Source of the DNA: a virus
Lineage: Duplodnaviria > Caudoviricetes
Strand: one strand, 5' to 3'
Virus record (IMG/VR): IMGVR_UViG_3300032272_000021
Location: 1-48,727 of that record
Length of the DNA stretch: 48,727 nt
Shown here: positions 1 to 48,727 of the stretch, piece by piece
Numbering within the stretch: position 1 is the stretch's first letter
Layout of the letters: each line of letters opens with the position of its first letter
Notes under the pieces: model-generated
The model's database searches: none
What the model saw: the letters and a program-made list of their open reading frames with translations, nothing else
Told to the model about the DNA's origin: nothing
Translations under genes and position numbers: made by a program

Positions 1-128
1 TTGCCTGTATGTCCTCAAAGGTTTGCGCTAGGGGTAAGGTAAGGGCTTGTGTGTAAAGATGTCTTGAGCAGGACGCTGTTAGCTAGGGTGGCAAATCTTG
101 GGGTGCTGTATTGGGTGGCGTATTGGGT
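1..128. repeat. Terminal direct repeat, left copy (true DTR or assembly circularisation overlap)
   Basis: 1-126 identical to 48600-48725; position 127 is G vs A at 48726; 128 matches 48727. Confidence 0.95.
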
Positions 129-142
129 GGCGTACAGGCAAT

Positions 143-174
143 AAAAAACCCCCATCACCGTTTGGCAATGGGGG
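143..174 (-). terminator. Rho-independent terminator after gene 201-659
   Basis: Minus strand CCCCCAUUGCC-AAAC-GGUGAUGGGGG followed by UUUUUU. Confidence 0.85.
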
Positions 175-200
175 CGTGTGTTAAGGTTAATCGGTGGCTG

Positions 201-659
201 TTATTTGGTGGCCTTATCAAAAGCGGCTTGGTCCTTGTGCAATTTAATAAAACCGTGCTCGCTGTTCCATTTCAGGTCGCCGCCTGCGGGGTGCAATTTG
301 CTTTTGCAATCGGCACACGCCTTGTAAAATTCGCCAACGGTCATCCCGTTTTTGTACAGGTTGTATTGCGTGTGCGCCATGCTACCCTTTTTCTTTGGGT
401 TGGCTGTTACCAAAATTTCAATCACCTGCGCATCACGTGCAAGCTTTTTATTTACCTTGGTTGCTTGCTTGGCTGTGGCCTTACCCTTTGTTTCGGTTTT
501 GGTGGTGGCCTTTTTGCCACTGCAACCAGCACCGCCAACACAGTAATGCTTGCCATTGCGTTGCTGTGTACCGTCGGCAGGTACAAAATCACCACACTTG
601 CTACATTGCACTTGGCTTACAACCGCTTCGTTTTTCTTTGCTGTGTTTTGCTTTGCCAT
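201..659 (-). CDS. Basic protein with N-terminal CxxC...HxC Zn-ribbon-like motif and C-terminal NPK-x-x-GS...Y-x-x-GMTV...D-x-x-W domain; paralog of 34372-35109
   Basis: SD GGAGG upstream; own promoter and terminator; clear similarity to the C-terminus of ORF 34372-35109. Confidence 0.85.
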   Translation of the reverse strand: MAKQNTAKKNEAVVSQVQCSKCGDFVPADGTQQRNGKHYCVGGAGCSGKKATTKTETKGKATAKQATKVNKKLARDAQVIEILVTANPKKKGSMAHTQYNLYKNGMTVGEFYKACADCKSKLHPAGGDLKWNSEHGFIKLHKDQAAFDKATK

Positions 660-741
660 AATTTCCTCCAGTTCTAGGGGGGCGTTTTTGCCCGTTAAAT
701 AATTATACGGCTTGTGGATATGTCGCCGTTATGTAGTTAAA

Positions 742-770
742 GATATAGCATTAACAAAAACGATTTGCAA
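742..770 (-). promoter_or_regulatory. Sigma70-like promoter TTGCAA-17-TATATC (extended -10 TG)
   Basis: 17-nt spacer; shares TTGCAAATCG with promoters at 29219 and 48576. Confidence 0.65.
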
Positions 771-857
771 GTGCTTATTTTAACTTTTTTATCAGTTAAG
801 GCAAAAGGGCTTTAAAAACAACAACTTATGCCGCTAAAATAATTTACAATCTGCTAC

Positions 858-1180
858 AAAATACGCAATACCTATTAGGGGCGCTGTTAAAAAATTTTCA
901 AAATTATTTAAGCAATGCAACGTATTTATCGTATTTACGTATTAAGTGTCTGTTTTTACACGATTTACGGTAAATAAGCATTAAAGGTGATCTTATTACT
1001 TGGCAAATACGTTAAATAAGGATACTAGCGTCCTTTGTCTCTCCTTTATAGGCTGTCGGGTAGGGGCTGGGTGATATAACGCAATCTTAAGCGATTAAAA
1101 AAGTCCTTTTTACCTTTGCCGCCGTGTGCGAGTACTAAAATATTTTAAAAATTTTTTAGTGGGACGCTATATAGGTATTT
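858..1180. repeat. AT-rich inverted-repeat element, copy 1
   Basis: Arms 858-910 and 1136-1180 are imperfect inverted repeats; core CGTATTTACGTATTAA (930-945) identical to 27115-27130. Confidence 0.85.
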
Positions 1181-1234
1181 ATTCCCACACAGCCCACTGT
1201 GGTATCAAACACAGCCAATCCCCATTCGCTCATG

Positions 1235-1261
1235 TGCCAATGCCAAATGCCAAATGCCAAA
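1235..1261 (+). repeat. Tandem TGCCAA(A) x4
   Basis: tgccaa tgccaaa tgccaaa tgccaaa. Confidence 0.9.
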
Positions 1262-1455
1262 CAAACCACCGCCGATCATCTTACGAGTATCCACTGTGCA
1301 TCGCTAGGGTATAGGCGCTATGCGATTCTTTACCGATTCGGGCGGGATTCGTTTTCGGTGGTCGTCACCACCCCCCCTTCGGCGTCGGTCACGTCGGGGT
1401 CTACCCGTATACGAAATTTCGAGTGTTTATCGTTTAGAGAGAACAGTTTTTTAAC

Positions 1456-1484
1456 TTGCGACTCATAATACTTTGTGGTAGTGT
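1456..1484 (+). promoter_or_regulatory. Possible promoter TTGCGA-17-TAGTGT for the terminase operon
   Basis: 17-nt spacer, TG extension; weak -10 match. Confidence 0.35.
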
Positions 1485-1491
1485 TTTCGGC

Positions 1492-1848
1492 ATGGAACTC
1501 TCCAAATTACCCAACCCACCAATAACGGAGGAAGAAGCGATGAGTACCCCTGCTCGCCGAAGGACGAACATGCGTGATAGTATGGAGAACGTCTACAAGA
1601 CATTGGGTGGCGATGAAGAGATGATAGCATGGGTAAGAGCGTCAGAGTTGAACAGGCGTATCTTCTACCGAGATATTGTACCTAAGTTAGTTCCACGAGA
1701 AGTGAACAACCGCCATACTGACCCAGATGGAGGACCGGTGAAGCATGTGTTTGTATGGGAGGGAGGACCGATGGATCCCGCCAAGGCCACCGAGAAAGCA
1801 TTAGAAATAGATGTCACACCAGAGGCGACAGAGAAAATAGATGAGTGA
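1492..1848 (+). CDS. Putative terminase small subunit (alternative start 1540 with GGAGG SD)
   Basis: Directly upstream of and overlapping terL; helical 'LGG...WV...FY...PKLVP' pattern typical of small terminases. Confidence 0.65.
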   Translation: MELSKLPNPPITEEEAMSTPARRRTNMRDSMENVYKTLGGDEEMIAWVRASELNRRIFYRDIVPKLVPREVNNRHTDPDGGPVKHVFVWEGGPMDPAKATEKALEIDVTPEATEKIDE

Positions 1849-3235
1849 CGACAATAAAGAAATAGTTCGTATACCATATGTCCCCCGAAAGCAACAGCAG
1901 GTTATCCACAACCAGTTGGATGCCCACCGATTCAGTGTAGTGGTAATACACCGTCGTTGGGGAAAGACGGTCATGTTGTTGAACCAGTTGATTAAGCGAG
2001 CATTGAGTGATGACAAGCATCACGGAAGATATGTTTATATAGCGCCATTCTTAAAGCAGGCCAAGACCTTGGCTTGGGATTACCTTAAAAGATTTACAGA
2101 CCCAGTTCCTGGAAGGGAGTACAGCGAAAGTGAAACCAGAGTCAGTTTACCCAACAACTCCCAAATCAGATTGTTTGGGGCGGATAATCCAGACGCACTA
2201 CGGGGAATCTACTGTGATGGAGCCGTACTTGACGAATACGCTCAATGCAACCCTAGTATATTCTCATCGATATTACGGCCTGCCCTTAGTGAGAGAAAAG
2301 GGTGGTGTGTATTCTCTGGTACACCGAACGGACGAAATGATTTCTACGATAAGTTATGTTATGCCCAGTCAAACCCCGATTGGTTTCATGCAGTCTTAAA
2401 GGCAAGCGAGACTGGTATACTGGACGACGAGGAATTGGCTGATGCCCGTCGCACAATGACGGAGGAAGAGTACAACCGTGAGTATGAGTGTAGTTTTGAC
2501 AGTATCATAGGTAAGCGAATATACCCTGAGTTCAACCACGGAATGCACGTAGCGAACGAGGACATACCCCCACAGCACCCCACCACGATTTACAGAGGAT
2601 GGGATAATACTGGTTTGAGTCCAGCTATTATGTTATCGTACATCACGCCGGACGGACAGTGGAGGTTGTTTAAGGAGTTTTGCTTTGACGACTGTGGTAT
2701 TACCGAAGCGACTGAGGCACTTATACTGTGGGGGAACCTTAACCTTCCACATGGCTGTAAATTTGTGGACTACGCAGACCCGATGGGTAAGATGCGAGAT
2801 AGTATTAAAATGTCGGCTCGTGATTATATTATACTGAAGTCCCGTGAGATGGGTCAGGAGATTTGGCCTCAGGATGGTATCCAGTCATGGAAGCCACGCC
2901 GAGAGTCAGTCGCAAACCAGTTAAGGAAGATGCTAAGGAATGGACAACCAGCCTTATTGATTGACCCAGAGGGTTGCCCGTTAACGATCCAAGGCTTTGA
3001 TGGAGGTTACGCATATCGTGAAATCGCAAACATGCCTGGAATGTTCGTTGAGGAAGCAGTCAAGAACCAATTCTCACACATACACGATGCTATACAATAT
3101 ATCGGTACACGTCTCTTCATGCACGATAACAGTTCCATTATCATGCCAAACGGCACAACAATCGACCATTACGATGACTTCGAACACGAACCTTTTGTGG
3201 ATTTAACTGGACAGTCCAAAGTGACTGGCTATTAG
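1841..3235 (+). CDS. terL: Terminase large subunit
   Basis: Walker A HRRWGKT, LRG motif, Walker B AVLDE, coupling motif GTPNG, C-terminal nuclease with HxxDA. Confidence 0.97.
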   Translation: MSDDNKEIVRIPYVPRKQQQVIHNQLDAHRFSVVVIHRRWGKTVMLLNQLIKRALSDDKHHGRYVYIAPFLKQAKTLAWDYLKRFTDPVPGREYSESETRVSLPNNSQIRLFGADNPDALRGIYCDGAVLDEYAQCNPSIFSSILRPALSERKGWCVFSGTPNGRNDFYDKLCYAQSNPDWFHAVLKASETGILDDEELADARRTMTEEEYNREYECSFDSIIGKRIYPEFNHGMHVANEDIPPQHPTTIYRGWDNTGLSPAIMLSYITPDGQWRLFKEFCFDDCGITEATEALILWGNLNLPHGCKFVDYADPMGKMRDSIKMSARDYIILKSREMGQEIWPQDGIQSWKPRRESVANQLRKMLRNGQPALLIDPEGCPLTIQGFDGGYAYREIANMPGMFVEEAVKNQFSHIHDAIQYIGTRLFMHDNSSIIMPNGTTIDHYDDFEHEPFVDLTGQSKVTGY

Positions 3236-3248
3236 GGAAGAGGTAAAC

Positions 3249-5420
3249 ATGGAAAAGACAAAAAAGAAAAAGCGCCCTGTTGAGTTCCTTATCGATAACA
3301 TAGATAACCCGAACATTGCCAAAGACCTGTCTAAGGAGGAGCAAGAGAACATTGCCCGTTTGGTAATGACTGGGTTTGACCTTGACGACAGCAGCCGTAA
3401 GGACTGGAAGACCCAGACCGAAGAGGGTATTAAGATAGCCGAGCAAATCACGGAAAAGAAGAACTACCCTTGGGAGAACGCAAGTAATGTCAAGTTCCCG
3501 TTGATTGCCACAAGTGCTATCCAGTTTGCCGCACGAGCCTACCCGAACATTGTGAACGACAAGGGTGTGGTCAAAGCGGCTGTTGTGGGTGAAGACCCAG
3601 ACCAAAAGAAAGCGGCACGAGCGAAGCGAGTGAGCGAGCATATGAGTTATCAGCTCATGGAGCAAATGACTGAATGGGACGAAAACACCGACCAGCTCCT
3701 ACACAGCCTACCCGTCGTTGGAACTCTATTCCGCAAAACATTTTTCGACCCTCTTTTACAGCGACCATCCAGCCAGCTTTGTATGCCGTTGGATGTTGTT
3801 GTACACATGGATACCAAATCGCTCGCGACTTGCAGACGTGTCACTCATATAATACACCTTTATAAAAATGACGTCATCGAGCGCGAGCGGTCTGGTATGT
3901 ACTGTGATTGTGACGCAGATTATATGGAGGACGTTGACGAGGAACAAGATCGCCAAGAGACTTTCCTTGAGCAGCACAGGTGGTTAGACCTTGACGGCGA
4001 CGGTTATGAAGAACCATATATTGCCACAATACATAAAGCGAGTGGAACACTTGTTCGTTTGACTGCACGTTATGATAATACTGGTATTGAAATCAACGAC
4101 AAGAACAAAGTCAAGAAAATCACTGCTGTTGATTATTTCACAGCATATTTCTTTATTCCTTCACCGAGTGGCAAATTCTACGCACTTGGGTTCGCCCATC
4201 TTCTCGGACCTATCAACGAGTCTATCAACACGACTATCAATATTTTACTTGATGCTGGACACTTGGCTACTGTTCAGGGTGGTTTCATTGGTAGAGGGGC
4301 AAGGTTCCAAGGTGGTAAGATGATGTTCAGGCCTGGAGAGTGGAAACCTGTTGATGTTGTTGGTGGAACAATTAAGGACAATATCGTGCCATTACCTACG
4401 AAGGAGCCGAGCAATGTGTTGTTCAGCCTGTTGGGTATGTTGAATGATACTGGTATGAAGCTGGCGAGCGTTTCGGAAACAATGACTGGTGAAACTCCAA
4501 GCCAAAACACCCCTGCCACAACTACCTTGGCGGTAATTGAACAGGGTCTGAAGGTGTTTACGGCCATCTATAAGCGGATATTTAGGTCATTAAAGCAGGA
4601 ATTTGCCAAAATATACAGGTTAAACGGACTTTACCTGAACGAAGAAGAATATTACCGTATTTTGGACGTGCAGCAGAAAGTATTCCGTTCTGACTACAAT
4701 TTTGCTGATTTAAATGTTCAGCCTGTTGCTGATCCTAACCTTAGTAACGAGGCAACCAAACTTGCAAGGGTTCAGGCGCTTATGCAGACATTGCAGATGA
4801 ACCCACTACCTGAAGCAAAGATGGAGATACTTCGTCAATACTATGAAGCCATTGATGCCCAGAATATAAACATTCTTATTCCTACTGATCAACAAGGCAA
4901 GATACAGTTACCACAACAGCCACCTGATCCAAAAGCTATTGAGATGCAGTTGAAGACAGTTGAGTCTAAAAAGCAGACTGATATGGAAATGCAAAAGCTT
5001 CCATATGAATTGGAACTTCTTGAATCACAAATAGATGAAGTAAAAGCTAGAACAAAGAAGACATTGGCAGAGGCCGATAGCACACCTGTGATGAATATGT
5101 TAGAAACCATTGACCGACAGGTAAAGGCTATCCAGAACGACACTAAACTAGAGATCGAGCGCATAAAGGCGCAAGGAGGAGCAAATGGACAAGCCAGCAG
5201 TGGTGATGGACGCAACGGTGGAGGAGCTGGAGGATTGGCTTCACCACAGAACAACCAAGAAGGTGTTCAAGTTCCTGGAGGAATGCCAGCTAACCCAGAG
5301 GCACTATCTGGACAGGGGAGCTTGCCTTTCGCTGGAGAACTCGGACAAGACGGCACAGGAGTACAGCCTGACGGTGGGGAAGATACAGGGACTAGACCTT
5401 ATCCTCCAGATACCGAATGA
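3249..5420 (+). CDS. Portal protein with low-complexity C-terminal extension
   Basis: Follows terL; 723 aa; YPWENASNVKFPLIATSAIQFAARAY, FYALGF and TPATTTLAVIEQG motifs resemble podovirus portals. Confidence 0.9.
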   Translation: MEKTKKKKRPVEFLIDNIDNPNIAKDLSKEEQENIARLVMTGFDLDDSSRKDWKTQTEEGIKIAEQITEKKNYPWENASNVKFPLIATSAIQFAARAYPNIVNDKGVVKAAVVGEDPDQKKAARAKRVSEHMSYQLMEQMTEWDENTDQLLHSLPVVGTLFRKTFFDPLLQRPSSQLCMPLDVVVHMDTKSLATCRRVTHIIHLYKNDVIERERSGMYCDCDADYMEDVDEEQDRQETFLEQHRWLDLDGDGYEEPYIATIHKASGTLVRLTARYDNTGIEINDKNKVKKITAVDYFTAYFFIPSPSGKFYALGFAHLLGPINESINTTINILLDAGHLATVQGGFIGRGARFQGGKMMFRPGEWKPVDVVGGTIKDNIVPLPTKEPSNVLFSLLGMLNDTGMKLASVSETMTGETPSQNTPATTTLAVIEQGLKVFTAIYKRIFRSLKQEFAKIYRLNGLYLNEEEYYRILDVQQKVFRSDYNFADLNVQPVADPNLSNEATKLARVQALMQTLQMNPLPEAKMEILRQYYEAIDAQNINILIPTDQQGKIQLPQQPPDPKAIEMQLKTVESKKQTDMEMQKLPYELELLESQIDEVKARTKKTLAEADSTPVMNMLETIDRQVKAIQNDTKLEIERIKAQGGANGQASSGDGRNGGGAGGLASPQNNQEGVQVPGGMPANPEALSGQGSLPFAGELGQDGTGVQPDGGEDTGTRPYPPDTE

Positions 5421-5469
5421 AGTTAAGGAATACAAACAACATCTCTTAGAGGAGGCAACAAATGATTAA
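5185..5469 (+). CDS. Small head-operon protein overlapping the portal 3' end
   Basis: Strong SD AAGGAGGA; helical protein; stop overlaps the groES start. Confidence 0.75.
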   Translation: MDKPAVVMDATVEELEDWLHHRTTKKVFKFLEECQLTQRHYLDRGACLSLENSDKTAQEYSLTVGKIQGLDLILQIPNEVKEYKQHLLEEATND

Positions 5470-5788
5470 ACCAGCAGGACACAGAGTCCTAGTAATGCCA
5501 GACAAAGTTGACGAGAAGCAGGGGAGTATTTTTATACCAATAGAAGCGCGAGAGCGTATGGGCGAGGCACAGATCTATGGCACAGTAATCTCATTAGGAA
5601 TGACAGCGTTCAAGGCTTTTGATGATGGTGAGCCTTGGTGTAAAGTTGGCGACCGAGTCGCTTTCGCCAAGTATGGTGGTTTTATTATCAAAGACCCTGA
5701 GACAAATGAAATTTACCGACTGTTAAATGATGAGGATGTTTGTGCCATTGTAACAGGAGGCGAAAATGGGAATGCCAAGGTATCTTAG
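5462..5788 (+). CDS. groES: Co-chaperonin GroES-like protein
   Basis: IKPAGHRVLV, mobile loop GSIFIP, GTVISLG, KVGDRVAFAKYGG, LLNDEDVCAIV. Confidence 0.93.
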   Translation: MIKPAGHRVLVMPDKVDEKQGSIFIPIEARERMGEAQIYGTVISLGMTAFKAFDDGEPWCKVGDRVAFAKYGGFIIKDPETNEIYRLLNDEDVCAIVTGGENGNAKVS

Positions 5789-6011
5789 AAAGAAGTTTGG
5801 TGTTGTTGATTACGAAAAACTTACCGCAGAGAAAATAGCCGAAGAGGAGAAAACACAATGGCCGACGACGAAGGAAGAACAGAAGAAGGAGCCGAAGGAA
5901 ACGAAGGAATCCCAATCCCAGGAGAAGGAATTGGCGACGGAGAAGCCGAAGGAACAGGCCAAGAAGCCAAAGGCCAAGAAATCAATCAAGAACCGAATTA
6001 TGAAGAAATAG
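5766..6011 (+). CDS. Lys/Glu-rich small protein overlapping the scaffold gene
   Basis: SD AGGAGG before ATG; fills the gap between groES and scaffold; 154-nt overlap. Confidence 0.5.
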   Translation: MGMPRYLRKKFGVVDYEKLTAEKIAEEEKTQWPTTKEEQKKEPKETKESQSQEKELATEKPKEQAKKPKAKKSIKNRIMKK

Positions 6012-6712
6012 CCCGTGCAAAAGGTTGGCGTCCTGTAAATGAATTTGATGGCGACAAGGATGACTGGGTTGGCGCAGAAGAATTTGTAAAGCGAGAACCA
6101 CTTTTTAAACGTATCAAAAGTCAATCAAAGGAATTGAAAGAGCTTCGTCATTCAATTGAAGCAATGGCAACACACTTTAAAAAGAGTGTGGAAGGACAGG
6201 TTCAGAACAGATTGAATCAACTGCAAGCAAAGCGCAGGGAAGCTATTGAACTTGGTGATGTTGAAAGTGTTGAACAGCTTGACGGTATTATTGAAAAAGA
6301 AAAAAGAGCTGTTCCACCTGATACACCACCAGATGTTCCACCTGAAGCGAAAGAGTGGATTGATAAGAACAAAGGGTGGTTTGAGACGAGACAAGACATG
6401 CGTGATTTTGCTGTGGCACACAATACTTCGATGCTGAAGTTGTACCCACTTGCAGAGGCACTGGAGAAAACACAGGCCGCTGTAGAGCAGGCGTTTCCTG
6501 ATATGTTTAAAGCACCACAAGAAAATCACCGAAAGGAAGCACCACCAGCAGTAGAGGGTGGATCACAGCAAGAATCTGATTCTTCAGATTTTTCAATAAA
6601 ACGCTTGTCAAAAGACCAAAAGTTAGTGTATGATCAACTTGTGAAGCAGCACGGTACACTGACTCATGAAGAATACTTCAAATCTTTAGAAGATATAGGA
6701 GAATTAGAATGA
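5858..6712 (+). CDS. Capsid scaffolding protein (putative)
   Basis: Acidic N-terminus, ARAKGWRP..EF motif, coiled coil, position before capsid genes. Confidence 0.75.
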   Translation: MADDEGRTEEGAEGNEGIPIPGEGIGDGEAEGTGQEAKGQEINQEPNYEEIARAKGWRPVNEFDGDKDDWVGAEEFVKREPLFKRIKSQSKELKELRHSIEAMATHFKKSVEGQVQNRLNQLQAKRREAIELGDVESVEQLDGIIEKEKRAVPPDTPPDVPPEAKEWIDKNKGWFETRQDMRDFAVAHNTSMLKLYPLAEALEKTQAAVEQAFPDMFKAPQENHRKEAPPAVEGGSQQESDSSDFSIKRLSKDQKLVYDQLVKQHGTLTHEEYFKSLEDIGELE

Positions 6713-7119
6713 GTGAAGCCAAAAACAGACCGAGCAGGTCAAAGAAAAATAGAACGCCAATAGGCGCACGTTCGAGAATGTCCTTTAGAGGCCTAGAAGA
6801 AGGCTACAAATACAGGGTGTTCAATGATGTTGACGATAGACTCCATAGAGCTCAGGAAGCTGGGTATGAATTCGTTGAAGCAGACGAAAAACTTGGAGAC
6901 CCTGTTGTTGCTGAGGGATCTATCCCAGGATCAAAAGTTGCGAAGCCCGTAGGCGGTGGAATTACAGGATATCTAATGCGTATCCCTGAAGACTGGTACA
7001 AAGAGGACCAACAGGCGAAACAGGCAGAAGTACTCAAGAGTGAGGAAGCACTACAACCAAAAACTGACGAAGGCCAATATGGTGAAGGTCTTCAAACCGA
7101 AAAACTCAATAAGGAGTAA
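6709..7119 (+). CDS. Head-operon hypothetical protein
   Basis: ATGA overlap, SD; GYKYR.FND...AGYEFV...LMRIPEDWY pattern. Confidence 0.8.
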   Translation: MSEAKNRPSRSKKNRTPIGARSRMSFRGLEEGYKYRVFNDVDDRLHRAQEAGYEFVEADEKLGDPVVAEGSIPGSKVAKPVGGGITGYLMRIPEDWYKEDQQAKQAEVLKSEEALQPKTDEGQYGEGLQTEKLNKE

Positions 7120-7122
7120 CAA

Positions 7123-7713
7123 ATGGCTAATTCAAATAAACCGTTTGGACTGCGTCCTTATTCCTCTCTCAATGGTGGTCCGTGGTCTGGTAACGTTCGT
7201 AAGTTTTACGTTCCTGCTACAGATGCCAATGCCATCTACATTGGTGACTTGGTAAAGATTACAGGTGACGAGGGAAGTAAATACGCAGATGATTATCCAA
7301 TGCCTCAGGTTGAAATTGCCGCATCAACTGATGTCGTGGTTGGTGTTGTGGTAGGTGTTGAACCTCTATATGGTGGAGACCTTGGTGTTCTGTATCGTAA
7401 GGCTTCCACAGAGATGTACGTATATGTTGACACTGATCCAAACACCATTTTCATGATTCAGGGTGATTCGGACACATGGACAACAGGTGATGTTGGATTG
7501 AACTGTAACGTGACAGTGACTGCTGGTTCTACTGTAACTGGTGTCTCCAAGACTGTTCTTAAACAAGGTGATGCGGCTACCACAGCAACACTTGATGTAC
7601 AGATTCTTGCAACTGTCCCACAACCCGACAACGATTTGACTGGTGGCTATCCGCTCGTGCTGGTACGCCTGAATAATCATCAATACGTTGACGGCACAAC
7701 CGGCGTCGCCTAA
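7123..7713 (+). CDS. Capsid cement/decoration-like protein
   Basis: MANSNKPFGLRP start, beta-rich, directly before the major capsid gene; SD AAGGAG. Confidence 0.65.
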   Translation: MANSNKPFGLRPYSSLNGGPWSGNVRKFYVPATDANAIYIGDLVKITGDEGSKYADDYPMPQVEIAASTDVVVGVVVGVEPLYGGDLGVLYRKASTEMYVYVDTDPNTIFMIQGDSDTWTTGDVGLNCNVTVTAGSTVTGVSKTVLKQGDAATTATLDVQILATVPQPDNDLTGGYPLVLVRLNNHQYVDGTTGVA

Positions 7714-7726
7714 GGAGGGTTAAATC

Positions 7727-8641
7727 ATGCCTATTACTACTGGATCATTGGCTAAAGCTCTCTGGCCGGGAATCAACAAATTCTACGGAGAGGCTTATAA
7801 CGAATGGCCGACTGAATACACTGAACTCTTTGCAAAAGAGACGGACACCCGTGCGTATCTTGAAGACGTCGGTGTTTCTGGATTTGGGCTTGCGGCTCAA
7901 AAACCAGAAGGTCAGCCGCTTGGCTACGATGTTGCCAAGCAGGGTTTCATTAACCGCTACATCCATAAGACATATGCTCTTGGCTTCATCATCACTGAAG
8001 AAGCAATGGATGACAACCAGTACAACCTCGCAGTTCTTGGCAAGCGTGATGCTCGTGCGCTCGCCTTCTCCATGCGCCAAACCAAGGAAATCCTTGGGGC
8101 GAATGTGTATAACCGTGCATTCAACAGTTCGTACACCTTTGGTGACGGCGTTGAACTTTGCTCGCTTTTGCACCCGCTCGCCGCTGGCGGAACTTTCCAG
8201 AACGAGCCAACCGTTGCCGCCGACTTGTCTGAAGCCGCTCTTGAGCAGGCTTGTATCGACATTGCCGACTTCGTCAACGATCGTGGCTTGAGAGTTTCCA
8301 TGATGCCTGACAAACTGATTATTCCTAAGGAATTGATGTTTGAAGCTGAGCGGATTCTCAAGTCCACACTGCAAAACGACACTGCGAACAATGCCATCAA
8401 CGCTTTGCGTTCGACAGGTATGTTCAAAAATGGCGTTACTGTCAATCATTACCTGACCGATCCTGATGCTTGGTTCATTCGTACTAACTGTCCTGACGGC
8501 ATGAAGTACATTGAGCGGAAAGCAACCTCGTTCGGTATGGACAATGACTTTGACACAAGTAATGCCAAGTTCAAAGCGTCGTTCCGTTGCTCCTTTGGTA
8601 ACACTGATCCTCGCGGGATCTATGGTTCTCCAGGAGCGTAA
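7727..8641 (+). CDS. Major capsid protein (HK97 fold, Mu gpT-like type)
   Basis: 304 aa, strong SD, YALGFIITEEAMDDN, GDGVEL, HYLTDPDAWF, C-terminal RGIYGSPGA. Confidence 0.9.
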   Translation: MPITTGSLAKALWPGINKFYGEAYNEWPTEYTELFAKETDTRAYLEDVGVSGFGLAAQKPEGQPLGYDVAKQGFINRYIHKTYALGFIITEEAMDDNQYNLAVLGKRDARALAFSMRQTKEILGANVYNRAFNSSYTFGDGVELCSLLHPLAAGGTFQNEPTVAADLSEAALEQACIDIADFVNDRGLRVSMMPDKLIIPKELMFEAERILKSTLQNDTANNAINALRSTGMFKNGVTVNHYLTDPDAWFIRTNCPDGMKYIERKATSFGMDNDFDTSNAKFKASFRCSFGNTDPRGIYGSPGA

Positions 8642-8654
8642 CCAATAATCAGTG

Positions 8655-8672
8655 GGGGAGCTTCGGCTCCCC
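8655..8672 (+). terminator. cUUCGg hairpin after the capsid gene (weak terminator or mRNA stabiliser)
   Basis: GGGGAGC-UUCG-GCUCCCC with no clean U-tract. Confidence 0.55.
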
Positions 8673-8696
8673 TGCTCCTTTAAAGGAGTGCTGATC

Positions 8697-9386
8697 ATGC
8701 CTACACGTTTTCCAGGTGGACTTACCACCGCACCGAGTGGTGAATCGCTCGGAATGTTTGTTCTCCCAGACCCGACCAAAGCCCACACCTTCTTTGACGA
8801 TTTCGATCGTTATGTAGCTGGTGACTGGACAATCACAACAACTGAAGCTGGTACTGGTTCTGCAACAGAAGCCCTTGGTGATGCCGACGGTGGTGTTCTG
8901 GTAATTACCAATGCCGCAGGCGATAATGACCTTGATTTCTTCCAGAAGGTTGGTGAGTCCTTTCTTTTTGAAGAAGGAAAGAAGCTTTGGTTCAAGGCTC
9001 GCTTCAAAGTAAGTGACGCAACTCAGTCTGATTTTGTCATGGGTCTCCAGATCACTGACACGACTCCGCTTGATGTTACTGACGGTGTCTTTTTCCAGAA
9101 GGATGATGGTGACGCAAACCTTGATTTTCATGTTGAGAAAGACGACACAGCTACTTCGGCGACTGCTGTTGCTACTGTGGCTGACGACACTTATCTCTCT
9201 GTTGGGTTCTATTACAACGGTGTTGATGCTGTTGAGTACTTTGTCAACGATGTGAAAAAAGGAACTCTTGCTGTCACTAATCTTCCTGACGACGAGGAGC
9301 TGACTATTTCCTTTGGTATTCAAAACGGAGAAGCCGCCGCTAAAGTAATGAGCGTCGATTACATCTTTGCCGCCAAAGAAAGATAG
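8697..9386 (+). CDS. Virion structural protein (beta-sandwich)
   Basis: SD AAGGAG before ATG 8697; follows MCP; Thr/Asp-rich beta pattern. Confidence 0.75.
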   Translation: MPTRFPGGLTTAPSGESLGMFVLPDPTKAHTFFDDFDRYVAGDWTITTTEAGTGSATEALGDADGGVLVITNAAGDNDLDFFQKVGESFLFEEGKKLWFKARFKVSDATQSDFVMGLQITDTTPLDVTDGVFFQKDDGDANLDFHVEKDDTATSATAVATVADDTYLSVGFYYNGVDAVEYFVNDVKKGTLAVTNLPDDEELTISFGIQNGEAAAKVMSVDYIFAAKER

Positions 9387-9396
9387 GGGGTGACTT

Positions 9397-9783
9397 ATGG
9401 CTAATACAGTCACTATAAGAAAACTCCTTGATGGTTCTAAAGTGTCTACTATCCAGATTGACATCATTGGTGATGCATCTGGAGAGGAAACAGATACTGT
9501 TATCATTGATGCTTCTGATCTTTCTGGAGCGCCAACTGATTACAAAATCAGAGCTATCCAATGGGCGCTAATTGGTATGTCAGCTGAACTTAATTGGGAT
9601 GCTACTGCTAATGTCCACGCTTTCTCATTGCCTGCTGGCAGTGACGGTTTACGGTTCTCAGATACCGGAACCCATCTACAAAATAATGCTGGTGCAGGAA
9701 AAACTGGTGATCTTCTTATCACCACTGCTGGCCTTGCAGATGCTGGTAGCAACGGAACCATCATCATTGAACTTCAGAAGTAA
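9397..9783 (+). CDS. Virion structural protein
   Basis: SD; position in the head operon. Confidence 0.75.
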   Translation: MANTVTIRKLLDGSKVSTIQIDIIGDASGEETDTVIIDASDLSGAPTDYKIRAIQWALIGMSAELNWDATANVHAFSLPAGSDGLRFSDTGTHLQNNAGAGKTGDLLITTAGLADAGSNGTIIIELQK

Positions 9784-9786
9784 AAC

Positions 9787-9811
9787 AATAGCCCCTTTCG
9801 AGGGGCTATTT
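9787..9811 (+). terminator. Terminator ending the head operon
   Basis: AAUAGCCCCU-UUCG-AGGGGCUAUU U. Confidence 0.8.
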
Positions 9812-9834
9812 CCTCTTATCAATAAGGTGTAAAT

Positions 9835-12327
9835 GTGAGACGTTTATCACCATCACATATAAGAAAATTCTTCCACAAAGCAGGAACCACCATGCAACAG
9901 GCTGGTGGAGCCGTCCTCTCATATCTTCTCCGCACTGATTTCACTAACAACCCTGACCAGATATTTGGTGACGGTCAGGTGTTGGATGATTCCCCTGAGA
10001 TTGGTGCAGGTAGTTTGACTGGGATTATAAGTGGTGGCTCTTTAGCTATTAACACAGGAGTTCTTGAGGCGACACCAAGCGCAGATTTTAGCGCACAATT
10101 AAGGGCAACAGACAAAATCGATATATCAGATGGTAGGGTTGTTGCTTTCACGCAATCTTTTGTAAACGGTTCTTTTGGTGGATTATTCCTAACGCCGGAT
10201 GCAACTATACCAACATCACCGGCTGTAAGGTTATTGTCGGGAGTACAAGACGGAAGTCTATTAAGCGGGAAGGATAGATACTGGTACAGCACAGGAACGG
10301 TTCAAAGGGTTTTAGACTTGCCAGCATTTAATGGTATACTTGAAACAGATAGAATTATGTTGTTTGATGAAACCAATTCTTTTGTTTATCACTTTGCGAA
10401 ACTCCCAGCAAGTTCAGATTATGAGTTAATAACCATATTACCATTGGCAGACACAGCAGATAATTATCTGGCTTTCTCATGCGCGAATAGTAGGGTTTCA
10501 ACTTTGCATAAATTATCTATCCCCTCAACCCTCTACACCGATCAGATTACTCCGGTGTTTGAGGATGGCTTCGATCGCAGTGATCGTGATCTTGGTGGGG
10601 ATGGTGATTGGGTGGCTGGAGCATCAGGCTGGTCAAGCAAGCTTATCATTGCAAGCAACAAGGTTGATGTTAATGGTGGTAGTGGAAATGGCGCTTGTTA
10701 TAGAGTCGATTCTGAAGTGGCCGCAGTTACTCAAGCCAAACTAACTTCATTCGGTTACTTATGGACAAGGGTTGAAGACGACACATTCACAAGTGAAGAT
10801 TCTTTCTTGGTTGGAATGAATACAACAAACCTTGTTATCCTTGAGAAAATTGCTGGTGGTGGTGGAATTAGCCGAGGTTCTGTTGCTACAGGAGGAACAA
10901 CAAATACTATAACCTGTATTGATGATACTACAAAGATAACTGCTGTCTCTGATTCTGGACATACAATTTCTTATACTACCACCTCAAAGAACACAGCCGT
11001 TAAAAAGGGTCTGCGTTGCTCCATTGGTGGTGAGGCTGACGACTACAAACTATGGCGACAGGATGGCTACACTTTCGACCTACCAACCGATGCCGCTGAC
11101 AACGAACTGCTTGCTGACTTCTCTGGCATGGCGAATGAAACGCTGTCAGATGGTCAGGTGCTTGATGATGTTGCTGAGATGCTTGATGGTAGTTTTATTG
11201 TGGCAGGGAGTAAACTAGGAATAACTTCTGGTGAGTTATTACAGAGTTCAATATCAGCGGCAAATAGCACCGATGGGGTCTATAGTGAAGCTTTGACAGC
11301 ACAAGATGGTTTGGGTTTATATTTAAAGACATATCTTGACTATTCTAATGTTTATAGCGACTCCATGTTTGGGTTCGCTAATTCAGGTGATGTAAATATA
11401 CTTAACACACTTGGAAGTTTTTACCCTAGAGGGGTTGTTCCGAGATTGGATATTTATAGTTTAGGGTCTAATATCGCAAATGTGGCCTCTATGGTGGATA
11501 ATGAAACCTATGAGTGCGTTTCTATCTTGGATAAAACAAATGGGCAGATATTCTTTTATTTAAAGCTAGCTTCGGATTCAAGTTTCAATTTAATTTCAAT
11601 AATACCAGTAACTATACCATCAACAGTTTATGCGCAGTTGTCGGCATTAATTTCATTTAAAGCCAGAGCAGAAAAAATCCTAGTCCCCGACAAGCTCTAC
11701 ACTGACCAGATAACGCCGATCATTGTTGACACGTTCGTGGATGTGAACGGTACGGAATTACCAGACCACACGCCAACACCTAGCGGCGGGTTTAGTTGGA
11801 CAGCGTTCGCCGGAATGCACGATATTCAGAATGATATAGTCGTACACAAAACAGCCTTAAATAATTGCTCCGGCTTTGATGCAGGTTTTTCAGATGTGTG
11901 GTTAGAAACTAAGTCTGTACCACTTAGCGCGACATCCGGATTTGCGGCAAACTTCCATTGGATAACCGATCATGGGGGAGAGGTAATATCTGGTTATATG
12001 GTTGCGTTTAATGAAGCTGGAAACACAATTCAAATATATGAGGTAACGTCTAATTCATACGCACTTAGGGCTAGTTCCGCAGCTTTGGCACAAACAGACC
12101 CTATGACATTAAGGAGCCAAGTGACTATGGTTGGTGGTCAGGCCATAATCACGGCAATATTAAGTAATAGTTCCGGCGGCACTGTTACCGTAACCTATAC
12201 AGACGCATCGCCAAGAACAGAAACCACAAATGTTGGTATTGCCTTATCTCAAGGCCAAAACGGATGGGGTATTTCTGAGTTCAATGTATACAATGGTAGC
12301 GGCTACACTTTTGAAGGGATAGACTAA
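9835..12327 (+). CDS. Large beta-rich protein made of two ~395-aa tandem repeats (probable virion fibre/adhesin)
   Basis: Duplicated anchors DGQVLDD, LYTDQITP and GYTF; Ser/Thr/Gly-rich. Confidence 0.75.
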   Translation: MRRLSPSHIRKFFHKAGTTMQQAGGAVLSYLLRTDFTNNPDQIFGDGQVLDDSPEIGAGSLTGIISGGSLAINTGVLEATPSADFSAQLRATDKIDISDGRVVAFTQSFVNGSFGGLFLTPDATIPTSPAVRLLSGVQDGSLLSGKDRYWYSTGTVQRVLDLPAFNGILETDRIMLFDETNSFVYHFAKLPASSDYELITILPLADTADNYLAFSCANSRVSTLHKLSIPSTLYTDQITPVFEDGFDRSDRDLGGDGDWVAGASGWSSKLIIASNKVDVNGGSGNGACYRVDSEVAAVTQAKLTSFGYLWTRVEDDTFTSEDSFLVGMNTTNLVILEKIAGGGGISRGSVATGGTTNTITCIDDTTKITAVSDSGHTISYTTTSKNTAVKKGLRCSIGGEADDYKLWRQDGYTFDLPTDAADNELLADFSGMANETLSDGQVLDDVAEMLDGSFIVAGSKLGITSGELLQSSISAANSTDGVYSEALTAQDGLGLYLKTYLDYSNVYSDSMFGFANSGDVNILNTLGSFYPRGVVPRLDIYSLGSNIANVASMVDNETYECVSILDKTNGQIFFYLKLASDSSFNLISIIPVTIPSTVYAQLSALISFKARAEKILVPDKLYTDQITPIIVDTFVDVNGTELPDHTPTPSGGFSWTAFAGMHDIQNDIVVHKTALNNCSGFDAGFSDVWLETKSVPLSATSGFAANFHWITDHGGEVISGYMVAFNEAGNTIQIYEVTSNSYALRASSAALAQTDPMTLRSQVTMVGGQAIITAILSNSSGGTVTVTYTDASPRTETTNVGIALSQGQNGWGISEFNVYNGSGYTFEGID

Positions 12328-12581
12328 TGTGGGAACTTATTATAACAACACCTTGGACGGGTAATGGCACATCAGAAGAAATGGCATTCCAGCCTAGCTT
12401 TATGGTTGAGTATGGGAACATAGTATTATCTTTTTCTGATATAACAGGACAAAGCCCAATCCCCAACCCTAATGCTTATTCTATTAAGGTTGTATGTCCT
12501 TACAGTTCGGTTGACATTATCAAGGCTGACCCTAACTACCTTGTATGGAGTGAAGAGGAGATTATCGATGCCACGTCCTAA
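12327..12581 (+). CDS. Hypothetical protein
   Basis: TAATG coupling to the upstream gene. Confidence 0.7.
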   Translation: MWELIITTPWTGNGTSEEMAFQPSFMVEYGNIVLSFSDITGQSPIPNPNAYSIKVVCPYSSVDIIKADPNYLVWSEEEIIDATS

Positions 12582-12753
12582 TGAAATACCTAGTCAAGCA
12601 CTCTATGGGCAATGGGTAGCGAAGCTTGCTCAGATGGGGTTCAACCAAGAGCAGATAAACTTTGTTTGCCCGACCCCTAAACCGAAAGACGATACTGCGG
12701 CAGACTACTCAAACCGTTTTATCCAACTTGCAAAGGAGTTACCAAAAACATGA
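12568..12753 (+). CDS. Hypothetical protein (MPRPNEIP...)
   Basis: SD GAGGAG before ATG 12568. Confidence 0.65.
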   Translation: MPRPNEIPSQALYGQWVAKLAQMGFNQEQINFVCPTPKPKDDTAADYSNRFIQLAKELPKT

Positions 12754-12929
12754 AATGGTATCAGAGATTAAACATATTCTTGTTCTGGTGGATAATGCTT
12801 CCTATGGTGTATGCCATTCGGTGCGATTACCATTACCGTTGCAAGTTCCCAAAGGTTCACAAGAAGCGTCCGGCTATCGGGCAAGCATTCTATAAGTTTT
12901 TTGGTATGTCTGTCAATTGGCCTCAGTAA
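12750..12929 (+). CDS. 59-aa hypothetical protein with hydrophobic N-terminus (absent from the ORF track)
   Basis: SD AAGGAG, ATGA overlap; MKWYQRLNIFLFWWIMLPMVYAIRC...NWPQ*. Confidence 0.55.
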   Translation: MKWYQRLNIFLFWWIMLPMVYAIRCDYHYRCKFPKVHKKRPAIGQAFYKFFGMSVNWPQ

Positions 12930-12976
12930 TAACAGGCTTTATTTTTTAGTCTTTGTAGTATATACTTGGAGTTAAT

Positions 12977-13759
12977 ATGAGACGATTAAGAGGACATAAG
13001 GGAATTGGAGCTACTGGTGGAACTACTGGTGGTGGCGGTGGCGGTGGTGGCGGTGCGTATGACCCCGCTACTGATGCTGATCTATTGATATTCGCTGATT
13101 TAGTTGACCCAACAGCAATGTATCAAATTTCCCCAGACACTGACCAGTTGGTTGCTGATGCTGGAGCGCAACCTGTAGGGCAAGTGAACACTACAGGAAG
13201 TGTTGGGGCAACTTTTACTCAAGGCACTTCTGCCCAGAAGCCTTCATATGATGAAGAGTCAGTTAATTTGGTTAATTTTGATGGTGGGGATACACTACTT
13301 GCTACCGGTGGTTCAGCCTTTGATTATGTCACTAAGCCTGTCTCTTGGCTAGTTGTCTGTGACCCTAATGAGATTGGTCCGTATGCTACCTTCACAACAT
13401 ATGCCACCTCAACCAGCTATCAAGATATTAGAATAAGGCACGATAGGGTTCTGGCTCGGACTAGAGTCAGTTCTGATCGGCTGAAAGTTGATCAGACATT
13501 CTCCCAAATAGATGGACCATTTTTAACCCAAGCTATTTGGGAGGGAACCACTCTGAATGTTTATGTAAATGGTGTTTTTATTGGAACTGATGTACTTGGT
13601 ATAGGAACCGGCCTTGCATTTAATAATTTAGGTATAAGCTGTAGTAATGGTGTGCCATCTTTATGGCAAGGTGATTTTTATGGTCTTATAATATCTAACT
13701 CAGCAGTTGACCCTGTAGCGGCGTATAATTATGCAAAATCAAAGTGGGGTATAGCATGA
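12977..13759 (+). CDS. LamG/concanavalin-like beta-sandwich protein with poly-Gly linker
   Basis: TQGTSAQKP...VNFDGGD, YVNG, WQGDFYGLII, Y..SKWG pattern. Confidence 0.7.
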   Translation: MRRLRGHKGIGATGGTTGGGGGGGGGAYDPATDADLLIFADLVDPTAMYQISPDTDQLVADAGAQPVGQVNTTGSVGATFTQGTSAQKPSYDEESVNLVNFDGGDTLLATGGSAFDYVTKPVSWLVVCDPNEIGPYATFTTYATSTSYQDIRIRHDRVLARTRVSSDRLKVDQTFSQIDGPFLTQAIWEGTTLNVYVNGVFIGTDVLGIGTGLAFNNLGISCSNGVPSLWQGDFYGLIISNSAVDPVAAYNYAKSKWGIA

Positions 13760-14085
13760 AAAGACCATACACTGAAATAATCGGACGATGTTTCATGTTC
13801 TGTAAGGCAGATAAACAAACTGAAGCCAACACCTATGCTGAAGCATTTGACCCTGATGATGGCGGTATACATACTTTCAGTATGGCTCTTTGTGATTCTT
13901 ATGGACCTTCAACTGGACCAGCTTCTCACTATGGAGCTAATACTGTTGTTGATGCCGGTATGGATACTGACATCAAAGCAACAGGTCCAACAATCACTAA
14001 GTATTTCTCTGCTGATGGTTGGACATGGGAAACCGCACTTGCTGACATGAGCTTACAATTAGTTGAGGAGCCAGTTGATGCCTGA
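13756..14085 (+). CDS. Hypothetical protein
   Basis: Start overlaps the previous stop region; in operon. Confidence 0.7.
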   Translation: MKRPYTEIIGRCFMFCKADKQTEANTYAEAFDPDDGGIHTFSMALCDSYGPSTGPASHYGANTVVDAGMDTDIKATGPTITKYFSADGWTWETALADMSLQLVEEPVDA

Positions 14086-14341
14086 TTCAACATATAAAAA
14101 AGGTGACTGGAATGCGGTGTGTGACCGCTGTGGTTTTGAATTCAAAGCCAGCGAGTTACAAAAAACGTGGGACGGATTAATGGTGTGTAAGGAAGATTTT
14201 GAATTGCGACACCCACAGGATTCATTGCGTGTTAAGCCTGACAGACAAGCAGTGCCTTGGACGAGACCAGAGGGTACTGATATGAGAGTAACAGTGAACC
14301 CATTAGATCCGGATGACTACACACTTACGGAGGAGAGCTAA
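14078..14341 (+). CDS. Phage Cys-containing protein (CDRCG...W.GLMVC..D.E.RHPQ)
   Basis: SD GAGGAG; motif recalled from genes preceding adaptors in this phage type. Confidence 0.8.
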   Translation: MPDSTYKKGDWNAVCDRCGFEFKASELQKTWDGLMVCKEDFELRHPQDSLRVKPDRQAVPWTRPEGTDMRVTVNPLDPDDYTLTEES

Positions 14342-15291
14342 TGCCTACTTCTGGAGACACAATAACAGGATACACAAGAGATTATGTAATTAATGGAGCA
14401 CTTCGCTTAGTTGGTGCTTATTCTCCACCAGCAGACCCACGTCCTGAGCATGTTTCAAAAACAATTGAAGCTTGTAATATGATGCTCAAGACTTGGCAAG
14501 TACAGAATCTTTTATGGTTGCGCGAGTTTGCCACAGTGTTCCTTGTAAAAGGGCAAAGAAAGTATTTTCTCGGACCAAACTCCACCAGCAAAGGAGCCAT
14601 TAATTATTACGAAGACGCAATTGATGCTGATCTTGTTGCTACCGACACAGTGATAACTGTGGAGGATTCAAGTAATATGACAGCCGCTGATATCATTGGT
14701 ATAAAGCTTGACGATAACACTATTCATTGGGACACTATTGCTAGTGTTGATAGTGCGACACAGGTTACAATTACGACTGGTGTGGCTGGTGCGGCTACAG
14801 ATGGCAACTTTTTGTATAATTACCCCACGTCAGAGGCACTGTACCGCCCCACAAGGGTATTCGCAGCCACACGCCTAACCCGTACAGGACAGGAAATTCC
14901 GATAGATGACGACAACCTGTTAAGCCGTAGTGACTACTTCTCATTAACAAATAAAGACACACAAGGAACAGTGACACAGATTTATTTTGATAAACAGCGA
15001 TCAACTGGTCATCTTTATGTTTGGTCGACAAGCGACAATAACCTTGATCGTTTAGTTTTGGACTTAGATCGCCAGATACAGTTAGTCACAGACACAAATG
15101 ATGAATATGATTTTCCAGAGGAATGGTTAGAGCCAATTAAATACGGGTTGGCAGTAAGGATCGCCCCAGAACATGCTGTTAGTGGAACTGCCTACAACAT
15201 TATCGCAAATACTTTTTCTGGTCTTGCTACCAATGTTTTAGGCTTTGAAATTGAGCATGTTAATGCAATGATAGGAGTACAAAATGGCTGA
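14341..15291 (+). CDS. Head-tail adaptor (P22 gp4/tubular-A-like) with inserted beta domain
   Basis: INGALRLVG...NMMLKTW N-terminus and DFPEEWLEPIKYGLAVRIAPE C-terminus. Confidence 0.7.
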   Translation: MPTSGDTITGYTRDYVINGALRLVGAYSPPADPRPEHVSKTIEACNMMLKTWQVQNLLWLREFATVFLVKGQRKYFLGPNSTSKGAINYYEDAIDADLVATDTVITVEDSSNMTAADIIGIKLDDNTIHWDTIASVDSATQVTITTGVAGAATDGNFLYNYPTSEALYRPTRVFAATRLTRTGQEIPIDDDNLLSRSDYFSLTNKDTQGTVTQIYFDKQRSTGHLYVWSTSDNNLDRLVLDLDRQIQLVTDTNDEYDFPEEWLEPIKYGLAVRIAPEHAVSGTAYNIIANTFSGLATNVLGFEIEHVNAMIGVQNG

Positions 15292-16528
15292 TATATGGCA
15301 ACTATTCTTACAACCAGTAAAAACAACAGACAAGACACTGTCTCTTGGTACTGTGGAGTTTTTCTCAGCAGGGTTGACTGGCACAGCAAACCACAAGCCT
15401 GTGTATCTTGATGTTAATCTAACCATAGAGGCTTCTAATCCTTATACACTCAGTGCGGCTGGTACTGCGGCACTGTATGGTGTTGGTGAATATCATATCA
15501 TAATTAAAGACAGTCTTGGCACAACTCAGTTTGATTATGATTATATTACTCCATACACTTCTGGTAATCTTATATTTGAGACACAAGAAGTCCAAACGGC
15601 GCTTGCCGCCCAGACTGTGTTCACATTGACGAATGAGTATGTTGTTTCTTCTAATAACAGAAGTCTTTCAGTATACGTTGATGGTGTTCGTAAAATACCT
15701 GTTACTGATTATGCTGAGACTGATTCTACAACTGTCACATTCGTTACACCAATGACAGGTGGCGAAACAGTGCTGTTTATTGTCAACCAATACAGTACCT
15801 CGGTCGCTGGACTTGGGCTTATTCAGATTGAGTATTTTGATGCTTCTGCTACATGGACAGTTCCTGCAAGGGGGCGTTTGTGGAGAATCATCTGTATTGG
15901 TGGTGGTGGTGGTGGTGGTGGTGCTGGACAAGCGAATGCCGCTACGCATACGTGTATCGCTGGAGCAGGTGGTGGAGGTGGGCTTGTTGAGTTTCTCTCG
16001 TCTGCAACAATATCTGGAGCGGCTACTCATGATGTTGTTATTGGAGCTGGTGGAGCGGGTGGTGCAATCGGAGCACTTGGTTCTGACGGTGGAGAAACTT
16101 ACCTAAGTCCACTATTTTATGGAGCAACTGGTGGAGAAGGTGGTTCAGGAGCTTCTATTGGTAACACAGCCGTTGGTGATAATGGTGCTGGTGGTTATAC
16201 TTCTGATCCTGCTCCTGATCAAACAACTGGTATCATTAAAAAAGGTTCAAATGGTCATGAGGCCTCAATCGGTTGTGCCAACAACACCACAGCAACTCCT
16301 ACTCTCTATTTGGGTAAGGTTGGAACACCCTCTGGCTTTGAGATAGCAGGCGGTTCTACAATTTCAGCAGGAGCGATTGGTGCTGGTAACGGAAAAGGTT
16401 ACGCCCATCAAGGTGATTCAACTGTTCTTGGTTCTGGTGGTCGTGGTGGCTATAGCGATAACACTTCTGGTGGACAAGCTGGTGAAGCAGGAAAAGATGG
16501 ATACATGATCATTGAGACTTACGCTTAA
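15284..16528 (+). CDS. Tail fibre/spike-like protein with glycine-rich C-terminal domain
   Basis: N-terminal NPYTLSAAG.A.LYG.GEY head-binding-like motif; IGGGGGG...GxDGYMII glycine-rich domain. Confidence 0.7.
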   Translation: MADIWQLFLQPVKTTDKTLSLGTVEFFSAGLTGTANHKPVYLDVNLTIEASNPYTLSAAGTAALYGVGEYHIIIKDSLGTTQFDYDYITPYTSGNLIFETQEVQTALAAQTVFTLTNEYVVSSNNRSLSVYVDGVRKIPVTDYAETDSTTVTFVTPMTGGETVLFIVNQYSTSVAGLGLIQIEYFDASATWTVPARGRLWRIICIGGGGGGGGAGQANAATHTCIAGAGGGGGLVEFLSSATISGAATHDVVIGAGGAGGAIGALGSDGGETYLSPLFYGATGGEGGSGASIGNTAVGDNGAGGYTSDPAPDQTTGIIKKGSNGHEASIGCANNTTATPTLYLGKVGTPSGFEIAGGSTISAGAIGAGNGKGYAHQGDSTVLGSGGRGGYSDNTSGGQAGEAGKDGYMIIETYA

Positions 16529-16538
16529 AGGAATCATC

Positions 16539-18143
16539 ATGCCTAAAATACCTATAAACGATAAGCCTACATACAATTTCTCTTCAACAGTATCATATGA
16601 GTTTGAGGACGTATTAAATTGTGTGTTTTCTTCTGTTCCTAATGTTGGTTTGGCTTTTCAAAGACGACGTGGTCTTATTGATACAAGCGGCTTTATAGAA
16701 ATAGATACTTCTATATTTGGTGTAGTGTCCAGCGTTACTCCAGCAGGTTCCTTTTACTGGAAAGCGGAGAAAAAGTTAATTTTCGCTCTAGATATTCAAG
16801 CATCTTCTGCCGCTGGTATTTATTTGTTTGTGTTTGATACAAGTTTGGGTACAGCTACATTTATTAATTCTCAACTTGGCTTAATAGGACACAATAACGA
16901 TGTATCGTTTGCTGATGGTCAGAAATTAGATGGAACTCCTGTACTTTATGCTGCTCATGGTAAAATGTTGTATACCGATGATTCTTGTGCTACATGGAGT
17001 TTCGCTGGAGCTGGTGCTCCTACTGATGCTATTAGCATAGCTTATCAAAACTTAAGATTTTTTGCTATGTCTCAAGATTCAAATAAAGTGTCTTTCACAG
17101 GAGTCAATCCAGCGACTGGTGAACTTGATCACGACTATTGGCTTGATTCAGATAGCCCACTTTCTTCTGATGCTAAAGGAGACATAGGCGTAGGGATATA
17201 CTCATTTAAAAGAGACCTTGGTGTTTGTGGCGAAGAAGCTGTTGAATTCTTTTATGATGATGGCGTAACTCCTTACTCATCAATTCAAGGGTCACTGTTA
17301 GAAGTGGGTCTACTTGCTGCTGATTCTTTGGTAACTATTGACAATGCTCTGTACGGTGTTTTTGTTGTCGATGGATTACCAGCAGTGGGGAGAATAAGAA
17401 ACAGGAACTTTGAGAATATATCAGCGCCAATCCAAGAGGTTCTTCACAGAGCTTTGCCCTCCATAACTGAACAATTTGAATCCCGCTATTTCCACGCTTA
17501 TAGTTTACCTTATAATGATACTGTTCTGTATGTCTTGGATTATGGTCTGACTTTTGGTTCTAGTATATTTGGTTTTGGTGGATTTACTTTAGTTTATGAC
17601 ATTAAAAATGATGTGTGGTCAAACTGGGTTTCTTGGGATTCAAATGACAACAAATTCACAAATCTTGTAGGAACAAATGGTGTGTTTGATCTTTCTGTTG
17701 GGGCAACTTATTTTTTAGACAAAGGGAGTAATTACAATTATTCTACCAACAGATTACCAGTGTTGGGTTTGTTAAAAGATGAAAATTCTTTAGCCCCTAC
17801 TTTACACATGGATGATTACGGCGAACCTATTAAAATGATACGTCGTACCTTATGGATGGATCATGATACATCAAAAAGAAAGAGAGTAATAAATTTCAGA
17901 TTAAAGTTAAGGCGAGGATTTTTCAGTGATGGCACTGTTAGTGTTCGTTATGCGGACAATGGTTCAGATGTCTGGTCTCCCTATATAAATATACAAACAG
18001 GTCCTATCGGAAGTAAGGAGCAATTCATTGATTTAGGTCCGATGGGTACTTATCGCTCAAGACGTTATGAAATAAGCTGTTCAGATGAAATAGATCCTGT
18101 GATCATTTATGCCGAAGAAGACATTGAGGTACTAGACTCATGA
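16539..18143 (+). CDS. Tail hub/nozzle (P22 gp10-like DNA stabilisation protein)
   Basis: Beta-propeller-like sequence, TLVYD...W, DNG..WS, LGP.G..R.R.YEI..SD C-terminus. Confidence 0.75.
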   Translation: MPKIPINDKPTYNFSSTVSYEFEDVLNCVFSSVPNVGLAFQRRRGLIDTSGFIEIDTSIFGVVSSVTPAGSFYWKAEKKLIFALDIQASSAAGIYLFVFDTSLGTATFINSQLGLIGHNNDVSFADGQKLDGTPVLYAAHGKMLYTDDSCATWSFAGAGAPTDAISIAYQNLRFFAMSQDSNKVSFTGVNPATGELDHDYWLDSDSPLSSDAKGDIGVGIYSFKRDLGVCGEEAVEFFYDDGVTPYSSIQGSLLEVGLLAADSLVTIDNALYGVFVVDGLPAVGRIRNRNFENISAPIQEVLHRALPSITEQFESRYFHAYSLPYNDTVLYVLDYGLTFGSSIFGFGGFTLVYDIKNDVWSNWVSWDSNDNKFTNLVGTNGVFDLSVGATYFLDKGSNYNYSTNRLPVLGLLKDENSLAPTLHMDDYGEPIKMIRRTLWMDHDTSKRKRVINFRLKLRRGFFSDGTVSVRYADNGSDVWSPYINIQTGPIGSKEQFIDLGPMGTYRSRRYEISCSDEIDPVIIYAEEDIEVLDS

Positions 18144-19720
18144 GCAGATTCGATATAGAACCACCTCCCAGAATTGGTGATACTGATTGGCCGATGGATG
18201 GTCCGGAGCTTGATAAGTGGTTACGTTTGTTAAGGGATTTCTTAGTAACTAGAGATGGTTTTAGTTGGAATAATTTAAACGCTTTGCTTTCTGTGACAAG
18301 AGAACCATGTGGTTTTGATCTTAATACACCGACAAGCATGGGTGATATATCTTTTGTTGATGGTACAAGAACATTTACTATTGAACCACAGGCAACTGAA
18401 GATAGCTTCTATTTTTATCAGCTAGGTGTAAAGAAAGAATTTAAAACTGCCCAGACTGTTACTATAACAGACACAGAAGGTCTGTGGTTCATTTATTATG
18501 ACGGAACAGGAACGCTTGTTTCCAGTCAAACACCTTGGACATTCGGTCAAGGATTGGTGTTCGTAGCTAATCTGTATTGGGATGCCACTAACAACACAGC
18601 AATCATATTAGGTGATGAGCGTCATGGAATGGTTATGGACTGGGCAACGCATGATTATTTCCATGACCTGTTTGGTGCGCAATGGAAGGAAGGTTTTCTT
18701 CCGTCTGTAACTATTGGTAGTGGTACGTTAGATGCTCATTGTGAGATGCAGTCAGTCAGTGCTGGGGAGTTCTATGATGAAGATATAGAGATTTCTAATC
18801 CTCAACAAACCACTTATCGTATATACTACAAAGATGGAGCCAGTGGTTATTGGAGAGCAACCACAGCTTCTGCGGCTTTGGTTGATATGGGAGTGAGCTT
18901 TCCTTACTATAATGAATGGACTGGAGCTGTTTGGCAAAGGACTGAGGTTGCCAACAACAAATACACCCTAGCTCATGTGTTTGCTGGGAACGACACAACG
19001 AATAAAGTCTATATCGTTATGGGTGAGAATGAATATCTCACACTTGCTGACGCACAAGAAGGAGCAACAACAGAGCTGGCTAATCTTGAGCTAGACGGGT
19101 TCCCTTCTGTTGAGCATGTGAGTATAGCCACGATGATTATCCATTGTAAGAGTACATACTCAAACGCTTATCAGGCTGTGGTGGACATAACTGCTGACGG
19201 CGGAGATTTTATTGACTGGCGTGGTAATCTCAAGGTGCTTGGAGCAGGGAGTGGTAGTTCTGGTAGTGCATTACCATTTATTCACCTGACTAAGTCAGCG
19301 GCTCAAAACATTGGTGGAGCTAATGGCACAAACAGCGTAATAACTTGGGATGGTACTCCAATCGCTACAGACCCAACTTTCACCCACAGCACCACAGTCA
19401 ACCCACAGCAGATAACAGTTAATGTTGATGGCAGATACTCAATTTATTATAATTGTGGAGCAACACAAGGTGGTACAGGAAGAACGACACTGATGTCTAG
19501 CATCCTTATTAATGGAGCAACTTTCAATACTTTGGGTCGTCAACGTAATTATAGTCGTGGATCATCTTACGGTGATTTATCAATAGGTATACAAACCGAG
19601 ATTGATCTACAAGCTGGGGATTACATCGAGATTGTTTCTACTGTAGATGACACTGATGCAGTTTATACCATAAACACAGTAGCCGCTGAATGTGAGTGTA
19701 TTTTAAGGAAACTGAGTTAA
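18140..19720 (+). CDS. Tail needle/fibre with C1q/TNF-like C-terminal domain
   Basis: Follows the hub; ITVNVDGRYSI...IDLQAGDYIEI. Confidence 0.65.
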   Translation: MSRFDIEPPPRIGDTDWPMDGPELDKWLRLLRDFLVTRDGFSWNNLNALLSVTREPCGFDLNTPTSMGDISFVDGTRTFTIEPQATEDSFYFYQLGVKKEFKTAQTVTITDTEGLWFIYYDGTGTLVSSQTPWTFGQGLVFVANLYWDATNNTAIILGDERHGMVMDWATHDYFHDLFGAQWKEGFLPSVTIGSGTLDAHCEMQSVSAGEFYDEDIEISNPQQTTYRIYYKDGASGYWRATTASAALVDMGVSFPYYNEWTGAVWQRTEVANNKYTLAHVFAGNDTTNKVYIVMGENEYLTLADAQEGATTELANLELDGFPSVEHVSIATMIIHCKSTYSNAYQAVVDITADGGDFIDWRGNLKVLGAGSGSSGSALPFIHLTKSAAQNIGGANGTNSVITWDGTPIATDPTFTHSTTVNPQQITVNVDGRYSIYYNCGATQGGTGRTTLMSSILINGATFNTLGRQRNYSRGSSYGDLSIGIQTEIDLQAGDYIEIVSTVDDTDAVYTINTVAAECECILRKLS

Positions 19721-19740
19721 ATAAAAAGGGCTTTACTAAA

Positions 19741-19905
19741 ATGTTCTTAAGACTTATACTTACATTAGTTATTGAGTACTCATTCAAAGAGTTTCTTGGT
19801 AAAAATTCTAAATACAAGCCTAGCCCTTTAGTCAGGGCAATATTCCTACTCATTAGTTTAGTTGCGAGCCTTGTGGCATATAACATTTTTGGATTGGGTA
19901 TATGA
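19741..19905 (+). CDS. Small membrane protein
   Basis: Hydrophobic C-terminal segment; ATGA overlap with the next gene. Confidence 0.45.
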   Translation: MFLRLILTLVIEYSFKEFLGKNSKYKPSPLVRAIFLLISLVASLVAYNIFGLGI

Positions 19906-20384
19906 ATCCTTTACAAAAAATAATCCCAGAAAAACAATTATCACTCCCTGAGTACCGTGATTGGATTATGGAGTTGCATGATCGTATGCTTGGTGTAGAA
20001 GAATCAGTTGAACGTGGTGATGAACTTAATGAGATCTTACCTGTTAAGCACACGTTCACTCCATTTTTGTACACACGTGAAATATCTATGCCAAAGGGTC
20101 AGTTGGTTATGTCACGAATACATTTATTTGAGCACCCTTTCGTTATTTCTAAAGGCGTTGTTTCTGTTTATGATGGAACTGAAGTAGTGACACTTGAAGC
20201 TCCATATCAAGGAGTTACTAAAGCAGGGACAAAGCGTATTCTTTATATTCATGAAGACACAGTATGGACAACATTTCACGCAATAGACGCTACTTCTATT
20301 GAAGAGGTAGAAAAGTCTGGTGTGATAGTGTGTGACAGATTTGAAGAGTTTGATTCTATTATTAACAAGGAGATTCCGTTATGA
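19902..20384 (+). CDS. Cupin-like phage protein preceding the ejection proteins
   Basis: HTF..LYTREISMPKG....IH..EH...SKG...GTKR...HEDTVWTTFH. Confidence 0.75.
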   Translation: MNPLQKIIPEKQLSLPEYRDWIMELHDRMLGVEESVERGDELNEILPVKHTFTPFLYTREISMPKGQLVMSRIHLFEHPFVISKGVVSVYDGTEVVTLEAPYQGVTKAGTKRILYIHEDTVWTTFHAIDATSIEEVEKSGVIVCDRFEEFDSIINKEIPL

Positions 20385-21466
20385 GTTATGCGGCAGTAGC
20401 TATAGGCGTTACTGGATTAATTTCTGCTGACCAAGCCGCTGATGCACAGTCAGATGCGGCAATGGCTGGTGCGAGTGCTTCTGATTACGCAACAAATCAG
20501 CAGATGAATTTATCTGATTATCAGATGAGTCTTCATGATCCTATGTATCAGGTTGGTCAAGATGTCATGCCACAGTATTATAGAATGCTTGGTATCACAC
20601 CAACACTTTCTGCTAGAGACCAACAAGCAATGGCAGAATACGAACGAAGGTTTGCTGATTACCAACAGAAGCATTCAGGATCAACTAATACTATGATCTC
20701 CACAGTCCCAACGTGGCAAGAATTTATTGATCAAAATCCTGATTCACGTATTGGTCAAGCTGAATACAATAAATATTATCAGCCAGGAAGACAAACTATT
20801 GAATATGGTCAGCCCCAAGGTGGGATGATGTCTCTTGAGCAGATGCAAGAACTACAGGCACTCACAGAAGGTCTTCCAGGATATGAAGAAGGAATGTACG
20901 ATGTTGATGCCGCTTTTGCTGAATCACTAGAAGCAATGGGTGGTTACACTGACGAAGAAAAGCGTATGCTGATACAAGCATATAACAGAAAGAAAATGGT
21001 TGATGGATGGGATGATACACCATATGAATACGAAATGACACCGCTTGGTCAAAGTATGACTCGTGATTTTAATAAGAGTCATGCAAAAGCGGCAGCGGCT
21101 CGTGGTATTTCTGGTATGGGTAGCACAGCAATGGGAAAAGCAGAAGGACAAGCAAACATAGCAGGTCAAGATTATATGATCCAATATAATCAAATAATGG
21201 ATGCTCTTAAAGGAGCATCTGGTGCTACTGCTTCTATGGGTACAGGAATCCAAATGGCTGGTAATGCTCTAGCTGCAAACGCCTCTAATCAGATAAACGC
21301 TTTGTCTGCGGCTGGTCAAGCAGATGCCGCTTTTTGGGCTGGTATTCCTAATGCTGTACAAGCAGGCGTTCAGTCTTACCAACAGAATAATCAACCGCAA
21401 CAGCAAACAACACAACAGCAAACAACACAACAGCCGAACGATAATTTCACTGTTGATATTTGGTAA
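20381..21466 (+). CDS. Internal virion/DNA ejection protein
   Basis: Ala/Gly/Gln-rich, hydrophobic N-terminus, AAAARG motif as in P22 gp7-like proteins. Confidence 0.7.
   Translation: MSYAAVAIGVTGLISADQAADAQSDAAMAGASASDYATNQQMNLSDYQMSLHDPMYQVGQDVMPQYYRMLGITPTLSARDQQAMAEYERRFADYQQKHSGSTNTMISTVPTWQEFIDQNPDSRIGQAEYNKYYQPGRQTIEYGQPQGGMMSLEQMQELQALTEGLPGYEEGMYDVDAAFAESLEAMGGYTDEEKRMLIQAYNRKKMVDGWDDTPYEYEMTPLGQSMTRDFNKSHAKAAAARGISGMGSTAMGKAEGQANIAGQDYMIQYNQIMDALKGASGATASMGTGIQMAGNALAANASNQINALSAAGQADAAFWAGIPNAVQAGVQSYQQNNQPQQQTTQQQTTQQPNDNFTVDIW
21398..21434 (+). repeat. 15-nt tandem repeat (QQQTT) x2.5
   Basis: caacagcaaacaaca twice plus caacagc. Confidence 0.9.
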
Positions 21467-21477
21467 AGGAGGCACTC

Positions 21478-22842
21478 ATGGCTTTAGTTGATCCGTGGAG
21501 TGGCACAAAAACAGCACTGAATAGACAGCTTGCTTTTCAAGAAAAAAGAAACGAGCAAGCACGTAGAGCTCCTTTGGAAGCTTTGGCGTTAGACTCTATG
21601 AAGCGCAAAGGGCGCATTGAAGAAATGCAAATGGCTGGTGTTGAACAAGACTTCAAAGATAACCAAGCATACAGAAAACTCAACACAGATATGTCTCCTG
21701 ATATTTCTCCACTTGACAGAACAAACAAAAGTCGAGAATTTTTTGAACAGCGTGGTAATTACGACCAAGCTGAAAAAATTGGTAGCTACCAACAATCAAA
21801 AAGAGAAGAATCTGAAAAGCGTATTGGCAAGTTGTATGAAATGTTTTTGATGGGTGGTGGCGGAGAAAAAGGACGTGAGTTTGCAAAACAGTATATCAGA
21901 TCCACAGTACCGCTTGAACAACAAGAAAAAGAATTGCAAAATTTTGAAAATCTACAGTTTGATGAGGATGGTATTACTATAGACACAGGAGACGGTAATA
22001 CTGTGCAGGTGATGTTAGAACCTGGAACTGGAAAGTTGAAGCCGATTAAAGGCGGTTCTAGTGGTGGTAGTGGAAATGTGAGTTTATCTCCTGCGGCAAT
22101 TAAGGTTCATGCGACTAACTTGCGCAAGACTGGCAAGATGGTATCTCTTGGTCGTGGCAAGGATGCCGCCGCTACGAGGATGGCTATTGCTGACGAAGCC
22201 GCTAAACAGGTTAATGATCTTGGTCAGGATGGAAGCAACATGGTCAAGGTTCAGATTGAGATTAAAGCACTACAAAAGACGGCTGAGAAAATACAGCAAC
22301 GTGCATCAAGTATGAGTGCTTTTACAAACAACATGAAGCAACAAAACGAAGAGCTTAAAAAGGTTGCCGCAAAACTTGATAGGCTTGGCTTCCGTGCTGG
22401 TAACGCCCCGATTAACTACCTTACTGAAAAGTTCAAGGGTGATGCAACATGGGGTCAGTACATTGTCCTTATTGAAGAGCTGAGTAACGAAGCGGCTCGT
22501 GTAGCTCAGAACGCTACTGAATCAGTTGCACAATTAAGCGAAGGTGCTCGTGAAAAATGGGCTGAGATGCATCCGAAGAATATGCCTATTAATGATCTGC
22601 TCCAGCTTATGGACCAAACTGTTCGTATGGGTCAGTATCGTCAAAAGTCTTGGGATAACGAACTTGAAATGACCTACAGAGCAATTGACGGTATTGATGA
22701 TAAGTATAAGAAAAAAGCGGAAAAAGCAGAAAAGTATTCTGTCGGTTCTGTGTATAAGGGTAAGACAATTACCAGAACAGGATGGGACGGAGACAAACGT
22801 GTTGTTTTACTAGACGATGGTTCAACTGCATATCCGGAGTAA
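21478..22842 (+). CDS. Internal virion/ejection protein
   Basis: SD AAGGAGG before ATG 21478; helical; position. Confidence 0.7.
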   Translation: MALVDPWSGTKTALNRQLAFQEKRNEQARRAPLEALALDSMKRKGRIEEMQMAGVEQDFKDNQAYRKLNTDMSPDISPLDRTNKSREFFEQRGNYDQAEKIGSYQQSKREESEKRIGKLYEMFLMGGGGEKGREFAKQYIRSTVPLEQQEKELQNFENLQFDEDGITIDTGDGNTVQVMLEPGTGKLKPIKGGSSGGSGNVSLSPAAIKVHATNLRKTGKMVSLGRGKDAAATRMAIADEAAKQVNDLGQDGSNMVKVQIEIKALQKTAEKIQQRASSMSAFTNNMKQQNEELKKVAAKLDRLGFRAGNAPINYLTEKFKGDATWGQYIVLIEELSNEAARVAQNATESVAQLSEGAREKWAEMHPKNMPINDLLQLMDQTVRMGQYRQKSWDNELEMTYRAIDGIDDKYKKKAEKAEKYSVGSVYKGKTITRTGWDGDKRVVLLDDGSTAYPE

Positions 22843-22845
22843 ACA

Positions 22846-25599
22846 ATGGCAATTAAATGGGACGACGAACAATCAGCGGAAATTAAGTGGGACGACGAAC
22901 AGCAGACTGAACCCACAGAACCACAGCTTCCTAAGCTGAAAGGTCCAGAGATGAAGTCAATGCACCGCCCAGAAATGGGTGACATGCCTTCTCATCGTGC
23001 TGGTGCTGATTTGCTTAGTGAAGAATACGATGAGGAAATGGCAAGGAAGCGTCAGTGGCAAGCCAAGGGTGGTTTAATCGGTGGAGTAACTGCTGGTGGT
23101 GTTGCGTCAATGACTGTACCTGCCACACTTGGTACGAGTGCTCCTAGCGTTCCTGCGGCTGGTGTCGCTGGGACAATGCTTGGTGGTGGTGCGGCTGGTG
23201 AAATGCACGACCTTGTATATGGCAAGCCTGAGGCTCCCCCTTGGTATCAAGACAAGTCGGCGCCAGTACCTGAATTTAGTGAGGAATGGGGCGGTAAGAT
23301 GTTGTCTGTTCCTCGTGCAATGGTTCATGGTGCTACCACCCCAGACAGACTAAACAAAAGCGTTGGGAACTTGATGGACGTTCCACGCATGATGATGGAC
23401 GAAGGTGCAAAACCACTCGCTAAAGCTGGTCTCGCACAATTAGCTGGTTCCGAGGAAGACGTTGAGCAAGAGCTTGGCAAGGCAAAACATTTCGGCAAAG
23501 AGTTTGTTAAATCAATGGTACGACCTATTGGCGGTCTTGGTATTCGCGAAGCAGAAATTGCTTGGGCTACAGACCCTGTCGGTAGTGCGCTCATGTCTCG
23601 TGGTGCATTTGAAACGACGAAGGCTGGAGTAGGTGCATTGGCTACAGGAAAGAATGTTACAACCAAGATTGCGGCTGAAACAGTAGGTCGTGCAAAGGGA
23701 CTACGTCCTAAAGACTTTATGGAGCGTCATTTAAAGCAAGGCCAAAATGCAAAGAACTATGACCAAAACATTAACACTGCTTTAGAAGAAGGACACACAG
23801 CGAGCGAAAGTAGTGTTGTTGCTCTTTACAATAAATTAGATACGATAAACAATGCCGCTGATATGCAGATTAAAGCGGCGGCAAAGAATGGTAAAACAAC
23901 TATTCTTGTTGAGGACGTATTAAAAATTTACGATGAGATGTACAAGAAAGCCCGTGAGCATCCAACACGTTATGAAGAAGCGAAAAAAGTTGTTGATGAC
24001 ATGCGTCAAGCATTTTTGGATCATCCTGAAATAATCAAAGACCTTAAAACAGGCAAACCTTCTGTTCCTATTGAGGTAGCACAAAATTTCAAACGTGCCT
24101 TGTATAGAGATGTTGCTGAAAACTACGGTGAGCTTGGTACGTTCCCAATTGAAGCGAGCAAAACAATGGCTCGTGGAATAAAGGAAACAATACAGGAAGC
24201 TGTTCCTGGATTGAAGGGACTACACGCACGTGAGAGCCTGTTACTTTCTTTAGAAAAAGAATTATCTAAGGCAAGCAGACGTATCAGCAAAAAAGATTTG
24301 ATTGGTATTGGTATTCCTATTAAGCTGACTGCTAGTATGATGTACAACAATAAGATGGCTCCGTTGGTCGGGATAGCACTTGGCCTGTTGGATAGTTCTA
24401 AGGTGCAGGGTCGTCTTGCAATCATGCTACAGCGAGCACAAAACAGACCACTGTTTCCTGGAGAGTTACGTGCTTATACTGCAATGATAAAGCAACAGGC
24501 TCAAAAAGAAGTTAAGGATTACGTTGAAGCAACCAAGAAGTTCATGGAAAATGAGCGTGGAGCTGTTGGTGATCAAGGTGGTCCAATTAATCTAGACAAA
24601 GTTCGCGAGCAAAAGCAGATTGGTGAGTTTCGCGATAACCTTATGGGAGAAGTCAATAATGGTGTCCAAGAAATGCAGAAACTTGCCGCAGAGCAAAACT
24701 GGGAGTTTCAACCTGGACAACGTATCGTGACACCTACTGGAAACATGTTTGAGATAAAGGGTCACATGGCAAGACCACCGAGAAAAGGACGTCCTGCTGA
24801 GTATCTGTATATTGCTGAACAACTCACAGGCCATCCAAGCCAAATTGGTTCAAGATCACATTTAATTCAAAATAGAATAGATGGACAGGCCAAACTGTAC
24901 GAAGGTCCAAAGAGCGTAGAGAAGCCAACTGATATTAAGAGGGGCTATCCAGATGTAGAAACAGCAAAAGATATGAACCGTATGGGTAATGATGCTGAGG
25001 CAGGTAATAAGTCTTTTATGGAAATGCTTGCTAAAGAAGACCCAACAGCATATCAAGAAATGCTCGGTAAGAATAAGAAACCACTTGAAGGTGATGCTTT
25101 AATGAAAGCAATGGAAGAAGCGCCAAAAGTAGAAGTGTCTACAAAAAGTAAGAACAATGCCAGTGGTCAAACCGAAGCAAGTGTAGAGGCGCTTGGTGTC
25201 CAGAAAGCGTTAAAAGCAAAAGGTCAGCGAATGGTCTTTCGTGATCAGCGTACTGGTAAGGTGCGTGAAGCAATTGGTTTGAGACCTGAAGACAATGTTG
25301 GTGCAATGAAAAAATTTGAGAACCTTGAAATTGTAGATGAAGCAGGTAACAGGGTGCAAGTTGTCGAACGTGGTAACTTGAAGCTTCGCGACATCACTGG
25401 TGTTGTGGATATGGTCAAAGACCAGATTAAAGTAGAAGGTGGTGGCAAGGCTGGTGTCGCAAAGGTGGCACTCAAGTATGGTATTCCAGCGGCAATACTC
25501 TCACAGTTCTTGCAAAGTAACGACAAAAAAGCATTTATTAGCAAAAACCCGCATTACGGGGTGCTGTTAGGCGCTATAGAGCTGTCTGACAGCATCTGA
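22846..25599 (+). CDS. Large internal virion/ejection protein
   Basis: 917 aa, duplicated IKWDDEQ at the N-terminus, last gene of the tail operon. Confidence 0.7.
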   Translation: MAIKWDDEQSAEIKWDDEQQTEPTEPQLPKLKGPEMKSMHRPEMGDMPSHRAGADLLSEEYDEEMARKRQWQAKGGLIGGVTAGGVASMTVPATLGTSAPSVPAAGVAGTMLGGGAAGEMHDLVYGKPEAPPWYQDKSAPVPEFSEEWGGKMLSVPRAMVHGATTPDRLNKSVGNLMDVPRMMMDEGAKPLAKAGLAQLAGSEEDVEQELGKAKHFGKEFVKSMVRPIGGLGIREAEIAWATDPVGSALMSRGAFETTKAGVGALATGKNVTTKIAAETVGRAKGLRPKDFMERHLKQGQNAKNYDQNINTALEEGHTASESSVVALYNKLDTINNAADMQIKAAAKNGKTTILVEDVLKIYDEMYKKAREHPTRYEEAKKVVDDMRQAFLDHPEIIKDLKTGKPSVPIEVAQNFKRALYRDVAENYGELGTFPIEASKTMARGIKETIQEAVPGLKGLHARESLLLSLEKELSKASRRISKKDLIGIGIPIKLTASMMYNNKMAPLVGIALGLLDSSKVQGRLAIMLQRAQNRPLFPGELRAYTAMIKQQAQKEVKDYVEATKKFMENERGAVGDQGGPINLDKVREQKQIGEFRDNLMGEVNNGVQEMQKLAAEQNWEFQPGQRIVTPTGNMFEIKGHMARPPRKGRPAEYLYIAEQLTGHPSQIGSRSHLIQNRIDGQAKLYEGPKSVEKPTDIKRGYPDVETAKDMNRMGNDAEAGNKSFMEMLAKEDPTAYQEMLGKNKKPLEGDALMKAMEEAPKVEVSTKSKNNASGQTEASVEALGVQKALKAKGQRMVFRDQRTGKVREAIGLRPEDNVGAMKKFENLEIVDEAGNRVQVVERGNLKLRDITGVVDMVKDQIKVEGGGKAGVAKVALKYGIPAAILSQFLQSNDKKAFISKNPHYGVLLGAIELSDSI

Positions 25600-25724
25600 C
25601 AGACTGCTCAGAGCTCTAATTAGTTGTAAGGTATGCAAAGGTATACCCCAAATTAAATCAGACGCTTAAAACAGCTAATTTTAACGGAGTTTGTATGTGT
25701 CTAACACGTAAAGGAGAAAACGAT

Positions 25725-26009
25725 ATGAGCAGGGTAATTGTCATGGTATGCGCTTCTATACCAATTATCTCTTTAGCTTATGGTGGTAGTGGGGATAATC
25801 AACTAAGTATAGACTTTCCTATTTTTCAATGGATAGTGGGAGTAGCTTTGGTCATTATTGGTTTCTTTTGTTCAAGAGCGTTAATCAATATTGAGCGTCT
25901 GTTTGAAAAGTCAAACAAAATAAATGTTCGTCTTGCACGTTTAGAAACCGCACACAGGTTACATCACAGAGACAACCTTTTACAAGAAGAGGAGGAAGAA
26001 AATGTTTGA
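25725..26009 (+). CDS. Membrane protein of the lysis region
   Basis: SD AAGGAG; two hydrophobic segments plus a coiled-coil tail. Confidence 0.65.
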   Translation: MSRVIVMVCASIPIISLAYGGSGDNQLSIDFPIFQWIVGVALVIIGFFCSRALINIERLFEKSNKINVRLARLETAHRLHHRDNLLQEEEEENV

Positions 26010-26133
26010 ACTATTAAAAGAAATGTGGGCGATTTATCCGGTTAAAACTTTCTGTTGGCATGTTGTATGGATCTTTCTTGGTTTTTGTGCTGGTAGTTAT
26101 GCTGTATACTCTGCACTTGGTCAGGTAGGTTGA
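26002..26133 (+). CDS. 43-aa single-TM protein (absent from the ORF track)
   Basis: SD GAGGAGG; MFELLKEMWAIYPVKTFCWHVVWIFLGFCAGSYAVYSALGQVG*. Confidence 0.55.
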   Translation: MFELLKEMWAIYPVKTFCWHVVWIFLGFCAGSYAVYSALGQVG

Positions 26134-26134
26134 T

Positions 26135-26620
26135 ATGGTTGCCGAAAGTATCATTGGCGGAGTAGTCGGTGGTATTTTTAGACTAGCTCCAGAAGTCCTT
26201 AACTGGTTTGACCGTAAAGATGCCCGTAAGCACGAACTTGAGATGCAGGAGAAAGCATACAAGTTCGAAGAGCTACGGGGTAGTCAACGTATGGCTGAAA
26301 TGGAACATGAAACACAGCAAATACTTGATAGCGGTGGACTAGATGCGCTTAAAGAAGCGATTAAGGCACAAGCGGTAATGACAGGAATCAAGTGGGTGGA
26401 TGCTGTGAACAGCACAGTGCGACCGTTTTTGACTTATTGGTGGTGTGTATTCCTTTTCACAGCCGCCAAAACATGCCAGTTTATAGCACTTCTTGATAAC
26501 GGCTTTACGAAAGTACAAGCTGTCAACATCCTTTGGACTCCTAATGAAATGGCTATTGTTGCTGGAATCATCAACTTTTGGTTCCTCGACAGAGTAATTA
26601 GGAAGAACAAAGGGCTATGA
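26135..26620 (+). CDS. Putative holin (GTA/3TM-like)
   Basis: WVDAVNSTVRPFLTY and IINFWFLDR motifs; directly upstream of the lysozyme. Confidence 0.65.
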   Translation: MVAESIIGGVVGGIFRLAPEVLNWFDRKDARKHELEMQEKAYKFEELRGSQRMAEMEHETQQILDSGGLDALKEAIKAQAVMTGIKWVDAVNSTVRPFLTYWWCVFLFTAAKTCQFIALLDNGFTKVQAVNILWTPNEMAIVAGIINFWFLDRVIRKNKGL

Positions 26621-27045
26621 TTCCTGATATAGCCGTTAATTTGGCAAAACATTTTGAAGGTTTCTCTACGACTCCGTACTTGTGTCCTGCCAATTTCTGG
26701 ACGATTGGTTATGGTCATTTGTGTGATAAAGACCATCCAGAGATTACGCTCGAGCAAGGAGAAGCCTATCTACGTGCTGACATGCAAGATGCCTATGATG
26801 CTGTCGTACGCTATTGTCCAGTGTTGCTTGAAGAAAGCGACGCTCGTTTGGGCGCTATTGTTGATTTTACTTTCAACCTTGGCGGTGGTCGGTTACAAAC
26901 TTCTACTTTAAGGAGACGGATCAATGACAAACTTTGGGATGAGGCAACTTATGAACTTAAACGATGGATCTACGGTGGCGGCAGAATTTTACCAGGACTC
27001 GTGCGGCGCAGGGAATGGGAAGCGTTGTTCATGTACTTGGGATAA
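26617..27045 (+). CDS. Endolysin, GH24 phage lysozyme
   Basis: FEGF...PYLCPA..WTIGYGH catalytic motif; FTFNLG; LPGLVRRR. Confidence 0.95.
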   Translation: MIPDIAVNLAKHFEGFSTTPYLCPANFWTIGYGHLCDKDHPEITLEQGEAYLRADMQDAYDAVVRYCPVLLEESDARLGAIVDFTFNLGGGRLQTSTLRRRINDKLWDEATYELKRWIYGGGRILPGLVRRREWEALFMYLG

Positions 27046-27303
27046 ATACCATAACCCTAATAAGGGGCAAATTAAAAAATTTTTGAAAAATATTAAGTAA
27101 ACGGACGTATTTTGCGTATTTACGTATTAAATGGCTGTTTTTAAAAGTAAAACGATTAAATACGTGCGTTATCTGATGTTATTTGTAACACGTATGATAT
27201 TTTTGGCTGGTTGTAATTCACTTAATATTTGCCGACGTGCGTGAACACTAAAATTTTTTGAAAATTTTTTAACAAAACGCCTATATAGGGTATTTGCGTA
27301 TTT
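27043..27303. repeat. AT-rich inverted-repeat element, copy 2
   Basis: Colinear similarity to 858-1180; reverse complement of its right arm closely matches 858-910. Confidence 0.85.
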
Positions 27304-27307
27304 GACA

Positions 27308-27336
27308 TTGTAACTCACGTAAAAACTTGCTATTAT
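27308..27336 (+). promoter_or_regulatory. Sigma70-like promoter TTGTAA-17-TATTAT, followed by AGAACTTACAG (27350-27360)
   Basis: Spacing and downstream shared motif. Confidence 0.7.
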
Positions 27337-27379
27337 AGGTTTTGTACCCAGAACTTACAGACCAACCAAAGGAGAATTT

Positions 27380-27451
27380 ATGAAGTGCATCGTATGCGGA
27401 AGCATTGTGAAGAATAATCGTTGTAGTAATTGCGGCTATACAAGGCAGTGA
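27380..27451 (+). CDS. 23-aa CxxC-x8-CxxC zinc-ribbon microprotein
   Basis: SD AAGGAG; MKCIVCGSIVKNNRCSNCGYTRQ*; stop 1 nt before the helicase ATG. Confidence 0.65.
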   Translation: MKCIVCGSIVKNNRCSNCGYTRQ

Positions 27452-27452
27452 T

Positions 27453-28958
27453 ATGCAAGAAGACTACGTCTTTAAGACAAAGCCCTTTGCACACCAGCGT
27501 GAGAGATTCTATAAATATCGCGACAAAGAGTACCACGCCCATGAATGGGAGCAGGGTACTGGTAAATCAAAGCTCATAATTGACACAGCTTGTTGGTTAC
27601 ATGGGCAAGGACAGATTGACGCTTTATTTATAGTAAGTAAAAATGGTGTTCATAGAAACTGGATTTTAAACGAAGTGCCAACACACATGCCGGACTATGT
27701 GGAATACGACTCAGCATTCTATGCAAGTTCACCACGAGCGGCTGAGCGTGATGCACTCAAAAGGGTACTGAACCACACAGGACTAAAGATAGTTGCACAA
27801 AATGTTGAGTCATTATCTAGTAAAAAAGGTGTTGACTTTTTAAAGTCGTTTTTAATGACCAACAGAACACTGCTTGTCGTTGATGATGCTGACATTAAAA
27901 ACCACAAAGCCAAGAGAACAGTAGCACTCATAGACCTTGGCGTCCACGCACCATACCGAAGAGTATTGAATGGCACACCAGTCACACAGGGAGCCATGGA
28001 CGTTTATTCTCCATACACATTCTTAGACGAACAAATACTTGGTACGAGCTTTTATGCCTTCAGAAACACGTATGCTATAATGAAGGAAATAGAAGTAACA
28101 GATGTTCGTAATCCGTCAACAACCCGTAGAGTTAAAGTAATTGACCAGTTCCAAAATCTTGATCAGCTTAAAGAGATACTTGATCCCCACAGGGATAGGG
28201 TATTAAAGAAAGACTGCCTTGACCTTCCAGAAAAATTATACCAAAAAAGGTATGTAGCATTGAGCGCCAAACAGCGAGCAATGTATGATACACTCAAAAA
28301 ACACCTTGTAGCCGAGCTAGATGGTGACTATATGACAACCCCGATGGCTCTTACAAAGTTGTTACGACTACAGCAGATTGTTGGTGGTTTCTTTGTAAGA
28401 GACGAGGAACCTGTGTTTGACAAAGATGGACAACCTGTATTTAGCAAGGCTCCTGAACCAATACCGATAAGTGACACTAACAACCGTGTTGATACTCTTA
28501 TGGACATTGCTGATGAGACTGAAGGTAAAGCAATCATATGGGCTAGATTTCGAGCTGAGATAGCTCTAATATCTGCGGCACTACGCAAAAAGTATGGAGA
28601 CGCCGCTGTTGTTGAATACCACGGAGGCGTCGATGACAAGAAACGATCGGAAAATATTGCCAAATTCCAAACTCCTAACTCGGCGGCTAGATTTTTCGTT
28701 GGACACGTCCAAGCAGGAGGGAAGGGTCTCACGCTCCATGCGGCTTCGACTGTGGTGTATTTTTCTAACGATTTTAGTCTCGAAAACAGGTTACAGTCAG
28801 AGGATAGAGCTCATCGTATTGGTCAGCAGAAAAATGTCCTCTATATTGACATCGTTGCACAAGACACAATAGATGACAAAATAGTAGAGACACTGCGTTC
28901 AAAGAAAAATGTAGCAGATGTATTAACCGGAGATGAACCATTGAAGAGGTGGCTATGA
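27453..28958 (+). CDS. SNF2-family (SF2) helicase
   Basis: QGTGKS, LNGTP, GGKGLTL, QSEDRAHRIGQ; Walker B is atypical (VVDDAD). Confidence 0.92.
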   Translation: MQEDYVFKTKPFAHQRERFYKYRDKEYHAHEWEQGTGKSKLIIDTACWLHGQGQIDALFIVSKNGVHRNWILNEVPTHMPDYVEYDSAFYASSPRAAERDALKRVLNHTGLKIVAQNVESLSSKKGVDFLKSFLMTNRTLLVVDDADIKNHKAKRTVALIDLGVHAPYRRVLNGTPVTQGAMDVYSPYTFLDEQILGTSFYAFRNTYAIMKEIEVTDVRNPSTTRRVKVIDQFQNLDQLKEILDPHRDRVLKKDCLDLPEKLYQKRYVALSAKQRAMYDTLKKHLVAELDGDYMTTPMALTKLLRLQQIVGGFFVRDEEPVFDKDGQPVFSKAPEPIPISDTNNRVDTLMDIADETEGKAIIWARFRAEIALISAALRKKYGDAAVVEYHGGVDDKKRSENIAKFQTPNSAARFFVGHVQAGGKGLTLHAASTVVYFSNDFSLENRLQSEDRAHRIGQQKNVLYIDIVAQDTIDDKIVETLRSKKNVADVLTGDEPLKRWL

Positions 28959-29209
28959 AAAAGGGTAAAGGTAGAGGAAGTTGTCGTCTTTGCGAAAAAG
29001 GTATCTACAAAGGCCAAGTAACTGTTCGTGTACGTGATAAGGAATTACTTGCCAAGCATGAAGATTTTATTGTTGTTCATAAAACCTGCGCACGTGAAGG
29101 AGCTAGGCTATTGAATAGAGATGGAACAAAGAGTAATCGTTCTATTGACCAATTTTGGCCTATGCCGAGTTCAAAGAAACTAAGAGCGATACGGTTGGCT
29201 GGTGGTTAA
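28955..29209 (+). CDS. Basic Zn-finger-like protein (CxxC...HxxC)
   Basis: ATGA overlap; GAGG SD. Confidence 0.65.
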   Translation: MKKGKGRGSCRLCEKGIYKGQVTVRVRDKELLAKHEDFIVVHKTCAREGARLLNRDGTKSNRSIDQFWPMPSSKKLRAIRLAGG

Positions 29210-29218
29210 AATAAGACA

Positions 29219-29248
29219 TTGCAAATCGTTTAGTCTAGATGGTACTAT
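29219..29248 (+). promoter_or_regulatory. Promoter TTGCAA-18-TACTAT (extended -10), followed by AGAACTTACAG (29266-29276)
   Basis: Shares TTGCAAATCGTTT with the promoter at 770. Confidence 0.7.
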
Positions 29249-29292
29249 TAAGTATTAGTGGTATCAGAACTTACAGAAAGGAGGAATCTATC

Positions 29293-29628
29293 ATGTCTAA
29301 GGTATTCATTGTTCAAGAGCCCTTACGTAAAAACCACGATACTGGTAACATGGAATCTTTCATGGATTTTCGTAAGACGCTTGAATACGGAGACCCTGTC
29401 GTTTGTCTCCCCGCTGGCCGAGTAGCATTCAGCCCAGCACCAATGATCACAAAGCTAAAGGAAGCACTAAAAGATTATGGCGACGATGACTATATCGTGC
29501 CTACTGGTGATCCTACAGCGATCGGTGCGGCTATCGCGATTGCGGGACGTTACAATCTTGGCAAGGTGAACGTACTTAAATGGGACAAAGACCATTCAAA
29601 GTACATCAAAGTTGAACTAGAACTGTAA
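29293..29628 (+). CDS. Phage hypothetical protein
   Basis: SD AAGGAGG; DDYIVPTGDP...VLKWD. Confidence 0.8.
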   Translation: MSKVFIVQEPLRKNHDTGNMESFMDFRKTLEYGDPVVCLPAGRVAFSPAPMITKLKEALKDYGDDDYIVPTGDPTAIGAAIAIAGRYNLGKVNVLKWDKDHSKYIKVELEL

Positions 29629-29638
29629 GGAGAACAAT

Positions 29639-30193
29639 ATGACACTACAAGATGAAATGTTAAAAGACGCATCAACTGGGATGCCGTCTAAGGAAGAACT
29701 GACTGAGCTTGAACAATTAACCAAAGAGCAGTTGCATTTGGAAGCCTTGCTTAAAGACCAAGAAAAGATGGTCAATGAGACAAAGAAGCGTCTCGACGAA
29801 GTGCGTGGTGTTGCGATACCTGCGGTGCTTGACCAAGCTGGAATCAAAAAGTTCACCTTGTCGAATGGTTCAAGCGTTGAACTAAAAGAGACTGTCTTTG
29901 CTTCAATAAGGGCGGCAGAGATTAACAGAGCAATGGACTGGCTCTGTAAGAACAAACTTGGTGGTATTATTAAAAGCCAAATAACCATCAAACTCGCTCC
30001 AGGACAAACTGAACTTGGCGATGAAGCAATGGCGGCGTGTGAAGAACTTGGTTTGTCCCCAGAAAGTAAGCTGTCAGTTCACCCACAAACCCTGAAGGCC
30101 ACAGTAAAAGAACAACAGGCCAAGGGCGTTCAATTCCCTGACGAATACTTCTCAATTTATCCCGACCGAAAAGCGGTCATTAAACAAAAGTAA
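29639..30193 (+). CDS. Phage replication-module protein (VHPQTLKA motif)
   Basis: SD; coiled-coil N-terminus; motif typical of genes preceding SSB. Confidence 0.75.
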   Translation: MTLQDEMLKDASTGMPSKEELTELEQLTKEQLHLEALLKDQEKMVNETKKRLDEVRGVAIPAVLDQAGIKKFTLSNGSSVELKETVFASIRAAEINRAMDWLCKNKLGGIIKSQITIKLAPGQTELGDEAMAACEELGLSPESKLSVHPQTLKATVKEQQAKGVQFPDEYFSIYPDRKAVIKQK

Positions 30194-30205
30194 AGGAGGC
30201 CAAAG

Positions 30206-30970
30206 ATGGCAGAGAAAAAAGCAGTAGCGAAGAAGGAAGAAAACCTACCTGCGGCAATTGATTTCGGCGCTGATGTTGGTGCTGGATTCGAAGATGCGGA
30301 TAGTCAGAGTTTTGCTATCCCCATACTCAGCGTTTTGCAGAGTGGTAGTCCTCAGTGTAAGCGCAGTCGTGCTGAATACATTGAAGGCGCAAGCGAGGGT
30401 GCATTGTTGAACAGTGTTACTCAGTCAATCTATGATGGCGAAAAGGGTGTTCTGGTTGTGCCTTGTTATTACAACAGGACAATCAACGAGTGGTATCCAC
30501 GTGACAGCAAAGACGGCGAAGGTCTGGTAGCTGTTCACAACACAGCCGATGGTGAAGCATTATTGGCTGACAGTCACGAAGGTCCGAAGGGCGAGCGAAT
30601 GACTGAGAAGGGTACTGTACTCAATGACACTCGTAATCATTATGTTCTGGTGATTGACGAAAAGACTGGTGCGGCACAACCGATGTTTTTCCCGCTCGGC
30701 AGTACCCAGATCAAGAAGTCAAAACGCTGGATGTCGTTGATGAACGGTATCGTGTTCCCCGAAAACCAACAACCAAAACCAATGTTCAGCCAGATCTATC
30801 GTATCACCACAGTTCCTGAGTCAAATGACAAGGGCGACTGGTCTGGTATTAAGATTGAACACGAAACAGAAGTCACTGATGCTGGTATCTACCAAGCGGC
30901 AAAGAACTTCCGTGAAATGGTACGCTCCGGAGTTGCCAAGCCTTCTGACAGTGAGCCTGAACCATTTTAA
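30206..30970 (+). CDS. Putative single-stranded DNA-binding/annealing protein
   Basis: IPILSVLQSGSPQ, TQIKKSKRW, ESNDKGDW, acidic tail ending PF. Confidence 0.65.
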   Translation: MAEKKAVAKKEENLPAAIDFGADVGAGFEDADSQSFAIPILSVLQSGSPQCKRSRAEYIEGASEGALLNSVTQSIYDGEKGVLVVPCYYNRTINEWYPRDSKDGEGLVAVHNTADGEALLADSHEGPKGERMTEKGTVLNDTRNHYVLVIDEKTGAAQPMFFPLGSTQIKKSKRWMSLMNGIVFPENQQPKPMFSQIYRITTVPESNDKGDWSGIKIEHETEVTDAGIYQAAKNFREMVRSGVAKPSDSEPEPF

Positions 30971-30977
30971 CCCTTGC

Positions 30978-31003
30978 AGGGGGAGCTAGTCTCCCCCTTT
31001 TTT
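30978..31003 (+). terminator. Rho-independent terminator
   Basis: AGGGGGAG-CUAGU-CUCCCCCU UUUUU. Confidence 0.85.
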
Positions 31004-31019
31004 GCCGTAGAGGTGTGCT

Positions 31020-32585
31020 ATGACTAAAAGATTCGCTGAATTATTTGGCGGTCTTGATAGGGCGTATGGCGAGTATACTGTTCAGAATAAAAAGGGTGCA
31101 AAATCGGTAGGCAGAGCTCAAACCTTGAAGGAGCAAGTTACCGATGAGCTTTTTGAACAACACTTAGCCGGAAAGAAGGGCATAGGAATCATCCCAATCA
31201 AGGACAACAACAAGTGTACTTGGGGAGCGATAGACATTGATTCTTATGAAAACTTTGACCCTAAAACGATCGCTGATCAAATAGAAGAAAATGGCTGGCC
31301 TTTAGTTACATGCCGAAGCAAGTCAGGTGGAGCGCATGTATTTATTTTCACCAGTCAAGACATACCTGCAAATATTATTCGTAACAAACTTAAAGAGTTT
31401 GCGATTGCGTTCGGCTTTCCAAACGCTGAAATATTTCCCAAACAGAATAAGCTCTACAGTAAAGATGATATTGGTAATTGGATTAATCTTCCTTATTTCG
31501 ACCAAAAAAGAACAACCCGTTACGCCGTAAAAAGTGGCGAAGCGTTGCCCTTAGAGGGATTTATAGAATTGGCAGAGGCCAATAAAGTTTCACTTGCTGA
31601 TCTTTATGAACTTGAACCACCACCGAGCGAGTTTAGTGATGCTCCTCCATGCTTAGAAGTTTTGACTGCAAAGGGTTTCCCTGATGGCAGTCGTAATAAT
31701 GCTTTGTTTGATATGGGTGTGTATGCTCGTATGAAGTTCCCTGAAGATTGGCAACGACATATCCATGATTATAATGAACGATTCATGGGTCCGGGAGCTC
31801 CAAAAGAAGTACACAACATTATCAAGCAATTGGACAAGAAGAAGTACACGTATAAATGCCAAGAAGACCCCATCTGTGGTGTGTGTAATAAAGTTGTTTG
31901 TGCGAGCCGTCAGTACGGCATACAGTCCTCGAGCAGTCCTTATCGTACAAGCCAAGCACAGAAAACCATGCGCCCATGTATACTAGATGAGGTCGAAGGT
32001 CCTGTTGAATGCTATTTACCAGCAGAGACATCTGACGATGAACCATATTGGGTATTCAAATTTCGTGGAAGACCAATGGATGTGAGCATCGATATGGTAC
32101 AGAGCCAGAGTAAGTTTTTGCGTGAGTACCTAAAGAAGTTTCGTAAAGTCATTTTAGCAATTGACGAGACACGTTGGTCGGAAGCAATTAACCTGTTACT
32201 AGAGGAAGCCATTGACCATGAGCTTGCTCCGGACGCTGGTCCAGAAGGACAATTCTTTATTCACTTGGAAACATTTTTAACAGGTAAGGTGCAGGCTCGT
32301 GAGAAGGACGAACTGTTATTAGGTAAGCCTTGGCGAGACGTTGATGCAACCGAGGGATTCGGAGATAGAATATATTTTCGATCACCCGACTTGATGAAGT
32401 ACCTTGACCAACAGCGTTTTAAACAGTTTAAAGAGAGGCAATTATATGGTATACTTAGGCGTAAGGGTGCAAGGCATCACCGTTTTATGATTAAAGGAAA
32501 GTGTGTATCGTGTTGGAGCGTTACACCATTTGACGAACAGACCGAAGGGTTTGACGTCCCAGAAATGGAGAAAGGAGATTTCTAA
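31020..32585 (+). CDS. AEP-superfamily primase with PriCT-like region
   Basis: WGAIDID, SKSGGAH, EIFPKQ, GNWINLPY, PPCL, GSRNNALF. Confidence 0.85.
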   Translation: MTKRFAELFGGLDRAYGEYTVQNKKGAKSVGRAQTLKEQVTDELFEQHLAGKKGIGIIPIKDNNKCTWGAIDIDSYENFDPKTIADQIEENGWPLVTCRSKSGGAHVFIFTSQDIPANIIRNKLKEFAIAFGFPNAEIFPKQNKLYSKDDIGNWINLPYFDQKRTTRYAVKSGEALPLEGFIELAEANKVSLADLYELEPPPSEFSDAPPCLEVLTAKGFPDGSRNNALFDMGVYARMKFPEDWQRHIHDYNERFMGPGAPKEVHNIIKQLDKKKYTYKCQEDPICGVCNKVVCASRQYGIQSSSSPYRTSQAQKTMRPCILDEVEGPVECYLPAETSDDEPYWVFKFRGRPMDVSIDMVQSQSKFLREYLKKFRKVILAIDETRWSEAINLLLEEAIDHELAPDAGPEGQFFIHLETFLTGKVQAREKDELLLGKPWRDVDATEGFGDRIYFRSPDLMKYLDQQRFKQFKERQLYGILRRKGARHHRFMIKGKCVSCWSVTPFDEQTEGFDVPEMEKGDF

Positions 32586-32884
32586 TGGCTAAGGTAATTG
32601 ATATTACAGAACGGCTATTGGAGAACACAGAACATTTATCTGGTGACGCATTGTGTATTGAGTGTGGTCACAAGTGGACTGCTGTTGTGCCTGTCGGCAC
32701 AGAAGAGTTTGAATGTCCTAGCTGTCACACGCACAAAGGAGTAATGGATTATGGGGTACTCCCAGAAGTATATTGGGAATGTGCTTGTGGATGCAGTATG
32801 TTTGTGATCAGCGGTGTGTCCAACAGAGTCCTGTGTTTTAAATGCGGCGCAGAACAGGAAGCAGTTGAGGAAAATGAAGGATGA
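32585..32884 (+). CDS. Double Zn-ribbon protein
   Basis: CxxC..CPxC and CxC..CxxC; SD AAGGAG. Confidence 0.75.
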   Translation: MAKVIDITERLLENTEHLSGDALCIECGHKWTAVVPVGTEEFECPSCHTHKGVMDYGVLPEVYWECACGCSMFVISGVSNRVLCFKCGAEQEAVEENEG

Positions 32885-34302
32885 GACCACGTATAATTCT
32901 CGGTCCTCCTGGAACTGGTAAGACCACCACATTAATGAACATAATCGAAGAAGAAATGGCAAACGGTATTCCCCCAGAGAGAATAGCGTTTGTTTCATTT
33001 ACACGAAAGGCCGCTCAAGAAGCAATTGAGAGGGTCGTTAATAATTTCCTATTAATACCAAGCGACTTTCCTTATGTCCGCACAATCCACAGCCTAGCCT
33101 ACCGTTGTGGAGGAGTAACAAAAGATGAAATTATGCAGAAGCGACATTACCTTGAATTGGGAGACATTCTTGGACTCGAGTTCTCTTCTCCCGAAGACTT
33201 TGAAGAAGGCATTCCCATGCACTTATTCCACCGCAAGTCCGGAGATCAGTACGTGTACCTTGACGGATTTGCAAGAGCTCGCGGACTTGACGCAAAAGAT
33301 GCGTGGACAGAACTTGGAGATTATGACCTTAACTGGTGGGAGTATGAACGTTTCTCCCGTGCAATTAAAGAGTATAAATTGGCTAACGGTTTAAAGGACT
33401 TCAATGATTTATTAATGATGGAGCATATACCGCTTGATGTAGACGTTGCAATAATCGACGAAGCACAGGATTTGTCAACATTACAGTGGAAGTTCATTTT
33501 ACATATGTTCCAAAACACTAAAAGAATGTACATAGCAGGTGATGACGATCAGGCAATATATACTTGGTCAGGAGCAGATGTAACACATTTTCTAGAATTG
33601 GAGGGAGACCATGAAGTTTTGCACCAATCTTATCGAGTTCCAAAAGCTATACATGCTCTCGCCTGTGAAGTTGCTGGTAGAATCGAGAATAGAATTCCAA
33701 AGGATTACAGTCCTACTAATGAAGACGGAATTGTTGACTATCACTTTAATTTGGATAGTGTTGATTTATCGCAAGGAACGTGGCTTCTTTTAGCCAGACA
33801 TGGATACATGCTGAACCAGCTTGCGAATATGTGTCGTGAGCAGGGGTATTTATACAGCTTCCGTGGCGACAGTGTTGTTAATAAAGAACACATGAAAGTT
33901 ATTACGTTATGGGAATTCCAACGTAAAGGGGGTATATTAGATGAAAGGGAAAAAGCGCTTATTCAGGGATACTTATCCAGAGGAGTTAAAGAATGGCCTG
34001 ATTGTATATGGCACGAAGCTCTTCAAGAAATCCCGCTCAGAGACAGGGAATTTTACATATCCTTGTTACGAAGAGGTGAGCAAATTACACAAGAACCAAG
34101 AATCGCAATCAACACCATCCATAGTGTAAAAGGTGGTGAGGCTGATAATGTGCTGTTATTGACAGACGTAACCACAAGAACATTAGAGAGCAGTTATATC
34201 TTACCAGACAACGAACACAGAGTTTGGTATGTTGGAATAACAAGAGCTAGGAAAGAGTTGCATATCGTTATGCCGCAGACAGTTAATTATTATGAGCTAT
34301 AA
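32881..34302 (+). CDS. UvrD/PcrA-like SF1 helicase
   Basis: GPPGTGKTT, IIDEAQD, GDDDQAIY, QSYR, TIHSVKGGEAD, YVGITRAR. Confidence 0.95.
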   Translation: MRPRIILGPPGTGKTTTLMNIIEEEMANGIPPERIAFVSFTRKAAQEAIERVVNNFLLIPSDFPYVRTIHSLAYRCGGVTKDEIMQKRHYLELGDILGLEFSSPEDFEEGIPMHLFHRKSGDQYVYLDGFARARGLDAKDAWTELGDYDLNWWEYERFSRAIKEYKLANGLKDFNDLLMMEHIPLDVDVAIIDEAQDLSTLQWKFILHMFQNTKRMYIAGDDDQAIYTWSGADVTHFLELEGDHEVLHQSYRVPKAIHALACEVAGRIENRIPKDYSPTNEDGIVDYHFNLDSVDLSQGTWLLLARHGYMLNQLANMCREQGYLYSFRGDSVVNKEHMKVITLWEFQRKGGILDEREKALIQGYLSRGVKEWPDCIWHEALQEIPLRDREFYISLLRRGEQITQEPRIAINTIHSVKGGEADNVLLLTDVTTRTLESSYILPDNEHRVWYVGITRARKELHIVMPQTVNYYEL

Positions 34303-34307
34303 AACAC

Positions 34308-34336
34308 TTGCTCTTCATATAATGCTGTAGTATAAT
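34308..34336 (+). promoter_or_regulatory. Promoter TTGCTC-17-TATAAT of the DNA-modification operon, followed by AGAACTTACAG (34349-34359)
   Basis: Perfect -10, 17-nt spacer. Confidence 0.75.
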
Positions 34337-34371
34337 TAAGTTATAAATAGAACTTACAGAAAGGACAGATC

Positions 34372-35109
34372 ATGGTTTATAAGGATGCTACAAATATTCA
34401 TGTCATTTTTGTCCGTGCCACCCCAAGTTTCGTCTTTATTATTAAGATGCACAGGGGCAAAAGGCGCATAGTAAGAATTTCACACGCAGAGTTCGAAAGA
34501 GATTATAAGCTCACCAAAAGAGTAGCCGCATGTGTGGCTGAAAACTGGCTGAAAGGCCAAATCAAGATGACCTCAGTGGTCAGAAAGGAGTTGGAAATGC
34601 GTATCGCAATTTTCCGAAAGAAGATCGTAGCAAAAATCGAGAAGGGGCAGAGAGTCCCTACTGACATGCCGGAGGGTTCAGTCATTTATACACGTGACGA
34701 CCTTGAAGGCAAGTCGATGAAACAACTGGTTGATATCTTCAACGCCACAGTCAGTAAAGACGAGCGGGTTAAAGTGCTCGAAGGTGTTGAGGGGGATATC
34801 AATCTTGCTCAGGAGCAGGTATGGAATGCCCTGTGTGAAGCTGACGTTTACGTCAAGCCTGAGAAGCCTGCCCGTGACCCCGATGCTCCACGAGCAGACC
34901 GTATTCCAAATGATGCAACCATTACTGTGGTTGTTGAAGCAAACCCGAAGCGTGAAGGTTCCAAAGGCGCAGAGCGGTTTGACCTGTACAAAACCGGAAT
35001 GACTGTCCAAGCATTTAAAGATGCTGGTGGCACGATGGCTGATGTACGTTGGGATCGTGAGCATGGTTACATCGAAGTAGATGTACCTGATGTGGAGGAG
35101 GCGGCATAA
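34372..35109 (+). CDS. Protein with C-terminal NPKxxGS/GMTV domain (paralog of 201-659); possible internal start at 34597
   Basis: ANPKREGSKGAERFDLYKTGMTV...DVRWDREHGYI. Confidence 0.85.
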   Translation: MVYKDATNIHVIFVRATPSFVFIIKMHRGKRRIVRISHAEFERDYKLTKRVAACVAENWLKGQIKMTSVVRKELEMRIAIFRKKIVAKIEKGQRVPTDMPEGSVIYTRDDLEGKSMKQLVDIFNATVSKDERVKVLEGVEGDINLAQEQVWNALCEADVYVKPEKPARDPDAPRADRIPNDATITVVVEANPKREGSKGAERFDLYKTGMTVQAFKDAGGTMADVRWDREHGYIEVDVPDVEEAA

Positions 35110-35960
35110 TGATTCTTTATCCCGAGCTTCTGCATTGGGTTAAAGAACGCCGCAAAATCTACCAAAGGAAAGAGGGGGGAGAAATCCCCCCTTGGACTGA
35201 CGACAAGATTTTGCAACAGTTTAAATTCACCAATGTAGAAAGAGAACTAGACAGAACGACCATATGGGTAGCTAAGAACTGGAGAAAGCCAAATAAAGAT
35301 TGTACTGTACTCTGGTTCAATATGGTTATTGCTTGCCTGCTGAATTGGCCTGATACCCTTGATGAGATAGGGTACACAAAGAAGTTTATTCCAGAAGAGT
35401 TTAAGGCCAAACTCAAGGCACGTCGTGATCGTGGCGAAAAGGTCTTCGCCGCCGCTTACATTGTCAGCACCAACGGTAGAGCAATGGATAAAATTGACTA
35501 CGTTGTTGATATAATCCTTACACCGATGTGGGAAGCGAGAGAAGCATTCGAAGTAGATAAAGGAAAAGATACCAAATTATTTCTTAGAGATTTATTCGGA
35601 CTCCTTACTTCTTTTAACGGTATGGGGAGTTTCTTAGCGAGCCAAGTTGTTGCTTATATGAAATATGAACAACCTTGGAGCTCCGCAATAGATTGGGAGT
35701 ATTTTGCAACATCAGGTCCGGGAAGTCGCCGAGGAATGAATAGGCTACACGACAGACCAGTTAAGAAATCACAGAAGGAAGAAGTATGGTTGGCAGAATT
35801 ACATGAACTTCAATTTAAACTTTCAGAAGATGGGATTGACATTCATGCACAAGATGTGCAAAACTGTTTATGTGAATTTGATAAATACATGAGAACAAAA
35901 AGTGGCGAGGGTCGCCCGAAAGTGAGGTATGATGGTAATCCTAATTCCAACACTCGGTAG
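35109..35960 (+). CDS. aGPT-Pplase1 / 5-hmdU DNA kinase helical-domain protein
   Basis: ER..IY..K......PWTDDKILQQFKFTNVERELDRTT, AAYIV, GPGSRRG, QNCLCEFDKY. Confidence 0.85.
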   Translation: MILYPELLHWVKERRKIYQRKEGGEIPPWTDDKILQQFKFTNVERELDRTTIWVAKNWRKPNKDCTVLWFNMVIACLLNWPDTLDEIGYTKKFIPEEFKAKLKARRDRGEKVFAAAYIVSTNGRAMDKIDYVVDIILTPMWEAREAFEVDKGKDTKLFLRDLFGLLTSFNGMGSFLASQVVAYMKYEQPWSSAIDWEYFATSGPGSRRGMNRLHDRPVKKSQKEEVWLAELHELQFKLSEDGIDIHAQDVQNCLCEFDKYMRTKSGEGRPKVRYDGNPNSNTR

Positions 35961-36714
35961 GGTAACAGAACAACCAACTTGGGACTTTATCCCAAATGAA
36001 TGGCGTGATCGTACGTACCTTGTTTGTCCCCCAGAAGAAGAGGATGAACACCACCGCCGTGACCGTCAGGTTCTGGTTTGTCCTATTAATGGTCAAGAAG
36101 GAAAAACGATAGGCGACGTACGACAATGGATGATGGAGCATTCACCTGATCCACATATACTTATGTTGGACGATGATTTACGGTTCAGCACATGGAGTGA
36201 ACTTGGTAAGGGTCGTATGCGTCCTGCTGATAAAGTAGACATGAACAAGTTTTTAAAGATGGCTGAGCGTGGTTTAAAAAGTCACGCACACTTGGCTATC
36301 CAGCCAAGAGCAGGAGCCAATCACGTGTGGCCTGCTGTGAGTAGGGAAGTTGGTCGTGCCTGTACAGCATGGGGAGTTGATCGTGATGTATTGGCTAAAG
36401 AGGGTATAAAGTTCAATAGACTTGGTGTGATGGAAGATTTTGATGTTGTTCTTGGTCTGTTGTCAAAGGGATACCCGAACTTTATTATATGCAATTACCA
36501 GTGGGATCAAAAAGGTTGTAACACTTCTGGGGGTTGTAGCACTTACAGAACACCCGAAGTCCAAAAAGCAAGTGCCGAAAAACTTGCCGAACTGTGGCCG
36601 AATTTTGTCAAGGTGGTACAGAAAGAAACCAAAGGTCGTTGGAAGGGGATGGACACCAGATACGACGTAAGAGTGCAATGGAGGAAAGCCTATGAAAGTT
36701 TTAACAGGACGTAA
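35929..36714 (+). CDS. GT-A fold glycosyltransferase, TAGT/GREB1/JGT-like
   Basis: IPTLGR, MLDDD (DxD), MEDFDVVL, N..GGCS.YRT, WP.FV. Confidence 0.75.
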   Translation: MMVILIPTLGRVTEQPTWDFIPNEWRDRTYLVCPPEEEDEHHRRDRQVLVCPINGQEGKTIGDVRQWMMEHSPDPHILMLDDDLRFSTWSELGKGRMRPADKVDMNKFLKMAERGLKSHAHLAIQPRAGANHVWPAVSREVGRACTAWGVDRDVLAKEGIKFNRLGVMEDFDVVLGLLSKGYPNFIICNYQWDQKGCNTSGGCSTYRTPEVQKASAEKLAELWPNFVKVVQKETKGRWKGMDTRYDVRVQWRKAYESFNRT

Positions 36715-37660
36715 TGTAAATTATCTATTACCACAAGGTATGAACAGCCTATTACAGATGGGCGGATACATATCCCCTCGTGGTCTGTCTACCTTGGAGT
36801 ATCCGGGTCAGGTTGTTAGTATTTATGAAAGACCTACCGAACGTGTGTTGTTTGACCCTGTTCGTGATGCTAACCCATTCTTCCATTTTATGGAAGGTCT
36901 GTGGATTATAGGTGGTCGTCAGGATGTTGAATTTGTTAGTGAGTTCAACAGTCGTATAAAAGATTATAGTGACGACGGAGTAAAATTTCATGGAGCTTAT
37001 GGTCACCGACTAAGAAACAAGTTTGACCAAGTTGGTAAAGCGATTGAGATGCTAAGAAAAGACCCAGACACTCGCCGTGTTGTACTGCAAATATGGGATG
37101 CAAAAAGAGATCTTGGCGCAGATGTAAAAGATGTGCCTTGCAACGATTTGATTATACTTAAAGTAAGAGAATGTGCTTTGCACATGACGGTGTGTTGTAG
37201 GAGCAACGATGCGATCTGGGGGTGCTATGGTGCGAATGTTGTACACTTCAGCATGTTGCAAGAATACATGGCAAGTATGATCGGTGTTAATGTTGGCGAG
37301 TATGTCCAAATAAGTGATAGCTTCCATGTTTACAACGATAACCCTTATTGGAAAAAAGTAAAAGAGAATATAGGGTTAGTCGGTGAACTCGAAGAAGACC
37401 CCTATTCGTCAAGAATTGTTTCTCCTTGGCCTATGGTACAAGACCCAGAAACATGGGACAGGGAATTGTATTGTTTCTTGAATCAACATACTTGCAACTA
37501 CAAAAATTCATTTTTCACTCAAGTCGCTATTCCGATACACTTAGCTTGGATGTCTCACAAACATGACAATTCAGGTCATTTATTTGTTTCCGACATAGCG
37601 GCTAGTGATTGGCGAATGGCCTGTCATGAATGGTTAGAAAGAAGAGGTGACCATGTATAA
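36692..37660 (+). CDS. Thymidylate synthase-fold dUMP hydroxymethylase-like enzyme
   Basis: ANPFF...E.LW, GAYG.R, TRR.V..IW, catalytic PCN, RSND.IWG...N (Asn implies dUMP specificity), SFHVY. Confidence 0.88.
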   Translation: MKVLTGRNVNYLLPQGMNSLLQMGGYISPRGLSTLEYPGQVVSIYERPTERVLFDPVRDANPFFHFMEGLWIIGGRQDVEFVSEFNSRIKDYSDDGVKFHGAYGHRLRNKFDQVGKAIEMLRKDPDTRRVVLQIWDAKRDLGADVKDVPCNDLIILKVRECALHMTVCCRSNDAIWGCYGANVVHFSMLQEYMASMIGVNVGEYVQISDSFHVYNDNPYWKKVKENIGLVGELEEDPYSSRIVSPWPMVQDPETWDRELYCFLNQHTCNYKNSFFTQVAIPIHLAWMSHKHDNSGHLFVSDIAASDWRMACHEWLERRGDHV

Positions 37661-38174
37661 AGAAAGCGTCTACAACCTTATACAGCGCAATGGTCGTGTA
37701 AAACGATTTCATACAAGCACTACGCTTGGCTCAGAGACAATCGCAGAACACAGTTGGGGTGTTGCTATGCTGTGTATTGCTCTCACCGATAATAGATGCA
37801 GTGTAAGGCTTCTTTCAAAAGCACTATTTCACGATTTACCAGAACAGGAGACAGGTGATCTACCTGCGCCTGTAAAGTGGGAGCATCCAATTCTTCGTAC
37901 TGCGCTTGGTGCTATTGAAGATGTCTTTGAGTTAAAGCACGAGACATATACAGTGCTTAACGAAGAAGAACAATTTATATTTAAAGTAGCCGACATGCTT
38001 CATTTACTTACCACAGTACACCACGAGTACATGCTGGGGAATATGACCATGAACGAATTGTGGGAGAACGGTAACGATTACCTTGAGGACTTGGACAATT
38101 CCACAGAAGAGGGTATCCCACAGTTAGCGAAAGACATTATTAAACAGATGTATGAAGAGCGAGGTGCGGTATGA
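37654..38174 (+). CDS. HD-domain deoxynucleotidase (YfbR-like)
   Basis: VKRFH...ETIAEHSW, LFHDLPE..TGDLPAPVK, KVAD. Confidence 0.88.
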
Positions 38175-38557
38175 GCGAAGCAAATAAAAGACAAGTAGCT
38201 GGTGATCACTATTCAGGCGAACTCCAACATTGGGATATTGTTGTAGCAAGAGATTGGGATTATTTTCAAGCACAGATCACTCGCTACCTTGACCGTTGGA
38301 AAAAGAAGAATGGTATCGAAGATCTCCGTAAGGCACAGCATTATCTTGACAAATATATTGAACTGGCTGAGCAAGATGATAAAAAACTCCACGTAGGAAT
38401 TGGTTGTTCAGTGCCAAAAACTGAGCCACCGAATAAAGAGTGTAACTGTCGTATGTGCAAGCACGAACGAAATGAAGCCGAGGATGTTGACGAGTGCAAG
38501 CATACATCCTATTGTACCTGTAAGGAGTGTTGTGATCAGGCCAAACGGGACGGCTAG
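38171..38557 (+). CDS. DUF3310 / T7 gp1.7-like putative nucleotide kinase with Cys-rich tail
   Basis: QVAGDHY...RY..R...KNG.EDLRKAQHYL. Confidence 0.75.
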   Translation: MSEANKRQVAGDHYSGELQHWDIVVARDWDYFQAQITRYLDRWKKKNGIEDLRKAQHYLDKYIELAEQDDKKLHVGIGCSVPKTEPPNKECNCRMCKHERNEAEDVDECKHTSYCTCKECCDQAKRDG

Positions 38558-38582
38558 TCCCACAACAGAACTGGAGGTTATC

Positions 38583-38942
38583 ATGGAAAACTTACACTAC
38601 GGATTAGAATTAGTACCTGAGAGACTGGATACTTTAACAGAGCCACGTCTACGTGCTATGGTCGCAGAGTGTGAAGGAATGATTGAGGACTACGTGCGTG
38701 GTTATCAGCGGAATGGCTGTGGTATATGTCACGGAACATTCAAGTGTTATTTTGATCCTGGAAGCAGCCGAGTTGACGAACACTGTGTTTGGGCTATGAT
38801 GCACAGAGGTACGAGCAAGTCAAAGGAAACGTGTATTCCTTTTAAGCGTACAATGGAGGGTGGTTGTAAGAACCTGCGAGTCCAGCAACTTGTCAAGTGG
38901 ATTGAACAGATTAACGAAGCGTTAGAAAGAAGAGGAGCATGA
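38583..38942 (+). CDS. Cys-rich hypothetical protein
   Basis: SD GGAGG preceded by AGAACT. Confidence 0.7.
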   Translation: MENLHYGLELVPERLDTLTEPRLRAMVAECEGMIEDYVRGYQRNGCGICHGTFKCYFDPGSSRVDEHCVWAMMHRGTSKSKETCIPFKRTMEGGCKNLRVQQLVKWIEQINEALERRGA

Positions 38943-38945
38943 GCT

Positions 38946-39248
38946 ATGCGGTCATTGGCGGTACTAATAGTGTTGATGATTGGCGTGAGTAGCTGTGGCT
39001 CAGAAGACGCTGTGTTTGTTGATAATGTGAACTTTTACGAGATACCACGTTGGGAGATTGTTGAAAGGACAGACAATCCTAATGTTCAGGGAGTCACATA
39101 TTGGGATAATGAGACGTGTATAATATATGTCATGGCTCCAGAAGAATACAGGTCACGTGATCAATTCTTAGCAGTAGTTGGTCATGAGATGTATTGTCAC
39201 TGTGTCCTTGGTTTAGAACACCCAACAGGAGTAGAAGTTTGCGAATAA
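38946..39248 (+). CDS. Predicted lipoprotein with zincin-like HE motif
   Basis: Signal peptide and lipobox VSSC; VVGHEMYCHCVLGLEH. Confidence 0.65.
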   Translation: MRSLAVLIVLMIGVSSCGSEDAVFVDNVNFYEIPRWEIVERTDNPNVQGVTYWDNETCIIYVMAPEEYRSRDQFLAVVGHEMYCHCVLGLEHPTGVEVCE

Positions 39249-39252
39249 CAAT

Positions 39253-39367
39253 TTGCTCCCTATCAGGTCAGAGATGGTCTCTGAGTGCCATTAAATTCTG
39301 TCTAAGAAATTAATGATGGAATTGGTCATAGACCTTGTGCGAGAATCCTGTGTGGCACGGGGAGCAA
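39253..39367 (+). ncRNA. Candidate structured RNA element (unassigned)
   Basis: Closing stem TTGCTCCC/GGGAGCAA, inner GTGCCA/TGGCAC, hairpins TCAGAGA/TCTCTGA and GGTC/GACC. Confidence 0.4.
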
Positions 39368-39383
39368 TATAAGGAGTAAGCTG

Positions 39384-39794
39384 ATGAACGAGATAGAGAA
39401 GATAAGGAAAGCAGTCTATAAAGAACAAATGGATAACAATGAGGTTGAAACCCTACTCGCCCATATCGATACCCTTGAGCAGACTGTCAAGCGACATGAA
39501 AAAACAATTTATGATTTATCTGCTGAAGTTAGAGAGCTTGAACAGAAAATAGAAAGAAGGAACTCCAGAATCGACAATCTCATACAGAAGGTGAAGGAGT
39601 TGAAAGATGGAAAGGGTTTGTTGCACTCACACAATACTATTCGTAATGCAACAAGAGAAGAGGATGCGAAGGTGGCAGAGGACAATCAAGTAGGGGCGAA
39701 TAAAAATGATGATTACACAGATCGTCTACACGATGCTTGTTGTAGAGATATTGCCGCCGCTATCCGCAAACTAAAGGAGCAATCCAATGAGTGA
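39384..39794 (+). CDS. Coiled-coil accessory protein, paralog A
   Basis: SD; shares exact DNA blocks with 39787-40170. Confidence 0.8.
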   Translation: MNEIEKIRKAVYKEQMDNNEVETLLAHIDTLEQTVKRHEKTIYDLSAEVRELEQKIERRNSRIDNLIQKVKELKDGKGLLHSHNTIRNATREEDAKVAEDNQVGANKNDDYTDRLHDACCRDIAAAIRKLKEQSNE

Positions 39795-40170
39795 GATAGA
39801 GAAGATAAGGGAAAAGGTTAATGCTTCTGTTTGGGCTTTGTCTGGGCAAGAAATATTATTTCTTATAGATTATATTGACACCCTTGAGCAGAAGGTGAAG
39901 GAGTTGAAAGGACGAAACAAGCGCCTTCACGATGAAGTTAAGAAATGGGAATTATTAACGAAGGAGTTGGAAGCGAGCATCTGTGACCGTGACACAGAAA
40001 TATTAAACGCTTGTGACTTGGCAATAGCGGCGACAAGAGAAGAGGATGCGAAGGTTGGTGATGAAATATCAAGCAATGCTATTGATGAAGCAGACGACTA
40101 TGATAGGGGATGGCGAGCAGGTGCAAAAAGTGTCTCTGCGAATATACGCAAACTAAAGGAACAAGCGTGA
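39787..40170 (+). CDS. Coiled-coil accessory protein, paralog B
   Basis: SD; EIEKIR, DTLEQ, KVKELK, ATREEDAKV and IRKLKEQ shared with paralog A. Confidence 0.8.
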   Translation: MSEIEKIREKVNASVWALSGQEILFLIDYIDTLEQKVKELKGRNKRLHDEVKKWELLTKELEASICDRDTEILNACDLAIAATREEDAKVGDEISSNAIDEADDYDRGWRAGAKSVSANIRKLKEQA

Positions 40171-40367
40171 TGAAATCATTTTGTTTACATGATTGGCCTA
40201 AGTGGGGATTGCCAGTTGACACACATACAGGCTTTGAAAAAAGACAGTTTCGTTTTTGTAAGAAATGCAACGCTATGGCATATCGAACAGTCAGGTTTAA
40301 TGCTGGCATAAATGCCGCTAATATTGTTTCTTCAGTCCAAATAAAGGAGCAATCCAATGACACCTGA
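40170..40367 (+). CDS. Small Zn-binding protein (CxHxW...CxxC, DUF1660-like)
   Basis: TGATG coupling; motif. Confidence 0.65.
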   Translation: MKSFCLHDWPKWGLPVDTHTGFEKRQFRFCKKCNAMAYRTVRFNAGINAANIVSSVQIKEQSNDT

Positions 40368-40482
40368 AACGAATTTATTATTCCTTCTTGCCAATCTCTT
40401 TGTGTTTGCGCTCAATCTGAAACTATACACAGAGATATTAAAAGACAAGTCACAGGATAAGAGAAGCAACCATGACACCTGA
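40357..40482 (+). CDS. 41-aa membrane peptide (absent from the ORF track)
   Basis: SD AAGGAG; MTPETNLLFLLANLFVFALNLKLY... Confidence 0.55.
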   Translation: MTPETNLLFLLANLFVFALNLKLYTEILKDKSQDKRSNHDT

Positions 40483-40810
40483 ACAAAAGAAATGGCGGCA
40501 TATAGTCGAAGCGGCAGGTGATAAGTGGCATGAAAACCAAACCACGAGAGACCATTATTGTCACTGTGGCGCACCGTCATGGAGAGAGACTGTAGCGCCT
40601 AACCCGCCCATCACCCTCGACAAGTTGTTTGAGTATGCGGAGAAGTTGGGATTTGTAAGGGTAATTATTGACAAGGTGAAAGATGGTTATCTTGCCAATA
40701 TAGGTAATGGTTCTTTTGATATTTCTGGATACGCTGTTGAATTTGGTGAAACAAGACAACTCGCCCTGCTCAACGCACTGGCAGAAGCAACCGGATATAA
40801 GGAGGAATAA
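40472..40810 (+). CDS. Hypothetical protein (possibly NinX/ABA-sandwich-like)
   Basis: 11-nt start/stop overlap; C-terminal GET..LALL.AL pattern. Confidence 0.65.
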   Translation: MTPEQKKWRHIVEAAGDKWHENQTTRDHYCHCGAPSWRETVAPNPPITLDKLFEYAEKLGFVRVIIDKVKDGYLANIGNGSFDISGYAVEFGETRQLALLNALAEATGYKEE

Positions 40811-40811
40811 G

Positions 40812-40994
40812 ATGCCACTCAAAAAATTAGCCTGTGTAGTTGGAATGCACCACCTTAGAACTGTAGGAGAATATTATAGCGAAGAAAGGGTAGAATCACT
40901 CCCAGTTCAAAAGTGCATAGTGTGCGAAAGGTTATTTCTACATGATACAAGAAGACCTAATACCAAAGGACGAACTGCATCCGGTAAAAACTGA
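40812..40994 (+). CDS. Small Zn-binding protein (C..G.H...CxxC)
   Basis: SD AAGGAGG; motif. Confidence 0.6.
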   Translation: MPLKKLACVVGMHHLRTVGEYYSEERVESLPVQKCIVCERLFLHDTRRPNTKGRTASGKN

Positions 40995-42894
40995 TTGGAC
41001 ACCACCGGATAGTTTTCCTGATTTGTCATCTGCAAAAGTAATTGCGATTGACCTTGAGACATTTGACCCAGATCTGAAAGAAAAAGGTTGCGGAAGCCGT
41101 CGTGATGGTTACATAGCTGGAGTTGCTGTGGGAACCGACGACGGTTTTCGTGGTTACTTCCCAGTCGCTCATAAACTTGGTGGTAACATGGACAAGGGTA
41201 TGGTCATGCGCTGGTTAAAGGAAGAACTCAGCAGACCACATCAAACAAAAATCGGTGCGAATATACTGTACGACCTAGAATACCTTGCAGTAGAAGGAGT
41301 TGAAGTAGCAGGGGAAATATTTGATGTACAATACGCCGAACCATTACTTGACGAAAACAAATTCAGCTACAGCCTAGACAACATAGCAAAAGAGCATCTT
41401 GGTGAGAGTAAGGTTTCCCAGCGTTTAAAGGACTGGCTCACTATGGCATACGGTAAAGATGGAATGGCTTTTATTGCCTATGCTCCTGTTGGATTGGTTG
41501 GTCCATACGCAGAAGGTGACGTTGACTTGCCTTTGCGGATATGGGAAGTACAGGAAAAACTGTTAAAAGAGCAAAACCTTTATGAGTTGTTTAAAATGGA
41601 GTGCAGTTTACTGCCTGTATTGCTCTCGATGCGTTTGCAAGGGGTAAGGGTAGCAGTAGGCCGTGCGGAGCGCATACGGGCGGCACTGGTGCTCGAAACA
41701 ACCAAACTGAATAAGCAGTTACAGGCCATTACAGGCACACGCTATCAAGTTAATGTGAACAGCGGTGACGAACTCGGTAAGGTGTTTGACAAGATTGGTA
41801 TTAAATATCCGATAACCCCAAAGACAAAGAAGCCAAGTATTCGTAAGGAATGGCTTGAAAGTCTTTCTGGTAAACACCCAATCATTGATGTTATCCTTAA
41901 GATCCGTAAATACAACACAATTATCAGTACGTTCCTTGATGGTTATATATTGGGAATGAACATCAACGGCAGAATATATGGTAACTTCCACCCATTACGT
42001 AGTGAAGATGGTGGTACTGTGTCGGGTCGGTTCAGTAGTAGCTTACCAAACCTACAGAACATACCTATGCGAGACGGTACATTGATAACAGTGGATGGAG
42101 AACCAATGCCACTAGGCAAAGCGATACGAAGTTGCTTTATACCTGAAGACGATTGCCTATGGTATAAAGACGACTATAGCCAAATAGAATACAGACTCAT
42201 GACACATTACGGCACAGGCGAAGCCGCTGAAAAAGCGAGAAGTGCTTATGTCACTGACCCTGACACAGACTTTCACCAGCTTGTAGCCGATATGTGCGGC
42301 ATTGAAAGATCCCCAGCTAAGAACATCAATTTTGGTTTGGCCTATAACATGGGTGCAGACAAACTTGCGGAGAGTTTAGGGCTTAATATCGAAGCCGCAG
42401 AAGCACTCTTTGCCAAGTACCATGCTAACGCACCCTTTGTTAAAACTCTTCAAGAGGACGTAGCTAATAGGGCAAAAGATAGGGGATACATAAAGACTTT
42501 ATTGAACCGCCGTGCTAGGTTCCCATTCTGGGAGTCTACCGATTGGGACACAGCCAAGGCATATGCTCCTGTAACTGATAGAAGCCAAGCAGTTAAGAAG
42601 TGGGGTGCTGTTCGCAGAGCTTATACATATAAGGCAAGCAACAGATTGATTCAGGGTAGTGCCGCCGACATACTTAAAAAGGCAATGAGTGATATAGGCA
42701 AATCAGGTGTACTTGATCATATCCAACTACACTTAACAGTACATGACGAACTGGATTGGTCTGTGGGTAAAGACCGCATATCAATGGAAGCACATACAGA
42801 GGCTTTACATATTATGGAAAATTGCGTTAAACTAAAGATACCACTTGTCTGTGACAGCGAGTCCGGACCATCATGGGGAGAGGTGACAAAATGA
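40942..42894 (+). CDS. DNA polymerase family A with 3'-5' exonuclease
   Basis: ExoI IDLET, SGRFSSS.PNLQNIP, motif A DYSQIEYR, motif B AKNINFGLAY, motif C VHDEL. Confidence 0.97.
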   Translation: MIQEDLIPKDELHPVKTDWTPPDSFPDLSSAKVIAIDLETFDPDLKEKGCGSRRDGYIAGVAVGTDDGFRGYFPVAHKLGGNMDKGMVMRWLKEELSRPHQTKIGANILYDLEYLAVEGVEVAGEIFDVQYAEPLLDENKFSYSLDNIAKEHLGESKVSQRLKDWLTMAYGKDGMAFIAYAPVGLVGPYAEGDVDLPLRIWEVQEKLLKEQNLYELFKMECSLLPVLLSMRLQGVRVAVGRAERIRAALVLETTKLNKQLQAITGTRYQVNVNSGDELGKVFDKIGIKYPITPKTKKPSIRKEWLESLSGKHPIIDVILKIRKYNTIISTFLDGYILGMNINGRIYGNFHPLRSEDGGTVSGRFSSSLPNLQNIPMRDGTLITVDGEPMPLGKAIRSCFIPEDDCLWYKDDYSQIEYRLMTHYGTGEAAEKARSAYVTDPDTDFHQLVADMCGIERSPAKNINFGLAYNMGADKLAESLGLNIEAAEALFAKYHANAPFVKTLQEDVANRAKDRGYIKTLLNRRARFPFWESTDWDTAKAYAPVTDRSQAVKKWGAVRRAYTYKASNRLIQGSAADILKKAMSDIGKSGVLDHIQLHLTVHDELDWSVGKDRISMEAHTEALHIMENCVKLKIPLVCDSESGPSWGEVTK

Positions 42895-43130
42895 CATATC
42901 CAACAAGTTTAGTTGAATGTAAGAACTGTGGTGGTTGGTTTCCTTATCCAGGTCACCATTATTGTGTTGGTAGATACTCTGGTGTTGGTGACGTGTATAG
43001 TGCAAAAGAGCCAAGTGATTGTATGCACGATAACTGTCCTACCTGTAACGGAACAGGTATTCGACAAGATGGATTAAGCGTGTGTATTCACAATATTTCT
43101 TGTCCATGTCCAAAGTGTACAACAAGATAG
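42891..43130 (+). CDS. Cys/His-rich hypothetical protein
   Basis: ATGA overlap; multiple CxxC. Confidence 0.65.
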   Translation: MTYPTSLVECKNCGGWFPYPGHHYCVGRYSGVGDVYSAKEPSDCMHDNCPTCNGTGIRQDGLSVCIHNISCPCPKCTTR

Positions 43131-43139
43131 GAGACTAAA

Positions 43140-43517
43140 ATGAATATATGGAAAAGAGCAAAAGCAGTAGAGTGTCCGCTGTGTCACGAGCCAGCAGGTA
43201 GAGATTGTGTATCAGCAAAAGATGGGAGTCCAATGACGACTCTACACAATGAACGGTTGAGAGCGGCGAGTCGTGGCAAAAAGCAGGTTGAATGGTTTAG
43301 GGAACAAATGTTACAGAAACTACAGGAGAACTCCCATAAGTCTGGGTGGAAAGACATACCGCTATGTGATTTGTTAAGTCTACTTAGAATGGAAGTGCTT
43401 GAGCTTGAGGAGGAGTTATCACGTGAAGAGATTAATGCTAACGCTCTTATACGAGAGTGTGCTGACGTTGCGAACTTTGCAATGATGATAGCAGACATAG
43501 CGAGCGAACAGTTATGA
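43140..43517 (+). CDS. Zn-finger fused to MazG-like dNTP pyrophosphohydrolase domain
   Basis: CPxC....G..C....H..R followed by ExxE...ECADVANFAMM. Confidence 0.65.
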   Translation: MNIWKRAKAVECPLCHEPAGRDCVSAKDGSPMTTLHNERLRAASRGKKQVEWFREQMLQKLQENSHKSGWKDIPLCDLLSLLRMEVLELEEELSREEINANALIRECADVANFAMMIADIASEQL

Positions 43518-43933
43518 ATGAATCAGAGTTTTGGCAATTCCTAAAAGATAAGATGAAGCAATACTGGACTGCCGATCGCATTGAGGACATGCTCAAAGCT
43601 GGGATTCCAGATGTTAGTTATGCCGTACCAAACCACCAAGGGTGGATTGAGTTAAAGTATATGAAGGAGTTCCCCAAAAAGAACACCACCAAGGTTCGCA
43701 TATATCATTGGACTCCTATACAGAAAGCATGGATGCGGAAGCGTGGTAGGGTCAATCCTAATGTGTGGCTGTTGGTTATGGTTGATGAGGAAATATTCCT
43801 GTTCAGCTATAAGCAATTAATCTTTATTGAGGAGTGGACAGCCGCCGAGTGGCGAGCTAAAGCCGCTGGATACTGGTATAAGGGTGCTTTTGATGCAATG
43901 CAGGCATTCCAGACGCTTAACACAGGGGTCTAA
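43514..43933 (+). CDS. PD-(D/E)xK nuclease (VRR-NUC/Holliday resolvase-like)
   Basis: MNES.F, GIPD...WIELK, Q..W. Confidence 0.85.
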   Translation: MNESEFWQFLKDKMKQYWTADRIEDMLKAGIPDVSYAVPNHQGWIELKYMKEFPKKNTTKVRIYHWTPIQKAWMRKRGRVNPNVWLLVMVDEEIFLFSYKQLIFIEEWTAAEWRAKAAGYWYKGAFDAMQAFQTLNTGV

Positions 43934-43995
43934 ACGGTTATGGGGTAGGGTAAGGTATAGGCCAAAACTGTTCGGAGCCTTCAGAGGCAAATACT

Positions 43996-44028
43996 AAAGC
44001 CCTATAGCTATCAACTATAGGGCTTTTT
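43996..44028 (+). terminator. Terminator of the + strand arm
   Basis: AAAGCCCUAUAG-7nt-CUAUAGGGCUUUUU. Confidence 0.85.
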
Positions 44029-44055
44029 ACTGTGTACAGGCAAACAGGCTACAAT

Positions 44056-44086
44056 AAAAAAGCGGGAGGCAATAACGCCTCCCGCT
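44056..44086 (-). terminator. Terminator of the minus-strand arm
   Basis: AGCGGGAGGC/GCCTCCCGCT stem with A-tract on the + strand. Confidence 0.85.
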
Positions 44087-44091
44087 ACGGG

Positions 44092-44229
44092 TTAGAACTT
44101 ACTGGACAGGTTCTTGTAAAGGTGGTATGGAAAGCTGAGAATTGCGACGACCACAAACAATACAAGATAACATAATCCCAAAAGCACTATTCCCCACCCC
44201 AGTACATCACCTTCATGGTGATTAGTCAT
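44092..44229 (-). CDS. 45-aa single-TM peptide coupled to the AAA ATPase gene
   Basis: ATGACTAA overlap; MTNHHEGDVLGWGIVLLGLCYLVLFVVVAILSFPYHLYKNLSSKF*. Confidence 0.5.
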   Translation of the reverse strand: MTNHHEGDVLGWGIVLLGLCYLVLFVVVAILSFPYHLYKNLSSKF

Positions 44230-45754
44230 CGTAATGAGACCTGTCGTCGCAGTGTTCGTTTACTGCCATATCTGCTTGGTCTGCACTACGCTCGTCAATC
44301 ATACCCTTGACATAGTTTTCCATGGAGACGACCTTTTCCTTGCGTACCATAGTCATCATCTCATATTGCGGGCGCAGTTCTGTAAGTGCCGCAACTATGT
44401 CATCGTTGGTAATCTTGACTGTCTTCTTGTTACTACCCTCACGGGCAATTGCATACAGTGTCGCTTTGGACACAGCCTCCTTGATAAAGGCTGGGACATA
44501 ACCCTTCGCCGCTTCGTACAGGCTGTCGGGGTCAAGTTCACCCTTAATCATCGAAGCGCCTTTGTCCGTTACAGCAGTCGCCTCAATAAACTTAATGACA
44601 CCCTGCTTGTCCAGCTCACCCAACCGAATCACAGCATCAAGCCGTCCAGGTCTCAGCATGGCAGGGTTGATCTTCTCGATATGGTTGGTAGTAAGGATAG
44701 TCATAACTTGGCTGTCCTTGGACAAGATGCCGTCGATGCTGTTCAGGATACCGTTGACATCATCGTCACGGGTTTCAGTGGCCTTGGCGTCAATGTCCTC
44801 AAAGAACACACAGGCAGGCTGATACTTCTGTGCCATACCAATCGCCTTCTCGATGTTGTCGTTACCACGGACAAGGATAAACGTCCATCCGTTGGCGACG
44901 CACTTACGTGCGGACATCAATGCGGTCAGCGTTTTGCCGGTTCCGTACGGACCGTGGAGCAGGATACCACGTTTGATCGGTATGTTCGCCGCAATCGCTT
45001 TTTGCGTTTGCTCAATCACGGTGAACACGTTGGCATTGAGCTGGAGCTCTTGGTCGGCACTGTAAACAACCTGATCAGGGTTGAAGCTGTCGATGTTCAA
45101 GAACTCGTAGCCGCTGTCAATAGCCTTGCCAAGAAAAATACTGTTCGTCCGCAGAAACTTCTTGGCGGCTTCTTCAATATCCTTGAGCAATGGCGTATAC
45201 TTCTTCTTGCAACTGTATACGACACGAACACCAACATCTCCCGGATCATAACTGTGGGGGTCGGTTACGTGGATGTCCATGTGTATCGGCAATCCAGGAA
45301 CCTTCGTGCTACCAACAGGTATCTTGATAGAGTTTTCGTGGTCAATAGGCACGATAAAGCTTTTTCCAGGATTTGGTCCGAAGAAGCCCATCGTGGTACG
45401 GCTTGTGAGGTTGCCGTAGATGTCGCTGACAGCGTGGTGAAAAGCATAGCAGGCATCGTAAGGGTGAGCTTCCAGCTCCATGAGCGTTTGCTCGTCCTCC
45501 TCCATTTCTTGAAGATAAGAGGTAATGGCGTCGGCCGCATCTTCCAAGTCCATGTGTTCTGGCACACGAATCATCTTGCCGCCACGATCGATGCCGTGAC
45601 CTGTCTTGTATCTCTTGGCAAGAGCGTTCTCCAGAATTTGTTGAGCAAGCTGGAGTTCGGACACATCGTCCTTCTGTAGGCTTGCCGCCATGTCCTTCAG
45701 TTCTTTACGGCTGGGGATTGGTGCTTGTGCTTTTTCTTCTGTATACTCGTCCAT
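44222..45754 (-). CDS. AAA+ ATPase (classic clade, FtsH/BCS1-like core)
   Basis: RGILLHGPYGTGKT, VFFEDID, TTNH, AMLRPGRLD. Confidence 0.93.
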   Translation of the reverse strand: MDEYTEEKAQAPIPSRKELKDMAASLQKDDVSELQLAQQILENALAKRYKTGHGIDRGGKMIRVPEHMDLEDAADAITSYLQEMEEDEQTLMELEAHPYDACYAFHHAVSDIYGNLTSRTTMGFFGPNPGKSFIVPIDHENSIKIPVGSTKVPGLPIHMDIHVTDPHSYDPGDVGVRVVYSCKKKYTPLLKDIEEAAKKFLRTNSIFLGKAIDSGYEFLNIDSFNPDQVVYSADQELQLNANVFTVIEQTQKAIAANIPIKRGILLHGPYGTGKTLTALMSARKCVANGWTFILVRGNDNIEKAIGMAQKYQPACVFFEDIDAKATETRDDDVNGILNSIDGILSKDSQVMTILTTNHIEKINPAMLRPGRLDAVIRLGELDKQGVIKFIEATAVTDKGASMIKGELDPDSLYEAAKGYVPAFIKEAVSKATLYAIAREGSNKKTVKITNDDIVAALTELRPQYEMMTMVRKEKVVSMENYVKGMIDERSADQADMAVNEHCDDRSHYDD

Positions 45755-45783
45755 TGTATTTCTCCTTAAGGATTGTGGGTTAA

Positions 45784-45878
45784 TCTGCCCTTTTGCCTAT
45801 GGTTCCGTCTTGCACTCTGAGGTATGGGACACTCCTTTCTCTTATAAGGTTAAAGGTTGCCACAGACCAAAGGGCAGA
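45784..45878 (-). ncRNA. Candidate structured leader RNA upstream of the AAA ATPase
   Basis: Minus strand: 10-bp plus 8-bp stem (with G-U pairs) enclosing a CCUUU/AAAGG hairpin. Confidence 0.4.
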
Positions 45879-45883
45879 AAGGA

Positions 45884-46216
45884 TTAATCCATTCGTGTTG
45901 CCCAGACCTTTCCGTCTTCAATAGCAACAACAAATGCGTATTCGTAAAAGAATACTCGGTTCCCTTTTGCTCTGAGTTCGAGCAGTGGTTTAAGTGGTGG
46001 ATCGTCAGGGTGGTGCATCGTACCGTCTTCGTCAACGGTAATACGCTCCCCCATCCCAGTGTCCACATAGTAGGGGTAGTTTGCAATGAGCGCTTCCTTG
46101 AAAGAATTGTTGTACCTCGGCGCTTGCACCGCCCACAAAGGCAGAATACCACACATATTCGCAAGCTGTTCTTCCGTAAACGCAGGGTTTTTAATAATCT
46201 CTAGTTCTTCTGACAT
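45884..46216 (-). CDS. Hypothetical protein
   Basis: SD GGAGG; D.PL.P...Y..A.VAI....ATRMD. Confidence 0.8.
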   Translation of the reverse strand: MSEELEIIKNPAFTEEQLANMCGILPLWAVQAPRYNNSFKEALIANYPYYVDTGMGERITVDEDGTMHHPDDPPLKPLLELRAKGNRVFFYEYAFVVAIEDGKVWATRMD

Positions 46217-46225
46217 AGTGTCCTC

Positions 46226-46507
46226 CTATTCGTCGTCGTCATCACCTTTGAGTATTCTTGCTGCGAGCGCAACCTGAAGTTCTCTAGGCAATTTTCCGGC
46301 ATGTTCGTACAGCAGGTGAACAAGGTACGCAGGAGCTCCATGAACACAGCCAAAGTTCGTAACATTGTCACGCCCGTCGTGTGAATGCAAGCCAAGGAGC
46401 ATTATCATTGGCTCCTCCACGTCGTTTTCCAGGTCTTCCCTGAACTCGTTGAGTGTCTGAATAGTACCAACAATCATTTCATCAATTTTCTTGTTTTCTT
46501 CTTTCAT
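46226..46507 (-). CDS. Hypothetical protein
   Basis: SD AGGAGG. Confidence 0.75.
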   Translation of the reverse strand: MKEENKKIDEMIVGTIQTLNEFREDLENDVEEPMIMLLGLHSHDGRDNVTNFGCVHGAPAYLVHLLYEHAGKLPRELQVALAARILKGDDDDE

Positions 46508-46516
46508 ATCAGCCTC

Positions 46517-46633
46517 CTAAAAGCCAACGTAGTGTGGGAGAGTAGTCTCCAGAAATATATAACCAATGCCTATATATAAGGCTACCAGCAGAGCCCATTG
46601 AAGAACAACAATTATTATTTCTCTTTTGTTCAT
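46517..46633 (-). CDS. 38-aa single-TM peptide (absent from the ORF track)
   Basis: SD AAGGAG; MNKRENNNCVLQWALLVALYIGIGYIFLETTLPHYVGF*. Confidence 0.55.
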   Translation of the reverse strand: MNKREIIIVVLQWALLVALYIGIGYIFLETTLPHYVGF

Positions 46634-46644
46634 TGATTTTCTCC

Positions 46645-47022
46645 TTAATGGATGGACTCGTCGTCCGGTCTTTTAACAATAAGTTCTTCCATCGCTTCTT
46701 TCAGTCCAAGAGACAACTCGTCTGTTGGGTCTTCTACCAACTTGTTCAGCGCTTCCTTAACGATAATCTGACCGTGCGCAGGCAGGTTCATAACAATACC
46801 GACAACCGCATTCAGCGTATTGCCAAGAGTAGCGTGGCTTTCACAGTACAGACCACTGGAATCGTCGGCGGCAATGTGCTTGGCGATCAGAATGTCGTAT
46901 TGAACCTCGTCGACATCGTTCATCATGACAAGTCGCTTCAGCTTTTTCAGTTGTCCTATCGCATCATCAATCTGGGCTACGACATGCCCTTTCGTTTCTC
47001 CACTCGGGGTTGGTTTACTCAT
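46645..47022 (-). CDS. Hypothetical protein
   Basis: SD AAGGAG; overlap with the upstream gene. Confidence 0.75.
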   Translation of the reverse strand: MSKPTPSGETKGHVVAQIDDAIGQLKKLKRLVMMNDVDEVQYDILIAKHIAADDSSGLYCESHATLGNTLNAVVGIVMNLPAHGQIIVKEALNKLVEDPTDELSLGLKEAMEELIVKRPDDESIH

Positions 47023-47476
47023 AGCTATTCTCCTTTAATGTTTGTAAGTGTTCCACAAGAACTTTGTGTGTAATACGCTGTGGAACTCGTGCAAGTGCTG
47101 TTTTTAATAGTGCCTCCATCATCTCAGGGGTGGCGACGGCACTGGTCTTCACATCTGTTTTGGTTTTGGGTTCATCACGGTCGGGAGTAATCAACACGGC
47201 AATGTGCGGAATGGCTTTTGAATCTTTGCTTTCGTTGTACGCCGACCGCATTTCGTTGAATGACCTGATGTAGTATGTGAACATCTCTGTGTAGTCATCA
47301 ATTGAGCCGACGACTTCTTTTTGCCGCTGTGGGGGTCTCTTTATAAATGTAAGCGTTGCTACCCCACACCACAGCCAAAGAGTAGCGCACAGAGCGTTTA
47401 TAGGCCATGTAGTGTTCACTACACCCAAACCAGCGGCCATTATCGCCGCACCTAACAAAAAGGGATTAATCTTCAT
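47015..47476 (-). CDS. Membrane-anchored hypothetical protein (2 N-terminal TM)
   Basis: SD GGAGG; hydrophobic N-terminus. Confidence 0.75.
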   Translation of the reverse strand: MKINPFLLGAAIMAAGLGVVNTTWPINALCATLWLWCGVATLTFIKRPPQRQKEVVGSIDDYTEMFTYYIRSFNEMRSAYNESKDSKAIPHIAVLITPDRDEPKTKTDVKTSAVATPEMMEALLKTALARVPQRITHKVLVEHLQTLKENSYE

Positions 47477-47705
47477 CGTATTCCTCCGTTAGTTGTTGTA
47501 CTGCTTCACAGAATGACAGCCCACGCTCAAGGCACTGTACAGCCTTGATTGTCCAATGCCACAGGTCGTCAGCGTAGAATCCAGGATCTTCGTCAGCCAC
47601 AAGACATTCAAACATGTCAACTGCATGACATTCGCTGACATCGTCGTACTCGTACGCCAATTGACAAGCTGTCTCCATTAAGGATTCAATTTGATCTTTG
47701 GTCAT
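47466..47705 (-). CDS. Small acidic protein
   Basis: SD GGAGG before ATG 47705; Asp/Glu-rich. Confidence 0.7.
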   Translation of the reverse strand: MTKDQIESLMETACQLAYEYDDVSECHAVDMFECLVADEDPGFYADDLWHWTIKAVQCLERGLSFCEAVQQLTEEYDED

Positions 47706-47901
47706 GGCTTCCTCCATTATTATAAAATGCAGAGTAGAATGCGGTTGCAGTGGACTCGTCGATGTCATGCTCAACTTCTAAGTAACAGCAGAAGTTATGA
47801 ATGGTGAGCAATCCAACAAGGTTCGCAAGCTGGACGGTTCGTTTCGCGCCCAAACAGCGATCAACGTTCTGAATAGCTTCTCGTTGCGCATTGTCCATCA
47901 T
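47686..47901 (-). CDS. Hypothetical protein
   Basis: SD GGAGG. Confidence 0.65.
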   Translation of the reverse strand: MMDNAQREAIQNVDRCLGAKRTVQLANLVGLLTIHNFCCYLEVEHDIDESTATAFYSAFYNNGGSHDQRSN

Positions 47902-47903
47902 AG

Positions 47904-48068
47904 CTAGTCCTCCAGTTGTTTGGGATAATAGTTAATCCCCTGATGGTTATCGCACATACGCAGAGCATCTTCCTCCCGTAGACACAGGTCGTTGGCTTCC
48001 AAGAGAATATCTGTCCACAGTTCCCGTTCTGCGCCTCTGTAGGTGCGTCCGTTATCAACTATCTTCAT
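47904..48068 (-). CDS. Hypothetical protein (MKIVDNGRTY...)
   Basis: SD GGAGGAG before ATG 48068. Confidence 0.6.
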   Translation of the reverse strand: MKIVDNGRTYRGAERELWTDILLEANDLCLREEDALRMCDNHQGINYYPKQLED

Positions 48069-48294
48069 TGGTAGTCTCCTCCGGAATAGGTTGTCCAGCG
48101 TAGACAATCTTACCGCAGTCTTTGCACGGCAGTTCGTAGTCGGTGGTGGGGTCGTGGAGTGCGTCGGTTTCAGTAATAAATACGATGGATGGGTTTTCCA
48201 GACATGTGTCGCAGAGTATGACATCATAAATAATGTCAAGGCCACCTGCTTTGCGAAGTTGTTCCACTTTAAACAGTTGAATACTTTGTTCCAT
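48055..48294 (-). CDS. Zn-ribbon-like acidic protein
   Basis: SD AAGGAG; CxxC...CxxC. Confidence 0.7.
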   Translation of the reverse strand: MEQSIQLFKVEQLRKAGGLDIIYDVILCDTCLENPSIVFITETDALHDPTTDYELPCKDCGKIVYAGQPIPEETTNEDS

Positions 48295-48317
48295 TAGCTT
48301 TCTCCTTTTCTCCAGTT

Positions 48318-48503
48318 CTAGTTGCGCTTCATGCGCAGGTTGGTCACTCCAAATATAGAATACAGCACACAGGCGTCATTCATGCTTGGGAGAGTATAGT
48401 CTCCTTCCATGCTCAGCACCCTGTAGCTCTTCACTTTACCGTTAGAATATGTCAATCGTGGATGGGTCACAAAAAGGTAGCCGTTGCGGGAAAATATATT
48501 CAT
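48318..48503 (-). CDS. First gene of the minus-strand arm, hypothetical
   Basis: SD GGAGG preceded by CCCCTAGAACT. Confidence 0.7.
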   Translation of the reverse strand: MNIFSRNGYLFVTHPRLTYSNGKVKSYRVLSMEGDYTLPSMNDACVLYSIFGVTNLRMKRN

Positions 48504-48547
48504 GAGAATCCTCCAGTTCTAGGGGTTTTGCTTGTGTGTATATATTA

Positions 48548-48576
48548 ATAATAATTAAAGATTGCCCGATTTGCAA
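48548..48576 (-). promoter_or_regulatory. Promoter TTGCAA-17-TATTAT of the minus-strand arm
   Basis: TTGCAAATCG shared motif; 17-nt spacer. Confidence 0.7.
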
Positions 48577-48599
48577 TATCTTTATTAAGGCGCCTCTCT

Positions 48600-48727
48600 T
48601 TGCCTGTATGTCCTCAAAGGTTTGCGCTAGGGGTAAGGTAAGGGCTTGTGTGTAAAGATGTCTTGAGCAGGACGCTGTTAGCTAGGGTGGCAAATCTTGG
48701 GGTGCTGTATTGGGTGGCGTATTGGAT
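48600..48727. repeat. Terminal direct repeat, right copy
   Basis: Matches 1-128 with one mismatch. Confidence 0.95.

Follow-up and report, generated by a model that had tools for sequence, protein, structure and literature searches.

The window, by which we mean the whole 48,727-nucleotide stretch of DNA analyzed here (IMG/VR record IMGVR_UViG_3300032272_000021, Caudoviricetes), contains near its left end a short leftward gene unit whose coding strand is devoid of the dinucleotide TC, referred to below as the island. The features relevant to this unit are as follows.

74..716, minus strand: TC-free run on the coding (non-template) strand, equivalent to a GA-free run on the plus strand
148..175, minus strand: hairpin resembling an intrinsic terminator, with a T tract, at the end of the unit (12 pairs; -21.7 kcal/mol, z -2.2)
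201..659, minus strand: island gene, encoding a basic protein of 152 amino acids with an N-terminal Cys cluster, a Lys/Ala/Thr linker and a C-terminal NPK domain (residues 78-141)
664..674, minus strand: ribosome-binding motif, repeated at 48509-48519 before the next leftward gene
702..707, minus strand: TATAAT hexamer, a candidate -10 box found by eye, with no matching -35 box and absent from the promoter-scan calls
717..1260, minus strand: AT-rich upstream control region, with minus-strand TC at one third of expectation
1492..3235, plus strand: a gene likely, from its location, to encode the small terminase, and the large terminase gene, both diverging from the island gene
27046..27452, plus strand: second AT-rich control region, before the rightward replication genes, with 5 plus-strand TC versus 16.5 expected
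34372..35109, plus strand: NPK-domain paralogue at the head of the modification cluster, with normal TC and GA use
35109..35960, plus strand: HMUDK_hel (PF18723; E 3.6e-44), an uncharacterised protein, annotated in other phages as aGPT-Pplase clade 1
35929..36714, plus strand: TAGT-family glycosyltransferase (PF20691; E 1.6e-13)
36692..37660, plus strand: thymidylate-synthase (TS) homologue (PF00303; E 4.6e-19), a predicted dUMP hydroxymethylase
37647..38174, plus strand: HD-family 5'-deoxynucleotidase
48600..48725, no strand: 126-nt end repeat of window bases 1-126, the contig being circular

Because the contig is circular, the island runs into a leftward gene block (44222-48503); the island gene is the first of this block, which continues at 48503, and is transcribed in the direction leading away from the terminases. 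TC use is normal in the other leftward genes that were tested. The block ends with an AAA ATPase (44222-45754, minus strand), opposite which lies a long open frame (44234-45679). A promoter scan gave a count not above chance (4 versus 2.9) and listed another site at 804-777. The plus-strand ORF at 111-677 has no family match, and we regard it as a by-product because TGA is impossible without GA. The stretch before the small terminase (1261-1491) looks TC-rich, an excess that is not significant (19 versus 15.9), and a GroES-like co-chaperonin gene (5462-5788) is located between the portal and head genes.

On the plus strand, GA occurs at position 72 and then not until 717, where base composition predicts 29.4 occurrences in 73-716 (Poisson P 1.7e-13); the preliminary description, made by eye, had reported the same gap and an expectation of a few tens. 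Across 200 genomes shuffled in 700-nt blocks the longest GA gap was 204, the second-longest in the window itself is 200, and the gaps of all other dinucleotides in the window are at most 332. All eight flanking contexts (NTC and TCN) are absent from the gap, with 5 to 11 expected of each, which identifies the missing word as the dinucleotide itself.

Within the island gene, the coding strand has no TC versus about 13.5-13.8 expected from synonymous resampling under genome-wide codon usage, and the minimum among 20,000 draws is 4; none of the 43 other genes of the window given the same test comes near zero. Codon choice achieves the gap, as had been proposed: Ser is always AGY (6/6), Phe TTT (4/4), and Ile ATT (3/3), while GTC and CTC are absent. 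The resampling and shuffled-genome controls rule out chance and amino-acid composition as its cause. CT and TA are also low on this strand, even given the absence of TC. The template strand is thinned rather than emptied, with 19 TC (coding-strand GA) versus 27.8 expected (P 0.0013). Of these, 14 are forced by the protein (12 by Asp or Glu, one by a Trp-Asn junction, and one by a Met-Thr junction), in keeping with the earlier claim that the residual sites are mostly forced, and two more avoid long A runs. That claim put the strand difference down to the protein; in relatives, which strand is purged varies in its own right (below). Two GGA steps in the ribosome-binding motif account for a further two template-strand TC.

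Depletion continues upstream of the gap, as first noted, but to about 1260 rather than 960 (10 GA versus 30.9 expected in 717-1260). Two elements, of 39 and 19 nt, are common to the second control region and positions 885-958, and in both control regions TC is scarce on the strand that is coding in the unit downstream. Thus the rest of the genome is not wholly unaffected, since this region is TC-poor as well; the statement that TC and GA are used freely elsewhere holds for the paralogue at 34372 (TC 33 versus 27 expected) and not for 27046-27452. A 27-nt element in the upstream region of the island (749-775) also occurs, inverted, in the replication block (29205-29231).

The paralogue heading the modification cluster is 39% identical to the island protein over 64 amino acids. 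The TS homologue is 44% identical to M6 gp58, with an active-site motif common to both that includes an Asn we take to be dUMP-specific. A tblastn search of the window with M6 gp54, a P-loop 5-hmdU DNA kinase, gave no match (E 1e-4), although a distant kinase could escape it, and Pfam and PHROG scans of the 63 ORFs of the window contain no such kinase. The amino acid:DNA transferase aGPT-Pplase2 (M6 gp51) likewise has no tblastn match in the window, while it does in P26218 and MW202557. Searches with six deazaguanine-pathway proteins encoded by another viral record (G048), together with library scans, found no match in the window, although a stand-alone divergent DpdA could escape them; Que and FolE homologues are also absent from the thymine-modifying genomes examined here. 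Judged by this gene set, the phage is predicted to make hydroxymethyluracil DNA, and the simplest product of its cluster would be glycosylated hydroxymethyluracil.

We searched 47 viral records, 43 found via the NPK domain and four via terminase, for HMUDK_hel, which is present in 24 of them, including 10 of the 11 near-complete ones, though 186 and 321 bases are missing from the ends of G022 and G027, respectively. Other genomes were scanned in 400-nt windows for depletion of all 16 dinucleotides, scored as log10 P. Four of these ten contigs contain a clear TC/GA island (G001, log10 P -28.4; G027, -20.2; G026, -7.0; G022, -5.8), and all four encode HMUDK_hel, a glycosyltransferase, and TS; a fifth, G044, has a diffuse island (-5.8), and the remaining five (G006, G008, G010, G021, and G034) have none. 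Islands also occur in the fragments L046 (-9.3) and L030 (-8.2), whose limited length could not reveal the cluster. Wherever log10 P is under -5.8 the word is GA/TC, with the exception of one CC-poor window in G027. The islands adjoin terminase genes in G026, G022, and L046 and, from visual inspection of the translations, also in G001 and L030, and their borders are sharp in G001 and G027. Clusters dense in GATC or TC border the islands of G026 (L084:60-150), G022 (L078:17100-17200), and G001 (L042:7600-7800). In L030, a stretch of about 230 nt that immediately precedes an NPK gene and adjoins the terminase (L030:9258-9494) lacks GA, TC, TG, and CA on both strands, a gap that would match a TG-or-TC context.

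All clear islands come either from genomes that encode base-modification enzymes or from fragments whose short length leaves this undecided. Where the cluster is lacking, G005, G030, and G047 show no island, and G014, which encodes only TS, reaches a log10 P of -5.5. G048 has a GA/TC-poor zone before the terminase (-6.4) and encodes QueC, D, E, F, and FolE (L134:1434-6923; L135:10450-11460), in addition to an unnamed candidate transglycosylase of 317 amino acids; this zone would fit a general rule that the depleted word follows the phage's own modification. Phage CAjan reportedly carries a 7-deazaguanine modification at a short GA motif, which would give the same GA/TC word; unlike such phages, the window encodes no Que or FolE homologue. 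No island was detected in eight TS-encoding phages from GenBank (M6, phiJL001, P26218, MW202557, MW202897, SH-Ab 15599, LuckyBarnes, and RHph_TM26; LuckyBarnes and RHph_TM26 were scanned over 50 kb each). Among these, SH-Ab 15599, with its measured TG context, has no TG/CA island, while the weakest CA/TG window lies directly before the small terminase in M6 (L003:3241-3640, -3.9) and in RHph_TM26 (L144:11231-11630, -3.7), which is only a hint. A metagenome scan with a polymerase alignment retrieved nothing but the record of the window itself and a single distant fragment.

The islands divide into three strand classes: coding strand only, template strand only, and both. The first includes G026 (TC 0 versus 6.9 and 0 versus 6.4; GA 20 versus 19.8 and 10 versus 9.8) and G022 (TC 1 versus 9.2; GA 16 versus 13.1). 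Their island genes do not encode NPK proteins and run in opposite directions relative to the terminase; in these related phages the purged strand goes with the gene and not with the terminase. Both strands are purged in G001 and G027, whose island NPK copies contain only 2/92 and 2/173 acidic residues, whereas the other NPK copies in these genomes are normal, as expected if the constraint acts on DNA. The template strand alone is purged in L046 (GA 3, the forced minimum; TC 21 versus 14.5) and in G004 (GA 11, with a minimum of 10; TC 22 versus 20.9), although other steps are also low in the G004 gene. In both, TC-free DNA switches to GA-poor DNA at a point upstream of the gene; TC-free stretches of short, origin-like direct repeats (L046:5370-5597; G004 near 30950-31200) end at this point. 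The window belongs to the coding-strand class, with partial purging of the template. In a tree of HMUDK_hel the three coding-strand genomes occupy one branch (support 97/99) that also contains the island-less G010; with three labelled rows, 47/500 shuffles gave a value as low, which makes this a weak test, and the glycosyltransferase and TS trees do not group this class.

The closest relative of the window is G005 (terminase 73%, helicase 71%, and polymerase 65% identical; contiguous from primase to terminase), in which the site of the thymine-modification cluster is taken, in a cassette swap, by a phosphoesterase, a DUF4406 protein, a P-loop protein, and a C5 methylase (L099:3024-6517). G005 has neither an NPK domain nor a GA-free run longer than 140 nt, while sharing short control elements with the window. 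At the matching place it shows a half-strength GA dip in a window chosen after looking (21 versus 39.2; intergenic part 19 versus 29), which may be a relic or a sign of a second cause. As a further two scans of viral sequences yielded no close relative other than G005, this close control is a single genome, 39% complete. The comparison of related phages with and without the modification operon is in partial agreement with a link between the two, given clear islands in four of the ten HMUDK_hel contigs and none in G005, but five of those contigs have no island.

The island protein belongs to no family in Pfam or PHROG; its N-terminal Cys cluster matches PP0621 weakly (E 2e-4, below the cut-off). 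Its structure model (pLDDT 92.5) matches that of phiJL001 gp18, and Foldseek comparison of the model with the PDB gave no match at E 0.001. A VIA comparison gave a best Z of 6.6, with many winged-helix chains at Z 4-4.8 and none at Z 8, a loose likeness. An ESM Atlas search returned unnamed clusters only, and a single-protein locus search with the island gene found nothing. The broad NPK alignment proved too variable to serve for a locus scan. The NPK domain is common in thymine-modifying phages, and its profile retrieves 3,528 representatives. It is combined with an ADP-ribosyltransferase domain in 10 of the 25 long or multi-copy matches scanned, large proteins with mostly two NPK copies (P0008, P0009, P0012, P0013, P0016, P0020, P0032, P0042, P0045, and P0132), and also occurs within the PHD-finger proteins P0107 and P0150. 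Acid-poor NPK proteins in the public collection (P0090, P0122, and P0112; 2-5% Asp plus Glu) are candidates for further island genes.

The fixed identity of the missing word, its linkage to modification genes, the extension of the depletion into non-coding sequence, and the acidic residues sacrificed to it argue for a DNA-level constraint arising from the phage's own chemistry, and because the purged strand is tied to gene direction, transcription is likely the process served. We therefore propose, with moderate confidence, that the phage decorates its own thymines in the context TC and that the unit is kept clean for host RNA polymerase. The decorated base is likely the T of 5'-TC-3', the added group probably a sugar, and the leftward gene, its upstream region, and its terminator are likely kept undecorated for early expression by the host enzyme, this unit presumably being read first. 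As a guess, the NPK protein may bind DNA in the manner of a winged helix and be required before the remaining, decorated part of the genome comes into use.

The first of the two ideas in the preliminary description, a thymine modification at TC, gains comparative support from the recurrence of the same word in the independent genomes G001, G027, G026, and G022 and in fragments L046 and L030, as well as from G005, which lacks both cluster and island. The accessible parts of earlier reports place thymine hypermodification at TG or TC in M6, ViI, and PhiW-14, from restriction data (PMC6449724), and mainly at TG in SH-Ab 15599 (PMC13458397), but this preference may not apply here because no kinase or amino-acid transferase homologue was found in the window. 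Also against the proposed reading, half of the near-complete HMUDK_hel contigs are island-free, as are phiJL001 and LuckyBarnes, which encode the same three genes, the other leftward genes of the window use TC freely, and the template-only purging in L046 and G004 needs another account. In vitro, uracils with bulky substituents at the 5 position block the RNA polymerase of bacteria (PMC4838386, PMC11550810, in the parts accessible). As this block is at initiation and not elongation (PMC4838386), it leaves the purging of a whole coding sequence unexplained; the effect of hypermodification on promoters is described as remaining to be studied (PMC6449724).

A whole purged gene, and not a promoter alone, is what would be expected if the undecorated unit instead escaped modification-dependent host nucleases until a counter-defence protein is made. 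This possibility shares the comparative evidence for a decoration at TC, and the location next to the terminases is reminiscent of a genome end; restriction of T5-like phages, according to the accessible part of PMC10644984, depends only on sites in first-transferred DNA. A nuclease acting on duplex DNA should exert selection on both strands, yet template TC is untouched in G026 and G022, and the island gene has no defence-related match in Pfam, PHROG, or NCBIfam. We consider this benefit unlikely.

The correspondence of the empty strand to the mRNA in the window, G026, and G022 could also reflect a rule at the RNA level, whereby the transcript must be UC-free to survive a sequence-specific ribonuclease. 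The zero run, which begins 9 nt before the TATAAT hexamer and ends about 75 nt beyond the terminator, agrees with this, but depletion extends 550 nt upstream in the window, and in G026 it reaches 124 nt beyond the -35 box on the upstream side (4.0 expected). Moreover, the exact reverse complement is purged as well in G001 and G027, and it alone is purged in L046 and G004, making an RNA-level rule quite improbable and second among the alternatives.

The second idea of the preliminary description, that first-injected DNA would be purged of restriction sites or DarT-type motifs, is not supported for the motifs it names: of the approximately 28 missing TC, TNTC would account for 5.0, GATC and GANTC for 1.5 each, and GAATTC for 0, and all eight flanking contexts are empty. 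These counts also weigh against a broader form, in which host defence acts on ordinary TC in DNA through restriction sites, DarT-type ADP-ribosylation, or a deaminase on the displaced strand, as do the 118 GATC in the genome and the confinement of clear islands to genomes encoding base-modification enzymes and to fragments of insufficient length. Transcription exposes the non-template strand, DarT is described as acting on single-stranded DNA, and G005 keeps its weak echo without the cluster; even so, we rank this explanation third and doubt it strongly. Finally, a mutational scar, in which TC was lost through local strand-biased deamination or repair with no benefit, would be in line with the all-TTT Phe and all-ATT Ile codons and with the strand bias typical of such processes, but is very unlikely given that TT is not in excess (26 versus 22.4), that T is lower than in the TC-free null (77 versus 88.8), that Ser codons restricted to AGY are unreachable by C-to-T changes, and that the island borders in G001 and G027 are sharp.

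If TC is indeed the phage's own decoration context, such islands would allow the context and strand of the modification to be read directly from the genome sequence of uncultured phages, and, with both named, direct tests become possible on a single 460-nt gene. The finding bears on the handling of hypermodified phage DNA by host RNA polymerase and on the product of clusters combining TS and a glycosyltransferase, while the large unannotated NPK family is a candidate reader or helper of the modification. A speculative extension, which we think improbable, is that thymine-decorating phages write an on/off map onto their DNA: next to the packaging genes, a starter cassette kept undecorated in a strand-specific way would encode a dedicated copy of a modification-linked DNA-binding domain, the choice of clean strand (coding, template, or both) being set by the HMUDK_hel lineage.

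Compared with known systems, the window resembles M6, ViI, PhiW-14, and SH-Ab 15599 in having a dUMP-hydroxymethylase-type TS, HMUDK_hel, and HD genes by a family A polymerase (PMC6449724, PMC8989533, and PMC13458397, in their accessible parts). Unlike the M6/ViI type, it contains a glycosyltransferase instead of P-loop kinase or amino-acid transferase homologues, and M6 and SH-Ab 15599 have no strong island; the accessible parts of the same three papers describe no unmodified zone for M6/ViI-type hypermodification, and that of PMC7544227 contains no mention of depletion. The same gene set as in the window occurs in the base-J-like clusters of TS and a GT-A glycosyltransferase (phiJL001 gp18-26; LuckyBarnes) described in the accessible part of bioRxiv 10.1101/2023.12.21.572611, and the phiJL001 cluster is also headed by an NPK-domain gene, but these two cultured phages lack the island. 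In the literature searched (mostly non-subscription, main texts), we found no description of islands free of a phage's own modification context.

As in the first-step-transfer DNA of T5-like phages, a motif matters in only one positional part of the genome; there it consists of host restriction sites on the duplex, whereas in the window one strand lacks a dinucleotide, a loss associated with modification genes of the phage itself (PMC10644984, accessible part, for the T5-like phages). Positional motif avoidance in T5-like phages and context-specific thymine modification are already known, while the coding-strand-only form, the three strand classes, and a close relative without either cluster or island are new from the window.
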